DNA of 46,229 bases, taken from assembly GCA_015296065.1 (NCBI GenBank), contig DVDU01000250.1, positions 1-46,229 of the forward strand, read 5' to 3'. The notes beneath the pieces are model-generated. The model saw only the letters and a list, made by a program, of their open reading frames with translations, did not search any database and was not told the origin of the DNA. This document shows, piece after piece, positions 1 to 46,229 of this stretch. How positions within the stretch are numbered: position 1 is the first letter of the stretch; the number at the start of each line of letters is the position of its first letter. The DNA comes from Oscillatoriaceae cyanobacterium M33_DOE_052. Lineage in GTDB: Bacteria > Cyanobacteriota > Cyanobacteriia > Cyanobacteriales > Laspinemataceae. The position numbers were made by a program, and so were the translations under genes.

Positions 1-131
1 AGCGAGTCGATCAGGAGTTAAGCCAACTGACTCCGGCGCAAGTACAATCGCTCACCTCATTTGACTTCATCCTCGAAGCTCTGATGTTGGCTGCCTTCTA
101 GACGAGACCTTTTTGCTCATCTTCATTTTAA

Positions 132-353
132 ATTGGTATAACTAACACAGAGAACATCAAATTTGTAGAAATTGGTCCATCGGCTGGACAACTGGCAGGG
201 GAGTTACGGGCAAGATACAACCTGCAACTTCCTGATGCTTTGCAAATTGCTACTGCCTTGGTAGCTGGCTGTGAGGCATTTCTGACGAATGATGTTCAGC
301 TAAAGCGCATAACCGAGTTAAAGATTTTGTTAGTAAGTGAGTTGGAGGCGTGA
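132..353 (+). pseudogene. C-terminal fragment of a PIN-domain (VapC-like) toxin. The frame runs in from the window edge and is broken by in-frame stops at 99-101 and 129-131. No start codon.
   Basis: The translation ...IGPSAGQLAGELRARYNLQLPDALQIATALVAGCEAFLTNDVQLKRITELKIL has the conserved acidic residues and the hydrophobic/Ala-rich pattern of a PIN C-terminal half. The same frame upstream carries two stop codons. Confidence 0.4.
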
Positions 354-419
354 GGAAATGCAGCATTTGACGGCGACGCTGGAGGGGCAGTTTCGGACAA
401 CTCTCAGGAGGTTGGGGCG

Positions 420-608
420 ATGAGTCCGTTATTACAAGACCTATTGCAGCAAGCAGAGCAGTTGTCCTATGAGGAACGGTTAGAGTTGATTCGCGGTGTA
501 GCAGAGAGTCTGAAATCTCAGCCACACCAGACTAGCGGTAAACGGAAACTTAGTGAGTTTCGCGGGATAGCGCCCAACTTACTAGAGGGGCGGGATGCTC
601 AGGAATGA
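420..608 (+). CDS. Small 62-aa protein resembling a putative addiction-module antitoxin component (LSYEERLELI... pattern). It is an orphan, with no cognate toxin downstream.
   Basis: The ORF has an ATG start and the sequence MSPLLQDLLQQAEQLSYEERLELIRGVAESL... resembles the short cyanobacterial antitoxin-like family. It lies next to the PIN fragment. Confidence 0.35.
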   Translation: MSPLLQDLLQQAEQLSYEERLELIRGVAESLKSQPHQTSGKRKLSEFRGIAPNLLEGRDAQE

Positions 609-950
609 GTTAATGAGCTACGGGGAGAAAACGAGAAAAGCAGATATTTGAGGGATTATAAAGTTATACATTAAATAGCATTTTTATACTTTGTTCTACT
701 CCCACGGTTCCAGAAATTATACTACAAAAATTTTTTTCTCTCAGGACTTGACTTTTACTTCAACACAAGTTATACTGAAGGGGTAATGGTAAAAAACCAA
801 GCAGAGCGGGCAACTGGGACGAAAAAACCCTACATCCAGGTGCGGTGATCGCTCTCACCCAGTCTTGGCCTGTCGTATTACAAAATGTTACATTAAGGGT
901 GTGGCCTCCGAGCTGCCAACGAGCCCTGCCACAATCAACCTGCATATTTA

Positions 951-982
951 GTCATTAGTCATTGGTCATTGGTCATTGGTCC
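951..982. repeat. STRR-type heptamer tandem repeat, (TGGTCAT)n
   Basis: The sequence gtcattagtcattggtcattggtcattggtcc is visible directly. Similar arrays occur at 13419-13437, 29641-29663 and 45727-45752. Confidence 0.8.
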
Positions 983-985
983 GCC

Positions 986-1050
986 AGAAACCGGGTTTCT
1001 TAACCAGGTCTTGGTGAAAATACCAAGATTATCGCAGAAACCCGGTTTCT
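986..1050. repeat. Small dispersed repeat of about 65 bp bounded by two AGAAACCCGGGTTTCT palindromes (MITE-like); copy 1
   Basis: The sequence is CAGAAACCGGGTTTCTTAACCAGGTCTTGGTGAAAATACCAAGATTATCGCAGAAACCCGGTTTCT. The same architecture recurs at 5939-6003 (inverted), 44232-44296, 32156-32220 and 13452-13523. Confidence 0.7.
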
Positions 1051-1111
1051 CCCGCCGTGGGAAAAATGACAACCCTTAAACTTCCAGCAATTTCGCCAGG
1101 AGGGAAATCAG

Positions 1112-1516
1112 ATGTTTTTAAACCAGCTACCAAAAATAGCCAAACAAAAGCTGGAGCCCATGTTAGTTGGGGGTTTCCTCCTGGCTGCAGCGAGTTTAAT
1201 GCTATTCAGTTTGTCCGAGCCCACCGCCCGAGTGCGACCAGTAAACCCAGCTTTATTCTGCGAAGAAATGGTATTGCCCAAAGCGCAACTCTCAGGCGAA
1301 CAATTAGCAAAACTCCTGACTGTGCCCGAGCCCGCTGCTCGCACCAAAGTCCAGGAAATCCTCAAACAACCCTACTGCCGTTTGCCTTCATTAAGCGTCC
1401 GTGTTGGAGCCATAACCGATCGGGACGCCTACCCCCTGGCATTCGACCCCCAAACATGGCTCGTCGTTCTTTATGAAGGAGAAAACTATGTGGGATATGG
1501 ATTTAAGCGTTTTTAA
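1112..1516 (+). CDS. Hypothetical protein of 134 aa with an N-terminal hydrophobic segment
   Basis: The ORF has protein-like composition. The overlapping ORF at 1057-1476 in another frame is rich in R/S/P and was rejected. Confidence 0.5.
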   Translation: MFLNQLPKIAKQKLEPMLVGGFLLAAASLMLFSLSEPTARVRPVNPALFCEEMVLPKAQLSGEQLAKLLTVPEPAARTKVQEILKQPYCRLPSLSVRVGAITDRDAYPLAFDPQTWLVVLYEGENYVGYGFKRF

Positions 1517-1985
1517 AAACGCCCTCAGCGCAGTTTTAGTAGCATTGTGCGGTGTCGTGGGTTGCACCAACGGGCTACCCCCAGAACCACCGCGCACCCT
1601 GCAAATACAGCAAACCTGGGAACTCAAACCCGGTGACACTTTAGCAGGACATCGCATTATCGGGGGACTGGGAGATATCTCGATCGCCCTCAGCGGCGAT
1701 AAAACCCTATACGCCCCCCTCGATGGTCGCTTGCAACCCCACTCCCCAGACTGCGTAATTTTTTCCAGCGAAGAACTGCCCATTTACCTCTTCCGTTTAT
1801 GTGGCGTGCAAAACCCCCATTGGGGTCAAATTCGCAGCCGAGAAAAGCTGGGCACAGCGAACATTTTAAACCTCGCCGTTCTCAACCGCCTTTCTGATGG
1901 CAAGTGGGCATTTGTCGAACCATCTAAGCAGATTATCGAGCAAATGTTGCAGCCACCAAACACCGCATTTATGCCCACCCCGTAG
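1473..1985 (+). CDS. Putative lipoprotein carrying a degenerate M23/LytM-like domain. The start may instead be the ATG at 1488.
   Basis: A signal peptide with a lipobox-like LVALCGVVGC is present. The segment AGHRIIGGLGDISIALSGDKTLYAPLDGRL follows the M23 motif GH.GIDI.A..GTPV.A..DG.V but has lost the Hx3D spacing. PHW replaces the second catalytic motif PHLH. A GGAG sequence precedes the ATG at 1488. Confidence 0.5.
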   Translation: MKEKTMWDMDLSVFKNALSAVLVALCGVVGCTNGLPPEPPRTLQIQQTWELKPGDTLAGHRIIGGLGDISIALSGDKTLYAPLDGRLQPHSPDCVIFSSEELPIYLFRLCGVQNPHWGQIRSREKLGTANILNLAVLNRLSDGKWAFVEPSKQIIEQMLQPPNTAFMPTP

Positions 1986-2006
1986 GGACACGGCATTGCC
2001 GTGTCC
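1986..2006 (+). terminator. Perfect hairpin GGACACGGCA-TT-GCCGTGTCC downstream of the lipoprotein gene
   Basis: It is a 9-bp perfect inverted repeat. A near-identical hairpin follows eno at 15075-15095. No strong U-tract follows this one. Confidence 0.35.
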
Positions 2007-2032
2007 TCCCCACCACCAAAGGAGCAATTAAG

Positions 2033-3595
2033 ATGATGACAATTCACCCATATTTATATGCAGATGAGATGTTAATTACTACAAGTGAGAGCATTTATAT
2101 ACCCAAAAATGCCTTTGCACCGTGGCGCTGCTGGCACCCCAAAATCCTGCAATTCGCCATCTGCTTGCTAGCCACTCTCTGGGCAGAAATAGCCGTGGCA
2201 GCCTCACCGTGGCTAGATTTCAGCCTCCCCCAACCACCGCCTACACCTGCCTCGGTGGGGGACCAAACAGACCAACCAAAATCAGCAGCAGAGCTGTTTG
2301 CCACCGTGCAGTCTCCAGGGTCGATCGCCGTGGGGGTAGCGGAAGGCAACATGGACATCACCGGTGAAGCCACTCCCCTGTACCAGGGCCACACCGACCC
2401 GGGCAACGGCGTCACCAACCGGGGATTTTGCTCCTGGAACCGAGCCGCCAAGCTGACCGTAGCCGAAGCTGACGCCTCATGTCTCTCCCGGCTGCAAGTC
2501 CAAGCCGCTGACACAGAAAAACAGCTCCAAAGCCAGGGATTGGACCCGCAAAAAGATGTCATTGCTTTAGTCAATGGCACCGACTTAGCGAATCAATCTC
2601 CTCGGGCTGGTGAAGACTTTGGCACGCGGTACGCAGAGGCATTGGCAAAAGGTTTGAAAGGAGAAAAGGCCCTGATTGATGCCCGCGTGGAATCCTTCCG
2701 CGAACCAAGCGTTTCGGGGAAAGGCACCCTTTCCGCCAGTGGTTTATTCCGCATTTGCCGCCACTATGCCAGCTATCGGGATAAATTGGCGGCTCACCAG
2801 TTGTACTCGGAAGCATGGCGGTGGCAATGTATCGCTCTGGACCAGGGGCGACGGGTGCGGGCGATCGACAGCGCTTTAGCGCAAAATCTTGCCTCCCCGC
2901 CTCCCCGTCGGCACATCTCCCCATCACCCGATCGCAATTCCGCTCTAGATTTCGGGGTTTCCCAAACTCCAAGGGTATGGGAAGATACGCCAACACCGCC
3001 ACCAGTTCCGGCCCCTGATTTAGGGCTAGATTTCCGAGTTTCCCAAACTCCGGCGACTACGGCGGCGGTTTCTACTCTAGATTTCGGGGTGGAAGAGCCA
3101 ACACCCCCCGAACCATCAGCAAAACCCCCATTTTCCGGCAACCCCGTCACCAAAACTGGCACCAAAATCGGCAACTGCACCATTACCGATATTCGCCGGT
3201 TTAGGAGCAAGCACCCAGTGTCCGGAATGCCGCCCCGGTGGCACAACGGCATTGACATCGCTTGCGGCGGTACTCACAATGTATATAGCCCCGTGGATGG
3301 TAATCTCACTATCTTACCCCCAGCCAAATCTGGCGGCGGCGGGTTAGTAGCGCGAATCACCACCAAATCCGGCTGGACCGTGCAAAATATGCACATGCTA
3401 GAAATCACCGCCAAAGCGGGGAAAGTGGCAGCGGGGGAGAAGTTGGGCACCGGCGGCGCCCCCAACGGCCACCCCAACGCCGGAACCAGTACCGGTCCAC
3501 ACTCGCACTATGAACGTTTCCGAGTAGTGGAGGGTCAGCGGCAATATGTTACCCCCACAGATACAGAGTTAAAAGCCCTTTTAGGTGGGGGGTAG
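2033..3595 (+). CDS. M23-family (LytM) peptidoglycan endopeptidase with an N-terminal domain of unknown function and a Pro/Thr-rich linker containing internal repeats
   Basis: The C-terminus has WHNGIDIACGGTHNVYSPVDGNL and STGPHSHYE, matching the HxxxD and HxH catalytic motifs of M23. An AAGGAG ribosome-binding site lies 9 nt upstream of the ATG. A signal-like hydrophobic segment is present. Three nucleotide repeats (ctagatttcggggtttcccaaactcc) lie at 2944-3098. Confidence 0.8.
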   Translation: MMTIHPYLYADEMLITTSESIYIPKNAFAPWRCWHPKILQFAICLLATLWAEIAVAASPWLDFSLPQPPPTPASVGDQTDQPKSAAELFATVQSPGSIAVGVAEGNMDITGEATPLYQGHTDPGNGVTNRGFCSWNRAAKLTVAEADASCLSRLQVQAADTEKQLQSQGLDPQKDVIALVNGTDLANQSPRAGEDFGTRYAEALAKGLKGEKALIDARVESFREPSVSGKGTLSASGLFRICRHYASYRDKLAAHQLYSEAWRWQCIALDQGRRVRAIDSALAQNLASPPPRRHISPSPDRNSALDFGVSQTPRVWEDTPTPPPVPAPDLGLDFRVSQTPATTAAVSTLDFGVEEPTPPEPSAKPPFSGNPVTKTGTKIGNCTITDIRRFRSKHPVSGMPPRWHNGIDIACGGTHNVYSPVDGNLTILPPAKSGGGGLVARITTKSGWTVQNMHMLEITAKAGKVAAGEKLGTGGAPNGHPNAGTSTGPHSHYERFRVVEGQRQYVTPTDTELKALLGGG

Positions 3596-3598
3596 CTT

Positions 3599-3632
3599 CA
3601 ACCCGGTTTCTCACAGAAACCGGGTTTTTTTT
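3599..3632. repeat. Paired AACCCGGTTTCT / AGAAACCGGGTTT palindromes followed by a T8 run. Likely an intrinsic terminator for the M23 gene; belongs to the ~65-bp dispersed-repeat family.
   Basis: The sequence caacccggtttctcacagaaaccgggtttttttt lies immediately after the stop at 3595. Confidence 0.55.
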
Positions 3633-3790
3633 AAAGGATTTGAGTTAAACTGGGGAAAAACATTTACTCACCATTCCCCTTCCCGCCGTTGCTTTGGGCT
3701 AAAGCCCTACTACGAACCTCTTTTCCCATCACCCCCATTCATCCTATGCCCATACCTCGCCGCGATCGCATTCAACCCCGCATCTCTTCC

Positions 3791-4054
3791 ATGCCCCGCC
3801 AGCAGTCTGAGGCAGCCACTCACCGCCAAATGTATCAACTTTTGGTAGAAAAACAGCGCTTGCTCCAAGAATTGCAACATTTAGAACAGCGTCGCTATGC
3901 CATTAACCAGCGGTTGGAGGGCATCGCCACCCAGTTAACTGATTTGGAATATGGCGCTGGACAGTTACAGCAAAAATCGGCTGTTGTTGATGGGCAAATC
4001 CCCGCCAGTGATGCCAATTCAATGGGATTTGAAACGATGTTTTTGGAATATTAA
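3791..4054 (+). CDS. Hypothetical coiled-coil protein of about 88 aa. The longer ORF starting at 3689 was rejected.
   Basis: MPRQQSEAATHRQMYQLLVEKQRLLQELQHLEQRRYAINQRLEGIATQL... has a heptad-like composition. It ends 8 nt before the Uma2 gene. Confidence 0.45.
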   Translation: MPRQQSEAATHRQMYQLLVEKQRLLQELQHLEQRRYAINQRLEGIATQLTDLEYGAGQLQQKSAVVDGQIPASDANSMGFETMFLEY

Positions 4055-4062
4055 GACGACTA

Positions 4063-4749
4063 ATGACCAAAACAACTATCGTTAAAGTACCGCCTTTAGA
4101 AAGTGGCGATCGTCTGACGCGCACCGAGTTTGAACTGCGCTATCACGCCGCCCCCGAAATTCACAAAGCCGAACTAATTCAAGGAGTAGTTTACTTGGCA
4201 TCCCCCGTGCGTGCGAACCGACATGGCGGCCCCCACGGCGTCATTATGGCTTGGCTAGGCGCCTATTGGATGGCGACTCCCGGCGTCGAACTCTACGATA
4301 ATGCCACCGTGCGTCTTGATGAAGAAAACGAGCCCCAACCCGATGCTTTATTACGCCTAGAACCCGCCGCCGGTGGCAACTCTGTCATTAGTGAAGATGA
4401 TTATATTGAAGGCGCCCCAGAACTGGTAATAGAAATTGCTGCCAGCAGTGCTAGTTATGATTTAAATGACAAACTTAATGTTTATCAAAGCCACGGCGTT
4501 AAAGAATACATAGTTTGGCAAGTTTATGAAAACCAACTCGATTGGTTTCAGCTTCAGCAAAACATTTATCTTCCTCTAAATGCAGATAGTAACGGCATTA
4601 TTCGCTCTCAAATATTCCCTGGCTTGTGGCTATCAGTAGATGGCTTACGCCAAAGAAACCGCGCCCAATTGCAGGCTGTTTTGCAACAGGGTTTGCAAAC
4701 ATCAGCCCATCAAGAATTTGTGGAGAAACTGGCTGGCTCTGGGGGATAG
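4063..4749 (+). CDS. Uma2-family endonuclease (DUF820, putative restriction-endonuclease-like)
   Basis: The motifs ELIQGVVYLASP, PELVIEIAASSASYDLNDKLNVYQSHGVKEYIVW and the overall pattern are typical of the abundant cyanobacterial Uma2 family. Confidence 0.8.
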   Translation: MTKTTIVKVPPLESGDRLTRTEFELRYHAAPEIHKAELIQGVVYLASPVRANRHGGPHGVIMAWLGAYWMATPGVELYDNATVRLDEENEPQPDALLRLEPAAGGNSVISEDDYIEGAPELVIEIAASSASYDLNDKLNVYQSHGVKEYIVWQVYENQLDWFQLQQNIYLPLNADSNGIIRSQIFPGLWLSVDGLRQRNRAQLQAVLQQGLQTSAHQEFVEKLAGSGG

Positions 4750-4781
4750 TCATTTTGTCTGGCTGTCTTGTCATTTGTCAT

Positions 4782-5024
4782 TTATTCATCATCTTTGCTA
4801 GCTTCCATTGCTTCTATAGCCAATAATAACTCTTCTTCTTGCTGCTCAAAATCCTCCTCGGATATATCTCCTAAATCAAAAGCTAGCTGCAGGGCTAATA
4901 ACTTTTTGTGCAGGTTTTCTGTTGAGTCTAGTTCAGCTTCGGCGCGTTCTAAGATTTGCTCGCCGATCCAGGCGATACCTTCTAGTGGGCCGGTGATGGG
5001 TAAGGTGAGTAAGCGTAATATCAT
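4782..5024 (-). CDS. gvpG: Gas vesicle protein GvpG
   Basis: MILRLLTLPITGPLEGIAWIGEQILERAEAELDSTENLHKKLLALQLAFDLGDISEEDFEQQEEELL closely follows the GvpG pattern (LLLLPvmGPl.gvvWIaeQI.ER...E.D..ENL.K.LL.LQL.FD.GeISEEeFE.QEE). The start was chosen at the internal Met because the upstream extension covers dispersed repeats. Confidence 0.7.
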   Translation of the reverse strand: MILRLLTLPITGPLEGIAWIGEQILERAEAELDSTENLHKKLLALQLAFDLGDISEEDFEQQEEELLLAIEAMEASKDDE

Positions 5025-5124
5025 ATGTTTGGGTGATAATGGGGAAGGCAGGTAAGGGCAAGGCAAGAGTGGGCTAAAGCCCAACTACTAACCTTTTTTT
5101 GGCTCAAGCCCAACTAAGAACCGA

Positions 5125-5862
5125 TTAACTGGTTTTAAATACAGCGAAGTTGAAAGGTGCGGTAAAATTATTATACCGGATGCGGAGGCGACTGTCAAAT
5201 AATTTATCCAGGGATTCTACTTGGGTGGCAAAGTGGGGTTCGTCATCCCAGGGGATTAAATAGGCGGCGTTGTAGATCATATTATCAGTGAGGGAGTCGC
5301 GCTCGACAATTTCCACCGCTAGGGGGTTGAGGGTGGCTTGAAATTGGGCGATAATTTCTTGACGATGGTGGGCGAGATGGCGTTCGATTTCTTGTCCGAT
5401 CGCGATCGTTTGCTCCATACTCAGAGTTGTCCCCGATAGCCGATCGCGCCTTGCCCGCAAGTCCTCATTGGCGGCTAAAATCAAATCCAGTTCCGCCTTT
5501 TCCTCCCAAAACACCTTTACCCCCACCTCCCGTCTCCCCTCCAACTTCTCAAACAGCTCATCCAACTTATCCCCATAAGGAATAGTCAACTGCTCCGCCA
5601 CCGCCTGCCAATTTGGCACCGTCGAACCAAATTGTAAAGGCAGTAAATAGGGATAACCCATTTGCATCGCCGCTTCCAGTACCTTTTCATGTCCCAACAA
5701 ATTGCGGCGACTAGCTAAATAACGCTCCTGTTGTGCCTGAGAATACAAAAAAGTAAACCCATCCACCACCCGCACTTGCACAGGTTGTCCATCCAAACCC
5801 AGCAAATCCAAAATATCGGGCTCTGATGGGAGAATGCCGTACAAATAAAAACCGTATGCCAT
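5125..5862 (-). CDS. gvpF: Gas vesicle protein GvpF/GvpL family
   Basis: The N-terminal MAYGFYLYGILP and C-terminal RLRIRYNNFTAPFNF hallmarks of GvpF/L are present. The length is 245 aa. Confidence 0.8.
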   Translation of the reverse strand: MAYGFYLYGILPSEPDILDLLGLDGQPVQVRVVDGFTFLYSQAQQERYLASRRNLLGHEKVLEAAMQMGYPYLLPLQFGSTVPNWQAVAEQLTIPYGDKLDELFEKLEGRREVGVKVFWEEKAELDLILAANEDLRARRDRLSGTTLSMEQTIAIGQEIERHLAHHRQEIIAQFQATLNPLAVEIVERDSLTDNMIYNAAYLIPWDDEPHFATQVESLDKLFDSRLRIRYNNFTAPFNFAVFKTS

Positions 5863-5938
5863 TCTTTAACTAAATTTGCTGCTGCATAATTGTACAATTA
5901 AGTCATTATTCACTTGTCCATAGTCCCTGGTGCGGATT

Positions 5939-6003
5939 AGAAACCGGGTTTCTGCGATAATCTTGGGTTCTCAACCGAAATTTGGTTAAGAAACCCGGTT
6001 TCT
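5939..6003. repeat. Copy 2 of the ~65-bp dispersed repeat (inverted orientation). It is followed by a 2.5x tandem repeat, caaggacaaaagaatccctacc, at 6021-6075.
   Basis: AGAAACCGGGTTTCTGCGATAATCTTGG...TTAAGAAACCCGGTTTCT is the reverse complement of the 986-1050 architecture. Confidence 0.7.
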
Positions 6004-6077
6004 GGGTTAGCCAAATGACTAAGGACAAAAGAATCCCTACCCAAGGACAAAAGAATCCCTACCCAAGGACAAATCCC

Positions 6078-9000
6078 ATGCGACCATTAGAATTATCTTT
6101 AGAAGGATTTACCAGTTTCCGCAGTCCCCAGCACCTAGATTTTTCCCAGATGGATTTATTCGTCATCACCGGTCCCACCGGTGCCGGGAAATCATCCATC
6201 TTGGAGGCCATGACATATGCACTATACGGCAAAACCACACGCTGTGGCAACCAAATCGGTGAATTAGTCTCACAGGGAGCCAAAAATCTCAAAGTTACCC
6301 TAGGCTTTGCCGTAGGAGAAGACATTTATCGCATCGCGAGGAGCTGGCGGAGTCGGGGCAAAACCACAGCTTCTACGGTAGTGCTAGAAAAGCGCGTTGA
6401 TAACAGTTGGGAAACTATCGAGGAAAAAGAACGCAGTGCCAATAAAGCTGTAGAAGACATTTTGGGGATGGATTTTGACACCTTCACGAGGGTAATTTTA
6501 CTGCCCCAAGGTGAATTTGACGAGTTTCTCAAAGGGGATACGAGCAAACGGCGGGAAATATTGCGCCAGTTAGCCGGTTTTGAGATATTCGAGCAAATGC
6601 GCAAACAGGCGGGAGAGCTGTCTAAGCTGCTGGAAAAAGAGCGGCAGGCGGCGGAAAGGCAGTTAGCCGAGTTAGAAGTACCACCGGCGTGGGAGGTAGA
6701 ACGGGCGAAACTGCAAATCACCGAGTTAGAAAACACTATCCCCAAATTACAAAATGCTGTGTGGGAAGCGCAACAACAGCTAGATGCAGAAGAAAGGCTA
6801 TTTGCCCAGTTAGAAAAACTGGCACAATTGGAAAAGCAACAACGCCAACTAGAGGCAGAAGCACCTAAAATCGCTGCTTTGGAAGCGAAACAACAGCGAG
6901 CCGAAACTGCGGCGAATTTGCAACCTCACTGGGTGCTGGTGCGAGAAGTGCTAGAGCAGTATCAAAATGCTACTATTACTGTGGCGGCCACGGCTGAGCA
7001 AGCGGCAAACACTGCGGCGGCTTTGGTGTCAGCAGAGCAAGGGTTAGAAAAGGCAAAAGCGGCACAAACGGCGGCGACACCAGGGATAATGGCGCGGGAA
7101 AAAGCGATCGCCACGGCACAAGTGCTAGAAGAGCAAAGGCAGCAGCTAGTGGCAGAAGTCAGCCGCAGCGAGCAAACGGCACGCAACAGCGCCACCGCTG
7201 CAGATACAGCCAAAAGACAATTAAAAACTGCGGAAAATAAAGTTATTGCGGCTGAGGAGCAAGCCAACCAAGCGGCAACCAAAATGCAAGCAGTGGCTCC
7301 GGGGGGAGAAAGGCTAGAAAACCTCAAACAAGTCATGCCATTGTTAGCGCAATGGGATTTTATCGCCAAACAAACACAAAAAAATCAGTCCCAGGCGGAA
7401 ACTGCCGATCGGGAACTCACCGTGGCGCGGCAAAATAGTCAGTTATGGCGGGCAAAAACCTTAACTGTAGAAATCGAGCTGACAAAATGCCGCGATATCT
7501 TAAAATCAGCCGAGGCAGCCAATTTGCAGGCGCAGTTGCAAAATCAAGCTGCAACATTACGTTCTAATTTAGCTGCCGGAGATACCTGTCCAGTTTGTGG
7601 CAATATTTGCTCCGACTTGCATCAGCTCCAGCTATTACCAGCGCCAGAAATGGTAGATATTGCCCCCCTGCAAGCTCGCCTAGAAACTGCAAACCGCACC
7701 TATCTTGATGCGCAACGCCGCGCCACTTTGGCGGAGGCATCTGTAGCAGACGCACAACGTCAGCAAACCGACAGTCAACAAGAATTAGCCGCTATTAAGC
7801 AGCGTTTGGAAGCAGCGGGTCAGGAGATAAGTGCAATTCTCCATCAGGATAAATGGGAATGCTCAGCATTACAGGGAGAATATCGACTATTACAAGCGCG
7901 GGAGGCTTCGTGGCGACAAGCGCAGATAGAACATCAAGAAGCATTGGCGACACTGAAGCAGGCGCAACAGTCACGAGAATTTGCTTTGCAACGTTGGCAA
8001 GAGGGGGAATTACGTCATCAAGAAGCTGCGCAAGTTTTGCAAATGCGGCAACAACAGCTCGCGGAATTGACGGCGAAAGTGTATGAGGTGACTGGTGGCG
8101 CTGCTTATGAAACTCTCAAACAAGCCTTAGAGCGGGAAAAGCAGCAATTACAAGCAGCTTTGGAGGCAGCAACTGCTACGGAGTCGAACCGTCGCGCCGC
8201 TGCTATTCAAGCAGAAACCTCTGCCACTCAGGCGAAAATTGCCCTGGATCATATTGCGGCGAAAAAACAGCAGTTAGAAACTGACTGGGAGCGGGAGTTA
8301 AATGTAGCTGGGTTATCTCAGGAGGAGTTTTTGACGGCCCAAGCATCTGGGGAAGAGCGCGCCGCTTGGCAAAAGGTAATTACGGCACATCGGGAACAGA
8401 GTTTGCAGCTAGTAACGCGGCTGGAAGATTTACGAGAAAATATTGGGGGGCGCCAAACAGATGCGGTAATTCTCGCTAGTCGCAGAGCCGCGAAAGAATC
8501 ATCTAAAACTCAGTTTGAGCAGGCGAATCAGCAAAAAAATGAGTTATCAGTTTGGGTGCAGTTATCGGAAACGCGGTTACAGCAAGCGGCGGATTTGCAA
8601 ACTCAGCTAGAAACTTTGTTGCAGCAGCAGGAAGTTTATCAGACTTTGGCGCAAAATCTGAAATCTACGGAGTTTCAGTCTTATATTTTGGAGCATTTGG
8701 AGGGGGAATTGGTGGCGAGGGCTACTTTGTTGTTGCGAGAGTTGACTGATGCCCGCTATGCTTTGGAGGTGGAAGATGGGGAATATTGGGTGGCGGATAA
8801 TTGGAATGGTGGGGAAAAACGCCGCGTGCGTACTTTGTCTGGGGGCGAGACTTTTGCCGCTTCGGTTTCTATGGCTTTGGCGTTGTCAGAAAAGTTGGCA
8901 ATGGGGGCGCAGTTGGGGAGTTTGTTTTTAGATGAGGGTTTTGGGACGTTGGATGTGGAAACTTTGGAAACGGTGAGTCAGGTTTTGGAGTCTTTGCGCC

Positions 9001-9119
9001 AACGATCGCGGGTGATTGGGGTGATTACGCATATTACGGCTTTAGCCGATCGGGCTCCCACCCAAATCAAAGTTTACAAATCTCCTCAAGGTTCCCATCT
9101 AGAGGTAGAAACTCTGTAG
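6078..9119 (+). CDS. sbcC: SbcC/Rad50-like SMC-family ATPase (DNA double-strand-break repair exonuclease subunit) with a zinc hook
   Basis: A Walker A motif GPTGAGKSS lies near the N-terminus. There is a long central coiled coil rich in A/Q/E. A CPVCG zinc-hook motif sits mid-protein. The C-terminus has the signature LSGGETF and the Walker B/D-loop LFLDEGFGTLD. The start was set at MRPLEL (6078) because the upstream part of the ORF overlaps dispersed repeats. Confidence 0.8.
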   Translation: MRPLELSLEGFTSFRSPQHLDFSQMDLFVITGPTGAGKSSILEAMTYALYGKTTRCGNQIGELVSQGAKNLKVTLGFAVGEDIYRIARSWRSRGKTTASTVVLEKRVDNSWETIEEKERSANKAVEDILGMDFDTFTRVILLPQGEFDEFLKGDTSKRREILRQLAGFEIFEQMRKQAGELSKLLEKERQAAERQLAELEVPPAWEVERAKLQITELENTIPKLQNAVWEAQQQLDAEERLFAQLEKLAQLEKQQRQLEAEAPKIAALEAKQQRAETAANLQPHWVLVREVLEQYQNATITVAATAEQAANTAAALVSAEQGLEKAKAAQTAATPGIMAREKAIATAQVLEEQRQQLVAEVSRSEQTARNSATAADTAKRQLKTAENKVIAAEEQANQAATKMQAVAPGGERLENLKQVMPLLAQWDFIAKQTQKNQSQAETADRELTVARQNSQLWRAKTLTVEIELTKCRDILKSAEAANLQAQLQNQAATLRSNLAAGDTCPVCGNICSDLHQLQLLPAPEMVDIAPLQARLETANRTYLDAQRRATLAEASVADAQRQQTDSQQELAAIKQRLEAAGQEISAILHQDKWECSALQGEYRLLQAREASWRQAQIEHQEALATLKQAQQSREFALQRWQEGELRHQEAAQVLQMRQQQLAELTAKVYEVTGGAAYETLKQALEREKQQLQAALEAATATESNRRAAAIQAETSATQAKIALDHIAAKKQQLETDWERELNVAGLSQEEFLTAQASGEERAAWQKVITAHREQSLQLVTRLEDLRENIGGRQTDAVILASRRAAKESSKTQFEQANQQKNELSVWVQLSETRLQQAADLQTQLETLLQQQEVYQTLAQNLKSTEFQSYILEHLEGELVARATLLLRELTDARYALEVEDGEYWVADNWNGGEKRRVRTLSGGETFAASVSMALALSEKLAMGAQLGSLFLDEGFGTLDVETLETVSQVLESLRQRSRVIGVITHITALADRAPTQIKVYKSPQGSHLEVETL

Positions 9120-9618
9120 TTGGTTAAGAATTGGGGTTTTTCAAAACCACCCAGTTTCTCGAAGCACTTGGCGTTGGGGCTTTTGCCTACCCGGTGCGAT
9201 CGAGCCACAAAGGGCGAAGCCTGACGGCAAATAAGTTGCTCATCAGAAGTGGAGACTTCCCGTCTTCAGGCTTCGCCCCTACACCACTTGGTTATATGGT
9301 TATATGGAGAGATGGGGGGCAAGATTACTCCCCTGCACAAGCGCTCCCCGAGTCTCTCCCTCCAAGTCAGAGGGGTTGGGGGATAGAGGGCAATATCAAA
9401 AACCTAAACTTGTCAGCCCACCCTACAGCTCATGCAGGCACCATGACGGGGGCAAAAAACCGGGGGAAGAAATCAGGTTGCCCAAGGTTTTCACCCCAGT
9501 TTCCCGGAAGCAAGCCAGTTGCCGTCGTGGAAAATGCCGCCAGATTGTGAGAATCTAGTAATTGCGGGATGGGAGCTAAAAGCCCCACATCCTGCGATGT
9601 TGCAAGGAAATCATACCA

Positions 9619-10164
9619 ATGCTCAAACGGATTGCGGCAATTATTTTATTAGTGCTGACAGTGACAGTTACTAGCTGCGCTGCATCAGCGACGGCGGGAC
9701 TGCAGCCATACGTGGATAGCTACAAAGGATATCAGTTTTTATATCCCAATGGCTGGACGCAGGTAAATGCGGGTAAGGGACCAGATGTGGTCTTCCACGA
9801 TTTAATCAACCAAATGGATAATGTTAGCGTGGTCATTTCCCCAGTGCCGAATGGCAAAACTCTGGCCGAATTGGGCACGCCTTCAGAAGTTGGTTATAAG
9901 CTGTCGAAAAATGCGATCGCGCCTGCGGGTTCGGGACGAGAAGCCGAACTGCTCAGCGCCGAAAGCCTGGAAAAAGGGGATAAAAGTTACTACATTTTTG
10001 AATATGACGTGAAGCTGGCTAACGACGTGCATCGGCATAATTTAGCCAGCGTGGCAGTGAGCCGGGGTAAATTATTCACTTTGAATTTATCTACCACGGA
10101 AAATAGCTGGCAAAAACGGGCGTATCAGTTTAACAATGTGGTCAAAAGTTTTTCTGTGAATTAG
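9619..10164 (+). CDS. psbP: PsbP-domain protein (CyanoP), a photosystem II lumenal lipoprotein
   Basis: A lipoprotein signal peptide (VTSCAA) is present. YKGYQFLYPNGW and the overall length of about 180 aa are typical of cyanobacterial PsbP homologs. Confidence 0.75.
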   Translation: MLKRIAAIILLVLTVTVTSCAASATAGLQPYVDSYKGYQFLYPNGWTQVNAGKGPDVVFHDLINQMDNVSVVISPVPNGKTLAELGTPSEVGYKLSKNAIAPAGSGREAELLSAESLEKGDKSYYIFEYDVKLANDVHRHNLASVAVSRGKLFTLNLSTTENSWQKRAYQFNNVVKSFSVN

Positions 10165-10175
10165 TCCTTGGTCCA

Positions 10176-10227
10176 ATTGATAATTGATAATTAACAATTG
10201 ATAATTATCAATTATCAATTATCAATT
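10176..10227. repeat. Palindromic heptamer array, (AATTGAT)n switching to (AATTATC)n, of the STRR-like TTGATAA family
   Basis: ttgataattgataattaacaattgataattatcaattatcaattatcaa lies 35 nt upstream of the maf start. Confidence 0.8.
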
Positions 10228-10262
10228 TGCCTGCCTAACCAATAACAAATCACAAAGAAGAT

Positions 10263-10874
10263 ATGGGTAAAGGTCAGTTTGTCTTGGGTTCTAAGTCAAA
10301 AGCACGGCGGCTGTTGCTGATAAGTGCGGGAATTCATCCGGTGGTTATAGATAGCGATTTCGATGAAACTTCTGTGGAGTCGGATAACCCGGTGGAATTG
10401 GTGGAGACTTTGGCTTTATGCAAGGCGGAAAGTGTGGCAGCCCGAGTTTGGCGGGGGGAAGAAGGATCACAACCCCTGCTAGTGTTGGGATGCGATTCGG
10501 TTTTGGGTTTAGGGGGGGAAATACATGGTAAACCGGCGAATGCGGCGGAGGCGGAAGCTCGCTGGCAAAAGATGCGATCGAATGTGGGGGAACTTTATAC
10601 AGGTCATGCTTTAATCGATGTGGGGAAGCGGCAAACTGTGGTGCGGTGTCAGGTGACGCGAGTATATTTCGCGAACATCAGCGATCGGCAAATTGCCGAC
10701 TACGTAGCCACCGGCGAACCCCTCCAATGCGCTGGCTGCTTTGCCATTGATGGACGAGGCGGCTTATTCGTAGAACAAATCGAAGGCTGCCATACCAATG
10801 TTATCGGCTTGAGCTTGCCTCTGCTGCGGCGGATGGTAGCAGAATTAGGCTACGATATCACCGATTTTTGGTAA
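10263..10874 (+). CDS. maf: Maf-like nucleoside triphosphate pyrophosphatase (septum formation protein Maf)
   Basis: [14 protein letters not shown]...VLGCDSV...GKP...MRSN...TGHAL...[17 protein letters not shown] follows Maf-family conserved positions. Confidence 0.8.
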
Positions 10875-13355
10875 TCCCAAGCCCGACAAACTGGCTAAAA
10901 TTGTCGCCGGTTCAAAAGGTTTAGTCAGGTAAAGTGCAGCCCCCAATTCCAGAGCGCGGCGGCGGTGATATGGCGTGTTTTGGGAAGTCAGCATCACCAC
11001 CGGCAACCGGCGCCAAATCGGGTGGTTTTTCATCGCCGCCAATAAGCCAAACCCATCGAGGTTAGGCATTTCTAAATCTGATATCACTAAACTAAATCGA
11101 GCGGCATTTTCCGTCAACGCGGCGATACCTTCCGTGCCATCATTGGCAGTGACAACGGCAAAACCCGCTGAGGATAACACCATTTCTAGGGTGCGCCGCA
11201 CAGCCGGGGAATCATCAACCACCAGAATCGTGGGTTGAGCGGCAGTATTGGTGAAAGGAATTAATTCTGCCAGAGATGCTCCCGACAAGCACGGCACCAC
11301 TTCACCACCACTGCCCCAAGTCCAACCCTCTACCCAAGCTGGCACAGGTAATGTGGGGTCAAAAGGCTTGACAGCAGCCGATATTTTGCCGATAATATTA
11401 TCGACTACTAAGCCAACTTTTTGGCCCATGTCAATAATTATCACTTGGGCTTTTTCGGGCTGAGGCGTTTCTGGGCTCTGGGGTGCAGAGGCGGGGATGA
11501 GGCGGCGGGCTTGGCGGCCATAGGGGAGGAAATTGGCCAAATTAAACAATGGTATTGATTGATTTTGCCAGATAATTTCCTCCCGGCCTTCTTGGCTTCT
11601 GTGGTGGTTATTGGAAGGGATATCGATAATATCAAGAATATCCCTAGCGCTTAGGGCAAGGGATGCCCCACCACTTTGGAAAAAGTAGAGAGTTAAAACT
11701 GTCTGGGTGAGGGGCACGGTGATGATAAATTTGGTGCCGTAGCCCAGTTCAGTGGCTAGCTCTAGAGAACCGCCGAGGCGAGAAACTTGGGATAAAACTA
11801 TATCTAAACCGACGCCTCTGCCTGATAAATCGGTGACGCGGCTGGCGGTGGAAAAACCGGGGGTAAAGAGAAATTGCAGGATTTCTGCTGTGGTGAGTTG
11901 GCGATCGTCTTGATTGATAAGTCCTTTTTCTAGAGCGCGCTGGTGGACTTTTGCGGTGTCGATACCGCGTCCATCATCAGTGATGGTAATTTCTAGGTGA
12001 GCGCGGCGGGTGGTGGCGGCGAGGGTGATGGTGGCAATGGGAGGTTTGCCGAGAGCTTTTCTTTCTACGGGTAGCTCGATACCGTGGTCAAAGGCGTTGC
12101 GAAATAGGTGGGTGAGGGGGGCTTGCAGTTGTTCTAAGATGACTTGATCAACGAGGTTTTCTGGGTCTTGGACGATGAGCTGAACTTGTTTGTGATATTG
12201 TTGTTTGAGGCTTTCTAGGGGGGTGTAGTAGCGCTCGGCTATCTGCCGGAAAGGCACTAGGCGCAGATTGGTAATATCGGCGCTGAGGGCTTCCAAACGA
12301 GAGCGGATGGCAGTAATGGCGGCGGGGATATCTGAATTGGTGGGGTCTTGTAACCGCTGACATTGGGCGAGCAATTCAGCAGCCCGATCGCCCATCTCCT
12401 CCAACCGCGTCAAAGGCACCCGCACCTGTAGCAATCCCGGCAATGGTGCCGCCTGGGGCTGCAAAATCAGATATTTTAAAAACCGCTGGGGAATTTGAGC
12501 CTGGGGACCAGGGGACTGGGGGACTGGGGGCAGGGGGGCAGGGGGAAGAGAGGGAAGAGGGGGAGGGGTGGGAGGAGAGGGAGGAAGATTGCTGACCACA
12601 CTCCCCACAGGCGGTGACACTGTACCATTTAAAAACTCGGTGCGGCTCTTTCTAATGCCAGAGATAATCTCCGATATCGCCGCCTCTGGCAATTCTTGCC
12701 CAACAACTGCTGCCATTTCCGCCGCCATATCCCGCAACCAGGTTAAACCCAGAGTTTCCCCCAAGAGGGTGGCTTCTTCCACAAAACCCGCAACCGCTGC
12801 AGGAGCCGTGATATCCGCCTCCAGTCGCTGTAAGCATTCTTCCAAATCTTCTGTGAGGGCGGTTTTGTAGAAACTCGGTTGCTGAAAGGATGAAGATGCC
12901 ACCGGTTCGAGTTCTTCGTCCGCTGCTGTCGCGGCGGGTAGCTGTGCTAAAAATGCTTCCAGAGCAGCGGTGGTGGCTTCCAGCTTTTGGGTGCCTTCGG
13001 GCAGCTCTTGGTTACCCATTGCTGCCAATAGCTGCTCGGCGATGCGATCGAGAGTTTGCGATAGGAGTTTATCCGCTGTTTCCCTGACGGTTATCCTTCC
13101 CAACCGCAGCGCGATGAGCAAATCTTCCAACTTATGCGCCAAACGGGATAACTCTGGCATCGATGCCAAACCCGCCCCCCCTTTCAAAGAATGGGCCGCC
13201 CGGATGATGGGGGTATATTCCTGTCCCCCTTGGCGCAGTTGCTCGATACCCTGTTCCAGGGTCGCCAACTGGTCCGGCGCTTCTTCATAAAGGAAACTTT
13301 GCCGAGAAGCTAGGGCGATCGCCGCTAACTCCTCCTGATTTAAAACCCCTTTCAT
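10845..13355 (-). CDS. CheA-like hybrid histidine kinase with a C-terminal receiver domain (PilL/HmpE/TaxAY-type CheA-CheY fusion)
   Basis: The domain order is: N-terminal Hpt (HSLKGGAGL), a Pro-rich linker, a dimerisation and HATPase_c domain ([28 protein letters not shown]), a CheW-like domain, and a C-terminal REC domain ([10 protein letters not shown]...[11 protein letters not shown]...LTKP). Confidence 0.8.
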
Positions 13356-13451
13356 GGTGCCAGCTACAAATCCTGAAACTATTACATCACCTTCCCTTAG
13401 TCAGCACCCTGGCAATTCGTCATTGGTTATTGGTCACAAGTCACTTGTGGG

Positions 13452-13523
13452 AGAAACCAGGTTTCAGCACCAGCGGCCTCGCCTCGGTTATGAAGCCTAG
13501 ATTACCGCAGAAACCGGCTTTAT
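13452..13523. repeat. Degenerate copy of the ~65-bp dispersed repeat
   Basis: GAGAAACCAGGTTTC...CGCAGAAACCGGCTTT. Confidence 0.5.
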
Positions 13524-13675
13524 GGGGGTCAAATCGGGGAACTTTCGGGGAGGGATGCGGGGGATATCGATAGATATGATTAAGACTGGGGGCTTTTGAC
13601 GATGGTGGCGGTATTTTAATCTTGACGGTGATTTTTGGGAGTACATCCCGGGAACACCAGGACACAGACCATTGA

Positions 13676-14983
<1,308 letters not shown>

Positions 14984-15074
14984 TTTTGAGCCATGAGAAA
15001 GTGGGCTGCTTTTAGAAAACCCCTTTCTCCAAGCAATCCCTTCGCCAAAATCATCGGGTTTTAAATAAATGGCA

Positions 15075-15095
15075 GGACACGGCAATGCCGTGTCC
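15075..15095. terminator. Hairpin GGACACGGCA-AT-GCCGTGTCC followed by TTTAT. Likely the eno terminator and possibly bidirectional.
   Basis: It is a 9-bp perfect stem with a T-rich tail 3' on the plus strand and an A-rich flank 5'. It is a near-duplicate of the hairpin at 1986-2006. Confidence 0.55.
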
Positions 15096-15178
15096 TTTAT
15101 ATGTGGGGTCGGATCCGTTGTGCGCGAGGGCAATTTATGGCATGATGTCAGCGCTTGTGCGACCGGTGCGAAGGTTTT

Positions 15179-15223
15179 CTATGTGGGCGAAATGGCATTG
15201 GTGTCGAGGAATATGGAGCGCAT
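15179..15223 (-). pseudogene. Remnant of a PIN-domain (VapC) toxin gene: 14 codons (MRSIFLDTNAISPT) then a stop
   Basis: Its ATG lies 4 nt after the stop of the upstream RHH antitoxin gene. The N-terminal sequence has the M..LLDTN.. signature of VapC but terminates after 14 codons. Confidence 0.45.
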
Positions 15224-15229
15224 GATTGA

Positions 15230-15487
15230 TCACCATTGCTCTGGGTCGATGTTGCGAAAGCAGGCGGTATTGGCCTCAAATTCTTCTGCTTCCTGTTGGC
15301 TCCAGACCCCGGCTAATTCGCTCAGGTCTTCATGTCGTGGGTAGAGGGGTTTTTCCTGGGTGAGACCCACACTGCGATCGAGCAGACGCAGGACTAAAGC
15401 ATTGACGCTGATGTTTTCTTTTTTTGCCAGTGCTTTCAGCTTAGAGAGGGTTTCGGGTTCCAGTCCTCGAACACTGATATTTGCCAT
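15230..15487 (-). CDS. Ribbon-helix-helix (Arc/MetJ/FitA-like) antitoxin-type protein, 85 aa
   Basis: MANISVRGLEPETLSKLKALAKKENISVNALVLRLLDRS matches the RHH antitoxin N-terminal fold pattern (beta strand, helix, helix). It is followed by the PIN remnant. Confidence 0.6.
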   Translation of the reverse strand: MANISVRGLEPETLSKLKALAKKENISVNALVLRLLDRSVGLTQEKPLYPRHEDLSELAGVWSQQEAEEFEANTACFRNIDPEQW

Positions 15488-15557
15488 GCTAGACTCCGAT
15501 GCTATCAGGTTGCTTGCCTATAATGCTAGCATATGTGTTATAAAAAAGAAACTTTTT

Positions 15558-15925
15558 CCTAAGTCCAAAGTCCTAAGTCATTTGTCCCACAGAAACCGGA
15601 ACCAAGCTGCGAAAACCTAGGTTTGATACCGAGATACCGTGTAGGGTGGGCAGTGCCGATGATGAGCCAGATTCAATAGTGACAGGCATTTTGGTAGGCA
15701 CTGCCCACCCAGCCCGCGTCAAGGTGGCAAATTTTGTCACGGTAAACCGTCTTTTCTGACGTTCATCAAACCAGATTTAGGAGACCGAACCAGGGGCGGA
15801 CCCCAGAATTGTCAGAGTTACGAGAGCTGAAAACCAGCCTCCTCGTTAACCACCAAGACGCGGGCTGGCACTGCCCACCCTACTAGCTAGCTTGGGACAA
15901 ATGACAAAGGACTAAGGACAAAATT
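15558..15925. mobile_element. Nested MITE-like insertion. The core of about 243 bp (15641-15883) has terminal inverted repeats GTAGGGTGGGCAGTGCC / GGCACTGCCCACCCTAC and an internal third copy. It sits inside an outer inverted pair of STRR-type repeats (gtcctaagtcatttgtccc / gggacaaatgacaaaggactaaggac).
   Basis: The inverted repeats are read directly from the sequence. The region has no coding potential and lies between a TA locus and argC. Related GGCATTGCCCACC half-sites occur at 22865-22925 and 25655-25730. Confidence 0.5.
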
Positions 15926-16984
15926 TTAAGGATAAAATCCCAGTTTGGGCAATCCCAAAGTTTCATCCCAGCCCATCATAATGTTGAGACATTGGACGGC
16001 TTGACCGGCTTGGCCTTTGATGAGGTTATCAATCGCTGACATGACAATTGCCCGATCGGTTCTGGGGTCCACTTCCACACTGATAAAGCAAGCATTACTA
16101 CCCGCAGCCCATTTGGTTTGGGGATAAACTCCCGCAGGTAATACCCGCACCCAGGGAGAATTGCGATAAAAGGCATTGTAAATCGTTACCAAATCTTCCC
16201 GCACCAGTCCGGGGTCTCGCAAAGTGGCATACACTGTAGCCAAAATGCCTCTCACCATTGGCATCAGGTGGGGGGTAAACTGGACCATCACCTCATGTCC
16301 GGCTAAGTCGCTACAAATTTGCTCGATTTCTGGGGTATGTCGGTGGCGAGCCACGCCATAGGGGGAAACAGAGCTATCAGCTTCGGCTAATAGCATATTG
16401 ATTTTGGCTTGGCGTCCGCCCCCAGATGTACCAGATTTGGCGTCAATAATCGCGGTTTCTGGCAAAATCATCCCTTGTTTGAGCAATGGCGCTAGAGCCA
16501 GAAGGCTGGCGGTGGGGTAGCATCCGGGGCAACCCACGAGCTGGGCGTCTTGGATGCGATCGCGATACAGTTCTGGTAAGCCATAAACCGCAGTCGCCGC
16601 GATCGCCTGGTCCTGGCGTTCCATCCCATACCAAGATTGGTATGTGTCCAGAGAACTAAACCGATAGTCCGCCGACAGGTCCAGAACCTTGCAGCCTTTC
16701 TCCAACAGCGTGGGAGCCATCTGGCAAGCCAAACCGTTCGGGAGAGACAAAAACACCACTTGACAGCGAGCCGCGATTTTCTCTGCATCTACCGGCTCCA
16801 CAATCAAATTTGTCACATGGCCCAAATGGGGGTAGATATCGGAAAAAGGCTTCCCAGCACTGCTATCCCCTCCCAAATAAACCACCTCTACCCCCGGATG
16901 ATCCATCAACAGTCTGACTAGCTGCACCCCACCATAGCCAGACGCTCCCACGATACCCACTGCTACTTTCCCTACTTCTCCCAT
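15926..16984 (-). CDS. argC: N-acetyl-gamma-glutamyl-phosphate reductase
   Basis: [11 protein letters not shown], the Rossmann-fold N-terminus, the catalytic Cys region GCPGCYPTA and the length are diagnostic. The start was set at MGEVGK because the ORF extension is not conserved-looking. Confidence 0.9.
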
Positions 16985-17275
16985 ATCCTTTCTCCTTGAC
17001 AGATCCTTTCCTTTATATATGTAGTCACCTTTCGCCGGAATGGGCTGGATTTGACGCACAAAATTAAGATTTCAGCCTGTATCCCCCCGCCCAGAGCGGT
17101 CCCTCTGTGGCAGGTGGTCACCCATATAAGTTTTATCCCGATCGCTCCAGGCTTAATGAGTTTTTTTCTCAAGATGTCCGCTTTTGCTCTCAATCCGCCT
17201 CACCCCAACCCTAAAGCTACATCATGGCTGAGCTGTGGCGGAGATTTTGGTTTCAATCATACTGATAGTGGGTAG

Positions 17276-17530
17276 ATGGCAACCTGGTCTAACTACTATT
17301 TTGTAATAGTGGCAACTAATCCTCACTTAAAACAATTTGGCACTCGGGTGCGGAGTCTAAGAAAAGAGCGGGGGCTTTCCCAAGAACAGCTAGGGGAATT
17401 ATCCCAACTCCACCGGAATTACATCGGTGGCATTGAGCGTGGGGAAAGAAACCTCTCCTTTTTAAACATTCTCCGCTTGGCCAAGGGTTTGGGTATCTCA
17501 CCCAGCGAGTTATTAGAAAATATCTCCTAA
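17276..17530 (+). CDS. XRE-family (Cro/CI-type) helix-turn-helix transcriptional regulator, C-protein-like
   Basis: RVRSLRKERGLSQEQLGELSQLHRNYIGGIERGERNLSFLNILRLAKGLGISPSELL is a canonical XRE HTH. The true start may lie downstream of the annotated Met. Confidence 0.7.
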   Translation: MATWSNYYFVIVATNPHLKQFGTRVRSLRKERGLSQEQLGELSQLHRNYIGGIERGERNLSFLNILRLAKGLGISPSELLENIS

Positions 17531-17821
17531 ATATAGGTGACAATAAGTCAAGGTCAAAAATATTGTATTATATGGGATAATTTTAGGATATTCAAAATAG
17601 ACGACCATGAGCAAGTCCAGCCCCGACACGCCGAGATCTAGCCTTTATGGCGGGTCACTTTGGCGCGGCCAAAATACTGCTCTTAGCTAAATTCTGGGAT
17701 TATCCCTGATAATTATCAACAGGAATCGCGAAATGACTTCACCTTATGACCGACTGCTACCTTAAGATTGGGCCGCGAAAACCAGGGAATTAATTTACCA
17801 TTGACCCCGCCAGAAATTTGA

Positions 17822-18670
17822 CTAAAATAGAGACAGTTGGGCATCCCGCAACTGCTGTTGGGTCAGAAAATTATCGATGCGGTTAGCAGCGATATCGCAA
17901 TAATCCTGCCGAATTTCCAAGCCGATTACCTGTCGCTGGAGCGCTAAAGCTACTACAGCAGTAGTCCCAGAACCCAGAAAAGGGTCAAAAATGATGTCCT
18001 CGCAGTTGGAAGTAGCCTTCAGGATGCGTTCTATGACAGCGGCGGGAAATTGCGCGGGATGGGGGGTGCGTTCTGGTGATGACCGATTTTTACCCGATGT
18101 CACCTTGGGAAATTCCCATACATCCGTAGGATTTTTACCGAGGGAGTTAACTTTTATCTTGCCATTCTTTTTTTGGTGAGGATATTTTACATTTGGGTCG
18201 CGCACGTCATCCAAGTTGAACGTGTAATTATCGGGATTTTTCACATACCACAAAAATTTTTCATTTCGCGGGGAAAAGAAATGGCGCCCCGCAACTCCTG
18301 CACCGTAGTGCCAAATAATTTCCTGAATCAGATAAAAAGGAATTTTATCCCAAAGCAGGTAGGGGATGGGGATGGCTTTGGCTCGATGTGGAATGGAAAG
18401 ATAGCCTAAATTTAGCCAAAACGCACCATCAGCAACGGTAATGCGATAAATTTGCTCTATCCATTGGACACACCAATTTAAATAATCCTCTAAAGGGAGG
18501 GGTTTTTCATATTCTTTGCCAATATTATAGGGGGGACTGGTGACGGTCAGATTGATAGATTTATCTGGGATATGTGCTAATACCTCTAAACAATCCAAAT
18601 GATAAATCCAGCAATTAGGCGCTTGAAAGTAGGGATAACCCAAAGCGTTCACGATATCTGTAGCCAACAT
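17822..18670 (-). CDS. Beta-class DNA methyltransferase, N4-cytosine or N6-adenine. Motif IV (SPPY) precedes motif I (FxGxG).
   Basis: TSPPY lies near the N-terminus and DPFLGSGTT near the C-terminus. This order defines the beta-group amino-methyltransferases. The length is 282 aa. Confidence 0.85.
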   Translation of the reverse strand: MLATDIVNALGYPYFQAPNCWIYHLDCLEVLAHIPDKSINLTVTSPPYNIGKEYEKPLPLEDYLNWCVQWIEQIYRITVADGAFWLNLGYLSIPHRAKAIPIPYLLWDKIPFYLIQEIIWHYGAGVAGRHFFSPRNEKFLWYVKNPDNYTFNLDDVRDPNVKYPHQKKNGKIKVNSLGKNPTDVWEFPKVTSGKNRSSPERTPHPAQFPAAVIERILKATSNCEDIIFDPFLGSGTTAVVALALQRQVIGLEIRQDYCDIAANRIDNFLTQQQLRDAQLSLF

Positions 18671-18900
18671 AATTTACACCCTTATCATGGTTATAATCAT
18701 TAGCATAACAGTTTTATTAAATTTGCTTGCCTGAATCCAGCGGGAAAGCCAGTCTATCTGGCACATGACCTCACCCCAAACTCGCCCTCACCTCTCCCAC
18801 AAAGGGAGGGGTGAGTAGAGGGGAGAGGGGCTTTTGACTTGTCGCTCATCATGTGACAAAGTGCTGTAAGTATTTTTCCAGGGCGGGATATGGCCGAAAA

Positions 18901-18953
18901 GTGAAGAGTGAAGAGTAAATAGAGACAGTTTTCACTCTTCACTCTTCACTCTT
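18901..18953 (-). terminator. Long hairpin built from an inverted STRR heptamer array, (GTGAAGA)2...(TCTTCAC)3. Probable terminator of the TPR gene.
   Basis: gtgaagagtgaagagtaaatagagacagttttcactcttcactcttcac. On the minus strand it is followed by TTTTCGGCC, and it lies 35 nt after the TPR gene stop. Confidence 0.5.
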
Positions 18954-18985
18954 TAGTCCCCCCATCACCCCATCTCTACGCCAGA

Positions 18986-20209
18986 CTAAGCCAAGATTAA
19001 CTCGACAAATGCCTCATCGCTGCGGATCTCGGTAAAAGTCGCGTCGAGTTTAGCTTTTTCCTTGTTAGTGGGGTCAATGTTGATCGCCTGACGGAGGTTG
19101 TCCACCACCAAATCCACATCACCTTTGAAGGCGTAACAACAGGCTTTTTCATACCAAGACTCACAGCGAGAAGAGTTGAGCTGGATAGCTTTGTTGTAAG
19201 AAGCGATCGCCTCATCGTGGCGCTGCATTTTCGTGAGCGCCTTACCCCGCTCTAACCAAGCATCATAGAAATCGGGATTAATCGAGATGCTCCTATCATA
19301 GACTTCCACAGCTTCTTGATACTTGCCCTCGGAAACTAGCTCTTTCGCCTGATTGATATAGACTCCTAAGACATCTTGAAAGGGCTTTTGAATGCTATCT
19401 TGAAACTTGGCGGATTCTTCTAGGGCACTGCGCGCCTCAGAGATTAAGTTTTGAGTAGCTAAAGCCATTGAAATTAGTTCATTTAACTGGGCATTTTGCT
19501 CAGCTTTTTGCTGTGATGAGAGTACGGGTAGCCCAGTATTGCCAGTATTGTCTAATGGTTGTGCTGGGGGAGAATGGGGGACGATCGCCGAGGTCATTTG
19601 AGAGTTTAACTCACCACCGAGCTGTTTTTTCACCTCAGTGCCCACTTGCTCCGCCACACTGCGGCGCATCAGCCAAATGCCCACCCAAGTCCCGGTCACC
19701 AGAAATAGAGTCAACCCCAGTACCCAGTTAATGAGGTTGGTGGTTTTGCTGAAGAGGCGATCGACTTCGGCTTGAACGATTTTTTGGATCCGCTCTTCTT
19801 CGGCGCCAGTTGGCATCACTTCATCCGCCGCCGAGGCAGGTTGGCTCATGGGAGCTGTGGGGGCAGGAGTATTGGTCGGTTCAGGTGTTGGGGTTGGCGA
19901 AACTACAGCCGCACTTGATGGGGAGGCGGTGGGTGTGGGTGCAGGCATCGCGGTGGGGTTTGAAAGTACGCCCCGAACTGGCGTGGTCGTAGCTCGTGGT
20001 GTGGTCGTGGCTTCTGGGGTGGTTTGTACCTTGGGTTTAGGTGGTGGCGGCGGCGTGGGAGTGGTCACAGCTTGAGAGATCGCCCCCTCCATCGTGGGGG
20101 AAAAATCGGGTCCGAAGGCAGCGATCGCGGCGCCGGGAGCGGACCCAAGAACGATCGCCAAGCTAACTTCCCACAACAGCGCCTTGGCCAGAGTCAACTT
20201 GGTTGTCAT
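18986..20209 (-). CDS. TPR-repeat protein with a signal peptide, a Pro/Thr-rich low-complexity region and a transmembrane segment
   Basis: The C-terminal 130 aa show 3 to 4 TPR units (YQEAVEVYDRSISINPDFYDAWLERGKAL...AIASYNKAIQLNS...). A hydrophobic segment LGLTLFLVTGTWVGIWLM is present. Confidence 0.7.
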   Translation of the reverse strand: MTTKLTLAKALLWEVSLAIVLGSAPGAAIAAFGPDFSPTMEGAISQAVTTPTPPPPPKPKVQTTPEATTTPRATTTPVRGVLSNPTAMPAPTPTASPSSAAVVSPTPTPEPTNTPAPTAPMSQPASAADEVMPTGAEEERIQKIVQAEVDRLFSKTTNLINWVLGLTLFLVTGTWVGIWLMRRSVAEQVGTEVKKQLGGELNSQMTSAIVPHSPPAQPLDNTGNTGLPVLSSQQKAEQNAQLNELISMALATQNLISEARSALEESAKFQDSIQKPFQDVLGVYINQAKELVSEGKYQEAVEVYDRSISINPDFYDAWLERGKALTKMQRHDEAIASYNKAIQLNSSRCESWYEKACCYAFKGDVDLVVDNLRQAINIDPTNKEKAKLDATFTEIRSDEAFVELILA

Positions 20210-20296
20210 AAAAACTTCCCTATGAGTACCAAAATCATGTTGTTGATATATTTATGCCCCAATTTATCCAAACACTAGCTGAAAATGCCACTTTGA

Positions 20297-20395
20297 GCCA
20301 GCAGTTCTTAGTTGAGCTGTAGCCCAAAAGGGTTGTCGGGCCTTCCCACAGCGGTTCCTAGTTGAGCTGTAGCCCAAAAGGTTTGTCGGGCTTTC
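20297..20395. repeat. Two tandem ~50-nt units, each containing GTTCTTAGTTGAGCTGTAGCCC, upstream of rpsN
   Basis: This is the reverse complement of the GGGCT(A/G)AAGCCCAACTAAGAAC motif seen at 3695-3718, at 5070-5123 (two copies) and at 41311-41335. Confidence 0.6.
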
Positions 20396-20460
20396 TTTAG
20401 AAACCTGCCCCGACGCGGTATGATGAGGAATGCTGTATTTTTCGGGAATCAGAACCAGAC

Positions 20461-20763
20461 ATGGCCAAGAAAAGCATCATCGAGCGGGAAAAGAAACGGC
20501 AGATGCTGGTGGACAAGTACAAAGAAAAGCGCGAAGAACTCAAAAAAGAGTTTGAGCAAGCCACCGATTTGGACGATAAAATCGCCCTCCACCGGCAAAT
20601 CCAGCAATTGCCGCGCAGCAGCTCCCGGACTCGCCTGCGGAACCGCTGCTGGCTGACGGGACGGCCCAGAGGCTATTACCGGGATTTCGGTTTATCTCGG
20701 AACGTGCTGCGGGAAATGGCACACCAGGGACTCCTCCCCGGGGTGGTCAAGTCCAGTTGGTAA
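20461..20763 (+). CDS. rpsN: 30S ribosomal protein S14
   Basis: [14 protein letters not shown]...[20 protein letters not shown]...LPGVVKSSW matches the S14 signature. Confidence 0.9.
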
Positions 20764-20912
20764 TGCAATATTCTGCTTTTAATTTGCATTTTTATAATTC
20801 AGCAATAAATGCAATTCATGTATATTTGCAAAATGCTCAATGCAAATTAAAAGTATGAAAATTAGGGGAGCGCCCACCGTTAGGCTGGGCGTCAGCATCG
20901 CGCTCTGGGGCT

Positions 20913-21242
20913 TTACTGGCCGCAGCAGCGCTCTATCCCCAAGCTATCTAGGAGCAGGTCGCTGACGGCGTTGGCAACGGCAAATTCGCCGTAGAAGCTC
21001 TGGGAGAAGTCAAAAGCGGCCATCTCCATGACGATCGCGATCGTCAGCTCCCCCAAGTCTGTCTCCCCTTCCATCCGGTGGCGGACGAAGATTTGGGAGG
21101 CACGCCGAGCGATTTCTGCATTCACTGGTTCCGGGATGAACTCACGATCGAGCCAGTTATGTAAAGCAGCCTGTAGCCACTGCCCCTCCTGTTGGGGAGC
21201 AGTGGCTGGGGGTAGGGTAATTGGTGGCAATGGTTCGGACAT
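20913..21242 (-). CDS. Hypothetical protein, 109 aa
   Basis: The ORF has plausible protein composition. No family was recognised. Confidence 0.45.
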   Translation of the reverse strand: MSEPLPPITLPPATAPQQEGQWLQAALHNWLDREFIPEPVNAEIARRASQIFVRHRMEGETDLGELTIAIVMEMAAFDFSQSFYGEFAVANAVSDLLLDSLGIERCCGQ

Positions 21243-21267
21243 AAGATTTTTTCAAATCCAAATCCCA

Positions 21268-21349
21268 GATAATTAACAATTGATAATTAACAATTGATAA
21301 TTGATAATTAATAATTATCAATTATCAATTATCAATTGTCAATTGTCAC
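21268..21349. repeat. Palindromic TTGATAA-family heptamer array ending 13 nt before the aat start codon
   Basis: gataattaacaattgataattaacaattgataattgataattaataattatcaattatcaattatcaattgtcaattgtcac. Confidence 0.8.
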
Positions 21350-21361
21350 TGGACAAATGAA

Positions 21362-21940
21362 ATGAAGTATAACATCCCGGCAATTATCGAAGGCTATGCC
21401 AAAGGATATTTCCTGATGGCGAACGATGGCGATGACTCCCTGGATTGGTATAGCAGCCGCCAAAGAGCGCTAATACCATTAGACGATCGGTTTCGTTATC
21501 CCAAGTCCCTACAACGCATCCTCAACCAAGACCGATTTACCGAGGCAGTTAACCAAAACTTTGAGGCAGTGGTGAATGGTTGCGCCAACCGGGATACCAC
21601 CTGGATATCCCCCCAACTGCAGGAAATTTACTGGGAACTGCATCTCTCCGGCTGGGCCTACAGCTTTGAAACCTGGCAGGGAGACGAACTAGCAGGCGGA
21701 ATTTTAGGCATAGTCATTGGTGGCGCCTTCATCGGCGAATCAATGTTTTACCGCATTCCCGATGGTTCTAAAGTGGCGATGGTGAAGTTGGTAGAAAGGC
21801 TGCGCGATCGCCAGTTTCTCCTCTTCGATGCCCAAATGACCAACCCCCACCTAGAGCGCTTTGGTGCCTACACCGTCAAAGACAAAGAATATCAAGAGCT
21901 GCTCGCCCGCTCCTTGTACCGGCGGTGTTCCTTATTGTAA
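21362..21940 (+). CDS. aat: Leucyl/phenylalanyl-tRNA--protein transferase
   Basis: GYFLM..DGDDSLDWYSSRQRALIP, WISPQLQEIYWELHLSGWAYSFETW and GGILGIVIGGAFIGESMF match the L/F-transferase family. Confidence 0.85.
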   Translation: MKYNIPAIIEGYAKGYFLMANDGDDSLDWYSSRQRALIPLDDRFRYPKSLQRILNQDRFTEAVNQNFEAVVNGCANRDTTWISPQLQEIYWELHLSGWAYSFETWQGDELAGGILGIVIGGAFIGESMFYRIPDGSKVAMVKLVERLRDRQFLLFDAQMTNPHLERFGAYTVKDKEYQELLARSLYRRCSLL

Positions 21941-21963
21941 TTCCCGGACTAATTCACTACCCC

Positions 21964-22794
21964 TCAGACCAACCGCTCGTTAACCAATGTGGAGCTAACC
22001 CATTCCCCTTTGTCACTGTAACTGCGAATGAAGCGCTGGCGCCATCCCGGTTGCACCAACCAACCCACTTCAAAGAAAAACGCTTGGCGCAAGGGCAGTT
22101 GTGGCGGTTGAGTCGCCGAACCACCTCCAGGGAGCAGCAAGACTTGCACTGGGTGGGAGCCTTGGTCAAAGTGGAGAATGTCACCATCTACCCGCCCTTT
22201 GGAATTGATGGTTTTACTCCCAAAACTCAAATTTTGTTCTATATATCCACCGCCGATATCTTTAATTTCTAAAGTGGTAGGATAAATATCTGCAGGTCGC
22301 CAGTCCGGGTACATGGTGCAGGCAGTTCCTTCCCACTGGCCCAGGAGTTGCGCTACGGTCAAAGGGGGGCTTTCCACGGCACCAGAATCAAGGCGAGTTT
22401 CCCGAATCAGGGTCAGACTGGTAAACTGGTTTTCTTTATTGAATTGCTGCACAAACCGCAACCGTCTGTCTCCCTCCACCAACCCAAATTCAGAGACAAA
22501 CTCAGAAAAGGGGGCTAATTGCATATTGCCCTTAGAAAAAGCGCCGTTATCAAAAAATAATGCGTGACGCCCCAGAGACTGAAATTCCTGGGTGTATTCC
22601 CGGGGAGTGCTTTCTCCATTGGAGTCGGTTTGGAAGCGGCGGATATGAAATCGCACCCGCTGGTTATTGTCCAAACCTTCTAGGGTGAGGATACTGGGAG
22701 TAGAGCCCAAGATTTCTCCCTGTGGGGATATTTGAGTGAATGATCCCTCCCATACCCCCAGATTTTTCAGAAAATTGTCCCATTGCCCGCTCAT
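21964..22794 (-). CDS. Conserved cyanobacterial hypothetical protein, possibly DUF3598-like
   Basis: The ORF is 276 aa with a non-repetitive sequence. The family assignment is from memory only. Confidence 0.5.
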   Translation of the reverse strand: MSGQWDNFLKNLGVWEGSFTQISPQGEILGSTPSILTLEGLDNNQRVRFHIRRFQTDSNGESTPREYTQEFQSLGRHALFFDNGAFSKGNMQLAPFSEFVSEFGLVEGDRRLRFVQQFNKENQFTSLTLIRETRLDSGAVESPPLTVAQLLGQWEGTACTMYPDWRPADIYPTTLEIKDIGGGYIEQNLSFGSKTINSKGRVDGDILHFDQGSHPVQVLLLPGGGSATQPPQLPLRQAFFFEVGWLVQPGWRQRFIRSYSDKGEWVSSTLVNERLV

Positions 22795-22944
22795 TTATTT
22801 CCTCTGGATGGCCATATGGACCATTTTACCCAGAGGATAACGTTAGAGGGTAGTGCCGTATTTTGGGCAATGCCCACCTTACCAGGCTCTTGAACAGGGC
22901 ATTACCCCCGGATGGTGGGCATTCCCCTGTTCACAGAAAAAAAT

Positions 22945-24507
22945 TTAGTGCAAGAAGTGGCGGATCCCAGTAAACAGCATCACGATGCCCAGTTCGTTGG
23001 CGGCGTCGATCGACTCTTGGTCGCGCAGACTGCCTCCTGGTTGGACGATCGCCACGATCCCTTTCTCGGCGGCGAGCTTTACTGAGTCCCCAAAGGGGAA
23101 AAAGGCATCGCTAGAGAGGACAGCTCCTACAGCTTTGTCTCCGGCTTGTTCTAGGGCGATTTTTGCTGACCCCACCCGGTTCATTTGACCGGCCCCCACG
23201 CCAGCGGTGGCTCGATCGCGGGTGACGACAATGGCATTAGATTTCACATGTTTAACCACTTTCCAGGCGAAGAACAGCTCTTCGATCTGGTCAGGAGTGG
23301 GTTGTTTTTCTGTCACAACTTGCCACTGCTGGGGATGTTCCATTGCCTGATCCCCTTCTTGAAGCAGGAAACCACCAGCGATCGCTTTGATAGTTTGCTG
23401 CGGCTCATCCGTCAGAGAAGCCAGAGTCAACACCCGCACACGAGATTTGCTTTGGAGAATTTCCGCCGCTTCGGGAGTACAAGCGGGAGCCACCACACAT
23501 TCCAAAAATATCTGGGTCAACTCAAGGGCGGTATCCGCATCGATCGGGCGGTTGAGAGCCACAATACCCCCAAAAGCCGATACTGGGTCCGAGGCAAGGG
23601 CTTTTTGATACGCCGCCACTGGCGTTTTTGCCAAAGCCACACCACAAGGATTATTGTGTTTTAAAATCGCCGCTGCAGCTGCACCGGAACTGGGAAACTC
23701 GGAAATCAAGCGGCGGGCAGCTTCCAAGTCCACCAAGTTGTTGTAGCTGAGTTCTTTACCTTGGACTTTGGTGGCGGCGGCCCAACCGGTAGCAGTTTGC
23801 CCAGTTTGATACCATGCTGCCTTTTGGTGCGGGTTTTCACCATACCGCATCGGTTGCACTTGCTTGCCCACCAGGGTAAACTGGGGTGGCAAGGTGGGGT
23901 CTTCTAGGGAACCTGCCAGGGGTTGGTTGCCTAGGTAGGCAGCGATCGCCTCGTCATAAGTCGCCGTATGCCAGAATGCCTCCCGGGCACAGGCTTGGCG
24001 GAATGCCAGGGATACCTCCCCCCTCTGTTCTTGCAACTGCTGCAAATACGGTTCATACTGAGACGATTTGCATAAAACTGTCAGGTGCAGGTGATTTTTG
24101 GCAGCGGCTCGCAGCATCGCCGGTCCGCCAATATCGATATTTTCGATCGCCTCCGCCATCGTCACCCCCGGTTTAGCGATCGTTTCCTGGAACGGGTAGA
24201 GGTTTACCACCACCAAATCAATGGGGCGGATATGGTTAGCTTCCATTTCTGCCACGTCTGAGGGAAAGTCTCGCCGCCCCAAAATCCCACCATGAATGCG
24301 CGGGTGCAGAGTTTTCACCCTCCCCCCCAAAATCTCAGGAAAACCGGTATAATCAGATACTTTCATTACCGGCAATTTCGCATTGGACAGGGTTTTAGCA
24401 GTACCGCCACTGCTAATCAGGTCAAATCCGAACTCTTCGACGAGGCGGCGGGCGAACTCGACTAACCCCGTTTTATCAGACGTACTCACCAGAGCCAAAC
24501 GGGCCAT
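22945..24507 (-). CDS. purH: Bifunctional AICAR transformylase / IMP cyclohydrolase
   Basis: An N-terminal MGS-like domain (ALVSTSDKTGLVEFAR...SSGGTAKTL) and a C-terminal AICARFT domain are present. The length is 520 aa. Confidence 0.95.
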   Translation of the reverse strand: MARLALVSTSDKTGLVEFARRLVEEFGFDLISSGGTAKTLSNAKLPVMKVSDYTGFPEILGGRVKTLHPRIHGGILGRRDFPSDVAEMEANHIRPIDLVVVNLYPFQETIAKPGVTMAEAIENIDIGGPAMLRAAAKNHLHLTVLCKSSQYEPYLQQLQEQRGEVSLAFRQACAREAFWHTATYDEAIAAYLGNQPLAGSLEDPTLPPQFTLVGKQVQPMRYGENPHQKAAWYQTGQTATGWAAATKVQGKELSYNNLVDLEAARRLISEFPSSGAAAAAILKHNNPCGVALAKTPVAAYQKALASDPVSAFGGIVALNRPIDADTALELTQIFLECVVAPACTPEAAEILQSKSRVRVLTLASLTDEPQQTIKAIAGGFLLQEGDQAMEHPQQWQVVTEKQPTPDQIEELFFAWKVVKHVKSNAIVVTRDRATAGVGAGQMNRVGSAKIALEQAGDKAVGAVLSSDAFFPFGDSVKLAAEKGIVAIVQPGGSLRDQESIDAANELGIVMLFTGIRHFLH

Positions 24508-24688
24508 AATTCAGAAATCCCCCCAGACGTTAATCAGCTTTGTTTACCTGCTTTCAGAATAAAGCTAAGTTCCCTTATACCCCTCTGATGTAAGGTTTCT
24601 TTTAGTTTTTCCCCATATCCTGCCTCATACAATGGCCAAAAATACTCTGTCTCCCCTATGTCTGTTGCGGGGGAGATGGGGGCAAAAA

Positions 24689-25558
24689 TCAGAGGATATC
24701 GCTGCTAATGCGACTTTCGCCGATTTTCGGTCTGCCATTATGGCTCCACCAGTCCTGCCATTTAGAGCGGTCCATGTTGATTTGCCGAACGCCGTCAGGC
24801 GTCGCGTTAGCATCGGTGGTGACGCTCTCATTGTATATTTCCACCAACTCCAGCAGCGTCATTGTATAATCTTGCAGCAAGTCTTTACAGGCGAAGAGCA
24901 AATCGCCGCGATCGCCCAGCGCATTCATTTTCTTAGCATCCCAAATCGAGCCAATAAAGCGAATAAACACCGAAGCTGAAAGCTCTTCGATCACATCAAC
25001 CACTTGAGAATCCAAATAAAACGAGTACCGATCCACCACTTGACCCAGAGCTGATTGCAGACTAGAACACTCAGAATAAAGATAATCCAGCCAGTCCATT
25101 TCTTCCCCTTGGGGCGTCACCACCGGCGCCACCTTCAACAAATCCAGAAACTTCACTTCCTGAAAATAGGTTTCGTCAAATAAATCTCTAATATTTTGAT
25201 AATCTTTATCTGGTTTCACTTCTACGGATGCTTTAAACATATCAAATAACAAATAAATTTGTTTTCTCAAAACAAATCTTAGTTGCCGAAAAGCTATTTC
25301 TCTAAATTTCTTTTTTTCCTTCTCTTGATTAGCTTCTACCGTTTGATTTACCGTAAAAAGCACCACCAATATTCCTACCAGCTCTGCCGCTAAATTCAAA
25401 GAAAAATCTTTTAACCATAAATCACAAACCCCACCAAGTGAAAAATTATTCAAACATCCCCAAAGAGAGATAAAAGACAACAGCAAAACTAAAAATAAAA
25501 TTGCATAAGATTCCTTTAAAAAATCTGGCGATAAAAATTTCCTGAATGAATGCCACAT
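24689..25558 (-). CDS. Hypothetical membrane protein with two N-terminal transmembrane helices. Its 5' half is strongly AT-rich and its 3' half has host-like GC.
   Basis: Hydrophobic segments AILFLVLLLSFISLWGCL and LAAELVGILVVLFTV are present. The first ~500 nt of the gene are visibly AT-rich relative to the flanks. A TTGATAA array directly abuts the start codon. Confidence 0.55.
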   Translation of the reverse strand: MWHSFRKFLSPDFLKESYAILFLVLLLSFISLWGCLNNFSLGGVCDLWLKDFSLNLAAELVGILVVLFTVNQTVEANQEKEKKKFREIAFRQLRFVLRKQIYLLFDMFKASVEVKPDKDYQNIRDLFDETYFQEVKFLDLLKVAPVVTPQGEEMDWLDYLYSECSSLQSALGQVVDRYSFYLDSQVVDVIEELSASVFIRFIGSIWDAKKMNALGDRGDLLFACKDLLQDYTMTLLELVEIYNESVTTDANATPDGVRQINMDRSKWQDWWSHNGRPKIGESRISSDIL

Positions 25559-25570
25559 AAAAAATAGCCC

Positions 25571-25632
25571 ATTGATAATTGATAATTGATAATTGATAAT
25601 TGATAATTGATAATTGATAATTGATAATTATC
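25571..25632. repeat. (TTGATAA)n array of about 8 units, 13 nt upstream of the start of the 24689-25558 gene
   Basis: ttgataattgataattgataattgataattgataattgataattgataattat. Confidence 0.8.
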
Positions 25633-26002
25633 CCCGTGACTTCATAGGGGCAGGGTGAGCAATGCCCAAGACAATCTCTAAGGCGACCCCACAGCCATAT
25701 CAGTAGGCATTGCCCACCCGACAATCTTTTGCAGGCTGACAGAAATCTATCATATCCCACCCTTGGGGACTTCTGGACTAGAGACCCCAAGGCTCCATAA
25801 CAGATTTAGGGCTATTTCCGGTCACAACAAAGACAGTGACGAGAGCGACTACCATCTCCCAACGACACCAAGAGAGCTGCAGCCATCACCACGAAGCAAA
25901 AACCGTGGACAGTTGAGTAAGTGACCTCAAGAGGCGATTTTACTTCTGACGCCGCCAAAGCCAATCGGAATCAGTTAGCAGTTATGAACGGGTAGGTTCA
26001 AA

Positions 26003-26608
26003 ATGCGCGTCTACACTTCCATCCTCTTGTCCGGTCTGCTCCTCGCCAGTTTCACCAACAGCGCCCGAGCCATTTCATCTCGCAATGGCGAATCCTCCGC
26101 ACCCGCCACCGCCACAATCATACAGGTACAAACTGAAAAAGATTCCTTGATATCCCAGCCAGCTCTCACCGGTGAGTCCCACTGGGCCAATCTCAAACAT
26201 CGCGGTAGCGGTCGAGTAGAAACCAGCCAAGATGCTCGCAGTAGCGATCGCGTCAAGTCAGAAGATGCTCGCGGTAGCGGTCGCGTCGAAAATACCCCCG
26301 ATGCTCGCGGTAGCGGTCGCGTCAAGTCAGAAGATGCTCGCGGTAGCGGTCGCGTCGAAAATACCCCCGATGCTCGCGGTAGCGGTCGCGTCAAGTCAGA
26401 AGATGCTCGCGGTAGCGGTCGCGTCGAAAACAGCGAAGACGCCCGGGGCAGTGGCCGAGTGAAATCAGAAGACGATCGCGGTAGCGGTCGCGTGGAAAAC
26501 AACGAAGACGCCCGGGGCAGTGGCCGAGTGAAATCAGAAGACGATCGCGGTAGCGGTCGCGTCGAGAAAGATAACGCTGGTCGGGGCAGCGGCAGGGTGG
26601 AAGCGTAA
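26003..26608 (+). CDS. Secreted repeat protein: a signal peptide followed by about 13 tandem 11-aa units (DARGSGRVKSE alternating with DARGSGRVENTP)
   Basis: MRVYTSILLSGLLLASFTNSARA is a Sec signal. The 33-nt DNA units (gatgctcgcggtagcggtcgcgtcaagtcagaa) are arranged in 66-69-nt super-repeats. The antisense ORF 26011-26502 was rejected. Confidence 0.6.
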   Translation: MRVYTSILLSGLLLASFTNSARAISSRNGESSAPATATIIQVQTEKDSLISQPALTGESHWANLKHRGSGRVETSQDARSSDRVKSEDARGSGRVENTPDARGSGRVKSEDARGSGRVENTPDARGSGRVKSEDARGSGRVENSEDARGSGRVKSEDDRGSGRVENNEDARGSGRVKSEDDRGSGRVEKDNAGRGSGRVEA

Positions 26609-26740
26609 GAACTAGAGTAGGCTTTTGCGTGCTATTAATTAGCCTACTCTAAAACCCACGTTTCTGTCAAGAGTTTTGCCAAAAAAATTTCCTACCTGCT
26701 GGGGATGAATCTCCAGCAGCTTTACCATGCTTTCGGGCAA

Positions 26741-28207
26741 CTATTCCCGAAGAATCCCTCTTTGCTTGATGCTATATTCGGTAGTTTGAGACAAACTCGG
26801 CCAGGGGGAAAAATGTAATTTCAAAACCCGCTTGTCTGGGTCGGCGTCCCAATGGCTGTAGTCATTTTTCCACTTAGCCAAAAAAACTGGCTGGGTTCTG
26901 CCTAAAAATTGGACTAACTGGTGATAAATCAGCTCAGACATGGGAGAATTTATCGTGACTCCTACCTGAGTTTCTAGCTCTAGTGCCAGATGCTGTCTAG
27001 TTTCTGCATAAATAATTTTGGCGCGGTAAATGCCAGTGAGAAGGGTTTGCAGTTCAGGGCATCTTATCGCTTCGTCCAGCATATATTCGGTAATATTAGT
27101 GCCGTCTAGAATCAGACAACTATCGGAGCGACCAGTGACAGCAATGATATTGGGCAACCAATTGGCACTTTTTGCCAGCACATCGACCCAAGGGTTATCC
27201 CCTGGTGGTAAATGTTTTGATGTGAGGATGGCTTGTTTTAGTTTTTTCCAGCGATAAAACGCTACTTTATCATAGACCATGTAGCGCACTAGGGGAATGC
27301 CTTGCCAGCGGGTGATGCAAAGACTGCCATCAACAATTTCCAGGAAGGCGTCAAAGGCGATCGAGTGAAAAAACAGCGGTATTGGCGGTGTAATTCCCAG
27401 TTCCTTAGCCAGAGCGGGGTGTTGCTCCAATATTTGCCGAACCGCTACCGAGCCTAAAGATTCCACCCCCAAACCACCCGTATCAGCACTACCATACATA
27501 GAAAGCATAAAAGTAGTTTCTGGGGGGATACCAGCTTCAGTTTGCCAATAACTGCGAATGCTTTCGGGAAAGGGTTCGCCTAACAGTACATACTTTAATT
27601 TCGCCACAGGAAGAGTTTTCCCCAACTCCTGAGCCGTGAGGTGCAGGTGAGATATCGCCGCTGGGGTGATTAAAATAATCATCTGTTCCACCAAATTATC
27701 CAGCCGCTGCACCATCTCGATAATTTCCTGAAAATTAGTGCCGGGAGTAAACACCCAGAAAGGATAGCTCACCTGCATGGCCACATTTTTCACCCCCCAG
27801 GAAAAATGTTCTCCCGGCAACCAGCTCCCCAACCCCAACCCTACAATTACCATTGTTTTGCGCTGATGGATGGCAAAAGATTGCTCTAAAAAGAGCCTGG
27901 TTGCCAGAGGAAGAAAGCGGCTGCTGGGCTTCAAAACTGGCCAGAAAAAAGGGTTGCCAGAAGAGCCAGAAGAGCGAAAAATGGCCAAGATTTTTTCCCG
28001 GTCTCCCCCCAGCAATTCCTCATAAGGATAAGCTAAGGCATAAGATTGCTTATCCGTCACTGGTAATTGGTGAAATTCCACATTAGTGTTGACGCCTCGG
28101 TTCGCTAAGAACTGCCGGTAAGCAATCACCTGCTGTTGCACTCTCCGGGCCACCTTTTCCCCTTGTAGTTGCCAACCGAGAGTATGTTTCTCCCAGGCTC
28201 TCTCCAT
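26741..28207 (-). CDS. Adenylate-forming enzyme of the ANL superfamily, phenylacetate-CoA ligase / F390-synthetase / GH3-like
   Basis: SSGSSGNPFFWP resembles the phosphate-binding A3 motif (S/T)SG(S/T)TGxP. YGSADTGGLGVE resembles the A5 YGxTE motif. The length is 488 aa. Confidence 0.55.
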   Translation of the reverse strand: MERAWEKHTLGWQLQGEKVARRVQQQVIAYRQFLANRGVNTNVEFHQLPVTDKQSYALAYPYEELLGGDREKILAIFRSSGSSGNPFFWPVLKPSSRFLPLATRLFLEQSFAIHQRKTMVIVGLGLGSWLPGEHFSWGVKNVAMQVSYPFWVFTPGTNFQEIIEMVQRLDNLVEQMIILITPAAISHLHLTAQELGKTLPVAKLKYVLLGEPFPESIRSYWQTEAGIPPETTFMLSMYGSADTGGLGVESLGSVAVRQILEQHPALAKELGITPPIPLFFHSIAFDAFLEIVDGSLCITRWQGIPLVRYMVYDKVAFYRWKKLKQAILTSKHLPPGDNPWVDVLAKSANWLPNIIAVTGRSDSCLILDGTNITEYMLDEAIRCPELQTLLTGIYRAKIIYAETRQHLALELETQVGVTINSPMSELIYHQLVQFLGRTQPVFLAKWKNDYSHWDADPDKRVLKLHFSPWPSLSQTTEYSIKQRGILRE

Positions 28208-28358
28208 TGCTAATCCTCCAGTTTTTCCCCAGACGCGGCGCGTTTGGCTTGATCATATCAAAAGTTTACCTTTTCCCGGCCAGCCGATGGGACATAGCCG
28301 CTTCCTGCCAGAATGATTTATAATTATCGCATTCATTCCCAAAGCGCCCCTAGCTGTT

Positions 28359-29639
28359 ATGAACCGAAAAATTTGGCAAGTTATTGTAATCTCGATCGGT
28401 GGTTTATTAGGATTATTGGCCCTGATTCTATTTGGGGGCAAATTCTGGATTAGCCAACAGGCGAAACAAATGTCCCAAGATTGGGTAAAATTTGCCAGCC
28501 AGTTTCCCAAAACTGCAACCAACGACTCAGCACGCCAGCTTAATCAACTGACCATAAAACTGGGTATCGGTCCGGCGGTATCCAGCCAGGAAGAGCCGCC
28601 ACTCCCTGGGGGACAAATCCCAGATTTTGAAAACATCCGAGAAGAATTAGATAAGTTTTTGAACAGTCAGCTAGAACAACCCACTAGCAATGTGCAGATT
28701 CCGGCTGTCCTGCAAACTTATCTTCAAAAGCACGCTGGGGAAATTGCTGCGATTCGCCGTCACATTGCCAGTAGTGAACCCCCAGTTTGGCACATGGACA
28801 TAGAGCGGTTTTTAGATATTTCTGCCCCTCTGCCCAATCTGGGTGGTTTGCTGAAATTACAAAAGATTTTCATGGTGGATATTTTGGTCAAAAATCGGCT
28901 TGACAAAAATGCTGATTTATGGTCAATCATGGCGGTATCTTATCAGCTAAATCAAGCGCTGCTGAACCGTCCAGATGCGGTCTCTCAGTTATTGGCTTTA
29001 GCAGTGGCGAAGCTGCAAGCTGGGGTAGTGCGCCAACTCAATACGATGCCTCCAGAGGCGCTGGTAAATATGATGGCAGTGGATTATCAAAAATCCCTGC
29101 AGTGGTCTTTGATGTTAGAATCTTGGATGATGTACGGTTTGGTTAAACTTCCCCCGAAGGATGAGGGGAATATGGGGTTACAATCCCTGGAGCTAATGTA
29201 TTTACAATTATCTGCAATGGATACGACTGCCAAAAATCGGCAGGCATTTACTAAGTTGGAGGAGGAAAATACCTGCACTTTTGACAAAGATGCTTTTGAG
29301 CGACAGCGAGAGAGTTCGATCGCCTGGTGGAATGAGTTGGCCCGGATGGGAATGCCTGATTGGGCCGGTCAATGGCAAAATGCAGGTAAAGTGATGCTAG
29401 ACTGGGAACTTACCGCGCAAATATTGGCGGCAAAGACAGCGGCGGCGACTACAGGGAAATGGCCATCAGAATTGCCAGCGCAGCCGTCAAAAGTTTGTCC
29501 GGGTGAGCGGTGGATTTATCAATTAAACGGCGATGGTACTATGTCCATATCGTTCAGCCGACAACTACCCTGGTTGCAGCCAACCACCTCAAGTTTACAG
29601 CTCCCCCTAGACTACACCGCTCCACCTTGGCAAAAATAA
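28359..29639 (+). CDS. Hypothetical protein with an N-terminal transmembrane anchor, 426 aa
   Basis: The N-terminus has VIVISIGGLLGLLALILFGG. No recognised domain. It is divergent from the ANL gene. Confidence 0.5.
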   Translation: MNRKIWQVIVISIGGLLGLLALILFGGKFWISQQAKQMSQDWVKFASQFPKTATNDSARQLNQLTIKLGIGPAVSSQEEPPLPGGQIPDFENIREELDKFLNSQLEQPTSNVQIPAVLQTYLQKHAGEIAAIRRHIASSEPPVWHMDIERFLDISAPLPNLGGLLKLQKIFMVDILVKNRLDKNADLWSIMAVSYQLNQALLNRPDAVSQLLALAVAKLQAGVVRQLNTMPPEALVNMMAVDYQKSLQWSLMLESWMMYGLVKLPPKDEGNMGLQSLELMYLQLSAMDTTAKNRQAFTKLEEENTCTFDKDAFERQRESSIAWWNELARMGMPDWAGQWQNAGKVMLDWELTAQILAAKTAAATTGKWPSELPAQPSKVCPGERWIYQLNGDGTMSISFSRQLPWLQPTTSSLQLPLDYTAPPWQK

Positions 29640-29721
29640 TGATTGGTCATTGGTCATTGGTCCTTTGTATGGTAACATATTAGGATGAAGCCATCATAAT
29701 GGCACAACGGGGATAGGGAAA

Positions 29722-30735
29722 ATGGCGAACATATCGCGCCGACAATTTGGGGAAATTCTAGGGATGAGCCTATTGGCAAGTCAATTGCCCAAAGTTGCTG
29801 CTGCCAATTCAGCAACAATAGTCAAACCTCCCCGGTTGCAACCAGGAGATACTGTGGGTTTAATCAGTCCGGCGTCTCCAGTGGATAGAGAAGATGTAGC
29901 GGATGCAGTCGCCGCCATGAATCAACTGGGATTAAAAGCTAAATTAGGCGCTCATATCCTCGACGAATATGGTTATCTCGCCGGTAGTGACGCCAACCGC
30001 GCTGCTGATGTGAATACCATGTTTCGCGATGGTACGGTAAAAGCCATTATCACTATGCGTGGCGGGTGGGGGTGCAACCGCATTTTACCCCTCCTAGACT
30101 ATAACCTAATTCGCCAAAATCCCAAAATTATTATCGGTTTCAGCGATATTACATCTTTATTATTGGCGATTTACGCTCGAACTGGGATTGTCACTTTTCA
30201 CGGACCGGTTGGCATTTCTAGCTGGAATTCTTTTTCTGTAAATTATTTCCAACGCCTGCTATTTGCTGGGGAATCTGTCACCCTGCGCAATCCCCGAACC
30301 CTGCGGGTGCAAACTATCACCGGCGGTCAAACGAGGGGGCGACTGGTGGGGGGTAATTTATCTGTAATTGCCTCGATGTTGGGTTCTGATTACCTGCCAG
30401 ACTGGGGTAAAACTATCTTATTTGTCGAAGAAATTGATGAGCATATATACAGTATAGACCGGCTGTTAACTCAGCTAAAAATTGCGGGGATTTTGGATAA
30501 AATAGCGGGATTCATTTTTGCTGAATGTACGGATTGCACGGCGGGAGAAGGGGACGAACCCTCCCTCACTTTGAATCAGGTTTTGCAGGATATCATCAAA
30601 CCTTTGGGTATTCCTGCTTGGTATGGTGCGGCGATCGGTCACATTCGCGATAAATTCACGGTTCCCCTAGGGGTGGAAGCGGAAATCGATGCTGGTTTAG
30701 GGACGATTAGGTTATTGGAATCGGCAGTGATGTAA
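29722..30735 (+). CDS. ldcA: LD-carboxypeptidase (peptidase S66, muramoyltetrapeptide carboxypeptidase) with a Tat-like signal
   Basis: SRRQFGEILGMSLLAS is a twin-arginine-like leader. GDTVGLISPASP, IITMRGGWGCNRILP, GFSDITSLL and the HG motif region match the S66 family. Confidence 0.8.
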   Translation: MANISRRQFGEILGMSLLASQLPKVAAANSATIVKPPRLQPGDTVGLISPASPVDREDVADAVAAMNQLGLKAKLGAHILDEYGYLAGSDANRAADVNTMFRDGTVKAIITMRGGWGCNRILPLLDYNLIRQNPKIIIGFSDITSLLLAIYARTGIVTFHGPVGISSWNSFSVNYFQRLLFAGESVTLRNPRTLRVQTITGGQTRGRLVGGNLSVIASMLGSDYLPDWGKTILFVEEIDEHIYSIDRLLTQLKIAGILDKIAGFIFAECTDCTAGEGDEPSLTLNQVLQDIIKPLGIPAWYGAAIGHIRDKFTVPLGVEAEIDAGLGTIRLLESAVM

Positions 30736-30813
30736 TCCAGATTGTAGGATGGGCTTCTTGTCCTTGGTGTCTTCGTGGTGAAACCACCAAGGCACCAAGG
30801 ACTTTAAGGGAAA

Positions 30814-31962
30814 CTAGCCCCGTAACTGCACAGGCATGAGTAAATGGGTCATTTTGACGCCACCGAGGGGGACGATGATTACTGGGGAATTAGCAGAATT
30901 TAGCTGCATGGAAATTTCGGTGGAGGGGAGGTTTTTTAACGATTCCATTGCATATTTGGCGTTGAAAGCGATATCTAGGCTGTCTCCAGAAATTTGGGCG
31001 GTCATGGATTCGCTACCGCTGCCCACATCGGCGGCTTCTACGGAGAGGGATAACTGCTGGGTTTCGCTGTCAATAATGAATTTCACGATGTCGTTTTTTT
31101 GGCTGGCCAAAATGGCGATGCGATCGAGTGCGCCGATGAGCTGGCGGCGGTCAACTGTGACCTGAATTTGGAACCGATCGGGCAGTAACTGGCGGTAAGC
31201 GGGGTATTGCCCCTCAATAGTGCGGCTAGTCAGGCGTTGGTCGGCCAGTTCAAACACTACTTGTCCTTGGTCCAGATGAAGATTTACCAATAGCGGTTGG
31301 TCAGAGGTGGTATTTTGTCTAATGCCAATCATCTTTTCCAATTCCCGCAAAGCCTTCGCGGGAATTGTCACCTCAAATTCCTCGTTAGAGTCAGTTTCAC
31401 TGGAATTCTCGGTTTCCACCACAGCCAAACGGTGTCCATCGGTGGCGGCAAATTCCAGGGTATCTGGTCCGAGGATCAGGTGAACCCCCGTCAACACTTG
31501 TTTGGTTTCATCGCTACTGGTGGCAAACACCGAACCGCGCAAGCCTTCCAAGAGAGCTTCTGCACTCAGTTGCACAGATTGGTCATTTTCAATCTCTGGC
31601 ATAGATGGGAATTCTTCCGCACTCATCCCCCGGACTTGATACCGTCCTGACTGGGAAGTGAGGTTAACCGTGTTCTCGCTGGTGTCATTGTCGATCGTCA
31701 CTTCACCGGCTGGCAATCTAGCGGCAATATCGTGCAGCAGCTTGGCGGGGATGGTAATTTCGCCAGCAGCCTCCACCTTCGCCGCAAAAGCCGTGCGCAG
31801 TCCGAGGCTGAGGTCAAAAGCAGTTAATTCTACCTGCTGGGAGTCAGTATCGGCTTTAACCAGAATATTGCCTAACACTGGTTGTGCAGGACGGGAGGGA
31901 ACGGCGCGACTGACAAAGGAGAGGTGGCTGTTCAGGTCGCTTTGGTTGCAGAGAAATTTCAT
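30814..31962 (-). CDS. dnaN: DNA polymerase III beta subunit (sliding clamp)
   Basis: MKFLCNQSDLNSHLSFVSRAVPSRPAQPVLGNILVKA and the three-domain clamp length of 382 aa are diagnostic. The ORF extension up to 32061 was rejected. Confidence 0.9.
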   Translation of the reverse strand: MKFLCNQSDLNSHLSFVSRAVPSRPAQPVLGNILVKADTDSQQVELTAFDLSLGLRTAFAAKVEAAGEITIPAKLLHDIAARLPAGEVTIDNDTSENTVNLTSQSGRYQVRGMSAEEFPSMPEIENDQSVQLSAEALLEGLRGSVFATSSDETKQVLTGVHLILGPDTLEFAATDGHRLAVVETENSSETDSNEEFEVTIPAKALRELEKMIGIRQNTTSDQPLLVNLHLDQGQVVFELADQRLTSRTIEGQYPAYRQLLPDRFQIQVTVDRRQLIGALDRIAILASQKNDIVKFIIDSETQQLSLSVEAADVGSGSESMTAQISGDSLDIAFNAKYAMESLKNLPSTEISMQLNSANSPVIIVPLGGVKMTHLLMPVQLRG

Positions 31963-32084
31963 CAGGTGTGATCTAGTTATGAAGGTTGGGGCGGCTATAG
32001 TGCCTCCGGCGTCCGGCATCTCGCCGGAGTTGCCTTGAGGAGCGCTGCTACGCACGCCCATCTGGGAGGGTATATTTTAGCACT

Positions 32085-32310
32085 GCTGTGGGGTGGATGT
32101 GCGCCAGCATTTGGGGGGATGCCTGTGGAAAAACTGTGGAAAACTGCCCCAATTTGTCCCAGAGGAGAAACCCGGTTTGTTCACCAAATCCTCCTGATCA
32201 AACCTAGATTGTCGCAGAAACCCGGTTTCTGGCGGCGGTGAATTTTCCACAGCAAGGGGGGTATTTTTCCACAAAAAATGGGGTGTTTTTTCACAGAAAG
32301 GGGGCGATTT
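32085..32310. other. oriC: Chromosomal replication origin (oriC) core: a DnaA-box cluster between dnaA and dnaN
   Basis: TGTGGAAAA occurs twice (32114-32122 and 32125-32133). TTTTCCACA occurs twice (32233-32241 and 32255-32263). TTTTTCACA occurs once (32277-32285). Weaker boxes are near 32085-32098. A ~22-nt periodic GGGG...T5CCACA...A-tract pattern is present. An AT-rich stretch, tatattttag, lies at 32061. Confidence 0.7.
32156..32220. repeat. Copy of the ~65-bp AGAAACCCGGTTTCT-bounded dispersed repeat, inserted within the DnaA-box cluster
   Basis: AGAAACCCGGTTTGTTCACCAAATCCTCCTGATCAAACCTAGATTGTCGCAGAAACCCGGTTTCT. Confidence 0.6.
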
Positions 32311-32364
32311 CCTGTTTTAGCTGCTTTTGTTAGTGCGGTTGGTGCGGTAAATGGGGAGGCGATA

Positions 32365-33756
32365 CTAACGTGGCGCCTGACGGCGATCGCCACTACGAGC
32401 TTTCAGAGCATCCTCGATCTGGCGGAGCTGCTGGGCAAACTCCGGCTCGGCGTGGTGGCGCTGGGCGACTTTTTCACAACTATAGAGGACGGTGGTGTGG
32501 TCTTTGCCGCCAAACTCTTCCCCAATTTTCGGCAAGCTCAAATCTGTGTGCTGGCGCATTAAATACATACCAATTTGCCGCGCTTGGCTGATTTCCCGGC
32601 GGCGAGAATTGCTCTTGAGGTCTTCGACAGATATGCCAAAGGTTTCCACTACTACGGCCATTACCGCCTCGGGACTGGTGCCAAACTGGGGGGTTTGGGG
32701 TTCTAAAATCGGGGCAATGTTGGCCACAGTCATGGGTAAACCGGATATGGAGATATAGGCGATCGTGCGAATCAAAGCCCCCTCTAGTTCCCGAATGTTG
32801 GAGGTGTAGCGTCCGGCGATGTACTCGATCGCCTCTCGCGGCAAGCGCATATTTTCATACTCCGCCTTTTTTTGCAAAATCGCCATCCGCGTTTCCAAGT
32901 CGGGAGCCTGGATATCAGCAATCAAACCCATTGAAAACCGGGAAGTCAACCGCTCCTGCAAACCCTTAATTTGATTGGGAGGCCGATCGGCAGCCAATAC
33001 CACTTGCTTACCCGCCTCATGCAGAGTATTAAACGTGTAGAAAAACTCCTCTTGGGTGTATTCCTTCCCCTCGATAAACTGGATATCATCCACTAACAGC
33101 ACATCCGCCGCCCGGTAATGCTCCCGAAAGCCCTGCATCCCGTCCTTGCGAATCGCCGCAATCAGGTCATTAGTAAACTGTTCCGTGGAAACATAAAATA
33201 TCTTGGCCTCGGGGAAAATCTCCAGGCGATAATGTCCGATCGCCTGCATCAAATGCGTTTTCCCCAACCCCACCCCGCCACACAAAAACAAAGGATTAAA
33301 CTCCCGTCCCGGCGACTCCGCCACCGCCAGAGACGCCGCATGAGCCATCCGGTTATTCGCACCCACCACAAACCGAGAAAAAGTGTACTTAGGATTCAGT
33401 TCTGTGGGACGATGGGAGTGACTGGCGCCGTTGACCATCCCCGAAACATCAGAAACCTCCGAGGAAATAGGCTTCGGCCAGAAATATTCCCCATCCGCCA
33501 CATCCCCAGTCGCCGTGGTAATTTCAATTTCTATCCGCTGCCCCAACAAGTCCTGCACCACATCAGCAATGGTTTTCACATAATATTTTTGCAACCAATT
33601 CCGGGCAAACGGGTTAGGAGTGCAGATCGTCAAGCAGTTATTTTCCAGGCGTTCCGCCCGAGCGGTTTTAATCCAAGTTTCAAAAGTGGGGCGGCTCAGC
33701 TGCAGCTGTAGCCGCTCCAATACTTGATTCCAGAGACTTTCCAGCAGAATTTGCAC
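32365..33756 (-). CDS. dnaA: Chromosomal replication initiator protein DnaA
   Basis: The AAA+ Walker A motif [10 protein letters not shown], the DnaA signature region and the C-terminal DNA-binding helix ([23 protein letters not shown]) are present. The length is 463 aa. Confidence 0.95.
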
Positions 33757-33794
33757 TGATTACCTCGCCGTAGTTCGGGGACGGGGATGGGGAG

Positions 33795-33867
33795 ATAATT
33801 AACAATTAACAATTAACAATTGATAATTATCAATTATCAATTATCAATTATCAATTATCAATTATCA
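33795..33867. repeat. Palindromic TTGATAA-family heptamer array 39 nt upstream of the dnaA start codon
   Basis: ataattaacaattaacaattaacaattgataattatcaattatcaattatcaattatcaattatcag. Confidence 0.8.
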
Positions 33868-34041
33868 GGGAATGGCGGGATGAAGCAGAAAATTCCCCTC
33901 ATCTATAATGATAGATAAGCCGAGGAAACGACAGACCGCAGCTAAGACCGTCCGCGCATCTCTAACCACTGCCGTTCCCGATCCGCTGTGGGCTGAAGCT
34001 TTTCCCGGCGCTGTTGATTTTGCTTTTGCATTGGGACTTTT

Positions 34042-35295
34042 GTGGCGATGGATAATTTTGAGCAGAGGAACGCACGGGGTAAAGGTTCTGGGCAACCGGC
34101 AGTTTATTTGCTACTGGTGTTGCTCGGAGCGGCTGGAGGTTTGGCGGGCGATCGCTTCCTCCTCAAAAATGGCCCCTTGGGCGCTGCCGCTTTAAACCAA
34201 GGGCAGCAAACTTCTCCCGCACCTACTAACGGAAATTCTAACCCCGGAGTGGCTTACTTGCCGCCACCGGTGGATACTAACTTTATTGTGGAAGCCGTGA
34301 ATAAGGTTGGACCCGCTGTGGTGCGAATTAACGCCGCCCGTACCGTCACCAACAACGGCCCCGACCCCTTTAATGACCCCTTTTTCCGCCGCTTTTTCGG
34401 TCCTAATGCTCAGGTTCAACCCCGGGAGCGGGTAGAGCGGGGCACTGGTTCCGGTTTTATCCTCAGTGCAGATGGTCAAGTGTTGACTAACGCTCACGTC
34501 ATCAATGGCGCCGATACCGTGAGCGTAGTTCTCAAAGACGGACGGACTTTTGATGGCAAAGTCCTCGGCGTTGACCCCGTTACCGATGTGGCGGTGGTGA
34601 AAATTGAAGCCCAAAACCTCCCCACCGTCACTCTCGGAGATTCCGAGAAATTGCAACCCGGGGAATGGGCCGTGGCGATCGGCAACCCCCTCGGACTCGA
34701 TAACACCGTCACCGCAGGCATCATCAGCGCCACCGGTCGTTCCAGCAGCGAGGTCGGCGTCCCCGACAAGCGAGTAGGCTTCATCCAAACCGACGCCGCC
34801 ATCAACCCCGGCAACTCCGGCGGCCCCTTACTCAACGCCCAAGGCGAAGTCATCGGGGTAAACACCGCCATCATCCAAGGCGCCCAAGGACTCGGTTTTG
34901 CCATCCCCATCAACACCGCTCAGCGCATCGCCGAGCAACTCATCACCACCGGTAAAGCCCAGCATCCCTTCTTAGGCATAGAAATGGCCACCCTCACCCC
35001 AGAACTGAAAAAACAAATCAACCAAGACCCCAACAGTCCCATCACTATCACCGCTGACCAAGGGGTACTCATCGCCCGCGTCGTCCCCAACTCCCCCGCC
35101 GCCGCCGCCGGAATTCGAGCCGGTGATGTGATTCAAAAAATCGACAACACCCCCATCACCAAATCCGACACCATACAGCAAATCGTCCAAGCCTCCAAAA
35201 TTGGCCAGTCATTACAGGTAGAAATCAACCGTAACGGCAAAATCCAAACCATAGAGGTCAAACCCGGAGATATGCCCGTCCAAGCTAATAATTAA
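34042..35295 (+). CDS. htrA: HtrA/DegP-family (Do) serine protease with a C-terminal PDZ domain
   Basis: The catalytic triad context is present (TNAHVI; D in VDPVTDVAVVKI; TDAAINPGNSGGPL), followed by a PDZ-like GIRAGDVIQKIDNTPI. Confidence 0.85.
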   Translation: MAMDNFEQRNARGKGSGQPAVYLLLVLLGAAGGLAGDRFLLKNGPLGAAALNQGQQTSPAPTNGNSNPGVAYLPPPVDTNFIVEAVNKVGPAVVRINAARTVTNNGPDPFNDPFFRRFFGPNAQVQPRERVERGTGSGFILSADGQVLTNAHVINGADTVSVVLKDGRTFDGKVLGVDPVTDVAVVKIEAQNLPTVTLGDSEKLQPGEWAVAIGNPLGLDNTVTAGIISATGRSSSEVGVPDKRVGFIQTDAAINPGNSGGPLLNAQGEVIGVNTAIIQGAQGLGFAIPINTAQRIAEQLITTGKAQHPFLGIEMATLTPELKKQINQDPNSPITITADQGVLIARVVPNSPAAAAGIRAGDVIQKIDNTPITKSDTIQQIVQASKIGQSLQVEINRNGKIQTIEVKPGDMPVQANN

Positions 35296-35304
35296 TTTCT
35301 GGGG

Positions 35305-35356
35305 ATAATTGATAATTATCAATTATCAATTATCAATTATCAATTATCAATTATCC
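35305..35356. repeat. Palindromic TTGATAA-family heptamer array between htrA and def
   Basis: gataattgataattatcaattatcaattatcaattatcaattatcaattatcc. Confidence 0.8.
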
Positions 35357-35382
35357 CCACCCTCCCCACACCCTCAAACACC

Positions 35383-35910
35383 ATGACTCAAACCCGCGAA
35401 ATCATCCAATTAGGTAATCCCATCCTCCGTAGTCCAGCTCTCCCAGTGGAAAATCCCCTCAGCGAGCCCATCCAAACCCTCATCGACGACCTCATCACTA
35501 CTGGTGTCGCCGCTAATGGGGTGGGTATCGCCGCCCCCCAAGTAGCTCAGTCCTATTGTTTAGTCGTCATCGCCTCCCGTCCCACCCTCCGCTATCCCCA
35601 TGCTCCCTTCATGGAACCCACCCCCATGCTCAACCCCCAAATTATCAGCCACAGCTCAGAAGTGGTGAAAGGTTGGGAAGGGTGTTTAAGTGTTCCGGGG
35701 ATTCGCGGTTTAGTCCCCCGCTACCAAGCGATTGAAGTGGAATATACCGACAGATTCGGTCAAAGAAAACGGCAAGAATTAACCGATTTTGTGGCCAGAA
35801 TATTTCAGCATGAATATGACCATTTGTCGGGGAAAGTATTTTTAGACCGCGTAGAAACTACCCTCGATTTGATTACCGAGCAGGAGTATCAAAAGCAGCT
35901 CATTGCCTGA
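35383..35910 (+). CDS. def: Peptide deformylase
   Basis: GVGIAAPQV, EGCLSVPG and QHEYDHLSG are the three conserved PDF motifs. Confidence 0.9.
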   Translation: MTQTREIIQLGNPILRSPALPVENPLSEPIQTLIDDLITTGVAANGVGIAAPQVAQSYCLVVIASRPTLRYPHAPFMEPTPMLNPQIISHSSEVVKGWEGCLSVPGIRGLVPRYQAIEVEYTDRFGQRKRQELTDFVARIFQHEYDHLSGKVFLDRVETTLDLITEQEYQKQLIA

Positions 35911-35917
35911 TAGTTTA

Positions 35918-36175
35918 AATCACGCCGTGCCCTTTCGTGGGGTTGGTCACGGCGTGATTAATATTATTTCTCACATGAATTAAGCTAATGATGCTGTGCC
36001 TTTTCGTGGGGGTGGGCACGGCGGGATTAAAGTTGTTTGTCATATGAATTAAATTAAGGATGCCGTGCCCCTACGGTTGGCTATTGGTAGGGGCACGGCG
36101 TGATTGAGATTATTCGTCACATGAATAACATTGACGTAGCTGTGCTACTACGGGTGCAATTAACCGATATCAACC
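35918..36175. repeat. Tandem array of about 3.5 units of roughly 70 nt. Each unit has a 12-13-bp perfect hairpin built on a CACGCCGTGCCC / GGGCACGGCGTG core, followed by a conserved AT-rich box TCACATGAATTA.
   Basis: The units fall at about 35918-35989, 35990-36058, 36059-36130 and a degenerate unit at 36131-36175. The stems are aatcacgccgtg/cacggcgtgatt and gccgtgcccctac/gtaggggcacggc. The array lies between the convergent def and MVP genes. Confidence 0.6.
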
Positions 36176-46139: not shown

Positions 46140-46229
46140 GTTTATGGTAAAAAAAGATGGGGTGTTTTTTTTGTCAACTAACCCCATCTGTAAAAAATGC
46201 TACCTGAATTTTATCACAGTCACCTGAAA

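Follow-up and report, generated by a model that had tools for sequence, protein, structure and literature searches.

The window, by which we mean the whole 46,229-nucleotide stretch analysed here, carries the remains of toxin-antitoxin (TA) genes at three sites. At its start (locus 1) the probable end of an insertion sequence (IS) is followed by the 3' part of a vapC (PIN-domain) gene and by an antitoxin pseudogene. At locus 2 (15135-15487) an intact RHH antitoxin gene precedes a remnant of its vapC partner, and at locus 3 (45739-46140), near the other end, pieces of a DUF433 antitoxin gene and a DUF5615 toxin gene lie against a short array of heptamer repeats (Table 1). An earlier note had reported decayed TA loci at three sites, and remnants were found at all three, with several details corrected below. 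Its suggested alignment to intact homologues proved informative, as most of the lesions could be defined by comparison with relatives in which the genes are intact or broken differently. The retained toxin and antitoxin parts are 84-97% identical to intact homologues, which excludes chance similarity. An NCBIfam search gave sub-threshold matches only. Scanning of the window for tRNA and tmRNA genes found none, and there is therefore no tRNA-linked integration site. Rfam searches found no families in the whole window at gathering thresholds, and nothing in 600-1150 at E<=1.

Table 1. Features of the three decayed loci (window coordinates).
Feature	Positions	Strand	Basis and remarks
Probable right end of IS630-family insertion sequence	1-136	+	tblastn and inverted repeat
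Putative transposase C-terminal codons	3-98	+	stop TAG 99-101
21-nt putative terminal inverted repeat (CTCATCTTCATTTTAAATTGG)	116-136	+	reverse complement of L022 3486-3506, one mismatch
vapC (PIN) 3' fragment, ~72 codons	137-353	+	stop 351-353; Pfam PIN
Antitoxin pseudogene, 62-codon ORF	420-608	+	TGA 606-608 in place of conserved Trp codon
Untranslated 3' remainder of antitoxin	609-661	+	ancestral stop 659-661; 7-nt deletion (TGGGAAG) between 629 and 630
vapC remnant	15135-15223	-	codons 1-10 (15223-15194), then last 19 codons and stop (15194-15135), out of frame
Intact RHH (FitA-like) antitoxin gene, 85 codons	15230-15487	-	PF22513, 27.8 bits against a cut-off of 27
Short imperfect heptamer array (TTGGTCA/TTTGTCC units)	45721-45753	.	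TRF
DUF5615 (PIN-like) toxin, codons 1-46 of ~116	45754-45891	-	identity to WP_011153778
DUF433 antitoxin remnant	45908-46092	-	Pfam DUF433, E 4.5e-18; ancestral stop 45875-45877

The PIN sequence at locus 1 is read in frame +3 from 132 to 353 and matches the Pfam PIN profile (E 7.5e-9) at positions 65-119 of 120; the N-terminal half of the domain is missing from the window. The fragment had been described as carrying in-frame stops. Such stops do exist upstream of it (TAG 99-101 and TAA 129-131), but both lie within the end of a probable IS630-type element and not in PIN sequence, and the gene appears to have been severed by insertion of that element rather than worn down by stop mutations. 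Position 1 of the contig falls inside the IS. In tblastn searches the 33-residue translation of 3-98 gave weak matches (E 0.06-2) on cyanobacterial plasmids, to the last ~31 codons of genes annotated as IS630 transposases; among the matches listed, most were to transposases, and those that were named all belonged to the IS630 family. The 21-nt repeat at the border of the element matches at 20 of 21 positions a repeat on L022 (k141_1366144), another contig from the same metagenome, so that the two ends lie on different contigs. The dinucleotide TA is found on both outer flanks of the repeats, the window side having one TA more.

L022 carries, in order, an antitoxin gene (83 residues), a PIN gene (146 residues), a second antitoxin gene (83 residues) and about 78 codons of a second PIN gene, after which come the 21-nt repeat and the start of an ORF with a weak likeness (E 4) to a helix-turn-helix-domain ORF on a Nostoc plasmid. 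This 78-codon N-terminal half and the C-terminal half in the window are complementary parts of the 146-residue PIN alignment, and the last 46 codons of the window fragment share 92-94% nucleotide identity with the intact PIN genes of L022 and L021 (see below). We infer the insertion of an IS630-type element into a single 146-codon vapC gene, and an assembly break within the IS. The two contigs would then be connected through one IS copy, although the extra TA means that the PIN halves do not fit together exactly if a simple TA duplication is assumed.

Downstream, the gene at 420-608 belongs to a family of antitoxins of 81-84 residues (109 homologues, no Pfam match) marked by a DAQEW motif and called DUF2281-like by some sources. 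Its members lie directly 5' of VapC genes on the Calothrix PCC 6303 plasmid pCAL6303.03 and in L021 and L022. The earlier note had treated this gene as an orphan antitoxin; the homology holds, but it is not an intact retained gene. Codon 63, the conserved Trp of the DAQ(E/D)W motif, has changed from TGG to TGA, and a three-way nucleotide alignment of the window, L021 and L006 places the 7-nt deletion 21 nt past the TGA codon. The syntenic contig L021 (GCA_013573125.1; 92-95% nucleotide identity) has the order AT1 (82 residues), PIN1 (146 residues, intact) and AT2 (82 residues, intact), followed by the same 134- and 165-residue genes as in the window. Its AT2 keeps TGG, where the window and L006 (92.8% identity) share both the TGA and the 7-nt deletion; in L006 a C5 DNA methylase gene precedes the antitoxin, where the window has the PIN gene. 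No gene was called in the 460 nt downstream of AT2 in L021, and translations of ~500 nt downstream of the 62-codon ORF in the window revealed no PIN-like sequence.

On this sequence evidence, the 420-608 gene is not the cognate partner of the PIN fragment but its neighbour in a tandem array; the fragment is the toxin part of the preceding cassette and therefore lies 5' of the antitoxin remnant. Locus 1 would thus be the tail of a tandem antitoxin-VapC array whose last vapC was split by an IS630-family insertion, and whose terminal antitoxin, without a toxin downstream even in a relative, would later have gained a nonsense codon and a 7-nt deletion. The likely sequence of events at this antitoxin is that the toxin was missing first and that the antitoxin decayed afterwards.

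Some further features of this region may be recorded. In L006 (2726-3004) a C5 DNA methylase gene and a 58-residue ORF, possibly a remnant of a methylase C-terminus, precede the locus 1 antitoxin. We considered whether window 355-423, with this ORF of L006, might be left over from the C-terminus of a type I methylase (HsdM) and rejected the idea, the 66-nt spacer being the normal PIN-to-antitoxin spacer of L021 and L022. Beyond the pseudogene, the non-coding stretch 700-1111 is 92-95% conserved in L006 and L021, with no conserved ORF and no Rfam match at E<=1. It includes a good sigma-70-like promoter at 748-776 (TTGACT, 17-nt spacer, TATACT), and may be a small RNA or the long 5' leader of the 134-residue gene.

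At locus 2 the RHH protein has 13 homologues at 55-95% identity. These have at least 86 codons, and in the window the last codon, TCA, has become TGA. Oxynema sp. CENA135, Phormidium sp. CCY1219 and an Oscillatoria metagenome-assembled genome are the nearest named relatives by this gene, and the source is therefore probably a filamentous cyanobacterium of Oscillatoriales type; a tblastn search of the PLSDB plasmids with the RHH protein gave no match. The earlier note's description of an intact RHH gene followed by a 14-codon VapC remnant was borne out, except that the spacing is 6 nt and not 4 nt: the short ORF (15223-15179) starts ATG CGC TCC and reads through to MRSIFLDTNAISPT and a stop. 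The last 19 vapC codons, recovered by tblastn, follow in another frame (HFAHIENLRTGRTSADIMP and stop), and a full-length PIN toxin gene is missing.

The lesion is defined by L011 (ENA ERZ27299533 k119_915089), in which the gene order is N6/N4 methylase, HTH gene, asd, RHH, PIN and eno. The vapBC genes of L011 occupy the same site between asd and eno, with 92-95% nucleotide identity and an RHH protein 95% identical to that of the window, but there the PIN gene (PF01850) is complete, with 136 codons, and begins 3 nt past the RHH gene. The RHH gene likewise lies a few nucleotides upstream of the PIN gene in L017 and L025 (3 nt in the latter). BLAST and an alignment of the junction show that the window lacks 322 nt, corresponding to L011 4164-4485, with the gap between two GCC triplets. 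A microhomology (GCC) deletion would account for the loss of these 322 nt of vapC with the RHH antitoxin left intact.

We surveyed this RHH family at nine distinct loci, including those of Oxynema, Phormidium and the Oscillatoria genome named above; scans of genomes and of metagenomes with the RHH alignment each contributed two. The RHH gene was intact at all nine. The vapC gene was intact at only three (L011, L017 and L025/L026) and inactivated at the remaining six by six different lesions: the 322-nt deletion in the window; deletion of about codons 9-134 between GACACCAATGCC-like repeats in L010/L014 (Oxynema and Phormidium); deletion of about codons 6-117 at a CATTTTG repeat in L015; a 65-nt repeat element in codon 31, with further decay, in L016; deletion of about codons 10-41 and then an IS605-family tnpB gene past codon 69 in L012/L013; and a frameshift near codon 60 in L027/L028.

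Next to locus 2, between asd and the RHH gene, lies a strongly self-complementary element of ~270 nt (15629-15895), flanked by inverted heptamer arrays (15563-15589 and 15893-15919). Inverted repeats are nested within it, and it contains three copies of the motif GGCACTGCCCACCC, with alternative pairings. The element has no Rfam match and is missing from the syntenic L011, where the interval is 146 nt as against 342 nt in the window. At 17275-18670 an N6/N4 DNA methylase gene (282 residues, PF01555) adjoins an 84-residue XRE-type HTH gene, and the flanking gaps hardly seem long enough to hold a restriction enzyme gene. This could be an orphan methylase, or else what is left of a restriction-modification module, in parallel with the TA remnants. 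TA cassettes also adjoin DNA-modification genes on the Synechocystis plasmid pSYSG (a restriction subunit S gene) and in L006 (the C5 DNA methylase).

The DUF433 family of locus 3 is very large and of tightly conserved length (74-75 residues). As the earlier note stated, the DUF433 gene has no in-frame start: there is no ATG, GTG or TTG between the upstream stop and M29. A premature TAA at 45908-45910 (GAA in L020, CAA in Synechocystis) ends the ORF 10-11 codons early. L020 (JGI 3300045900) is 97% identical to the window at the nucleotide level, over 46092-45755 only (338 nt). Upstream of 46092 the window is unrelated to L020, and with DUF433 homology first seen at about codon 5, the window has lost the first ~5 codons together with the start and the ribosome-binding site. 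As an alternative, the start might have been lost through point mutations (ATG>GTT, ATG>ATT when Synechocystis is taken as the reference); this was set aside since L020, at 97% identity, suggests a breakpoint near codon 5, though heavy local divergence may account for that 5' boundary instead.

The toxin half of the cassette had been described as truncated at codon 50. The truncation is there, but only 46 of the 50 codons of the ORF (45739-45891) are homologous, the last four being derived from the heptamer array, with a stop at 45739-45741. Codons 1-46 share 84.8% identity with a 116-residue DUF5615 protein of Synechocystis pSYSG (WP_011153778), although against Pfam DUF5615 they score below threshold (13.3 bits, with 23.8 required), and the homology to L020 stops at window 45755. 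A look-up of the exact 50-residue sequence found nothing on record, and a search with the rhodanese protein encoded next to the array, made for variants of the locus, returned only the same strain or a contig ending inside the heptamer array. In L020 the DUF433 gene is intact and the toxin gene has GAG>TAG at codon 45, after which normal toxin sequence continues (GFTLLLTTDQNLRYQQNL); as read from the alignment, the toxin gene of this close relative was hit first, and independently of the window. Locus 3 of the window would be a 338-nt internal piece of the cassette, cut on both sides, with a further nonsense codon in DUF433.

The heptamer array had been proposed as the disrupting agent at locus 3; it might have acted by expanding into the gene or through a deletion by slippage or recombination. 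The array abuts the last homologous toxin codon exactly, heptamer arrays vary in copy number and sequence among strains (window against L006), a TTGGTCA-unit array also lies just upstream of the L020 cassette, and intergenic heptamer repeats, which are known in cyanobacteria, have been proposed to favour polymerase slippage (PMC4679880). We nevertheless consider it unlikely that the array truncated the toxin gene. TRF finds 14 period-7 arrays in the window, none of them within an intact gene. They occupy 10 of 34 intergenic gaps by automatic count, or about 12 of ~35 intergenic regions when an array overlapping a gene end and the terminal array are added, and six have their start no more than 20 nt from a gene's 3' end (stop codon). 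The locus 3 array is short and degenerate (period 7, 4.7 copies, 84% matches, score 38) and begins 4 nt past the stop (45714-45716) of the convergent rhodanese gene; the simplest reading is that such an array belongs at the 3' end of the rhodanese gene and that the deletion happened to stop at it. No array is present where the cassette was cut at its DUF433 end, and the other TA lesions examined, involving IS630, the 65-nt repeat element, IS605, microhomology deletions and point mutations, are heptamer-free. An array that merely marks the junction of an ordinary deletion fits these observations better. That the truncations are artefacts of sequencing or assembly, with full-length toxin genes really present at these sites, is highly improbable. 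Both contig ends do lie in or beside TA remnants, where assemblies break, but loci 1 and 2 are recovered at 100% identity in separate assemblies from different samples (ENA, JGI and two Logan runs), both locus 1 antitoxin lesions recur in L006 at 92.8% identity, and the loss of 322 nt, the loss of more than 200 nt and the IS end are beyond base-calling errors. The lesions are mostly large deletions, truncations or an insertion, small frameshifts being a minority, and the truncations can be regarded as genuine.

The persistence of the RHH gene raises a different alternative, one compatible with the main explanation: selection may have kept the solo gene after toxin loss, as an anti-addiction or immunity gene (for example against incoming vapBC-bearing elements) or as a co-opted regulator. 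We hold this as a tentative and rather doubtful possibility. In its favour, the RHH ORF is intact throughout the survey despite six separate destructions of vapC in Oscillatoriales-type cyanobacteria, and dN/dS is 0.07-0.38, below 0.4 in every pair. L010 and L014 share their vapC deletion, hence their RHH divergence postdates toxin loss, and this pair too (Sd 6, Nd 7) gives a low ratio. The region upstream of the RHH gene, with an apparent ribosome-binding site and palindromes, also aligns closely between the window and L011. Against it, the statistics are marginal (p ~0.03-0.06 for L010 against L014, and ~0.05 for the length-weighted chance that all six lesions would land in vapC), recent toxin loss and a short gene may explain intact ORFs without selection, and the antitoxins at loci 1 and 3 did decay. 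Purifying selection on the orphan RHH genes is thus suggested but not conclusively so. In the explanation we prefer, ordinary decay after toxin loss, the RHH gene would have been protected until the toxin died and may remain under some purifying selection. Its recurrent solo retention is the sole mildly novel thread in these data.

The window as a whole, a metagenomic contig, is 100% identical to ENA ERZ27247351 k141_1518008 and JGI 3300006865 Ga0073934_10001942, and two Logan assemblies match part of it at the same identity. Separate assemblies are interrupted at two shared places, to within about 70 nt, as seen at both window ends (1 and 46229) and at the ends of L019 and L022. One shared break is inside the probable IS630 end and the other just past the DUF433 remnant, and a further contig terminates within the heptamer array. 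These shared breaks indicate that the TA remnants mark repeat-rich or strain-variable spots that fragment metagenome assemblies.

Other repeats were observed in the window. The heptamer arrays seem to fall into two groups: TTGGTCA/TTTGTCA-like arrays, mostly just past stop codons (4768, 15895, 29642 and 45721), and AATTATC/ATTGATA-like arrays, mostly beside gene 5' ends (10175, 21268, 25571, 33797 and 35314). The ~65-nt repeat element consists of AGAAACCGGGTTTCT, 35 nt and AGAAACCCGGTTTCT. It is present in at least four copies (986-1050, 5939-6003, 32166-32230 and 44232-44296), with partial copies near 3615 and at 45020-45054, and it is a copy of this element that breaks the vapC homologue of L016 (L016 ~990-1065). 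A 69-nt tandem repeat at 26200-26565 (5.3 copies, 90% matches, two alternating subunits of ~33-36 nt) lies inside an ORF (26003-26608) that has no significant Pfam match.

Taken together, the comparisons support the view that the three loci are decayed TA modules of three unrelated families with unrelated lesions. Very probably they comprise four TA gene remnants from three unrelated type II families, each broken by an ordinary lesion of its own and now eroding neutrally; the remnants are presumably non-functional. The earlier note also expected toxins to be lost and antitoxins kept. The comparative data agree with this, but the window's own loci 1 and 3 do not, as their antitoxins are pseudogenes too. 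In the relatives of locus 2, vapC is inactivated beside an intact RHH gene at six of the nine loci; the 97%-identical relative of locus 3 has an intact DUF433 gene and a toxin gene with a nonsense codon; and the syntenic relative of locus 1 has an intact antitoxin gene followed by 460 nt without a called gene. Decay in which the toxin goes first is thus supported by gene comparison, and the order of events, toxin first and antitoxin later, would follow because loss of the antitoxin with an active toxin would be lethal.

The contig is a clear yet ordinary case of TA module loss, usually toxin first. It offers support from the Cyanobacteria, where TA loci are very abundant and their turnover little studied, for the published model of two-step decay. 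These 46 kb and their close relatives form a compact, well-resolved natural set of examples of TA erosion, spanning IS insertion, insertion of a small repeat element, microhomology deletions, nonsense codons and frameshifts, and intermediate stages of decay survive in related populations. For annotators, short "orphan antitoxin" ORFs and calls of 37-62 codons at such sites are to be read as pseudogene fragments.

Several known systems bear comparison with these loci. Mazel and co-workers reportedly described, in 1990, short tandemly repeated repetitive (STRR) heptamers in filamentous cyanobacteria, which we take the window arrays to resemble in their tandem 7-nt units (TTGGTCA among them) and intergenic location; the window arrays differ in that no part in gene disruption is evident for them and that the locus 3 array is short and degenerate. 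A literature search for the TTGGTCA unit found nothing relevant. The pair on Calothrix sp. PCC 6303 pCAL6303.03 (WP_015201115/WP_015201114) is of the same two families as locus 1, with the conserved DAQEW motif in its antitoxin and a PIN C-terminus highly similar to the window fragment. Unlike locus 1 it is intact, and its antitoxin gene directly abuts the toxin gene, whereas the PIN fragment of the window lies upstream of the antitoxin. The closest annotated intact relative of locus 3 is the pSYSG pair of Synechocystis sp. PCC 6803 (WP_011153779/WP_011153778; L009), which has 84-85% amino-acid identity over the retained parts and agrees with locus 3 in gene order and in the way the toxin ATG overlaps the 3' end of the antitoxin gene. 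That pair is intact (74 and 116 residues) and has the restriction subunit S gene immediately downstream; locus 3, in contrast, lacks an antitoxin start and toxin codons 47-116 and has the premature TAA. A published prediction lists PIN-COG2442 (DUF433) among TA pairs, with its highest abundance in cyanobacteria (PMC2701414).

As for the process itself, decay of ccdO157 in E. coli (Mine et al. 2009, as cited in PMC13617665) and frequent TA pseudogenisation in Photorhabdus, mostly by toxin truncation and in two steps with the toxin inactivated first (Belot et al. 2026, PMC13617665), have been described. Since TA decay, the DUF433 pair and the heptamers are all on record, the window adds new instances only: well-resolved examples of a known process in known families, and no new kind of system. 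As in Photorhabdus, pseudogenisation is frequent and toxin truncation is the commonest first lesion. The present case differs in its host, probably an uncultured filamentous cyanobacterium (Oscillatoriales-like), in its TA families, and in its lesions, which include a probable IS630 insertion here and the 65-nt repeat element and an IS605 element in relatives.

Follow-up and report, generated by a model that had tools for sequence, protein, structure and literature searches.

The 65-bp palindromic repeats of an Oscillatoriaceae cyanobacterium are REP doublets (REPINs), probably spread by a REP-associated tyrosine transposase

REP doublets, or REPINs, have been described as elements with invariant inverted ends and a less conserved spacer of fixed length, of which few singlets are found (PMC3116915). 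Most of the described RAYT-associated REPs carry a GTAG or CGTC tag, and untagged REP-like families are acknowledged (PMC3733652); the tag is, therefore, common among REPs and not universal. In cyanobacteria, the RAYT Npun_F5543 of Nostoc punctiforme is flanked by the REP GTTGGGTTTCGTTCCTCAACCCAAC, for which 13 copies were reported (Bertels and Rainey 2011, Table S2; PMC3116915). The GTAG-12, GTAG-15 and GTAG-16 REPs are small extragenic stem-loops of filamentous cyanobacteria (Di Nocera et al. 2013; PMC3733652). Another small element, the Nezha MITE of Anabaena and Nostoc, measures 130 to 170 bp, is flanked by direct repeats and has a terminal inverted repeat (TIR) in common with ISNpu3 (PMC3184786).

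Here, we analyzed the repeats of about 65 bp found in a contig of Oscillatoriaceae cyanobacterium M33_DOE_052 (DVDU01000250.1; 46,229 nucleotides, hereafter the window). We confirm these repeats as members of a widespread REP doublet family, a kind of element that is already well known. With high probability, they are REPINs spread in trans by RayT, a REP-associated tyrosine (HUH/Y1) transposase. As in the REPIN-RAYT systems of Pseudomonas fluorescens SBW25 (GI-GIII) and Escherichia coli (REP/BIME with TnpA-REP), an inverted REP pair of constant spacing encloses a spacer that varies more than the ends, few REPs occur singly, and the elements lie outside genes, cluster in tandem and lack target duplications. 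Also shared are a single small HUH/Y1 gene bracketed by its own REP and a REP that differs among RayT lineages. In contrast to those systems, the REP is here a near-perfect 7+1+7 palindrome without a GTAG or CGTC tag, and the same REP occurs in several cyanobacterial orders, in Chloroflexi metagenome-assembled genomes (MAGs) and in a MAG of 59% G+C. The element is also shorter (65 nt), with REP starts 50 nt apart versus 71 nt in GI of SBW25. The Npun_F5543 REP is likewise a palindrome flanking a cyanobacterial RAYT, with a different sequence, whereas the GTAG-12, -15 and -16 REPs have an unpaired GTAG at one end, which the 65-bp family does not have.

The 15-mer AGAAACCCGGTTTCT, with up to two mismatches allowed, had 25 strand-matches in the window versus 0.14 expected from shuffled sequences. 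This count and the exact copies at more than 118 loci elsewhere identify the REP unit as a highly conserved and over-represented short palindrome. Its consensus is AGAAACC(G/C)GGTTTCT, and two inverted copies are present per element. The full element is arranged as AGAAACCGGGTTTCT, a spacer of about 35 nt and AGAAACCCGGTTTCT, and four such 65-bp copies were found in the window. The first-pass annotation had described each terminal 15-mer as a perfect palindrome; this holds for the 7+7 arms, around an unpaired centre base (left copy, G; right copy, C). Consequently, the two ends of the element are exact reverse complements, and its termini form perfect 15-bp inverted repeats. Paired as reverse complements, the REPs yield a 15-bp stem for the whole doublet, and the predicted folds of the copies at 986, 5939 and 44232 range from -26 to -34 kcal/mol.

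A search profile made from the copies of other genomes alone was run on the window and recovered the four full elements with E values of 4e-16 to 1.5e-9. Both hairpin derivatives were matched by this profile as well (at 45020, E 0.002; at 3615, E 0.02), and a marginal match was obtained at 13436-13521 (E 0.05-0.15). Three of the full copies, at 986-1050, 5939-6003 and 44232-44296, lie exactly where they had been placed (E 4e-16 to 1e-15). The copy at 986..1050 comprises AGAAACCGGGTTTCT, a 35-nt spacer with a perfect internal hairpin and AGAAACCCGGTTTCT (E 1e-15; fold -34.3 kcal/mol); on its left side there are GTCATT-type heptamers. The copy at 5939..6003 (E 4e-16) has its spacer inverted relative to that of 986 and sits in a divergent spacer, between gvpF/L (5125-5862, minus strand) and an SbcC-like gene on the plus strand. 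In the ctaD-ctaE spacer, the element at 44232..44296 (E 1e-15) starts 6 nt past the ctaD stop, with no T-run after it. The fourth full copy exists as well (E 1.5e-9), at 32166..32230 instead of the proposed 32156-32220, a shift of 10 nt; it belongs to a second spacer subfamily, has AGAAACCCGGTTTGT as its left REP and occupies the dnaA-dnaN spacer.

The remaining copies are altered to different degrees. The one at 13452..13523, listed as a full copy, is a member of the family in a decayed state, with two mismatches per REP, a 42-nt spacer and a profile E value of 0.05-0.15. It shares 79% identity over 39 nt with the 32166 copy and is placed between a CheA-like gene and enolase, which are transcribed divergently. 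The palindrome-only derivatives were confirmed at 3598..3632 and 45020..45054, both on the plus strand. The former is a close REP pair with a 12-bp stem and a 3-nt loop followed by T8 (-18.1 kcal/mol), and the latter reads AAAAACCGGGTTTCT TGAGG GGAAACCCGGTTTTT, with A and T tracts on either side of a 16-bp stem (-21.3 kcal/mol). A third derivative, proposed at 15595-15640, did not hold up: the doubtful remnant at 15590..15640 has half a REP (CAGAAACCGG) and a weak similarity to the spacer, with a nonsignificant profile E value of 6.6. This remnant abuts a GTAG-type REP doublet at 15641-15713. Seven copies can thus be supported, instead of the at least eight that had been counted. The family is dispersed through the window in both orientations, as had been noted, and is of a selfish type.

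The gene names near the copies agree with Pfam (M23 peptidase, ctaD, ctaE and others). CtaE of the window shares 84% identity with its Laspinema counterpart, which places the genome in Oscillatoriales and not in Nostocales. The window carries four perfect DnaA boxes (TTTTCCACA), all in the dnaA-dnaN spacer and arranged around the 32166 element with two per side in opposite orientation; judged by sequence, the suggestion that a copy sits inside oriC is therefore a reasonable one. No Rfam family was found in the window at the gathering threshold, and the relaxed threshold gave a chance-level match only, near the ctaD-ctaE copies. No tRNA or tmRNA was found in the window. Two GTAG-type REP families co-occur with the 65-bp family there, and a literal literature search for the 13-mer and the 11-mer of the REP retrieved no relevant report.

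The distribution of the family was evaluated by a scan, with each species represented by one genome, for pairs of exact 15-mers separated by 25-50 nt, which returned at least 118 loci. A restriction of the repeats to the window, which would have spoken against mobility, can be discarded given these more than 118 loci in many genomes. The hosts among the listed matches include Lyngbya, Microcoleus, Calothrix, Okeania, Trichodesmium, Spirulina, Planktothrix, Tychonema, Oscillatoria and Leptolyngbya-like MAGs, among others. Several Chloroflexi MAGs (Thermoflexales, Anaerolineae) are also among these matches, and their copies form a separate subfamily of 60-62 nt. No copy of the element was found in 2.9 million viral contigs.

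The 118 listed loci of other genomes contained 158 REP pairs, with a peak of element length at 64-67 nt and a sharp peak of start-to-start spacing at 49-52 nt. The centre bases were inverted in 138 of the 158 pairs (G,C in 110 and C,G in 28; binomial P = 7e-23), and the other 20 were direct (C,C or G,G). Only 17 of 394 15-mers at these loci had no partner. In several genomes, elements are arrayed in tandem with a period of 83-88 nt. Spacers, on the other hand, are nearly unrelated among genomes, except for a weak AATCTYGG...CCRAGATT pattern. The interior inverted repeat CTTGGT...ACCAAG, which had been attributed to every copy, is perfect at 986 only; the 5939 and 44232 copies have it in part, and the 32166 and 13452 copies lack it. 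Moreover, the folding energy of 103 distinct spacers from other genomes equals that of shuffled sequences, and mirrored pairs were 6.8 versus 6.1; pairing inside the spacer is weak in the family as a whole, and a spacer hairpin was thus rejected as one of its features.

Next to the REP, the flanks have a pyrimidine at -2 and a purine at +2 and are G-rich, and the analysis of flank composition found no GTAG or CGTC tag. Heptamer (STRR-like) arrays were present at 6 of 152 elements versus 1.1% of control windows. They were rejected as a general partner of the family, the association being strong only in this lineage. At one locus (L098), a GTAG-type REP is nested within an element. The small dispersed repeats (SDRs) of Nostocaceae (Elhai et al. 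2008) are reportedly very small hairpin-forming repeats of 21-27 nt, said to be known only from that group, often found in heptamer tandem repeats or nested, and variably present among related genomes. Compared with them by description only, the 65-bp family is alike in that its copies adjoin arrays of heptamers and occur nested with further repeats. Resemblances to two further palindromic sites were considered and rejected: parS, whose half-sites we take to have a different order, and integron attC, which presumably stands in cassette arrays, whereas the copies here are single and dispersed beside housekeeping genes.

The first-pass annotation regarded the repeats as MITE-like, and a classical MITE would be a deletion derivative of an insertion sequence, with 15-bp TIRs bound by a DDE transposase and moved by cut-and-paste. 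The perfect 15-bp inverted repeats, the small size and the many dispersed copies in both orientations agree with such an origin, and elements of this kind are abundant in Oscillatoriales and Nostocales (PMC11602168). As with Nezha, the elements are non-coding, have terminal inverted repeats and a stable predicted hairpin, and differ in occupancy among relatives; unlike Nezha, they have no duplications and are tied to a tyrosine transposase. Target-site duplications, which had been put forward as a check, were not above chance, with 9 flush direct repeats of at least 2 nt versus 8.8 expected. Non-flush direct and inverted repeats are commoner than chance in the flanks, and we attribute them to HIP1 and local repeats and not to transposition. 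In addition, the supposed TIR is itself palindromic, and neither a longer element with the same ends nor a DDE transposase was found among 105 flanking ORFs and the element-bracketed ORFs. In the element-bearing loci, which amount to about 0.85 Mb, no autonomous parent insertion sequence with the same termini was found. The flanking genes are ordinary housekeeping genes, with no transposase enriched among the 105 flanking ORFs. The repeats were found to bracket a single type of transposase, the Y1/HUH RayT (see below). A MITE in the strict sense is therefore very improbable, and the term does not suit these elements.

To find the transposase, ORFs with elements on both sides were scanned. The densest locus, from Oscillatoria sp. 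HE19RPO (L062), harbors a 186-aa ORF bracketed by elements, which matched Pfam Y1_Tnp (E 9e-12) and the NCBIfam model NF047646, "REP-associated tyrosine transposase" (81.6 bits; cutoff 80). The best-matching protein of solved structure is E. coli TnpA-REP (4ER8), and the ORF exhibits the HUH motif (H60-Y-H62) and the tyrosine motif RYIHLNPV. One element ends 11 nt from the stop codon of this RayT gene, and a truncated one is found at 38 nt from the start; at least nine elements then follow as an array. The 90% cluster of this protein includes Planktothricoides proteins already named RayT by NCBI and JGI. In the complete genome of P. raciborskii GIHE-MW2, a first RayT gene is preceded by an element and followed, from 23 nt past its stop, by an array; this locus holds 26 15-mers in 10.5 kb. 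A second RayT gene, 22 kb away, lies among 49 15-mers in 8.8 kb. As a baseline, the unselected dnaN locus of another Planktothricoides genome has 2 15-mers in 21 kb. The presence of at least two RayT copies 22 kb apart in Planktothricoides is a further difference from the described REPIN-RAYT systems.

The Oscillatoria and Planktothricoides RayT proteins are at least 90% identical and so cannot be counted as separate lineages; the main independent support is a homologue with 65% identity. This and other distant homologues were identified by a profile-free search of 1.8 billion representatives. The 65% homologue of the L062 protein, encoded in a MAG of 59% G+C, is accompanied by the same 15-mer, in close pairs 17 nt before its start and after the gene. 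In contrast, a homologue with 59% identity on metagenome contigs of 50% G+C (L219, L220) is flanked by CTGCGACTTCT...AGAAGTCGCAG. Homologues with 56% identity, in an Anaerolineales MAG, and with 50% identity, on related contigs of 64-65% G+C, are both flanked by CAAACCCGTTTTGC...GCAAAACGGGTTTG. Altogether, the RayT loci with the REP described here are L062, L212, L213 and L215 to L218, and those with other REPs, at 50-59% identity, are L214 and L219 to L222. The flanking palindrome thus changes with the enzyme, which is the signature of REP-RAYT systems. The 46-kb contig itself encodes no RayT homologue, and the RayT query against plasmids found no cyanobacterial plasmid. By comparison with these loci, a RayT would be the mobilising enzyme of this genome too.

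Next, the position of the elements relative to genes was considered. Only 3 of the 118 listed loci lie inside an ORF of at least 120 aa, and the median distance to the nearest stop codon in this set is 38 nt. Among the 64 elements with two close neighbours, 21 were in convergent, 42 in tandem and 1 in divergent spacers (P = 3e-7). This extragenic placement next to gene 3' ends is a REP-like pattern. The window departs from the family trend, in that two, perhaps three, of its five full or decayed copies are in divergent spacers.

Such a bias could also be expected of a motif selected by the host at each site, as a terminator, an RNA-stabilising hairpin or a binding site for a host protein, with RayT a mere neighbour. 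The near absence from divergent spacers, the conserved REPs beside drifting spacers, the terminator-like hairpin derivatives and a spacing of about 50 bp, which is about five helical turns, are all compatible with this explanation. Nevertheless, the purging of harmful insertions predicts the 3'-end bias equally well, and the full elements have no U-tract. The same spacer subfamily recurs at unrelated loci, which indicates copying and not independent origin. Furthermore, a terminator role does not explain tandem arrays of up to ten copies around RayT genes, and the palindrome switches when the adjacent RayT switches. Selection of a host motif is, for these reasons, an unlikely account of the family.

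The question of termination was also raised by the positions of individual copies. As previously noted, copies occur right after the stops of the M23 peptidase gene, ctaD and ctaE, at distances of 3, 6 and 26 nt. It had been suggested that the palindrome plus a T-run acts as a terminator; this fits the two hairpin-only derivatives and not the full 65-bp copies, including the one after ctaD, which have no T-run. Indeed, only 3598-3632 and 45020-45054 have the stem-loop and U-tract of an intrinsic terminator on the coding strand at a gene 3' end. The first of these hairpins begins 3 nt past the stop of the M23 peptidase gene (2033-3595) and the second 26 nt past that of ctaE, which ends at 44993. 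In a terminator scan, 3600-3626 and 45020-45054 were the longest-stem terminator-like matches on the coding strand of their regions, and none of the four full elements was called, their loops being longer than 8 nt and no T-run being present. In both derivatives the REPs are 3-6 nt apart, and their outer bases have changed to A and T tracts. Based on their sequence, 3598-3632 is likely the intrinsic terminator of the M23 peptidase gene and 45020-45054 likely that of ctaE. The REPs of E. coli are the basis of the analogy for a role as RNA hairpins. By that analogy, the full element within the ctaCDE operon is more likely to act, if it acts at all, as a stable RNA hairpin than as a terminator.

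We also compared the window with its close relatives. In a metagenome contig of about 97% identity (L207), the ctaD-ctaE element is unchanged, and the sequence after the ctaE stop is wholly different, without the hairpin. In a second relative of about 95% identity (L208), the 5939 copy has an equivalent at the same site, upstream of gvpF; its two REPs are intact, its spacer differs at 6 of 35 bases, and one REP carries a 14-nt partial duplication. The 3598 hairpin is kept in L208 with a 165-nt insertion in its loop. Two full elements of L208 have no counterpart in the window: one lies in the gvpF-gvpG spacer, which in the window holds two GTAG-type REP hairpins, and the other just past gvpG, at the place taken in the window by a Uma2 nuclease gene. 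The comparison of empty sites that had been proposed thus gave a divided result: occupancy differs among relatives of 95-97% identity, and no clean pair of filled and empty sites was found among them, the differences being replacements of whole spacers. These replacements document turnover, not its mechanism. A polymorphism among Laspinema strains, a cassette of about 1.1 kb beside elements, was uninformative on mechanism, since its borders are not at REPs.

One of these sites brings in the Uma2 (DUF820) nuclease genes, which are abundant in the same phyla and of which the palindromes could be homing targets or footprints. The Uma2 gene of the window (4063-4749) stands where L208 has a full element, Uma2 is the commonest family among the flanking ORFs (5 of 105), and, of the 12 Uma2-like ORFs in the loci, 6 have an element no more than 150 nt away. 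This adjacency is not significant, however, as about 3.5 of 12 are expected. The elements have inconsistent positions relative to the genes, and the borders of the window gene hold no remnants of the 15-mer. The association with RayT accounts for the data unaided, and a link to Uma2 is extremely unlikely.

Sequence change within the elements is also uneven. When orthologous copies were pooled, including those of Laspinema strains, 16 of 141 spacer positions and 3 of 120 REP positions had changed (Fisher P = 0.007), and this slower change in the REPs fits selection for intact REPs. Spacer subfamilies are common to unrelated loci and genomes: the 5939 copy is 77% identical to the array beside the Oscillatoria RayT, and the 32166 copy is 78% identical to the gvpF-gvpG copy of L208. 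This sharing indicates that the copies arise by copying.

Overall, these results point to non-coding REPINs that would be moved in trans by RayT. On the model of E. coli TnpA-REP and the IS200/IS605 family, this enzyme would recognise the REP hairpin on single-stranded DNA and would cut and rejoin it without generating target duplications. Copies would then be kept where their harm is small, mostly directly 3' of genes, and their spacers would drift while the REPs are held intact. Copies would also be gained, lost, tandemly duplicated and broken up by other repeats. Close REP pairs, with 3-6 nt between them, could acquire mutations to A and T tracts and so become a canonical hairpin with a U-tract, with a putative activity as terminators.

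The points of some interest are the untagged REP, the REP-RayT pair in distant phyla, the apparent conversion to terminators and the copy amid the DnaA boxes of the origin. A broader proposal, which we consider tentative and rather doubtful, would join them: one RayT lineage and its untagged REP (AGAAACCSGGTTTCT) would span at least two, perhaps three, phyla, with REPINs serving as a regular source of terminators in Rho-less cyanobacteria and being tolerated within the DnaA-box cluster of the origin. Under this proposal, the hosts would be many orders of filamentous cyanobacteria, the Chloroflexi MAGs and the MAG of 59% G+C. Point mutations from AGAAA to AAAAA and from TTTCT to TTTTT would repeatedly turn REP pairs into terminators.

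Naming the repeat correctly means that 65-bp palindromes need no longer be treated as unknown features, promoters or small RNAs by annotators of cyanobacterial MAGs. The repeats also explain the fragmentation of the assemblies of these genomes, several contigs of which end in or near arrays (L062, L207). A defined REP for a RayT lineage without the usual GTAG or CGTC tag would be useful for the study of hairpin recognition by RAYTs, and the hairpin-only derivatives offer a testable instance of selfish repeats becoming terminators. Finally, the same REP-RayT pair in distant phyla would make a case for horizontal spread in a system that is usually described as vertically inherited.

A second repeat family in the window consists of hairpins of REPs (short palindromic repeat units) that carry a GTAG tag, GTAGTWGGGCTNWAGCCC, located at 3696-3713, 5071-5088, 20308-20375 and 41306-41329; six matches to this sequence were observed in the window versus none expected. 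The gvpF-gvpG spacer of the window is filled by two of these hairpins, and L208, a locus ~95% identical to the window, has in their place an AGAAACC element, an inverted REP doublet (REPIN) of the main family. In L098, a locus from another genome, a GTAG-type REP (GTAGGGGCG...CGCCCCTAC) is nested within the spacer of an AGAAACC element (383-468), lengthening it to 86 nt.

A third family, GTAGGGTGGGCAGTGCC, is arranged as REPIN-like inverted doublets and was located at 15641-15713, 15867-15883, 22866-22882 and 25706-25722 of the window and at 2054-2175 of L208. In L208, the loop of the predicted M23 peptidase terminator hairpin is the exact site of a 165-nt insertion, which contains a GTAGGGTGGGCAGTGCC-family doublet and a ~44-nt duplication of the target.

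Next to the AGAAACC elements of this lineage, degenerate heptamers were observed in a mirrored arrangement, with GTCATTT-type copies abutting one side and AAATGAC-type copies the other (window 952-985, 5900-5938 and 6004-6060, 13420-13451, and 44297-44341; L208 1056-1081 and 1147-1213). Such abutting heptamers are rare in other genomes (6 of 152 AGAAACC elements). Heptamer remnants also flank the Uma2 (DUF820) nuclease gene of the window (4063-4749), and the equivalent slot of L208 lacks this gene and holds a full REPIN instead. The window further contains intergenic arrays of AT-rich heptamers (10143-10259, 21253-21369, 25545-25661, 33779-33881 and 35275-35363), in which the heptamer orientation (GATAATT / AATTATC) is reversed mid-array, forming long palindromes without an AGAAACC element at the centre. 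Other repeats include tandem 69-nt units at 26131-26592, within the ORF at 26003-26608, and a separate set of three intergenic repeats of 69 to 77 nt beginning with GGGCACGGCG (35918-36156).

Among four Laspinema strains, a ~1.1-kb cassette with DUF6883 and DUF4926 genes lies between two REPINs in two (L120 and L122, 14544-15730) and is absent from the other two (L119 and L121, 14550-14640); in these four loci, the cassette borders do not coincide with REPs.

In the dnaA-dnaN spacer, the DnaA-box cluster (32124-32295) comprises two TGTGGAAAA boxes, the REPIN, and then two TTTTCCACA boxes and one near-match. In Planktothricoides, the boxes are laid out in the same way and the REPIN is absent, but GGTTTCTGGCGGCGG, a 15-nt string located at the right end of the window REPIN, also occurs there (L209, around 9870).

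What the first reader, a model, noticed from the sequence alone, without database searches (positions are those of the whole stretch)
4782..5862. Isolated gvpF-gvpG pair without structural gas-vesicle genes
GvpF/L and GvpG are recognisable, but no gvpA/C/N/J/K/V/W lies within 5-40 kb. On the side where gvpV/W usually follow, the locus abuts a Uma2 endonuclease and a coiled-coil gene. On the other side it abuts sbcC. The gvpF-gvpG spacer carries two copies of the GGGCTAAAGCCCAACTA motif. This is either a relic of a dismantled gas-vesicle cluster or a pair of accessory gvp genes encoded away from the main cluster.
Basis: partly seen in the sequence, partly recalled or inferred. Interest (0 to 1): 0.5.

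Follow-up and report, generated by a model that had tools for sequence, protein, structure and literature searches.

The report
Distal half of split gas-vesicle cluster

Summary
gvpF (5125-5862, minus) and gvpG (4782-5024, minus) are real. No gvpA/C/N/J/K lies in the 46-kb window.

Two points in the finding need correction:
- The "coiled-coil gene" (3746-4054, plus) is gvpV. It sits in its usual position, convergent on gvpG. The Uma2 gene (4063-4749) separates the two here, but it is absent from the closest relatives.
- The spacer motif is a dispersed intergenic repeat, with 6 copies in the window.

The window is a contig of the MAG Oscillatoriaceae cyanobacterium M33_DOE_052. The same MAG encodes GvpA, GvpN, GvpJ and GvpK on another contig, with a GvpC-like gene in the matching JGI contig. 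In the finished chromosome of the near-identical [Phormidium] sp. ETS-05, gvpF-G/V lies about 0.48 Mb from gvpA-C-N-J. Oscillatoria sp. SIO1A7 shows the same split.

All three window genes are under purifying selection, with dN/dS of 0.10, 0 and 0.18.

About a quarter to a third of related gvpF loci show the same layout.

Verdict: an ordinary split gas-vesicle gene set, not a relic. Interest is low.

The parts
5125..5862 (-). gvpF (245 aa), GvpF/L-family gas-vesicle assembly protein
   Evidence: Pfam PF06386 6e-60 and NCBIfam NF052351 354.9 bits against a cutoff of 350. PDB 6L5D 5e-86 and 4QSG 6e-79. NCBI HIK12633.1. dN/dS 0.10 against L087. It differs from the full-cluster GvpFs at 1 of their 69 invariant alignment columns (R for N at residue 188).
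4782..5024 (-). gvpG (80 aa)
   Evidence: Pfam PF05120 7.6e-24. NCBI HIK12632.1 'gas vesicle protein GvpG'. There are 13 synonymous and 0 non-synonymous differences against L087.
5025..5124 (-). gvpF-gvpG spacer (100 nt). It holds two copies of the dispersed repeat GGCT[A/C]AAGCCCAACTA at 5072-5087 and 5101-5116.
   Evidence: 6 copies in the window, 0.06 expected. No significant RNA structure. Spacer length varies: 2 nt in JSC-12, 46 in L003, 192-194 in L087 and ETS-05.
3746..4054 (+). gvpV (102 aa, coiled coil, conserved MPRQ..EA motif and C-terminal F.T..LEY), convergent on gvpG
   Evidence: jackhmmer finds homologues next to gvpG in full clusters. Family members are named GvpV or gas vesicle protein, and this protein is HIK12630.1 'gas vesicle protein'. 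Position and orientation match alr2246 (gvpV) of PCC 7120 (PMC7204071). dN/dS 0.18.
4063..4749 (+). Uma2-family gene lying between gvpV and gvpG, present only in this lineage; not part of the gvp system
   Evidence: Pfam PF05685 1e-30. It is absent from the same spacer in L087 (126 nt between the two genes) and in ETS-05 (173 nt).
5170..5198 (-). Perfect sigma-70 consensus (TTGACA-17-TATAAT) inside the 3' end of gvpF, about 145 nt upstream of the gvpG ATG. A possible internal promoter for gvpG.
   Evidence: 12 of 12 matches. Present only in the window and L087, not in L003, L010 or L034. Function is inferred only.
5914..6007 (.). Copy of a dispersed element of about 95 nt with two palindromes AGAAACC(C)GGGTTTCT, in the gvpF-sbcC intergenic region. 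Not gvp-specific.
   Evidence: Other copies are at 986/1036 and 44232/44282, with a single palindrome at 32216. In L087, copies sit in the G|V and F-G spacers.
3600..3626 (+). Terminator-like hairpin after the M23 peptidase gene. It implies that gvpV has its own promoter.
   Evidence: 12-bp stem followed by a T run. Function is inferred.

Best explanation
The locus is the distal part of a gas-vesicle (gvp) gene set that is physically split in this genome. gvpF and gvpG form a two-gene unit on the minus strand, and gvpV converges on it from the plus strand. A Uma2 gene now lies between gvpG and gvpV. The structural and remaining assembly genes (gvpA, gvpC, gvpN, gvpJ, a small ORF, gvpK) lie on another contig of the same MAG. 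In the finished chromosome of the near-identical strain ETS-05, gvpA-C-N-J lie about 0.48 Mb away; gvpK was not seen there.

Shown here: the genes are intact, conserved and under purifying selection, and the complementary genes exist in the same genome.

Inferred from published work: GvpF acts in trans as the primary binder or chaperone of the shell protein GvpA, and GvpG then takes over from GvpF. On that basis the pair supplies the 'GvpA-chaperoning' step for shell protein made from the distant gvpA operon. Physical linkage is not needed for this.

Not shown: whether the organism actually forms gas vesicles.
For: 1. Family assignment of F, G and V.

2. Same genome. The window proteins are HIK12630, HIK12632 and HIK12633 of Oscillatoriaceae cyanobacterium M33_DOE_052 (also named Planktothricoides sp. 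SpSt-374), on a contig of 46,229 bp. GvpA (HIK09779.1), GvpN (HIK09777.1), GvpJ (HIK09776.1) and GvpK (HIK09771.1) belong to the same organism. N, J and K lie on a 67,654-bp contig. Its JGI counterpart L094 carries gvpA-C-N-J-76aa-PIN-Uma2-gvpK-Uma2.

3. ETS-05 chromosome CP051168.1. gvpF-G|V lies at 3,415,106-3,416,807 (L102). gvpA-C-N-J lies at 3,893,641-3,896,589 (L091).

4. Oscillatoria sp. SIO1A7, whose GvpF is 69% identical. F-G|V lies on contig 1 (L003) and A-C-N-J-K on contig 3 (L088).

5. Selection. dN/dS is 0.10 for gvpF, 0 for gvpG and 0.18 for gvpV against the 90-94% identical contig L087. GvpFs from F-G-only loci match 98.9% of residues that are invariant in full-cluster GvpFs.

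6. The layout recurs. Among 84 related loci, 16 had F(-G) only with at least 4 kb upstream, 5 had K-F(-G) only, 1 had J-K-F-G, and 30 had a full cluster. Geitlerinema PCC 7407 has A-C-N-J-K with no F-G adjacent (L092).

7. Trans function is plausible. gvpABC, gvpNJKFG and gvpVW of PCC 7120 on three plasmids give gas vesicles in E. coli (PMC7204071). A GvpA-GvpF-GvpG interdependent subnetwork has been described (PMC11445434).
Against: - No expression or phenotype data exist. ETS-05 was classified as Phormidium, and its genome paper does not mention gas vesicles.
- In ETS-05, gvpK was not found within 7 kb after gvpJ, and it is not in the 90% cluster of the MAG's GvpK. That strain's set could therefore be incomplete.
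- gvpW was not identified.
- The two MAG contigs are linked by binning and annotation, not by a closed assembly. The ETS-05 chromosome supports the link.
Confidence: 0.9

Rival explanations
1. Relic: gvpF-gvpG are decaying leftovers of a gvp cluster whose structural genes were deleted.
For: No gvpA/C/N/J/K occurs in 46 kb. Repeats and a Uma2 gene have invaded the intergenic spacers. The related strain was classified as Phormidium.
Against: The reading frames are intact. dN/dS is 0-0.18. Residues invariant in full-cluster GvpFs are retained in 98.9% of comparisons. gvpA, N, J and K are present in the same MAG, and gvpA-C-N-J in ETS-05.
Confidence: 0.03
2. Co-option: the F-G(-V) module has acquired a role independent of gas vesicles, for example a chaperone for another client. 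That role would explain why it persists alone.
For: A deep clade of F-G-only loci includes the finished genome of Leptolyngbyaceae JSC-12. For that clade I could not show structural genes elsewhere.
Against: In all three F-G-only genomes that could be checked (this MAG, ETS-05, SIO1A7), the structural genes exist elsewhere. The sequence constraints are the same as in full clusters. No alternative partner gene is conserved next to the pair other than gvpV or gvpK.
Confidence: 0.05
3. Ordinary contiguous operon: the rest of the cluster lies just beyond the left end of the window.
For: Only 3.7 kb of sequence lies to the left of gvpV.
Against: The left flank holds plus-strand non-gvp genes, including an M23 peptidase. 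In ETS-05 the same flank continues for 9 kb without gvp genes, and the gvpA locus is 0.48 Mb away. Neither the 10 kb upstream nor the roughly 7 kb downstream of the ETS-05 gvpA-C-N-J genes holds any window gene.
Confidence: 0.02

Closest known systems
Cyanobacterial gvp cluster gvpA-C-N-J-(X)-K-F-G with convergent gvpV/W (Anabaena sp. PCC 7120, Anabaena flos-aquae, Microcystis aeruginosa)
   Same: The gene families match (F, G and V here; A, C, N, J and K elsewhere in the genome). The order F then G is the same. gvpV lies convergent on gvpG, as alr2246 does in PCC 7120.
   Different: The set is broken between gvpK and gvpF and dispersed, about 0.48 Mb apart in ETS-05. gvpK is further detached from gvpJ in the MAG by PIN and Uma2 genes. 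A Uma2 gene separates gvpG from gvpV. gvpW was not found.
GvpF of Anabaena PCC 7120 (PDB 6L5D) and Microcystis aeruginosa (PDB 4QSG)
   Same: Full-length sequence homology, with E-values of 5e-86 and 6e-79.
   Different: The window protein scores only just above the NCBIfam equivalog cutoff (354.9 against 350) and sits on a long branch of the GvpF tree.
Split gvp sets in Oscillatoria sp. SIO1A7, [Phormidium] sp. ETS-05 and Geitlerinema sp. PCC 7407
   Same: In SIO1A7 and ETS-05 the F-G(|V) unit lies away from the A-C-N-J(-K) unit. PCC 7407 shows only the A-C-N-J-K half, with no F-G adjacent.
   Different: The flanking genes differ between lineages. Only the window lineage has Uma2 between G and V.

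Membership tests
GvpF/GvpL (PF06386; NCBIfam NF052351 cyanobacterial GvpF) | Full-length match above the curated cutoffs | tested here: met
   Pfam 203.7 bits against a cutoff of 23.6. NCBIfam 354.9 against 350, a narrow pass.
GvpF/GvpL | Homology to solved GvpF structures | tested here: met
   PDB 6L5D 5e-86 and 4QSG 6e-79, by sequence only. The fold was not modelled.
GvpG (PF05120) | Match above the Pfam gathering score, and position directly after gvpF | tested here: met
   84.1 bits against a cutoff of 30.6. The NCBIfam gas_vesic_GvpG model was not met (18 against 85).
GvpV (no Pfam or NCBIfam match found) | Homology to proteins encoded next to gvpG, on the opposite strand, in complete cyanobacterial gvp clusters and named GvpV | tested here: met
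   jackhmmer hits from 1e-30 to 1e-43 in L008, L011, L013, L017, L022, L049, L053 and others. UniRef gives 'Gas vesicle protein GvpV' for cluster members, and NCBI gives 'gas vesicle protein' for HIK12630.1. Direct comparison with the M. aeruginosa GvpV sequence was not possible.
Complete gas-vesicle gene set | gvpA plus gvpN, gvpJ and gvpK (and gvpC) present in the same genome | tested here: met
   HIK09779.1 (A), HIK09777.1 (N), HIK09776.1 (J) and HIK09771.1 (K) are from the same organism. A GvpC-like ORF lies in L094.
Complete gas-vesicle gene set | gvpW present | not tested
No conserved gene precedes gvpV in the Leptolyngbya- or Oscillatoria-type loci.
Functional gas-vesicle system | Gas vesicles (aerotopes) formed by the organism | not testable with these tools
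   The ETS-05 genome paper does not mention gas vesicles. Thermal-mud Laspinema and Planktothricoides strains do show gas vesicles by TEM (PMC10117791).
Uma2 (PF05685) | Pfam match above cutoff | tested here: met
   106.8 bits against a cutoff of 27.

The most novel reading that the evidence does not exclude
The break between gvpK and gvpF is a recurrent architecture, not an accident. On this reading, F-G(-V) is an autonomous and separately regulated 'shell-protein chaperoning' module. In some lineages, such as the Leptolyngbyaceae JSC-12 clade, it may persist without any gvpA and serve another client.
Probability: 0.12. Interest if true: 0.45.

Novelty: new member of a known kind. Interest (0 to 1): 0.15.

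Why it matters
This mainly matters as a caution. An 'orphan' gvpF-gvpG pair on a contig does not mean the gas-vesicle system is degraded. In many filamentous cyanobacteria the gvp set is split, most often between gvpK and gvpF, so the capacity to form gas vesicles must be judged genome-wide.

The split also mirrors the published GvpA-GvpF-GvpG interaction subnetwork. And it shows that benthic thermal-mat Oscillatoriales classified as Phormidium carry most or all of the gvp genes, under selection.

Tried and rejected
- The genome-contig scan with GvpF returned only one locus, L003.
- Literature searches found no description of isolated gvpFG pairs or split cyanobacterial gvp sets. PMC412153 (Mlouka 2004) is not held.
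- Rfam gave no hit in the window.
- The RNA fold of the F-G spacer was not significant, with z = -0.17.
- A search for shared upstream motifs between gvpF, gvpV, gvpA and gvpK promoters found only the dispersed palindromic repeat.
- A search for a conserved gene upstream of gvpV (a gvpW candidate) found none in the Leptolyngbya- or Oscillatoria-type loci.
- Exact look-ups of the ETS-05 GvpV (P0121), the window GvpG and the window PsbP did not reach the ETS-05 chromosome.
- The 'not in the collection' result for GvpF and GvpG was my coordinate error: I cut off the start codon. It was corrected.
- GvpN of JSC-12 and ETS-05 did not appear in the top 120 of the GvpN search. That is uninformative for JSC-12.
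- I considered and rejected a contiguous cluster outside the window, a relic, and a regulatory role for the spacer motif.

Full report
**What is at the coordinates**

Window 5125-5862 (minus strand) encodes a 245-aa GvpF.
- Pfam PF06386 gives 6e-60.
- The NCBIfam cyanobacterial GvpF equivalog scores 354.9 bits against a cutoff of 350.
- The solved GvpF structures 6L5D and 4QSG match at 5e-86 and 6e-79.

Window 4782-5024 (minus strand) encodes an 80-aa GvpG, with PF05120 at 7.6e-24. Public gene calls start it at the ATG, not at the upstream TTG.

sbcC (6078-9119, +) is divergent from gvpF. A Uma2 gene (4063-4749, +) converges on gvpG. tblastn and phmmer with GvpA, C, N, J and K seeds find none of them in the 46-kb window.

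Members of these clusters are named "Gas vesicle protein GvpV" by UniRef. NCBI names the window protein itself "gas vesicle protein" (HIK12630.1). The position matches alr2246 (gvpV) of Anabaena PCC 7120, which lies downstream of gvpG on the other strand (PMC7204071).

The locus is therefore gvpF-gvpG plus gvpV.

The Uma2 gene between gvpG and gvpV is found only in this lineage. The 90-94% identical contig L087 has just 126 nt between the two genes there, occupied by a small repeat element. The ETS-05 chromosome has 173 nt.

**The spacer motif**

GGCT[A/C]AAGCCCAACTA does occur twice in the 100-nt gvpF-gvpG spacer. It also occurs at 3697, 20309, 20359 and 41313, giving 6 copies against 0.06 expected. 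The spacer RNA folds no better than shuffled sequence (z = -0.17).

Spacer length ranges from 2 to 194 nt among relatives. The motif is a dispersed genomic repeat, not a gvp element.

**Where the window comes from**

Exact-sequence look-ups identify the window as the 46,229-bp contig of the MAG "Oscillatoriaceae cyanobacterium M33_DOE_052". UniRef calls it Planktothricoides sp. SpSt-374. Its proteins here are GvpV HIK12630.1, GvpG HIK12632.1 and GvpF HIK12633.1.

Its closest isolate is [Phormidium] sp. ETS-05. The GvpV is 98% identical, and the strain has a finished 6,286,783-bp chromosome from thermal-mud biofilm (PMC7650686).

**Is the pair really orphaned?**

It is not.
- **Same MAG.** The exact GvpA sequence P0308 carries accession HIK09779.1 from the same organism. 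GvpN (HIK09777.1), GvpJ (HIK09776.1) and GvpK (HIK09771.1) of the same MAG lie on a 67,654-bp contig.
- **The second contig.** Its JGI counterpart L094 reads gvpA, gvpC-like, gvpN, gvpJ, a 76-aa ORF, PIN, Uma2, gvpK, Uma2.
- **ETS-05.** In chromosome CP051168.1, gvpF-gvpG|gvpV lie at 3,415,106-3,416,807 (L102). gvpA-C-N-J lie at 3,893,641-3,896,589 (L091). The two are about 0.48 Mb apart.
- **Oscillatoria sp. SIO1A7.** Its GvpF is 69% identical. It has F-G|V on contig JAAHFN010000001.1 (L003) and gvpA-C-N-J-K on JAAHFN010000003.1 (L088).
- **Geitlerinema sp. PCC 7407.** It shows the complementary half, A-C-N-J-K with no F-G adjacent (L092).

**Are the genes alive?**

Against L087, gvpF has 28.5 synonymous and 11.5 non-synonymous differences (dN/dS 0.10). 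gvpG has 13 and 0. gvpV has 11 and 8 (dN/dS 0.18).

Across 16 F-G-only loci, 98.9% of residues match at the 69 alignment columns that are invariant in 30 full-cluster GvpFs. The relic reading is therefore rejected.

**How common is the layout?**

I examined 84 related gvpF loci, taken from one genome hit, four loci from contig look-ups and 80 metagenome or MAG contigs.
- 16 had F(-G) only, with at least 4 kb of upstream flank.
- 5 had K-F(-G) only.
- 1 had J-K-F-G.
- 30 had full clusters.

In a neighbour-joining GvpF tree, the F-G-only loci fall into several clades. One is a deep clade that contains the finished genome of Leptolyngbyaceae JSC-12. For that clade I could not determine whether gvpA exists elsewhere.

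**Mechanism**

*Shown:* an intact, selected F-G unit with a convergent gvpV, and the structural genes at a distance.

*From the literature:*
- GvpF is the primary binding partner of the shell protein.
- GvpG then supersedes GvpF. The three form an interdependent subnetwork that has been interpreted as chaperoning (PMC11445434).
- gvp genes of PCC 7120 supplied on three separate plasmids (ABC, NJKFG, VW) still give gas vesicles in E. coli (PMC7204071).

*Inferred:*
- The window locus supplies this step in trans.
- A terminator-like hairpin after the M23 gene (3600-3626) suggests that gvpV has its own promoter.
- A perfect TTGACA-17-TATAAT lies inside the 3' end of gvpF (5198 to 5170 on the minus strand). 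It is present only in this lineage and could drive gvpG across the repeat-expanded spacer.

*Not shown:* no expression or phenotype data exist.

**Caveats**

- ETS-05 shows no gvpK within 7 kb after gvpJ, and its GvpK, if any, is not in the 90% cluster of the MAG's GvpK.
- gvpW was not identified.
- The MAG contigs are linked by binning, although the ETS-05 chromosome supports the link.

**Verdict**

This is an ordinary gas-vesicle gene set in a split arrangement. The "pair" is really a trio, and the spacer motif is unrelated to gvp. Novelty is limited to the recurrent K|F split, which I did not find described in the papers searched.

Noticed in passing
window 36170-38815 (-): An 881-aa homologue of the eukaryotic Major Vault Protein in a cyanobacterial contig. 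Pfam gives Vault 5e-71, MVP_shoulder 1.5e-51, and Vault_2, Vault_3 and Vault_4.
   Followed up: no
window 30814-33756 (-): dnaN (30814-32061) and dnaA (32365-33756) lie about 27 kb from gvpF, so the contig may include the chromosomal origin region. In ETS-05 the genes beyond sbcC differ, which indicates a rearrangement.
   Followed up: no
window 986-1050, 5914-6007, 44232-44296, 32216, 3600-3626; L087: A dispersed element of about 95 nt with two palindromes AGAAACC(C)GGGTTTCT 50 nt apart. One half forms the terminator-like hairpin after the M23 gene. In L087, copies occupy the gvpG|gvpV and gvpF-gvpG spacers.
   Followed up: partly
window 6021-6064: An exact 22-nt tandem duplication, AAGGACAAAAGAATCCCTACCC x2, just upstream of the sbcC start.
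   Followed up: no
window 5170-5198 (-): A perfect sigma-70 consensus inside the gvpF coding sequence, built from the F-D and Y-N-N codons. It is specific to the window/L087 lineage.
   Followed up: partly
L094 10315-13100; window 4063-4749: In this MAG, Uma2 genes lie inside both gvp loci. One lies between gvpG and gvpV in the window. In L094 one lies on each side of gvpK, the upstream one next to a PIN gene. The copies are only distantly related or not detectably similar, so they are not recent duplicates.
   Followed up: partly
L102 6761-9801: In the ETS-05 chromosome, sbcC is called as two overlapping ORFs of 507 and 534 aa. This could be a frameshift or an error of the Nanopore-based assembly.
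   Followed up: no
L091 13101-13331; L094 10092-10322: A conserved 76-aa ORF lies directly after gvpJ. Its position resembles the small ORF between gvpJ and gvpK in L006.
   Followed up: no
L079; L049, L053, L055, L072; L061, L080, L083: Other rearranged gvp layouts occur among relatives. These include G<- N-J-K-F -> with A-C 3 kb downstream (Nostocales type), N-A inverted against J-K-F-G, and K-J-N / G<-F / A scattered over 14 kb in a Trichodesmium- or Okeania-like contig.
   Followed up: no

Follow-up and report, generated by a model that had tools for sequence, protein, structure and literature searches.

The convergent pair formed by a small helix-turn-helix (HTH) gene and a DNA methyltransferase gene in this window (the whole stretch of 46,229 nucleotides that was analysed) is, with a probability that we put at about 90%, the remnant of a type II restriction-modification system of the ScaI family. 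Its layout was C->R-> <-M (controller, endonuclease, methyltransferase), and its endonuclease has been deleted. The methyltransferase is a de facto orphan left behind by the decay of that system, not part of a purpose-built regulatory unit, and the locus is an ordinary stage of restriction-modification decay.

Locus layout and relatives

An ORF scan of the 46-kb window places the XRE-type HTH gene on the plus strand (17276-17530 as an 84-aa frame, 17309-17530 as we read it below), the methyltransferase gene on the minus strand (17822-18670, 282 aa), and 291 bp between the two (17531-17821). No intact endonuclease gene was found at the locus. To this extent the original prediction of a convergent HTH and methyltransferase pair without a restriction enzyme is correct, and both ORFs lie where it put them. 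It had also called the gap free of ORFs; there is indeed no intact ORF, but 89 bp of the gap are the stub, in two pieces, of a ScaI-family endonuclease gene (Table 1). The neighbours in the window are housekeeping genes: argC, a gene for a TPR protein, and rpsN.

Table 1. Features of the locus, with window coordinates, strand and basis of each assignment
Feature	Position	Strand	Basis or remark
C-box operator of the controller gene	17256..17285	+	conservation, PWM scan, published layout
Putative -10 hexamer TACTAT of the C-dependent promoter	17294..17299	+	relatives' NNNTAT
Controller (C) protein gene, 73 aa from GTG	17309..17530	+	PF01381, solved relatives, homologue lengths, synteny
C-R spacer, 202 bp	17531..17732	+	alignment; lineage-specific
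5' stub of ScaI-family endonuclease pseudogene, codons 1-21	17733..17795	+	tblastn and DNA alignment to intact gene
3' stub of endonuclease pseudogene, last 8 codons and stop (LPLTPPEI*)	17796..17821	+	alignment to L034
Intact beta-class DNA methyltransferase, 282 aa	17822..18670	-	PF01555; predicted N4-methylcytosine; M of ex-ScaI-family system
Hairpin CTCACCTCTCCC-acaaa-GGGAGGGGTGAG	18787..18815	.	fold z -3.0 (+), -2.0 (-)
Long hairpin, inverted GTGAAGA heptamer arrays	18897..18953	.	fold z about -7, both strands

Across 33 related genomic loci, chosen as species representatives, the HTH gene converges on the methyltransferase in 23, in at least five phyla. In relatives the HTH gene is directly followed, before the methyltransferase gene is reached, by an ORF of about 200 aa that matches PF09569 (RE_ScaI) with E-values from 1e-73 to 1e-49. 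This ~200-aa ScaI-family endonuclease is intact and adjoins the methyltransferase in 18 of the 33 loci; it is disrupted or partial in nine. Related methyltransferases are thus not conserved across a lineage without their cognate endonuclease, R or R remnants being common beside them. The closest relatives, whose methyltransferase is 92% identical to that of the window, carry intact C, a 210-aa ScaI-family R, and M at the same site, in the order argC-C-R-M-TPR-rpsN. The window aligns to this cassette with a 544-bp internal deletion in R that leaves a recognisable stub, and of the two origins first proposed for the locus it is the loss of the endonuclease from a restriction-modification system that the orthologous loci bear out.

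Two sister records have a different, larger deletion in R, and one of them also lacks most of M. The alleles at this single site therefore form a decay series in which one orthologous site is found in four states: intact C-R-M; R deleted; R deleted independently again; and both R and M deleted. This makes the locus a clean, datable-in-principle case of how an orphan methyltransferase originates. On this reading, the cassette has descended vertically in this Oscillatoriaceae lineage, always at one chromosomal site between argC and the TPR gene, and its endonuclease gene was destroyed by the 544-bp internal deletion and by a nonsense mutation in the surviving 5' stub.

The endonuclease pseudogene

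The original prediction had proposed a tblastn search of the spacer for endonuclease remnants. With the R protein of the intact relative L034 as query against the whole window, tblastn recognises the 5' stub (E=2.3e-5), which translates as MTSPYDRLLP*DWAAKTRELI, codon 11 being an in-frame TAA. The 3' stub adjoins the methyltransferase stop codon tail to tail and is identical to L034 at 24 of 26 nt. The deletion junction falls between 17795 and 17796, where 544 columns of the intact L034 R gene, between ...GGAATTAATT and TACCATT..., are absent in a single clean gap. An intact PF09569 endonuclease beside the methyltransferase is thus missing from the window and present at the orthologous locus of its nearest relatives. 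Because just 29 of about 210 endonuclease codons remain, interrupted by an in-frame stop, the window holds a degenerate derivative and not a working member of the ScaI family.

The rest of the gap is a C-R spacer peculiar to this lineage: 202 bp in the window and 211 bp in the intact relative, versus 0-7 bp in most other family members. The window spacer is 69% identical to that of L034, and when the spacer was folded in three lineages no structure proved to be conserved. The spacer of Phormidium sp. ETS-05 (L037) has a hairpin with a T-run after it, which is only weakly kept in the window. An Rfam scan of 16900-19100 found no RNA family in the gap, its only matches being sub-threshold, microRNA-like ones caused by the heptamer hairpin. 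A consensus promoter and terminator scan returned no plus-strand terminator between C and M; the C transcript would be expected to cross the 291-bp gap and then enter the 3' end of M in antisense orientation.

The controller gene and its operator

The HTH protein is a small single-domain XRE regulator (PF01381, E=3.9e-16) with similarity to characterised C proteins, its best solved relatives being C.AhdI (1.6e-17), C.BclI (6e-13) and C.Esp1396I (2e-08). The recognition-helix motif HRNY is found in 110 of its best 120 homologues. In relatives the C gene lies directly upstream of R in the same orientation, and in the window the next feature downstream is the R stub (17733-17821). These similarities, together with the canonical C-box described below, vindicate the earlier description of the protein as C-protein-like; by sequence and context it is a genuine restriction-modification controller of the PvuII/AhdI group.

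The same prediction recognised an XRE HTH gene correctly, but its length of 84 aa, which follows the mechanical ORF from ATG 17276, is likely too long. Because 82 of the best 120 homologues are 73 aa long, the C genes of relatives have a GTG start at the aligned position, and ATG 17276 itself falls within the C-box/-35 region, the regulator most likely comprises 73 aa from GTG 17309. We considered whether this GTG might be a mutated ATG and rejected the idea, relatives using GTG there too.

A conserved 21-mer, ATCATACTGATAGTGGGTAGA (17256-17276), begins the operator. Its left half-site pair, OL, reads TACT-GAT-AGTG (17260-17270), followed by the central spacer GGTA (17271-17274) and a degenerate OR, GATG-GCA-ACCT (17275-17285), with a proposed -35 element GGTAGA at 17271-17276. 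The block ATCACACT(T/C)ATAGTGTGTAGA, about 32 nt 5' of the GTG start, is conserved in cyanobacterial relatives; the intact relative L034 and ETS-05 have it unchanged. A PWM scan of the 46-kb window returned one C-box, at 28.4 bits, the next best site scoring 7.9. The box matches the architecture of the published layout, GACT-N3-AGTC-TGTA-GACT-N3-AGTC (PMC2175313), with two inverted-repeat operators and a central-GT spacer over the -35; it departs from the consensus, as in this lineage generally, in having the spacer GGTA instead of TGTA and a weak, degenerate proximal operator. Changes to TGTA abolished activation in PvuII.

The putative -10 hexamer TACTAT lies 17 nt past the proposed -35 and 9 nt before GTG 17309, and L001, L004, L007, L030 and L034, like the window, have an NNNTAT hexamer whose end is 9-10 nt from the GTG. 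From this spacing the C transcript is predicted to start at about 17306-17308 and to be nearly leaderless, as documented for the C mRNAs of PvuII and AhdI. With its own C-box and promoter retained, the C gene may have self-regulation as its sole remaining role.

Each of the three decayed alleles of this site retains an intact C gene and operator, even that of Phormidium sp. ETS-05, in which R and M are both dead. That this persistence reflects selection for a stand-alone role, either immigration control or co-option as a host regulator, strikes us as unlikely. If immigration control were true, a resident C protein would prematurely switch on the endonuclease of an incoming system that shares its C-box class, and a resident methyltransferase would 'vaccinate' the chromosome against ScaI-type systems. 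The persistence of C is equally explained by its size: a small gene is a small target that has not been hit so far.

No C-box was found upstream of M, where no site in 18600-19000 scores above 2.2 bits in the PWM scan, versus 28.4 for the real box. Because of this, control of M by C is not supported by the sequence, and the alternative first offered for the locus, an orphan methyltransferase under C-protein control, loses its footing: the sole C-box in the window stands upstream of C. The consensus scan gave no convincing sigma-70 consensus for M, which would be expected to have a C-independent promoter of its own. Elsewhere in the family a C-box-like sequence, ACTATAAGTA, occurs just 5' of the M start (relatives L005, L012, L013, L017, L019, L021, L023 and L032), so that C control of M does exist in parts of the family, as in Esp1396I.

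The methyltransferase

The methyltransferase matches PF01555 (N6_N4_Mtase) over residues 39-262 with E=1.3e-57. Its motif IV (SPPY) is close to the N-terminus and its motif I (FDPFLGSGTT) close to the C-terminus, the order of the beta class; the enzyme's original assignment as a beta-class amino-methyltransferase is thereby confirmed. SPPY is present in 119 of its best 120 homologues. The solved relatives are M.RsrI, M.MboIIA and M.PvuII. Because the best overall match is the N6-adenine enzyme M.RsrI, we base the m4C call on SPPY and on the link with ScaI: relatives have a ScaI-family partner, and M.ScaI is catalogued as a cytosine-N4 methyltransferase. The earlier suggestion that the enzyme is probably N4-cytosine-specific thus receives indirect support. 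NCBIfam contains no model for the endonuclease, and its methyltransferase matches were only sub-threshold adenine-methyltransferase models (the scores against the CcrM and PRK11524 models fall in this range), which in our view do not speak for N6-adenine specificity.

M is under purifying selection. Its dN/dS relative to L034 is 0.157, compared with 0.135 for argC, although part of this low value could stem from selection that acted before R was lost. Amino-acid changes in M number 12 on the branch to the window and 12 on the branch to the intact-R allele, and dS in the cassette (0.16-0.33) equals that of the flanking housekeeping genes (0.16-0.33). M is probably still active as a predicted m4C enzyme and de facto orphan, which would methylate the target of its former system to N4-methylcytosine.

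That target is predicted, from family membership only, to be AGTACT. The sequence does not occur in the window (0 versus 6.0 expected) and is scarce in cyanobacterial hosts with an intact system (3 versus 18.9 expected); since the window lacks 21 of the 64 six-base palindromes and AGTACT is the 6th to 10th most depleted, this depletion is consistent with the prediction and not discriminating. A literature search for AGTACT methylation in cyanobacteria found nothing relevant. We also considered the widely conserved, solitary GGCC m4C enzyme of cyanobacteria as an identity for M and rejected it, given that relatives of M carry a ScaI-family R and are scattered patchily through Chloroflexota, Planctomycetota, Acidobacteriota and other phyla.

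Hairpins and repeats beside the locus

Two hairpins of a GGAGAGG/CCTCTCC type had been reported next to the locus. Both are real, and the type fits the one at 18787-18815; the one at 18897-18953 is built of GTGAAGA heptamers. Their position is on the 5' side of the methyltransferase gene, in the stretch that separates it from the TPR gene, and the orthologous M-TPR spacer of the closest relatives has neither (L034, L035 and L037 in the case of the 18787-18815 hairpin). Because of this position and this absence, we regard the hairpins as no part of the restriction-modification system. The long hairpin, about 30 nt past the stop codon of the TPR gene, probably serves that gene as terminator or insulator; other parts of the window have inverted heptamer arrays like it. 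A 14-bp direct repeat, AAATAGAGACAGTT (17825-17838 and 18917-18930), flanks M only and not the whole cassette; at E=0.044 we treat it as chance.

Alternative explanations

Both genes are intact, M is under purifying selection, and eight relatives have a C-box-like site just before the start of M, all of which might be expected if the pair were a functional two-gene unit in which a C-like regulator controls an orphan, epigenetic methyltransferase maintained by selection. We consider such a unit very unlikely. The window and its closest relatives lack a C-box upstream of M, the R stub marks the gene pair as a leftover and not a design, and the absence of the predicted target from 46 kb would leave few regulatory sites to act on; moreover, relatives of the methyltransferase are mostly accompanied by R or its remnants and are not conserved alone. 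Less probable still is a working restriction-modification system whose endonuclease is unlinked or is a different, unrecognised protein. An intact, conserved M would suit such a system, and the visible genome amounts to 46 kb, but the cognate R sits in place as a deleted, stop-containing stub, and type II systems normally have their R and M genes side by side, which holds for every intact relative. An intact endonuclease upstream of the HTH gene would have told against R loss; argC occupies that position, the neighbours are housekeeping genes, and the 46 kb contain no other ScaI-like coding sequence.

It is hardly credible that the HTH gene encodes an unrelated XRE regulator or antitoxin, or belongs to some other operon, and stands beside the methyltransferase by chance. 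XRE HTH proteins are ubiquitous, and weak, sub-threshold NCBIfam matches to HipB-type antitoxins and phage repressors were seen, but every one of the best solved relatives is a controller protein, the gene has a canonical C-box, and the recurrent pairing with the methyltransferase in 23 of the 33 loci, across at least five phyla, with the HTH gene directly before R in intact relatives, is synteny that effectively refutes chance. Nor do we give any appreciable weight to the missing endonuclease being an artefact of assembly, even though the window comes from a metagenome-assembled genome. The deleted allele is no such artefact, because the identical 291-bp gap recurs in two more records from public archives, one an ENA assembly and the other the Logan assembly of run SRR7539888 (counted as records, not as separate samples); point changes in the stub, a stop codon among them, are also beyond what assembly collapse creates. 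A ScaI-family system that has lost its endonuclease remains the reading that we prefer.

Implications

This reading corrects the annotation at several points: the 'helix-turn-helix regulator' is a 73-aa restriction-modification controller, the gap contains an endonuclease pseudogene, and the methyltransferase is the former M of a ScaI-family system. It also shows that the ScaI family uses a C-box circuit of the PvuII type, some members having in addition an Esp1396I-like operator on M. Current understanding is unchanged by the locus; its practical use lies in annotation and in forecasts of the methylome of these cyanobacteria and of their barriers to transformation.

Comparison with known systems

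The ScaI family (PF09569) is the closest known relation. The endonuclease of relatives matches it over its full length (E~1e-73) beside the same beta-class SPPY methyltransferase, and the window differs in the loss of all but its 29 endonuclease codons. A 4.5-kb E. coli plasmid, NZ_CP104531.1, has the same C-> R-> <-M layout, its REase and M annotated as ScaI family, and a textbook C-box, ACTCATAGTCTGTAGACCCAAAGTC; its M and C are 61% and 52% identical to those of the window, and its R is 46% identical to that of the intact relative. The likeness to Csp231I is purely positional: its R is described as naturally expressed independently of C (PMC4824078), and in the lineage studied here C and R stand ~200 bp apart with TATAAT-like hexamers, R being dead in the window.

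AhdI supplies the closest solved relative of the HTH protein (C.AhdI, E=1.6e-17) and likewise has a CR unit convergent with a methyltransferase unit, a leaderless C mRNA, and an M that is not C-controlled. It differs in its separate S subunit and in its N6-adenine methyltransferase, which controls its own expression through a target site in its promoter, whereas the window has a single beta-class M and no AGTACT site anywhere nearby. The operator resembles that of PvuII in its half-site-N3-half-site structure, its central xGTA spacer over the -35 and its second operator, as does the arrangement of a C gene, predicted to be autogenously activated and repressed, with R next downstream. By contrast, the recognition helix in the window's family reads HRNY instead of HRTY and the half-sites (C/T)ACT/AGTG instead of GACT/AGTC, while this lineage in particular has the GGTA spacer, a degenerate proximal operator and a GTG start codon. 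Esp1396I shares the convergent CR/M layout, and C.Esp1396I is a significant solved relative; its single C-box over the M promoter is mirrored in family members L005, L012, L017, L021 and others, but the window and its nearest relatives have no operator there.

The cyanobacterial GGCC m4C enzyme M.Ssp6803II/DmtB is a lineage-conserved solitary methyltransferase. The methyltransferase of the window resembles it, as well as Dam and CcrM, in having no working partner endonuclease and a housekeeping neighbourhood. Unlike these enzymes, which are conserved alone across a lineage, it belongs to a group whose members mostly keep R or its remnants and are patchily distributed across phyla.

The convergent gene pair and its family

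The original prediction described a controller-like HTH gene (C) convergent with a methyltransferase gene (M), and an ORF check confirmed both ORFs and their layout, with 291 bp between them. The M protein matches PF01555 (N6_N4_Mtase, E=1.3e-57, profile search) and carries SPPY (motif IV) ahead of FDPFLGSGTT (motif I), as proposed for a beta-class enzyme; its solved relatives are M.RsrI, M.MboIIA, CcrM and M.PvuII. The HTH protein matches PF01381 in a profile search, and because restriction-modification controllers (C.AhdI, 1.6e-17; C.BclI, 6e-13; C.Esp1396I, 2e-08) head the list when it is compared with all solved structures, the label C-protein-like is justified by sequence.

Coordinates of features in the window
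Feature	Position	Strand	Remark
HTH ORF (C)	17276-17530	+	84 aa as annotated
Methyltransferase ORF (M)	17822-18670	-	282 aa
Conserved block 5' of C	17256-17276		ATCATACTGATAGTGGGTAGA
Predicted promoter hexamer GGTAGA	17271-17276
Predicted promoter hexamer TACTAT	17294-17299
GTG equivalent to start in relatives	17309
C-R spacer	17531-17732
12-mer TGATAATTATCA, spacer copy	17707
14-bp repeat AAATAGAGACAGTT, M ORF 3' end	17825-17838
14-bp repeat AAATAGAGACAGTT, heptamer hairpin loop	18917-18930
Second hairpin, between M 5' end and TPR gene (heptamer array)	18897-18953
Other heptamer-array hairpins	about 10180-10230, 25580-25632, 33790-33870, 35300-35360
vapBC remnant	15135-15487	-
VapB/FitA-like RHH antitoxin gene	15230-15487	-	intact
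VapC N-terminal piece	from about 15223	-	MRSIFLDTNA
VapC C-terminal piece	15203-15135	-	23 aa, E=6.5e-8

Homologues of M number in the thousands; the nearest (73-92% identical) are in filamentous cyanobacteria, and at 57-68% identity they also occur in Chloroflexota, Planctomycetota, Acidobacteriota, Gemmatimonadota and Armatimonadota, a patchy spread such as mobile restriction-modification modules typically show, unlike that of a lineage-conserved orphan. An HTH homologue is convergent with the methyltransferase in 23 of 33 species-representative loci, and in those relatives the C-M interval is ~600 bp, compared with 291 bp in the window. It is taken up by a conserved ORF of about 200 aa that begins 0-7 bp past the HTH stop and belongs by a full-length match to the ScaI restriction endonuclease family, PF09569 (E 1e-73 to 1e-49). 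A 4.5-kb ColE1-type E. coli plasmid, whose M and C are 61% and 52% identical to those of the window, bears HTH, ScaI-family endonuclease and convergent methyltransferase genes in the same arrangement, so annotated in RefSeq. Across the 33 loci the endonuclease gene (R) is intact in 18, damaged in nine (nonsense-mutated, frameshifted, insertion-split or partly deleted) and without trace in six; roughly half of the cyanobacterial copies are decayed. One planctomycete R (L020:7276-8240) lies in two halves, residues 3-136 and 124-244, interrupted by a ~1 kb insertion with a 294-aa ORF that is possibly an insertion sequence.

Deletion of the endonuclease gene

In the nearest relatives (GCA_054682715.1 and two Logan contigs; M 92% identical to the window) the cassette occupies the same chromosomal site, in the gene order enolase - vapBC - argC - C - R - M - TPR - rpsN, and its ScaI-family R is intact at 210 aa. 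The window aligns collinearly with this locus across C, a ~200-bp lineage-specific spacer and the first 63 nt of R, then lacks 544 bp of R and resumes at its last 26 nt, abutting the methyltransferase stop. The stub translates as MTSPYDRLLP*DWAAKTRELI and, beyond the deletion, LPLTPPEI*. The search for endonuclease remnants in the C-M spacer that had been proposed thus succeeds: tblastn with the intact R protein recovers the stub against the whole window (E=2.3e-5) and no other R-like sequence in the 46 kb. Seven of the 21 N-terminal stub codons are changed, one to a stop, compared with ~8% of M residues, as would fit a stub that has drifted neutrally for some time. Because another ENA record and another Logan record, both public, show the same 291-bp gap, we reject an assembly artefact.

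Two sister records have in common another, larger deletion that begins in the C-R spacer and reaches the final codons of M. The sister record L041 has this deletion only, and Phormidium sp. ETS-05 (L037) in addition lacks M residues roughly 8-170, SPPY included. Together with the window and the intact relatives, these alleles therefore place one site in four states: intact, R deleted (which happened twice, independently), and both R and M deleted. All of them keep C.

Of the two alternatives originally offered, an orphan methyltransferase under C control or a restriction-modification system without its endonuclease, comparison with the intact orthologous cassette bears out the latter: the locus represents a degenerate type II system, ScaI-family and C-dependent, whose endonuclease was lost to the 544-bp deletion. 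It leaves behind a controller that would regulate its own gene and a methyltransferase, predicted to make m4C and probably still active, that is now de facto an orphan. M is full length with all motifs present, and compared with the intact relative it has a dN/dS of 0.157 (dS 0.33), similar to the 0.135 of argC; the value for C, 0.37, has few substitutions behind it. Cassette dS matches that of the housekeeping genes on either side, evidence that the cassette was inherited vertically at this site. Amino acid differences in M, polarised with 118 outgroup sequences, divide evenly between the window and intact-R branches (12 and 12), and hence give no sign of relaxed constraint on M. These comparisons suggest, short of proof because the loss of R cannot be dated, that M is still functional. 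Such decay is a well-known evolutionary route and not surprising; the locus is useful for annotation and as a tidy example of its stepwise course.

A second case of 'poison lost, antidote kept' lies ~2 kb away. The antitoxin is 96% identical to its copy in L034, a close relative with intact C-R-M; the adjacent PIN (VapC) toxin has 136 aa there, and since only its two terminal pieces are left in the window, an internal deletion of vapC is indicated.

Target specificity

By family, the target of M would be AGTACT, modified to m4C; M.ScaI is catalogued as a cytosine-N4 methyltransferase (PMC8557920), and SPPY is present in 119 of 120 M homologues. AGTACT is missing from the window (0 observed vs 6.0 expected) and depleted in cyanobacterial hosts with intact systems (3 vs 18.9), which is consistent with the predicted target but not decisive, because 21 of 64 hexamer palindromes are likewise missing from the window.

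Hairpins and intergenic repeats

Two predicted hairpins proved real on folding. Both sit between the M 5' end and the TPR gene and are absent from the orthologous spacer of L034, L035 and L037; the second, an inverted heptamer array, has counterparts in several other intergenic regions of the window. Both hairpins are repeat or terminator elements of the host, outside the restriction-modification system. The arrays consist of inverted 7-nt tandem repeats, (TTGATAA)n/(TTATCAA)n, (TTAACAA)n and (GTGAAGA)n, and resemble the short tandemly repeated heptamer sequences of filamentous cyanobacteria. A 12-mer at hairpin centres has one further copy in the C-R spacer, and a 14-bp direct repeat brackets M alone, probably by chance given E=0.044 (blastn-short). 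Window 18671-18985, including both hairpins and the sequence directly 5' of the M start, is mostly non-homologous to L034:5733-6000. The same holds for L035 and L037, which means that one of the lineages has a remodelled M promoter region.

Regulation compared with known systems

In cyanobacterial relatives C has 73 aa and a GTG start. About 32 nt 5' of the GTG lies a block conserved as ATCACACT(T/C)ATAGTGTGTAGA, identical in the window, the intact relative and ETS-05. The PvuII-type C-box is GACT-N3-AGTC-TGTA-GACT-N3-AGTC (PMC2175313), and the block is readable as half-site-N3-half-site-(T/G)GTA-half-site...; non-cyanobacterial members and the E. coli plasmid have the textbook double box, e.g. 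ACTCATAGTCTGTAGACCCAAAGTC. With PvuII-type boxes, the -35 of the C-activated promoter overlaps the central spacer and C is transcribed without a leader (PMC2175313; PMC2275141), a design that the predicted window promoter, with 17 nt between hexamers and 9 nt to the GTG, would fit. Because the annotated ATG (17276) falls within the predicted operator/-35 region, the 84-aa gene model probably has 11 surplus codons. Scanned with a position weight matrix derived from 18 boxes, the window contains a single C-box (28.4 bits vs 7.9 for the runner-up).

The C-R gap is ~200 bp in the Oscillatoriaceae lineage (L034:7486-7696) vs 0-7 bp in other family members, and holds TATAAT-like hexamers (GGTATAAT in L034, GGGATAAT in the window); folding found no conserved structure in it. 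This spacer may give R a C-independent promoter, as described for Csp231I, in which R expression does not depend on C (PMC4824078).

Relatives L005, L012, L013, L017, L019, L021, L023 and L032 have a single C-box-like ACTATAAGTA at the M start; the site (ACTATAAGTA/TACTTATAGT) overlaps the presumed -10 and start of M (L005:2079, L012:5978, L017:5966, L019:1946, L021:5981). This suggests, for such members, a leaderless M mRNA and repression of M by C as in Esp1396I (PMC2275141). Unlike this subset, the window and its closest relatives have no C-box at M (best 2.2 bits in 18600-19000, matrix scan), so the proposed control of an orphan methyltransferase by C is unsupported here; the window's convergent M unit seems not to depend on C, as in AhdI.

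Follow-up and report, generated by a model that had tools for sequence, protein, structure and literature searches.

HetR and its RGSGR inhibitors are the textbook case of bacterial activator-inhibitor (Turing-type) patterning, and PatP of Nostoc is an Alr1666-type Peptidase_S13. The RGSGR pentapeptide is essential for the inhibition of HetR by PatS and HetN, and RGSGR or ERGSGR in the medium inhibits differentiation (PMC7761841). Processing of PatS and HetN is believed to take place in the cytoplasm, without export; in Nostoc, PatX requires its Sec signal peptide for activity, PatP cleaves it, and HRGTGR is a ligand of HetR (PMC12756182). [quoted passage not shown] In one of these, Leptolyngbya BL0902, the effects of a patX deletion were largely hetR-independent (PMC11298460), thus the target of PatX in non-heterocystous organisms is uncertain. 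Among the published entries considered, PatX proteins are 75–88 aa long and their signal peptides are cleaved at positions 18–25.

Secretory precursors that yield several ligands each include yeast alpha-factor MF-alpha-1, animal neuropeptide precursors and multi-domain plant CLE precursors, in which a secretory signal is followed by tandem bioactive peptides with short spacers in between, a layout like that of the gene described here. In Bacillus, the Phr pentapeptides are exported by Sec, processed extracellularly and re-imported, and they act on a cytoplasmic regulator. Phr and PatX peptides are alike in being exported, cut outside the cell and targeted to a cytoplasmic regulator.

Here we describe a gene whose product starts as a PatX protein does and continues into a long array of RGSGR motifs. 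It lies in a 46,229-nt stretch of cyanobacterial DNA, which as a whole is referred to as the window (Table 1). As in PatX (Asl2332 of Nostoc/Anabaena sp. PCC 7120) and its orthologues, a start of the type MR-x-Y-x-S-I-L-L-S-x-L-L-L is followed by a variable hydrophilic linker and then by (H)RG[ST]GR, and the PatX family, like this gene, occurs in filamentous cyanobacteria. On the other hand, the canonical PatX proteins among our profile-search matches are 57–114 aa long and have a single motif, placed at the C-terminus or close to it, whereas the window protein has 201 aa, also well beyond the published lengths, and 11 motifs. PatS of Anabaena PCC 7120 ends in the same RGSGR but is a cytoplasmic peptide of 13–17 aa, unlike the window protein with its signal peptide, and no match to PatS (NF047415) was found for the latter in NCBIfam. 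HetN of the same strain carries one internal motif (ERGSGR) in a short-chain-dehydrogenase-like protein; no such dehydrogenase domain was detected in the window protein by Pfam. The eukaryotic and Phr precursors have no sequence or evolutionary relation to the window protein, which is without evident dibasic or KEX2-like sites.

Table 1 Features of the PatX-like gene and its immediate surroundings (positions within the window)
Feature	Position	Strand	Basis
Divergent intergenic region upstream of the gene, 444 nt	25559..26002	.	Repeats
Complete CDS, probable PatX-family precursor with amplified RGSGR	26003..26608	+	ORF list, NCBIfam PatX match
Predicted Sec-type signal peptide, aa 1–23 (MRVYTSILLSGLLLASFTNSARA, cleavage before I)	26003..26071	+	Inspection, hydropathy, alignment
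Antisense ORF, 163 aa, almost certainly not a gene	26011..26502	-	By-product of sense composition
Non-repetitive spacer, aa 24–65 (about 42–43 aa)	26072..26197	+	Equivalent to variable middle of PatX profile
First motif, HRGSGR	26198..26215	+	End point of single-motif PatX proteins
Array of 12 units, 36/33 nt alternating, 69-nt super-repeat	26201..26605	+	Tandem Repeats Finder and unit parsing
Degenerate unit 2, RSSDRVKSEDA	26237..26269	+	Two non-synonymous core changes
Two identical 69-nt super-repeats (units 3–4 and 5–6)	26270..26407	+	One missing from 178-aa allele
Stem-loop, 11-bp stem, possible terminator or stabiliser, no clear U-tract	26613..26651	.	Fold

The N-terminus consists of MR, VYTSILLSGLLLASF and TNSARA, followed by I, which gives a basic n-region, a 15-residue hydrophobic core and an AxA site after residue 23. 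The Kyte-Doolittle mean over 10 aa peaks at 2.33 in this region. We called the signal peptide from inspection, from the hydropathy and from an alignment in which the N-terminus matches those of the canonical PatX proteins P0011, P0034 and P0018 (P-numbers denote related proteins). The alignment of residues 1–73 with single-motif PatX proteins runs from the MR at the start via ARAI to HRGSGR, and the canonical P0011 and P0034, ending in PHRGSGR and QHRGSGR, respectively, stop at the level of the first motif of the window protein. The same residues scored 35.2 bits (E 1.5e-8) on NCBIfam NF047413, "heterocyst-inhibiting protein PatX", and covered positions 1–67 of the 69 in the profile, with a curated cut-off of 30 bits. 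The full-length protein of 201 aa scored 23.3 bits (E 8e-5), below that cut-off, with the match confined to aa 1–73. Pfam PF28278 (PatX) is also recorded on the relatives P0001, a 9-motif allele on which it is weak, and P0002. Judged by its sequence, the N-terminal third of the window protein is a complete PatX module. An earlier note on this DNA had described a signal-peptide repeat protein here, and both the ORF and its tandem array were confirmed; its statement that there is no known domain, however, did not hold, and it had not recognised RGSGR as the HetR-inhibiting pentapeptide. A Pfam match to Phage_base_V (E 0.003, below cut-off, 20 residues) was dismissed as chance.

The ORF starts with ATG, encodes 201 aa plus a stop and leads from the Sec-type signal peptide through the unique region into 12 tandem units; a sense gene with an identical product was also called in the JGI contig Ga0073934_10001942. 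Units of 12 aa (36 nt, RGSGRVENTPDA type) alternate with units of 11 aa (33 nt, RGSGRVKSEDA type). Thus, of the roughly 13 repeats of 11 aa that had been noted before, the tandem array stands while the count and the length are corrected; likewise, the 69-nt super-repeat holds but it is composed of 36 + 33 nt rather than of uniform 33-nt repeats. Tandem Repeats Finder reported both periods over 26200..26565, that of 33 nt with 10.6 copies and that of 69 nt with 5.3 copies, 90% matches and a score of 459. Perfect RGSGR is present in 11 of the 12 units, preceded by H, A (7 times), D (twice) or G. The final unit reads RGSGRVEA and ends at the stop, so the last motif lies 3 residues from the stop, as in P0003, P0020 and P0027. 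Eleven copies are far above chance: the six-frame translation of the shuffled window contained RG[ST]GR 0.5 times on average and twice at most.

Purifying selection acts on the RGSGRV core. The 18-nt core occurs as five DNA alleles, every one of them coding for RGSGRV, which differ by up to 6 synonymous changes and by no non-synonymous one; the chance of such alleles without a non-synonymous change is about 7e-4, whereas the spacers do show amino-acid changes. We rejected the synonymous changes as proof of the coding strand, since third codon positions coincide on both strands and the changes are therefore mostly silent in both. The array is strongly hydrophilic, with a GRAVY of -1.6, 8.9% hydrophobic residues and a single one (Val) in each unit, which fits an unfolded chain accessible to proteases.

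The suspicion that copy number is unstable is supported. The 11-motif allele is present in two assemblies (that of the window and JGI L016), while contig ERZ27247351:k141_1518008, with flanks 99.7–99.8% identical to the window, carries a 9-motif allele of 178 aa (P0001) with one 69-nt unit fewer. Units gained or lost through recombination or slippage would adjust the inhibitor dose.

The repeat search in other proteomes that the earlier note had proposed turned up signal-peptide relatives with 2–6 motifs. When 1.84 billion representative proteins were searched with a profile, 34 matches were obtained, which comprised single-motif canonical PatX, signal-peptide proteins with 2–6 RG[ST]GR and artefacts. 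Seven of the 34 (P0014, P0019, P0021–23, P0030 and P0033) were discarded as translated CRISPR arrays and P0016 as an unrelated repeat protein; no other protein among the 34 reached eleven motifs. P0002, P0009 and P0010, with 4 motifs each, scored 68, 56 and 38 bits, respectively, above the PatX cut-off; P0024 has 5 motifs in 12-aa tandem units and P0036 has 6. P0012 (NEP60705.1, Symploca sp. SIO2G7, annotated as hypothetical) has 4 motifs in 21-aa tandem repeats and scored 18 bits, below the cut-off; its gene directly precedes hetR in the same orientation, which is the canonical position of patX. These relatives share with the window protein the signal peptide and several RGSGR motifs, and several of them likewise end in RGSGR-[LVI]-E-[AV]. 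They differ in having only 2–6 motifs, mostly with long non-repetitive spacers, as compared to 11 in a near-perfect array. Across them, spacers of 10 to 51 aa are unrelated in sequence whereas RGSGR is invariant, indicating that the motif is the selected unit. The residues flanking the motif differ, so the amplifications look independent.

The multi-motif relatives are unnamed, annotated as hypothetical or nameable as PatX by profile, and we found no description of such proteins in the literature searched, which excluded the 2018 work of Elhai and Khudyakov that reportedly defined PatX. Scanning genome contigs with the family alignment yielded one locus (L007, in the Oscillatoriales MAG S07.Bin090), a 3-motif orthologue of P0003/P0004 with no hetR within 10 kb; the window's own species was not recovered in that scan. 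In metagenome contigs scanned with the window protein, 258 pattern matches were obtained and none was confirmed.

We put at roughly 60% the probability that the gene encodes a PatX-family precursor which is exported by Sec and cut into multiple HetR-inhibiting peptides, with RGSGR amplified to 11 copies by 69-nt duplication. It is probably a multi-dose signal precursor and not an anonymous repeat protein. Cleavage into repeated peptides was one of the candidates in the earlier note, and it is the one that the evidence favours. We infer that the precursor is exported, that it is cut into units and that its peptides act on HetR, as well as that this organism has hetR and patP. The signal peptide would route the precursor to the periplasm, where peptidases (PatP, possibly with trimming enzymes) would cut the array at its short acidic spacers. 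As each motif is followed by V and then E or K, a peptide ending in RGSGR needs a cut after the second Arg. Up to 11 penta- or hexapeptides (H/A/D/G-RGSGR) would come from each precursor molecule, spread along the filament, enter cells, bind HetR and block its DNA binding; the repeat would multiply the inhibitor dose per event of translation and export.

The host lineage was read as non-heterocystous and filamentous, namely Planktothricoides ("Planktothricoides sp. SpSt-374"). For P. raciborskii FACHB-1261, HetR = 1, PatP = 1 and PatX = 0 are given (Xu et al. Table S3), so that both partner proteins occur in the named genus, where PatX is the one "missing"; the PurH of the window is only 74% identical to that of the named Planktothricoides, which makes the inference from the genus weak. 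Within the window, hetR was found neither in the 26 kb upstream nor in the 19.6 kb downstream by Pfam scans and six-frame tblastn. Since patX usually adjoins hetR or is near it, also in non-heterocystous filamentous cyanobacteria, a window free of hetR counts against the PatX-precursor reading. DIF1 (TCCGGA) occurs at 2 sites in the whole window, neither near the gene, and the HetR-box-like palindrome, which we take to be GAGGGG-N5-CCCCTC, gave five loose matches in the window, none closer than 4 kb to the gene and not above chance. The lack of either site upstream of the gene weighs against this reading as well, as do the full-length score below the PatX cut-off, the cut that each motif would need after its second Arg, the BL0902 results and a beta-rich AF2 model of the array.

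The absence of a nearby hetR, together with the HetR-independent effects reported for PatX of BL0902, would also suit a secreted disordered protein of the periplasm or cell surface that acts uncleaved and whose RGSGR is no source of HetR ligands; it might be a multivalent polyampholyte that binds polymers of the cell wall or sheath, or else a decoy for periplasmic peptidases or a substrate competing for them. A signal peptide in front of a strongly hydrophilic low-complexity array is what such a protein would have. We regard this as unlikely, though worth keeping in mind: the profile identifies the N-terminal module as a full PatX, a multi-motif relative (P0012) occupies the patX slot beside hetR, and relatives that keep only RGSGR while their spacers vary in length and sequence are easier to reconcile with release of a short peptide than with a scaffold. 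A folded beta-solenoid-like protein (adhesin, ice-binding or amyloid-like) with one rung per unit of 11–12 aa is very unlikely. An AF2 single-sequence model did place strands in each unit, with pLDDT of about 70–80 over the array and pTM of 0.54, and the top Foldseek matches, none of them significant, were beta-solenoids and the FapC amyloid. However, the best of those matches had E 0.02 and TM at most 0.37, models 2–5 dropped to pLDDT 45–56, a solenoid with one Val per unit and such a low GRAVY would be without a hydrophobic core, and the irregular motif spacing of the relatives is incompatible with a conserved solenoid. AF2 tends to make solenoids from perfect repeats, and we judge the moderately confident beta-rich model of the array to be a repeat artefact.

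Cyanobacterial multi-core RiPP precursors (cyanobactin PatE-type, microviridin and prochlorosin-type) have a leader, recognition sequences and clustered maturation enzymes, and they share with the window protein the presence of several repeated cores. Here the core-like units adjoin a convergent ORF of 488 aa (26741..28207, minus strand), for which the earlier note had suspected a link as an ANL-type enzyme, and which might modify or ligate the cores. Its similarity to PaaK (adenylate-forming-like) is weak (NCBIfam E 1e-7 with a cut-off of 646–700 bits; PDB 2y4o, E 0.003), and such a link is hardly credible. The protein begins with a Sec signal peptide and not with a RiPP leader, the two genes converge on a stem-loop, and no RiPP maturation genes (cyanobactin proteases, YcaO, radical SAM, lanthipeptide synthetases) were present among the window ORFs of at least 175 aa. 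Moreover, the genes beside relatives encode RPE65, histidine kinases or HetR, and a PaaK-like ORF is conserved beside none; the 491-aa ORF after P0002 is unrelated to the 488-aa neighbour. It had also been suggested that the opposite-strand ORF could be the real gene, and one could further suppose that the repeat is non-coding. In favour of either, the antisense frame stays open over 198 codons and the sense protein was missing from a collection of 15 billion proteins by exact-sequence look-up, although the JGI call with an identical product exists. We consider the idea almost certainly wrong. Antisense stops arise only at sense Tyr, His and Gln codons, which are rare here, and this scarcity together with the coinciding third codon positions explains the open antisense frame. 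In homologues, the signal peptide and the motif are encoded on non-repetitive DNA with closed antisense frames (in L003, at most 39 aa antisense vs 162 aa sense). A change of CGC to AGG in unit 12 kept Arg in the sense frame only, Leu being the residue read in antisense. The PatX profile matches the sense protein, both the JGI and ENA pipelines called genes in the sense orientation, and translated CRISPR arrays with RGSGR have spacers of about 25 or more codons, which the window array lacks.

If the PatX-precursor reading is correct, the gene would be a bacterial parallel to the eukaryotic multi-copy hormone precursors. A bolder version, for which our confidence stays somewhat short of even odds, is a bacterial "polyprotein morphogen", that is, an exported chain cut into up to eleven HetR inhibitors, at which changes in 69-nt units between populations tune the dose. 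The dose would then determine how far lateral inhibition reaches in a cyanobacterium without heterocysts, for example in filament fragmentation, necridia or the spacing of hormogonia. The 11-copy precursor and the 9-copy sister allele would represent a natural dose series for relating inhibitor rate to patterning, and the array, with its many identical junctions, could serve as a substrate on which to map the cleavage specificity of PatP. In addition, some of the genomes classed as "hetR present, patX absent", a class that makes up 12% of those surveyed and includes P. raciborskii, may in that case carry repeat-expanded or divergent PatX below the cut-off and not truly lack it. As both the full-length window protein and P0012 from Symploca fall below it, counts of "PatX-less" HetR genomes are probably inflated.

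The stem-loop between the two convergent genes had a folding energy of -24.5 kcal/mol (z = -4.4, equalled by 0 of 200 shuffles); a consensus terminator scan did not detect it. Upstream of the gene, Rfam gave no match, and the predicted sigma-70 "promoters" were dismissed because they coincide with an array of the heptamer ATTGATA. This array, (ATTGATA)x8.4, spans 25571..25629 and is accompanied by inverted repeats at 25653..25719 and 25761..25792.

The 201-aa product of the plus-strand ORF begins with MR, VYTSILLSGLLLASF and TNSARA, a predicted Sec signal peptide (called by inspection, hydropathy and alignment) with its cut after residue 23, between TNSARA and the following I. Motif-anchored parsing of the array divided it into 12 units, alternating between 36 nt (RGSGRVE-xxx-DA) and 33 nt (RGSGRVKSED-A/D); two neighbouring units together make a super-repeat of 69 nt. 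All units carry a perfect RGSGR except the degenerate unit 2 (RSSDR), thus 11 of the 12, and the final one reads RGSGRVEA before the stop; by chance, RG[ST]GR occurred at a mean of 0.5 per six-frame translation of shuffled windows. The earlier note had this repeat right overall, but its count of about 13 units becomes 12, and its 33-nt repeats in 66-69-nt super-repeats become a 33 + 36 = 69 nt arrangement.

PatS and HetN share the pentapeptide RGSGR, which inhibits HetR, the master regulator of heterocyst differentiation, and PatX is a third carrier, with RG(S/T)GR, occurring in HetR-containing filamentous cyanobacteria (PMC7761841). Against the NCBIfam profile NF047413 (heterocyst-inhibiting protein PatX, cut-off 30 bits), the full-length protein scored 23.3 bits, with residues 1-73 only being matched; these residues alone scored 35.2 bits over profile positions 1-67 of 69. 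They align with single-motif PatX from the conserved start, MR-x-Y-x-S-I-L-L-S-x-L-L-L, through the terminal HRGSGR. As this part passes the cut-off and aligns end to end, the protein reads as a complete PatX followed by eleven more units. The newer Pfam PatX family, PF28278, is recorded on two relatives, P0002 (full) and the sister allele P0001 (weak). We consider the gene very probably a PatX-family derivative.

The earlier note had worried that the antisense ORF might be the real gene. However, an open antisense frame is expected here because the third codon positions of both frames coincide; antisense stops are possible only opposite a sense Tyr, or opposite His or Gln after a T-ending codon, and the protein has 1 Tyr, 2 His and 4 Gln. 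Silent changes in the sense core say nothing about the strand either, since they are mostly silent in antisense too. The sense strand is favoured by the homologues on non-repetitive DNA, at which the sense frame alone is open (162 aa against at most 39 aa in antisense at locus L003), by the match of its product to a curated family, by a change from CGC to AGG in unit 12, which keeps Arg in sense and gives Leu in antisense, and by the JGI and ENA pipelines, both of which predicted the sense gene. That the ORF is no gene, or that the antisense one takes its place, is hardly credible. In an exact-sequence look-up, the 201-aa protein was missing from the protein collection, yet an identical JGI product lies at 2900..3505 of Ga0073934_10001942; this is a mismatch between two indexes, not a biological one.

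The 18-nt core exists as five DNA alleles, all encoding RGSGRV, with up to six substitutions that are all synonymous, which would arise by chance with a probability of roughly 7e-4, given that 30% of single changes are synonymous. The spacers differ in amino acids (KSEDA/KSEDD and ENTPDA/ENSEDA/ENNEDA/ETSQDA/EKDNAG). Units 3 and 5, 4 and 6, and 8 and 10 are identical pairs, indicating recent duplication of 69-nt blocks. The locus is covered by three assemblies, namely the window, JGI Ga0073934_10001942, which shows 1 mismatch in 11.6 kb and an identical gene, and ENA ERZ27247351:k141_1518008, which has 99.7-99.8% identical flanks and exactly one 69-nt block fewer, encoding 178 aa with 9 motifs. 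Strict periodicity extends over no more than 183 nt, which ought to be resolvable at k = 141; as all three may be short-read assemblies, however, the polymorphism of 11 versus 9 motifs is likely rather than certain.

Searching 1.84 billion representative proteins with a profile gave 34 hits in four groups: canonical PatX of 57-114 aa with one motif (P0011, P0013, P0015, P0018, P0028, P0034, P0035); proteins with a signal peptide and 2-6 RG[ST]GR motifs (P0002-P0010, P0012, P0017, P0020, P0024, P0026, P0027, P0029, P0031, P0032, P0036); translated CRISPR arrays; and two others, the unrelated repeat protein P0016 and P0025, which lacks the motif. The window protein has 11 motifs and its sister allele 9, against at most 6 in every other hit. 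RGSGR is invariant in the genuine relatives, while motif spacing ranges over 10-51 aa and the spacer sequences are unrelated; thus the motif is the selected unit. Short-period tandem units with differing flanks, of 12 aa in P0024 and 21 aa in P0012, suggest that such amplification has arisen more than once. NF047413 was passed by P0002 (68 bits), P0009 (56) and P0010 (38) and missed by P0003 (28.7 bits) and P0012 (18); P0024 and P0036 showed no match to it. The CRISPR group (P0014, P0019, P0021, P0022, P0023, P0030, P0033; 168-442 aa) shows ...SLRGSGRF... alternating with what the repeat encodes in its other two frames, as ...SQSPSLRGSGRF..., ...NPLHCGAVVAS... and ...VSIPFIAGQWSL..., every ~25 codons. 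These seven look like a CRISPR repeat array translated in three frames; they are spurious database calls that contaminate RGSGR motif searches.

P0012 (NEP60705.1, 'hypothetical protein'; JAAHGZ010000531.1, locus L009 4119..5753) is from Symploca sp. SIO2G7 and has four motifs in its 21-aa repeats. Directly downstream, on the same strand, lies hetR (Peptidase_S48 + HetR_C), so P0012 occupies the position canonical for patX. Thus a multi-motif protein can be a genome's patX, and the profile cut-off misses such proteins. In Table S3 of Xu et al. 2025, which relied on the trusted cut-off of NF047413 for PatX, Planktothricoides raciborskii FACHB-1261 is scored PatP = 1, HetR = 1 and PatX = 0. Together with the P0012 score, this suggests false negatives among published 'PatX-absent' counts.

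Nostoc PatX is exported via two predicted Sec signal peptides, is inactive without its signal peptide and is cleaved by PatP (Alr1666), a periplasmic Peptidase_S13 protein, and HRGTGR binds HetR and blocks its DNA binding (PMC12756182). As the N-terminal module is homologous and the motif identical, a similar course is the most likely here, with a probability of roughly 0.6 for the whole of it. The precursor would be exported, its unfolded acidic-spacer array would be cut into up to eleven peptides containing (H/A/D/G)RGSGR, and these may spread along the filament and inhibit HetR, so that the repeat would multiply the dose per precursor.

Several points count against a simple transfer of the Nostoc model. 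V-E/K comes after every motif, which would make a cut behind Arg necessary, and the patX effects in Leptolyngbya BL0902 seemed hetR-independent. Pfam scans and tblastn with Symploca HetR found no hetR in the window, and the 444-nt divergent intergenic region 5′ of the gene has neither a DIF1 motif nor a HetR-box-like site. The main rival, an uncleaved, disordered secreted protein, is possible but clearly less probable. A folded beta-solenoid is improbable: it is suggested only by a single-sequence AF2 model of moderate confidence (pLDDT 62 overall and 70-80 over the array), and it lacks both a hydrophobic core and a significant structural neighbour. Even less probable is a RiPP precursor linked to the convergent 488-aa ORF, termed ANL-type in the earlier note and distantly PaaK-like; this ORF is beside no relative, their neighbours being RPE65, histidine kinases, aldehyde dehydrogenase or hetR.

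The system is not new in kind, as the PatX family is known and few-motif proteins already pass NF047413. On the other hand, a complete PatX module joined to a near-perfect tandem array of 11 copies, for which an allele of different copy number exists, is apparently an undescribed, extreme variant. The literature searched, which excluded the PatX-defining Elhai & Khudyakov 2018, where multi-motif forms may be mentioned, does not speak of RGSGR motifs in tandem or in multiple copies.

The window PurH is 100% identical to HIK12648.1 (Planktothricoides sp. SpSt-374) and only 74% to named Planktothricoides, a non-heterocystous genus of the Oscillatoriales; thus the genus label is loose. No second credible RG[ST]GR ORF was found in the window.

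Coordinates of the gene and of other features in the window
Feature	Position	Strand	Details
Probable PatX-family ORF	26003..26608	+	201 codons, ATG start (ORF listing)
Repeat array	26200..26565		Tandem Repeats Finder: periods 33 nt and 69 nt; 69-nt period with 5.3 copies, 90% matches, score 459
Antisense ORF	26011..26502	-	frame open for 198 codons
Inverted repeat	25653..25719		14-nt arms, 93% complementarity, 39 nt between
Inverted repeat	25761..25792		11-nt arms CCTTGGGGACT/AGACCCCAAGG, 10 nt between
(ATTGATA)n	25571..25629		perfect heptamer array, intergenic
(ATTGATA)n	about 33790..33867, 35301..35355, 10175..10227		perfect heptamer arrays, intergenic
Flanking ORF	24689..25558	-	289 aa
Flanking ORF	28359..29639	+	426 aa
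dnaN and dnaA	30814..33756	-	adjoining
Major Vault Protein homologue	36170..38815	-	881 aa

The divergent region, which had no Rfam match, contains one of the heptamer arrays and both inverted repeats; the inverted repeats may serve as operators or form RNA structures. The (ATTGATA)n arrays yield spurious sigma-70 promoter calls and resemble the STRR (short tandemly repeated repetitive) sequences that filamentous cyanobacteria carry. A strong stem-loop lies downstream, between the gene and the convergent ORF. The two flanking ORFs, which are the closest to the gene after the PaaK-like one is set aside, had no Pfam or NCBIfam match and are both kept in the sister contigs. Other window genes include dnaA-dnaN, the cox operon, psbP, gvpF/L and further housekeeping genes; judging by the dnaN-dnaA adjacency, the window probably lies at the chromosome's origin of replication or close to it. 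This cyanobacterial contig also encodes a protein homologous to the Major Vault Protein of eukaryotes, with Pfam Vault x4 (E 5e-71), Vault_2/3/4 and MVP_shoulder (E 1.5e-51), flanked by peptide deformylase and UbiA prenyltransferase and present in the sister contig as well.

Follow-up and report, generated by a model that had tools for sequence, protein, structure and literature searches.

Cyanobacterial replication origins are recognised by clusters of the DnaA box TTTTCCACA beside dnaN, the accepted oriC signature in this phylum (PMC4674748), which has been validated in S. elongatus and found to be bound by DnaA in Anabaena and Cyanothece (PMC4674748, PMC7198777). In S. elongatus PCC 7942 the unwinding module reads TTTTCCACATTTTCCACA-GCCC-CTACTACTACTG on the complementary strand, and DnaA unwinds it in vitro only if boxes and trios are both present (PMC8287927). 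The basal unwinding system (BUS) of B. subtilis and other bacteria is made up of tandem DnaA boxes, a short GC spacer, 3'-GAT-5' DnaA-trios and AT-rich DNA. Synechocystis 6803, Nostoc 7120 and Synechococcus 7002 have kept dnaA and replicate independently of DnaA-oriC (PMC7198777), and GC skew is irregular in most cyanobacterial genomes (PMC7198777).

The locus considered here is the spacer between dnaA and dnaN of Oscillatoriaceae cyanobacterium M33_DOE_052, analysed within a contiguous stretch of 46,229 bp, hereafter the window. It holds a conserved cluster of DnaA boxes into which a small palindromic repeat was inserted long ago, and it is compared below with the corresponding loci of close and distant relatives.

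The dnaA-dnaN spacer and its DnaA boxes

An earlier note on this DNA, made from the sequence alone, had delimited the spacer between dnaA and dnaN; its limits proved exact, and both flanking genes encode full sets of Pfam domains (Table 1). The DnaA protein shares 94% amino acid identity with that of [Phormidium] sp. ETS-05. The exact box TTTTCCACA occurs four times in the window, always inside the spacer and never in the remaining 45.8 kb, while shuffles of the window contain 0.57 copies on average and none of 100 reaches four. With the single-mismatch form TTTTTCACA, these boxes bear out the claim of the earlier note that at least five are present, in both orientations and including one variant. 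The periodicity of about 22 nt which it ascribed to them holds for the three plus-strand boxes, spaced exactly 22 nt apart, but not for the minus-strand pair, whose period is 11 nt; TRF returned periods of 22 and 11. The cluster is thus far denser than chance would produce, as is expected of a DnaA-dependent oriC, and it has the expected location, adjoining dnaA and dnaN and conserved in relatives.

Table 1 Features of the dnaA-dnaN region and full copies of the dispersed repeat in the window
Feature	Position	Strand	Details and basis
dnaN (beta clamp)	30814..31962	(-)	382 aa; three DNA_pol3_beta Pfam domains; protein identical to HIK12654.1 (M33_DOE_052)
dnaA-dnaN spacer, predicted oriC / DnaA-box cluster	31963..32364		402 bp; holds all 4 exact boxes of the window; homologous clusters among 95 related spacers
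TGCTAAAAT, extended -10-like motif, candidate dnaN promoter	32074..32082	(-)	inferred from sequence and conservation; block invariant in close lineages
Private 22-bp insertion, window only	32100..32121		between tandem pair and conserved downstream block; five-lineage alignment
Tandem pair TTTTCCACA-gt-TTTTCCACA	32124..32143	(-)	2-bp gap, 11-bp period, faces dnaN
Exact boxes TTTTCCACA	32124-32132, 32135-32143, 32243-32251, 32265-32273	(-), (-), (+), (+)	sequence scan
Decayed DnaA-box remnant	32154..32163 (about)	(-)	intact as TGTGGAAAA in L168, 10 bp from tandem pair; alignment of close relatives
65-bp palindromic repeat, degenerate origin copy	32166..32230		15-nt terminal inverted repeats 32166-32180 and 32216-32230; family alignment
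Three-box array, 22-bp period	32243..32304	(+)	boxes at 32243 and 32265 exact, at 32287 TTTTTCACA; faces dnaA
Fifth box TTTTTCACA, one mismatch	32287-32295	(+)	sequence scan
T-periodic stretch	32309..32344	(+)	relic of dnaA 3' coding end; homologous to C-terminal coding DNA of the 471-aa DnaA (L165/ETS-05)
dnaA	32365..33756	(-)	463 aa; Pfam DnaA_N, Bac_DnaA, Bac_DnaA_C
Canonical repeat copy	986..1050		intergenic; -20.5 kcal/mol, z -7.2
Canonical repeat copy, inverted	5939..6003		intergenic; family alignment, fold
Canonical repeat copy	44232..44296		7 bp past a stop codon; scan, fold

The spacer has a GC content of 52.7%, above the window mean and the highest among 47 spacers compared. The 30-bp GC profile reaches its minimum (0.27) in the box array itself and reveals no AT-rich DNA unwinding element anywhere in the spacer. 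GC skew across the window follows gene orientation, with a local cumulative maximum, no minimum and no switch of the origin type, and 46 kb is too short a distance for it to decide the position of an origin. A simple sigma-70 scan of the spacer detected neither a full promoter nor a relevant terminator. Rfam returned zero matches at the gathering threshold in the window and, for the spacer at E<=1, one meaningless snoRNA match. Other assemblies with identical DnaA are identical throughout this region too and so are uninformative on strain variation.

Elsewhere in the window, an 881-aa ORF (36170..38815, minus strand; gene call in L081) carries the Pfam domains Vault, Vault_2/3/4 and MVP_shoulder, making it a major-vault-protein homologue in a cyanobacterium. 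The syntenic stretch of ETS-05 and L165 has no such gene, pyruvate kinase and PFK coming after def there.

Box order in distant relatives

DnaA-based scans of genome and metagenome contigs yielded 160 loci at 71-78% identity, none closer than 78%, from Microcoleus, Coleofasciculus, Laspinema, Oscillatoria, Crinalium, Nostoc and other taxa; the 95 loci in which dnaN comes after dnaA were used as the relative set. DnaA boxes are found in all but two of these 95 spacers, the exceptions being L083, with one near match, and L122, with zero. The 46 genome spacers contain 2-9 exact boxes each, and nearly all the exact boxes of each locus of about 9 kb fall in the spacer.

The box-bearing spacers share a common order, '<...<-10->-2->-45->-0->', which, read from dnaA to dnaN, consists of one to six boxes in the TGTGGAAAA orientation, often a gap of 9-10 bp, the pair TTTTCCACA-N2-TTTTCCACA, 44-45 bp and a gapless second pair. 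The tandem pair with a gap of 2-3 bp is present in 72 of the 95 related spacers (the window is the 73rd of 96 counted), and the '<-10->-2->' core in 34 of the 95. Since this order is conserved in relatives and boxes of this sequence beside dnaN are the oriC signature, the cluster of the window is homologous to a bona fide origin type. The two arrays lie 8-11 bp apart in many relatives, with wider intervals of about 62 bp in Microcoleus (61-62), 99 bp in the window and 182 bp in Microcoleus sp. CSU_2_2 (L035), and tolerance of length in this stretch, which spans 8-182 bp across loci, is therefore a general property.

Close relatives

Relatives at the genus level, namely L165/L166, L167, L168 and ETS-05, were reached via the protein-cluster route only. 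Their dnaA and dnaN share 89-92% nucleotide identity with those of the window, and their spacers align well. Across the five close lineages, window included, whose dnaA and dnaN differ by 8-10%, the tandem pair is invariant save for its 2-bp gap, and the three-box array with its 13-bp spacers is nearly so; box arrays, inter-box spacers and helical phasing are more conserved in the five-lineage alignment than the flanking genes. In L165/L166, L167 and ETS-05 the last TGTGGAAAA is separated from the tandem pair by 18 bp and the repeat is absent. L168 has a copy of the repeat at the site where the window has one, the two matching at 59 of 65 bases. Between this copy and the tandem pair it retains an intact TGTGGAAAA, whose distance from the pair is exactly the 10 bp of the deep ancestral core.

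In ETS-05 dnaA lies 1.9 Mb away from the box cluster, the boxes having remained with dnaN. In its genome (CP051168.1) dnaA is found at 1.67 Mb (L163 10001-11416) and boxes plus dnaN at 3.565 Mb (L164 7750-8000), on the same strand. The break lies past the dnaA stop codon and before the first box, and Calx-beta, HemolysinCabind and DUF4347 genes flank both junctions.

Downstream of the tandem pair, a block (window 32004-32029 and 32040-32085) which contains the TGCTAAAAT motif on the minus strand is invariant in the five close lineages. Beyond it lies an inverted repeat rich in GC, which reads CTCCGGCG-N10-CGCCGGAG in the window; its stem varies in sequence by lineage, and it may form a dnaN leader hairpin.

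The dispersed repeat family

The repeat inside the spacer belongs to a family with the form AGAAACCsGGTTTsT-N35-AGAAACCCGGTTTCT, of which the origin copy is AGAAACCCGGTTTGT-N35-AGAAACCCGGTTTCT. The earlier note had recognised it as a dispersed repeat, which is correct, and had placed it at 32156-32220, 10 bases to the left of its true span (32166-32230). In addition to the full copies of Table 1, partial copies, either singlets or short doublets, occur at 3615, 13452/13509 and 45020/45040. The 15-mer has 25 matches in the window (both strands, up to two mismatches) against 0.14 expected, and every full and partial copy in the window sits between ORFs. The 15-nt ends are conserved across genera, with related copies in Microcoleus, and the 35-nt interior is loosely conserved.

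The canonical copies form strong 65-nt single-strand hairpins (-16.3 to -20.5 kcal/mol, z -6.8 to -7.5). The fold of the origin copy is weak (-7.5 and -9.2 kcal/mol on the two strands, z about -1.9), and that of the L168 copy is similar. The combination of inverted ends, less conserved spacer and hairpin which characterises REPINs is therefore found in the canonical copies and weakly in the origin copy (z about -1.9), and the distribution in the window is extragenic with degenerate singlets, as in REPINs. Features of MITEs are found as well: 15-nt inverted ends, a length of 65 bp, no coding capacity, four full copies in 46 kb and relatives in Microcoleus. Around the window copies no consistent target-site duplication was detected, and the sequence of the repeat was not found in the searchable literature. 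With its inverted ends, variable spacer, hairpin, extragenic position and singlets, the family matches the description of REPINs (PMC3116915) and that of MITEs generally.

Tandem heptamer arrays of STRR-like appearance, mutually matching, are located at 33777-33867, 21278-21352, 10174-10227, 25571-25635 and 35299-35367 of the window and resemble an array in ETS-05 (L163 1612-1687). Heptamer runs flank the repeat copy at 986 and also fill the dnaA-proximal part of several Microcoleus spacers.

History of the insertion

That a repeat is tolerated inside the predicted origin, as the earlier note had proposed, is confirmed: the insertion is genuine and long-standing, being shared with L168 at about 9% nucleotide divergence and absent from three close lineages. 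Comparison of orthologous spacers, which the same note had suggested as a way of learning whether the repeat is strain-specific, gave a negative answer, with a same-site copy found in the sister lineage L168. As the divergence between these two copies, 6 of 65 positions, matches that of the flanking genes, and as they occupy the same site, the insertion is older than the split between the window and L168. Since that split both copies have changed about as fast as the genes beside them, and a different terminal repeat has been damaged in each lineage. The description of the repeat as separating boxes 1-2 from boxes 3-5, also given in that note, fits the window, but L168 reveals that the arrangement is not so simple, the repeat being situated there between two boxes of the dnaA-proximal array; the inner box flanking it is intact in L168 and has since decayed in the window.

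Filled and empty orthologous sites are both observed, the filled state having 13-21 bp more, among them a DnaA box, and showing no duplication. The ETS-05 group was considered as a plain empty site and rejected as such, because the filled state also has the extra DnaA box, which matches the ancestral '<-10->-2->' core. From the alignments, two histories would fit the data equally: either the common ancestor of the window and L168 acquired the element, or the insertion took place earlier and a deletion later removed the element together with one box in the ETS-05 group.

In Microcoleus sp. CSU_2_2 the stretch between array and tandem pair measures 182 bp, against 61-62 bp in its siblings, and the extra DNA of about 120 bp contains a related element which folds well (-17.8 kcal/mol). 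This is an independent event in the same part of the cluster. An imperfect direct repeat of 14 bp (AAGTTTTTGAGTAT / AAGACTTTGAGTAG) brackets the insertion (L035 5560-5790). Its two halves align to a single site in the siblings, and it may be a long target duplication or point to repair-mediated insertion. Other Microcoleus and two metagenome loci have repeat copies between the boxes and dnaN.

The unwinding module

An unwinding module was taken to consist of a box or box pair with three or more DnaA-trios within the next 16 bp (PMC8287927). The spacer contains just minimal runs of three NTN triplets, no more than the chance minimum; two of them overlap neighbouring boxes and one lies within formerly coding dnaA DNA. 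No CTA-type trio run is present in the spacer or elsewhere in the window. Neither the window nor any of the four close lineages has the unwinding module of S. elongatus, a second tandem pair with GCCC-CTACTACTA after it, and CTA-type trios and an AT-rich stretch are absent from them as well. Among the distant relatives, 17 of 95 spacers have the second pair followed by GCCC/GGCC, CTACTACTACTA and AT-rich DNA, the arrangement of a textbook BUS.

One candidate for a trio element, at 32309-32344, with 10 of 12 NTN triplets and located 13 bp past the outermost box, was rejected. In L165 and ETS-05, whose dnaA is longer, the homologous DNA is the 3' coding end of that gene, and the 3-nt periodicity of the candidate is therefore a coding relic. 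The C-terminus of DnaA is 8 residues shorter in the window and L168 (463 aa) than in ETS-05 and L165 (471 aa; window 32365-32390 compared with L165 9700-9751), and the old coding end of dnaA persists as non-coding DNA within the spacer.

Many distant relatives (L008, L011, L013, L016, L018, L042, L051 and others) conserve the motif AGTA(A/T)AAATAC(TT), placed 2 bp from the innermost TGTGGAAAA on its dnaA-proximal side and reading as four NTN triplets on the opposite strand. It may be a second, dnaA-facing trio element; L168 retains 'aaatactt' at this position.

Interpretation and alternative explanations

From these comparisons we consider it reasonably probable that the spacer is an oriC in which a conserved DnaA-box cluster carries an old, decaying passenger repeat and DnaA binds arrays facing outwards. 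DnaA would most likely bind two arrays that face away from each other, one being the tandem pair with its 11-bp period, directed towards dnaN, and the other the three boxes with their 22-bp period, directed towards dnaA; at periods of 11 and 22 bp the boxes share one helical face. Before the window and L168 separated, the dnaA-proximal array was entered by a mobile repeat of the REPIN/MITE type, palindromic, non-coding and 65 bp long. In related origins unwinding takes place on the dnaN side, so that the repeat would lie on the opposite side of the cluster, and it is presumably tolerated because it is away from the unwinding side, in a stretch which already varies about twenty-fold in length. 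The origin copy is now decaying, with mutated terminal repeats, a lost internal palindrome and weak hairpin potential, and would seem to behave as a passenger rather than a working part. The spacer had been taken in the earlier note to point to the replication origin. This holds insofar as the cluster is homologous to cyanobacterial oriC, and less firmly as to firing, given that trios and an AT-rich stretch are absent. That replication starts here is something we infer, because the unwinding module is missing, the spacer is GC-rich and several cyanobacteria replicate without DnaA-oriC.

These same features can be read differently, as those of a retired or repurposed origin whose boxes descend from oriC and now regulate dnaN or titrate DnaA, replication starting elsewhere or without DnaA. 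We regard this as possible but rather unlikely. All five close lineages lack the unwinding module, which 17 of 95 distant relatives have and which works in S. elongatus, and the GC-rich spacer has no AT-rich stretch; clear trios are nevertheless also missing in many relatives, including about 20 Microcoleus, and about 15% of predicted bacterial origins are likewise without clear trios (PMC8287927). Independence from DnaA-oriC arose several times in cyanobacteria (PMC7198777), and the DnaA-independent Nostoc 7120 has only a poor predicted unwinding module, but DnaA is intact here, with all four domains, and no alternative origin has been identified. A regulatory role is suggested by the position of the tandem pair, 22 bp upstream of the invariant TGCTAAAAT facing dnaN (44 bp in the window, with the extra 22 bp). 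The changes seen in the window, namely the insertion of the element (also in L168), the decayed box and the 22-bp insertion, would, like the separation of dnaA in ETS-05, be signs of relaxed constraint on origin geometry. On the other hand, arrays, spacers and phasing outlast the flanking genes in conservation, which fits an ordered DnaA oligomer better than simple repression. In its phylogenetic form the proposal would be that the clade of M33_DOE_052, L168, ETS-05 and their allies represents a further independent loss of DnaA-oriC-dependent initiation, in which the ancestral unwinding module disappeared, the spacer turned GC-rich, the boxes were kept as a dnaN regulator and relaxed geometry let the repeat settle and dnaA separate by 1.9 Mb in ETS-05; we judge this unlikely.

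It is very improbable that the repeat has been domesticated, that is, kept as a bendable or cruciform spacer or as a binding site which sets the distance between the arrays. Its retention in both the window and L168 since their split and the independent insertion of a related element in the equivalent stretch of Microcoleus L035 would agree with such a role. However, the orthologous copies differ at 6 of 65 positions, the same as neighbouring genes, suggesting no special constraint; each lineage has mutated a different terminal repeat, leaving the hairpin potential mostly gone, and three close lineages manage without the repeat. That the box-like 9-mers have clustered by chance and serve no function related to DnaA is favoured only by the shortness of the motif and is effectively refuted by four exact copies in 402 bp against 0.57 expected in 46 kb and by an architecture conserved across 95 loci.

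If the favoured reading is right and the origin works, its dnaA-proximal half absorbs insertions of 65-120 bp in at least two lineages, which helps to define the spacings that matter. If it does not work, the clade would offer a natural series for studying how cyanobacteria abandon DnaA-oriC initiation, beginning with a full unwinding module, passing through boxes alone and ending in boxes with an insertion and a detached dnaA, with ETS-05 as a culturable member with a complete genome. Either way, origins are over-called in this phylum when boxes alone are counted.

Comparison with known systems

The locus resembles the oriC described in S. elongatus PCC 7942, Anabaena PCC 7120 and Cyanothece ATCC 51142 (Ori-Finder/DoriC), which has the same TTTTCCACA at the same place upstream of dnaN, with boxes in both orientations (PMC4674748). 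According to the literature dnaA is usually separate from cyanobacterial oriC (PMC7198777), whereas in the window it adjoins the cluster. The oriC of S. elongatus has TTTTCCACATTTTCCACA-GCCC-CTACTACTACTG, while the window is without this module and its cluster is interrupted by a mobile repeat. As in the BUS, the tandem pair of the window has its boxes in the same orientation, one helical turn apart, and it faces dnaN; unlike the BUS, the window and the four close lineages have no trio run or AT-rich element past any box. The module of S. elongatus and the 17 related spacers share the layout of the B. subtilis BUS.

The insertion is comparable to IS6110 in M. tuberculosis, a mobile element fixed in the dnaA-dnaN origin region of a viable lineage, in a region which has been hit repeatedly (PMC3701491 and its references 18, 19 and 40). 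IS6110 is a 1.35-kb autonomous insertion sequence, whereas the element of the window is 65 bp long, non-coding, palindromic, situated between boxes, old and decaying. The likeness to REPINs (PMC3116915) extends to conserved inverted 15-mers, a less conserved 35-nt spacer, a hairpin, intergenic position, degenerate singlets and a family spread across genera; in contrast to REPINs, each terminal 15-mer of the window repeat is itself palindromic, and no consistent target-site duplication is seen.

The prediction of an oriC from TTTTCCACA boxes beside dnaN is routine, and a mobile element in a dnaA-dnaN origin has its precedent in IS6110. Modestly new are the long-term fixation of a small REPIN/MITE-like element between DnaA boxes, the second, independent case in Microcoleus and a clade without the canonical unwinding module. 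Set beside these known systems, the predicted origin is an ordinary one, whose mobile-element history is of modest interest.
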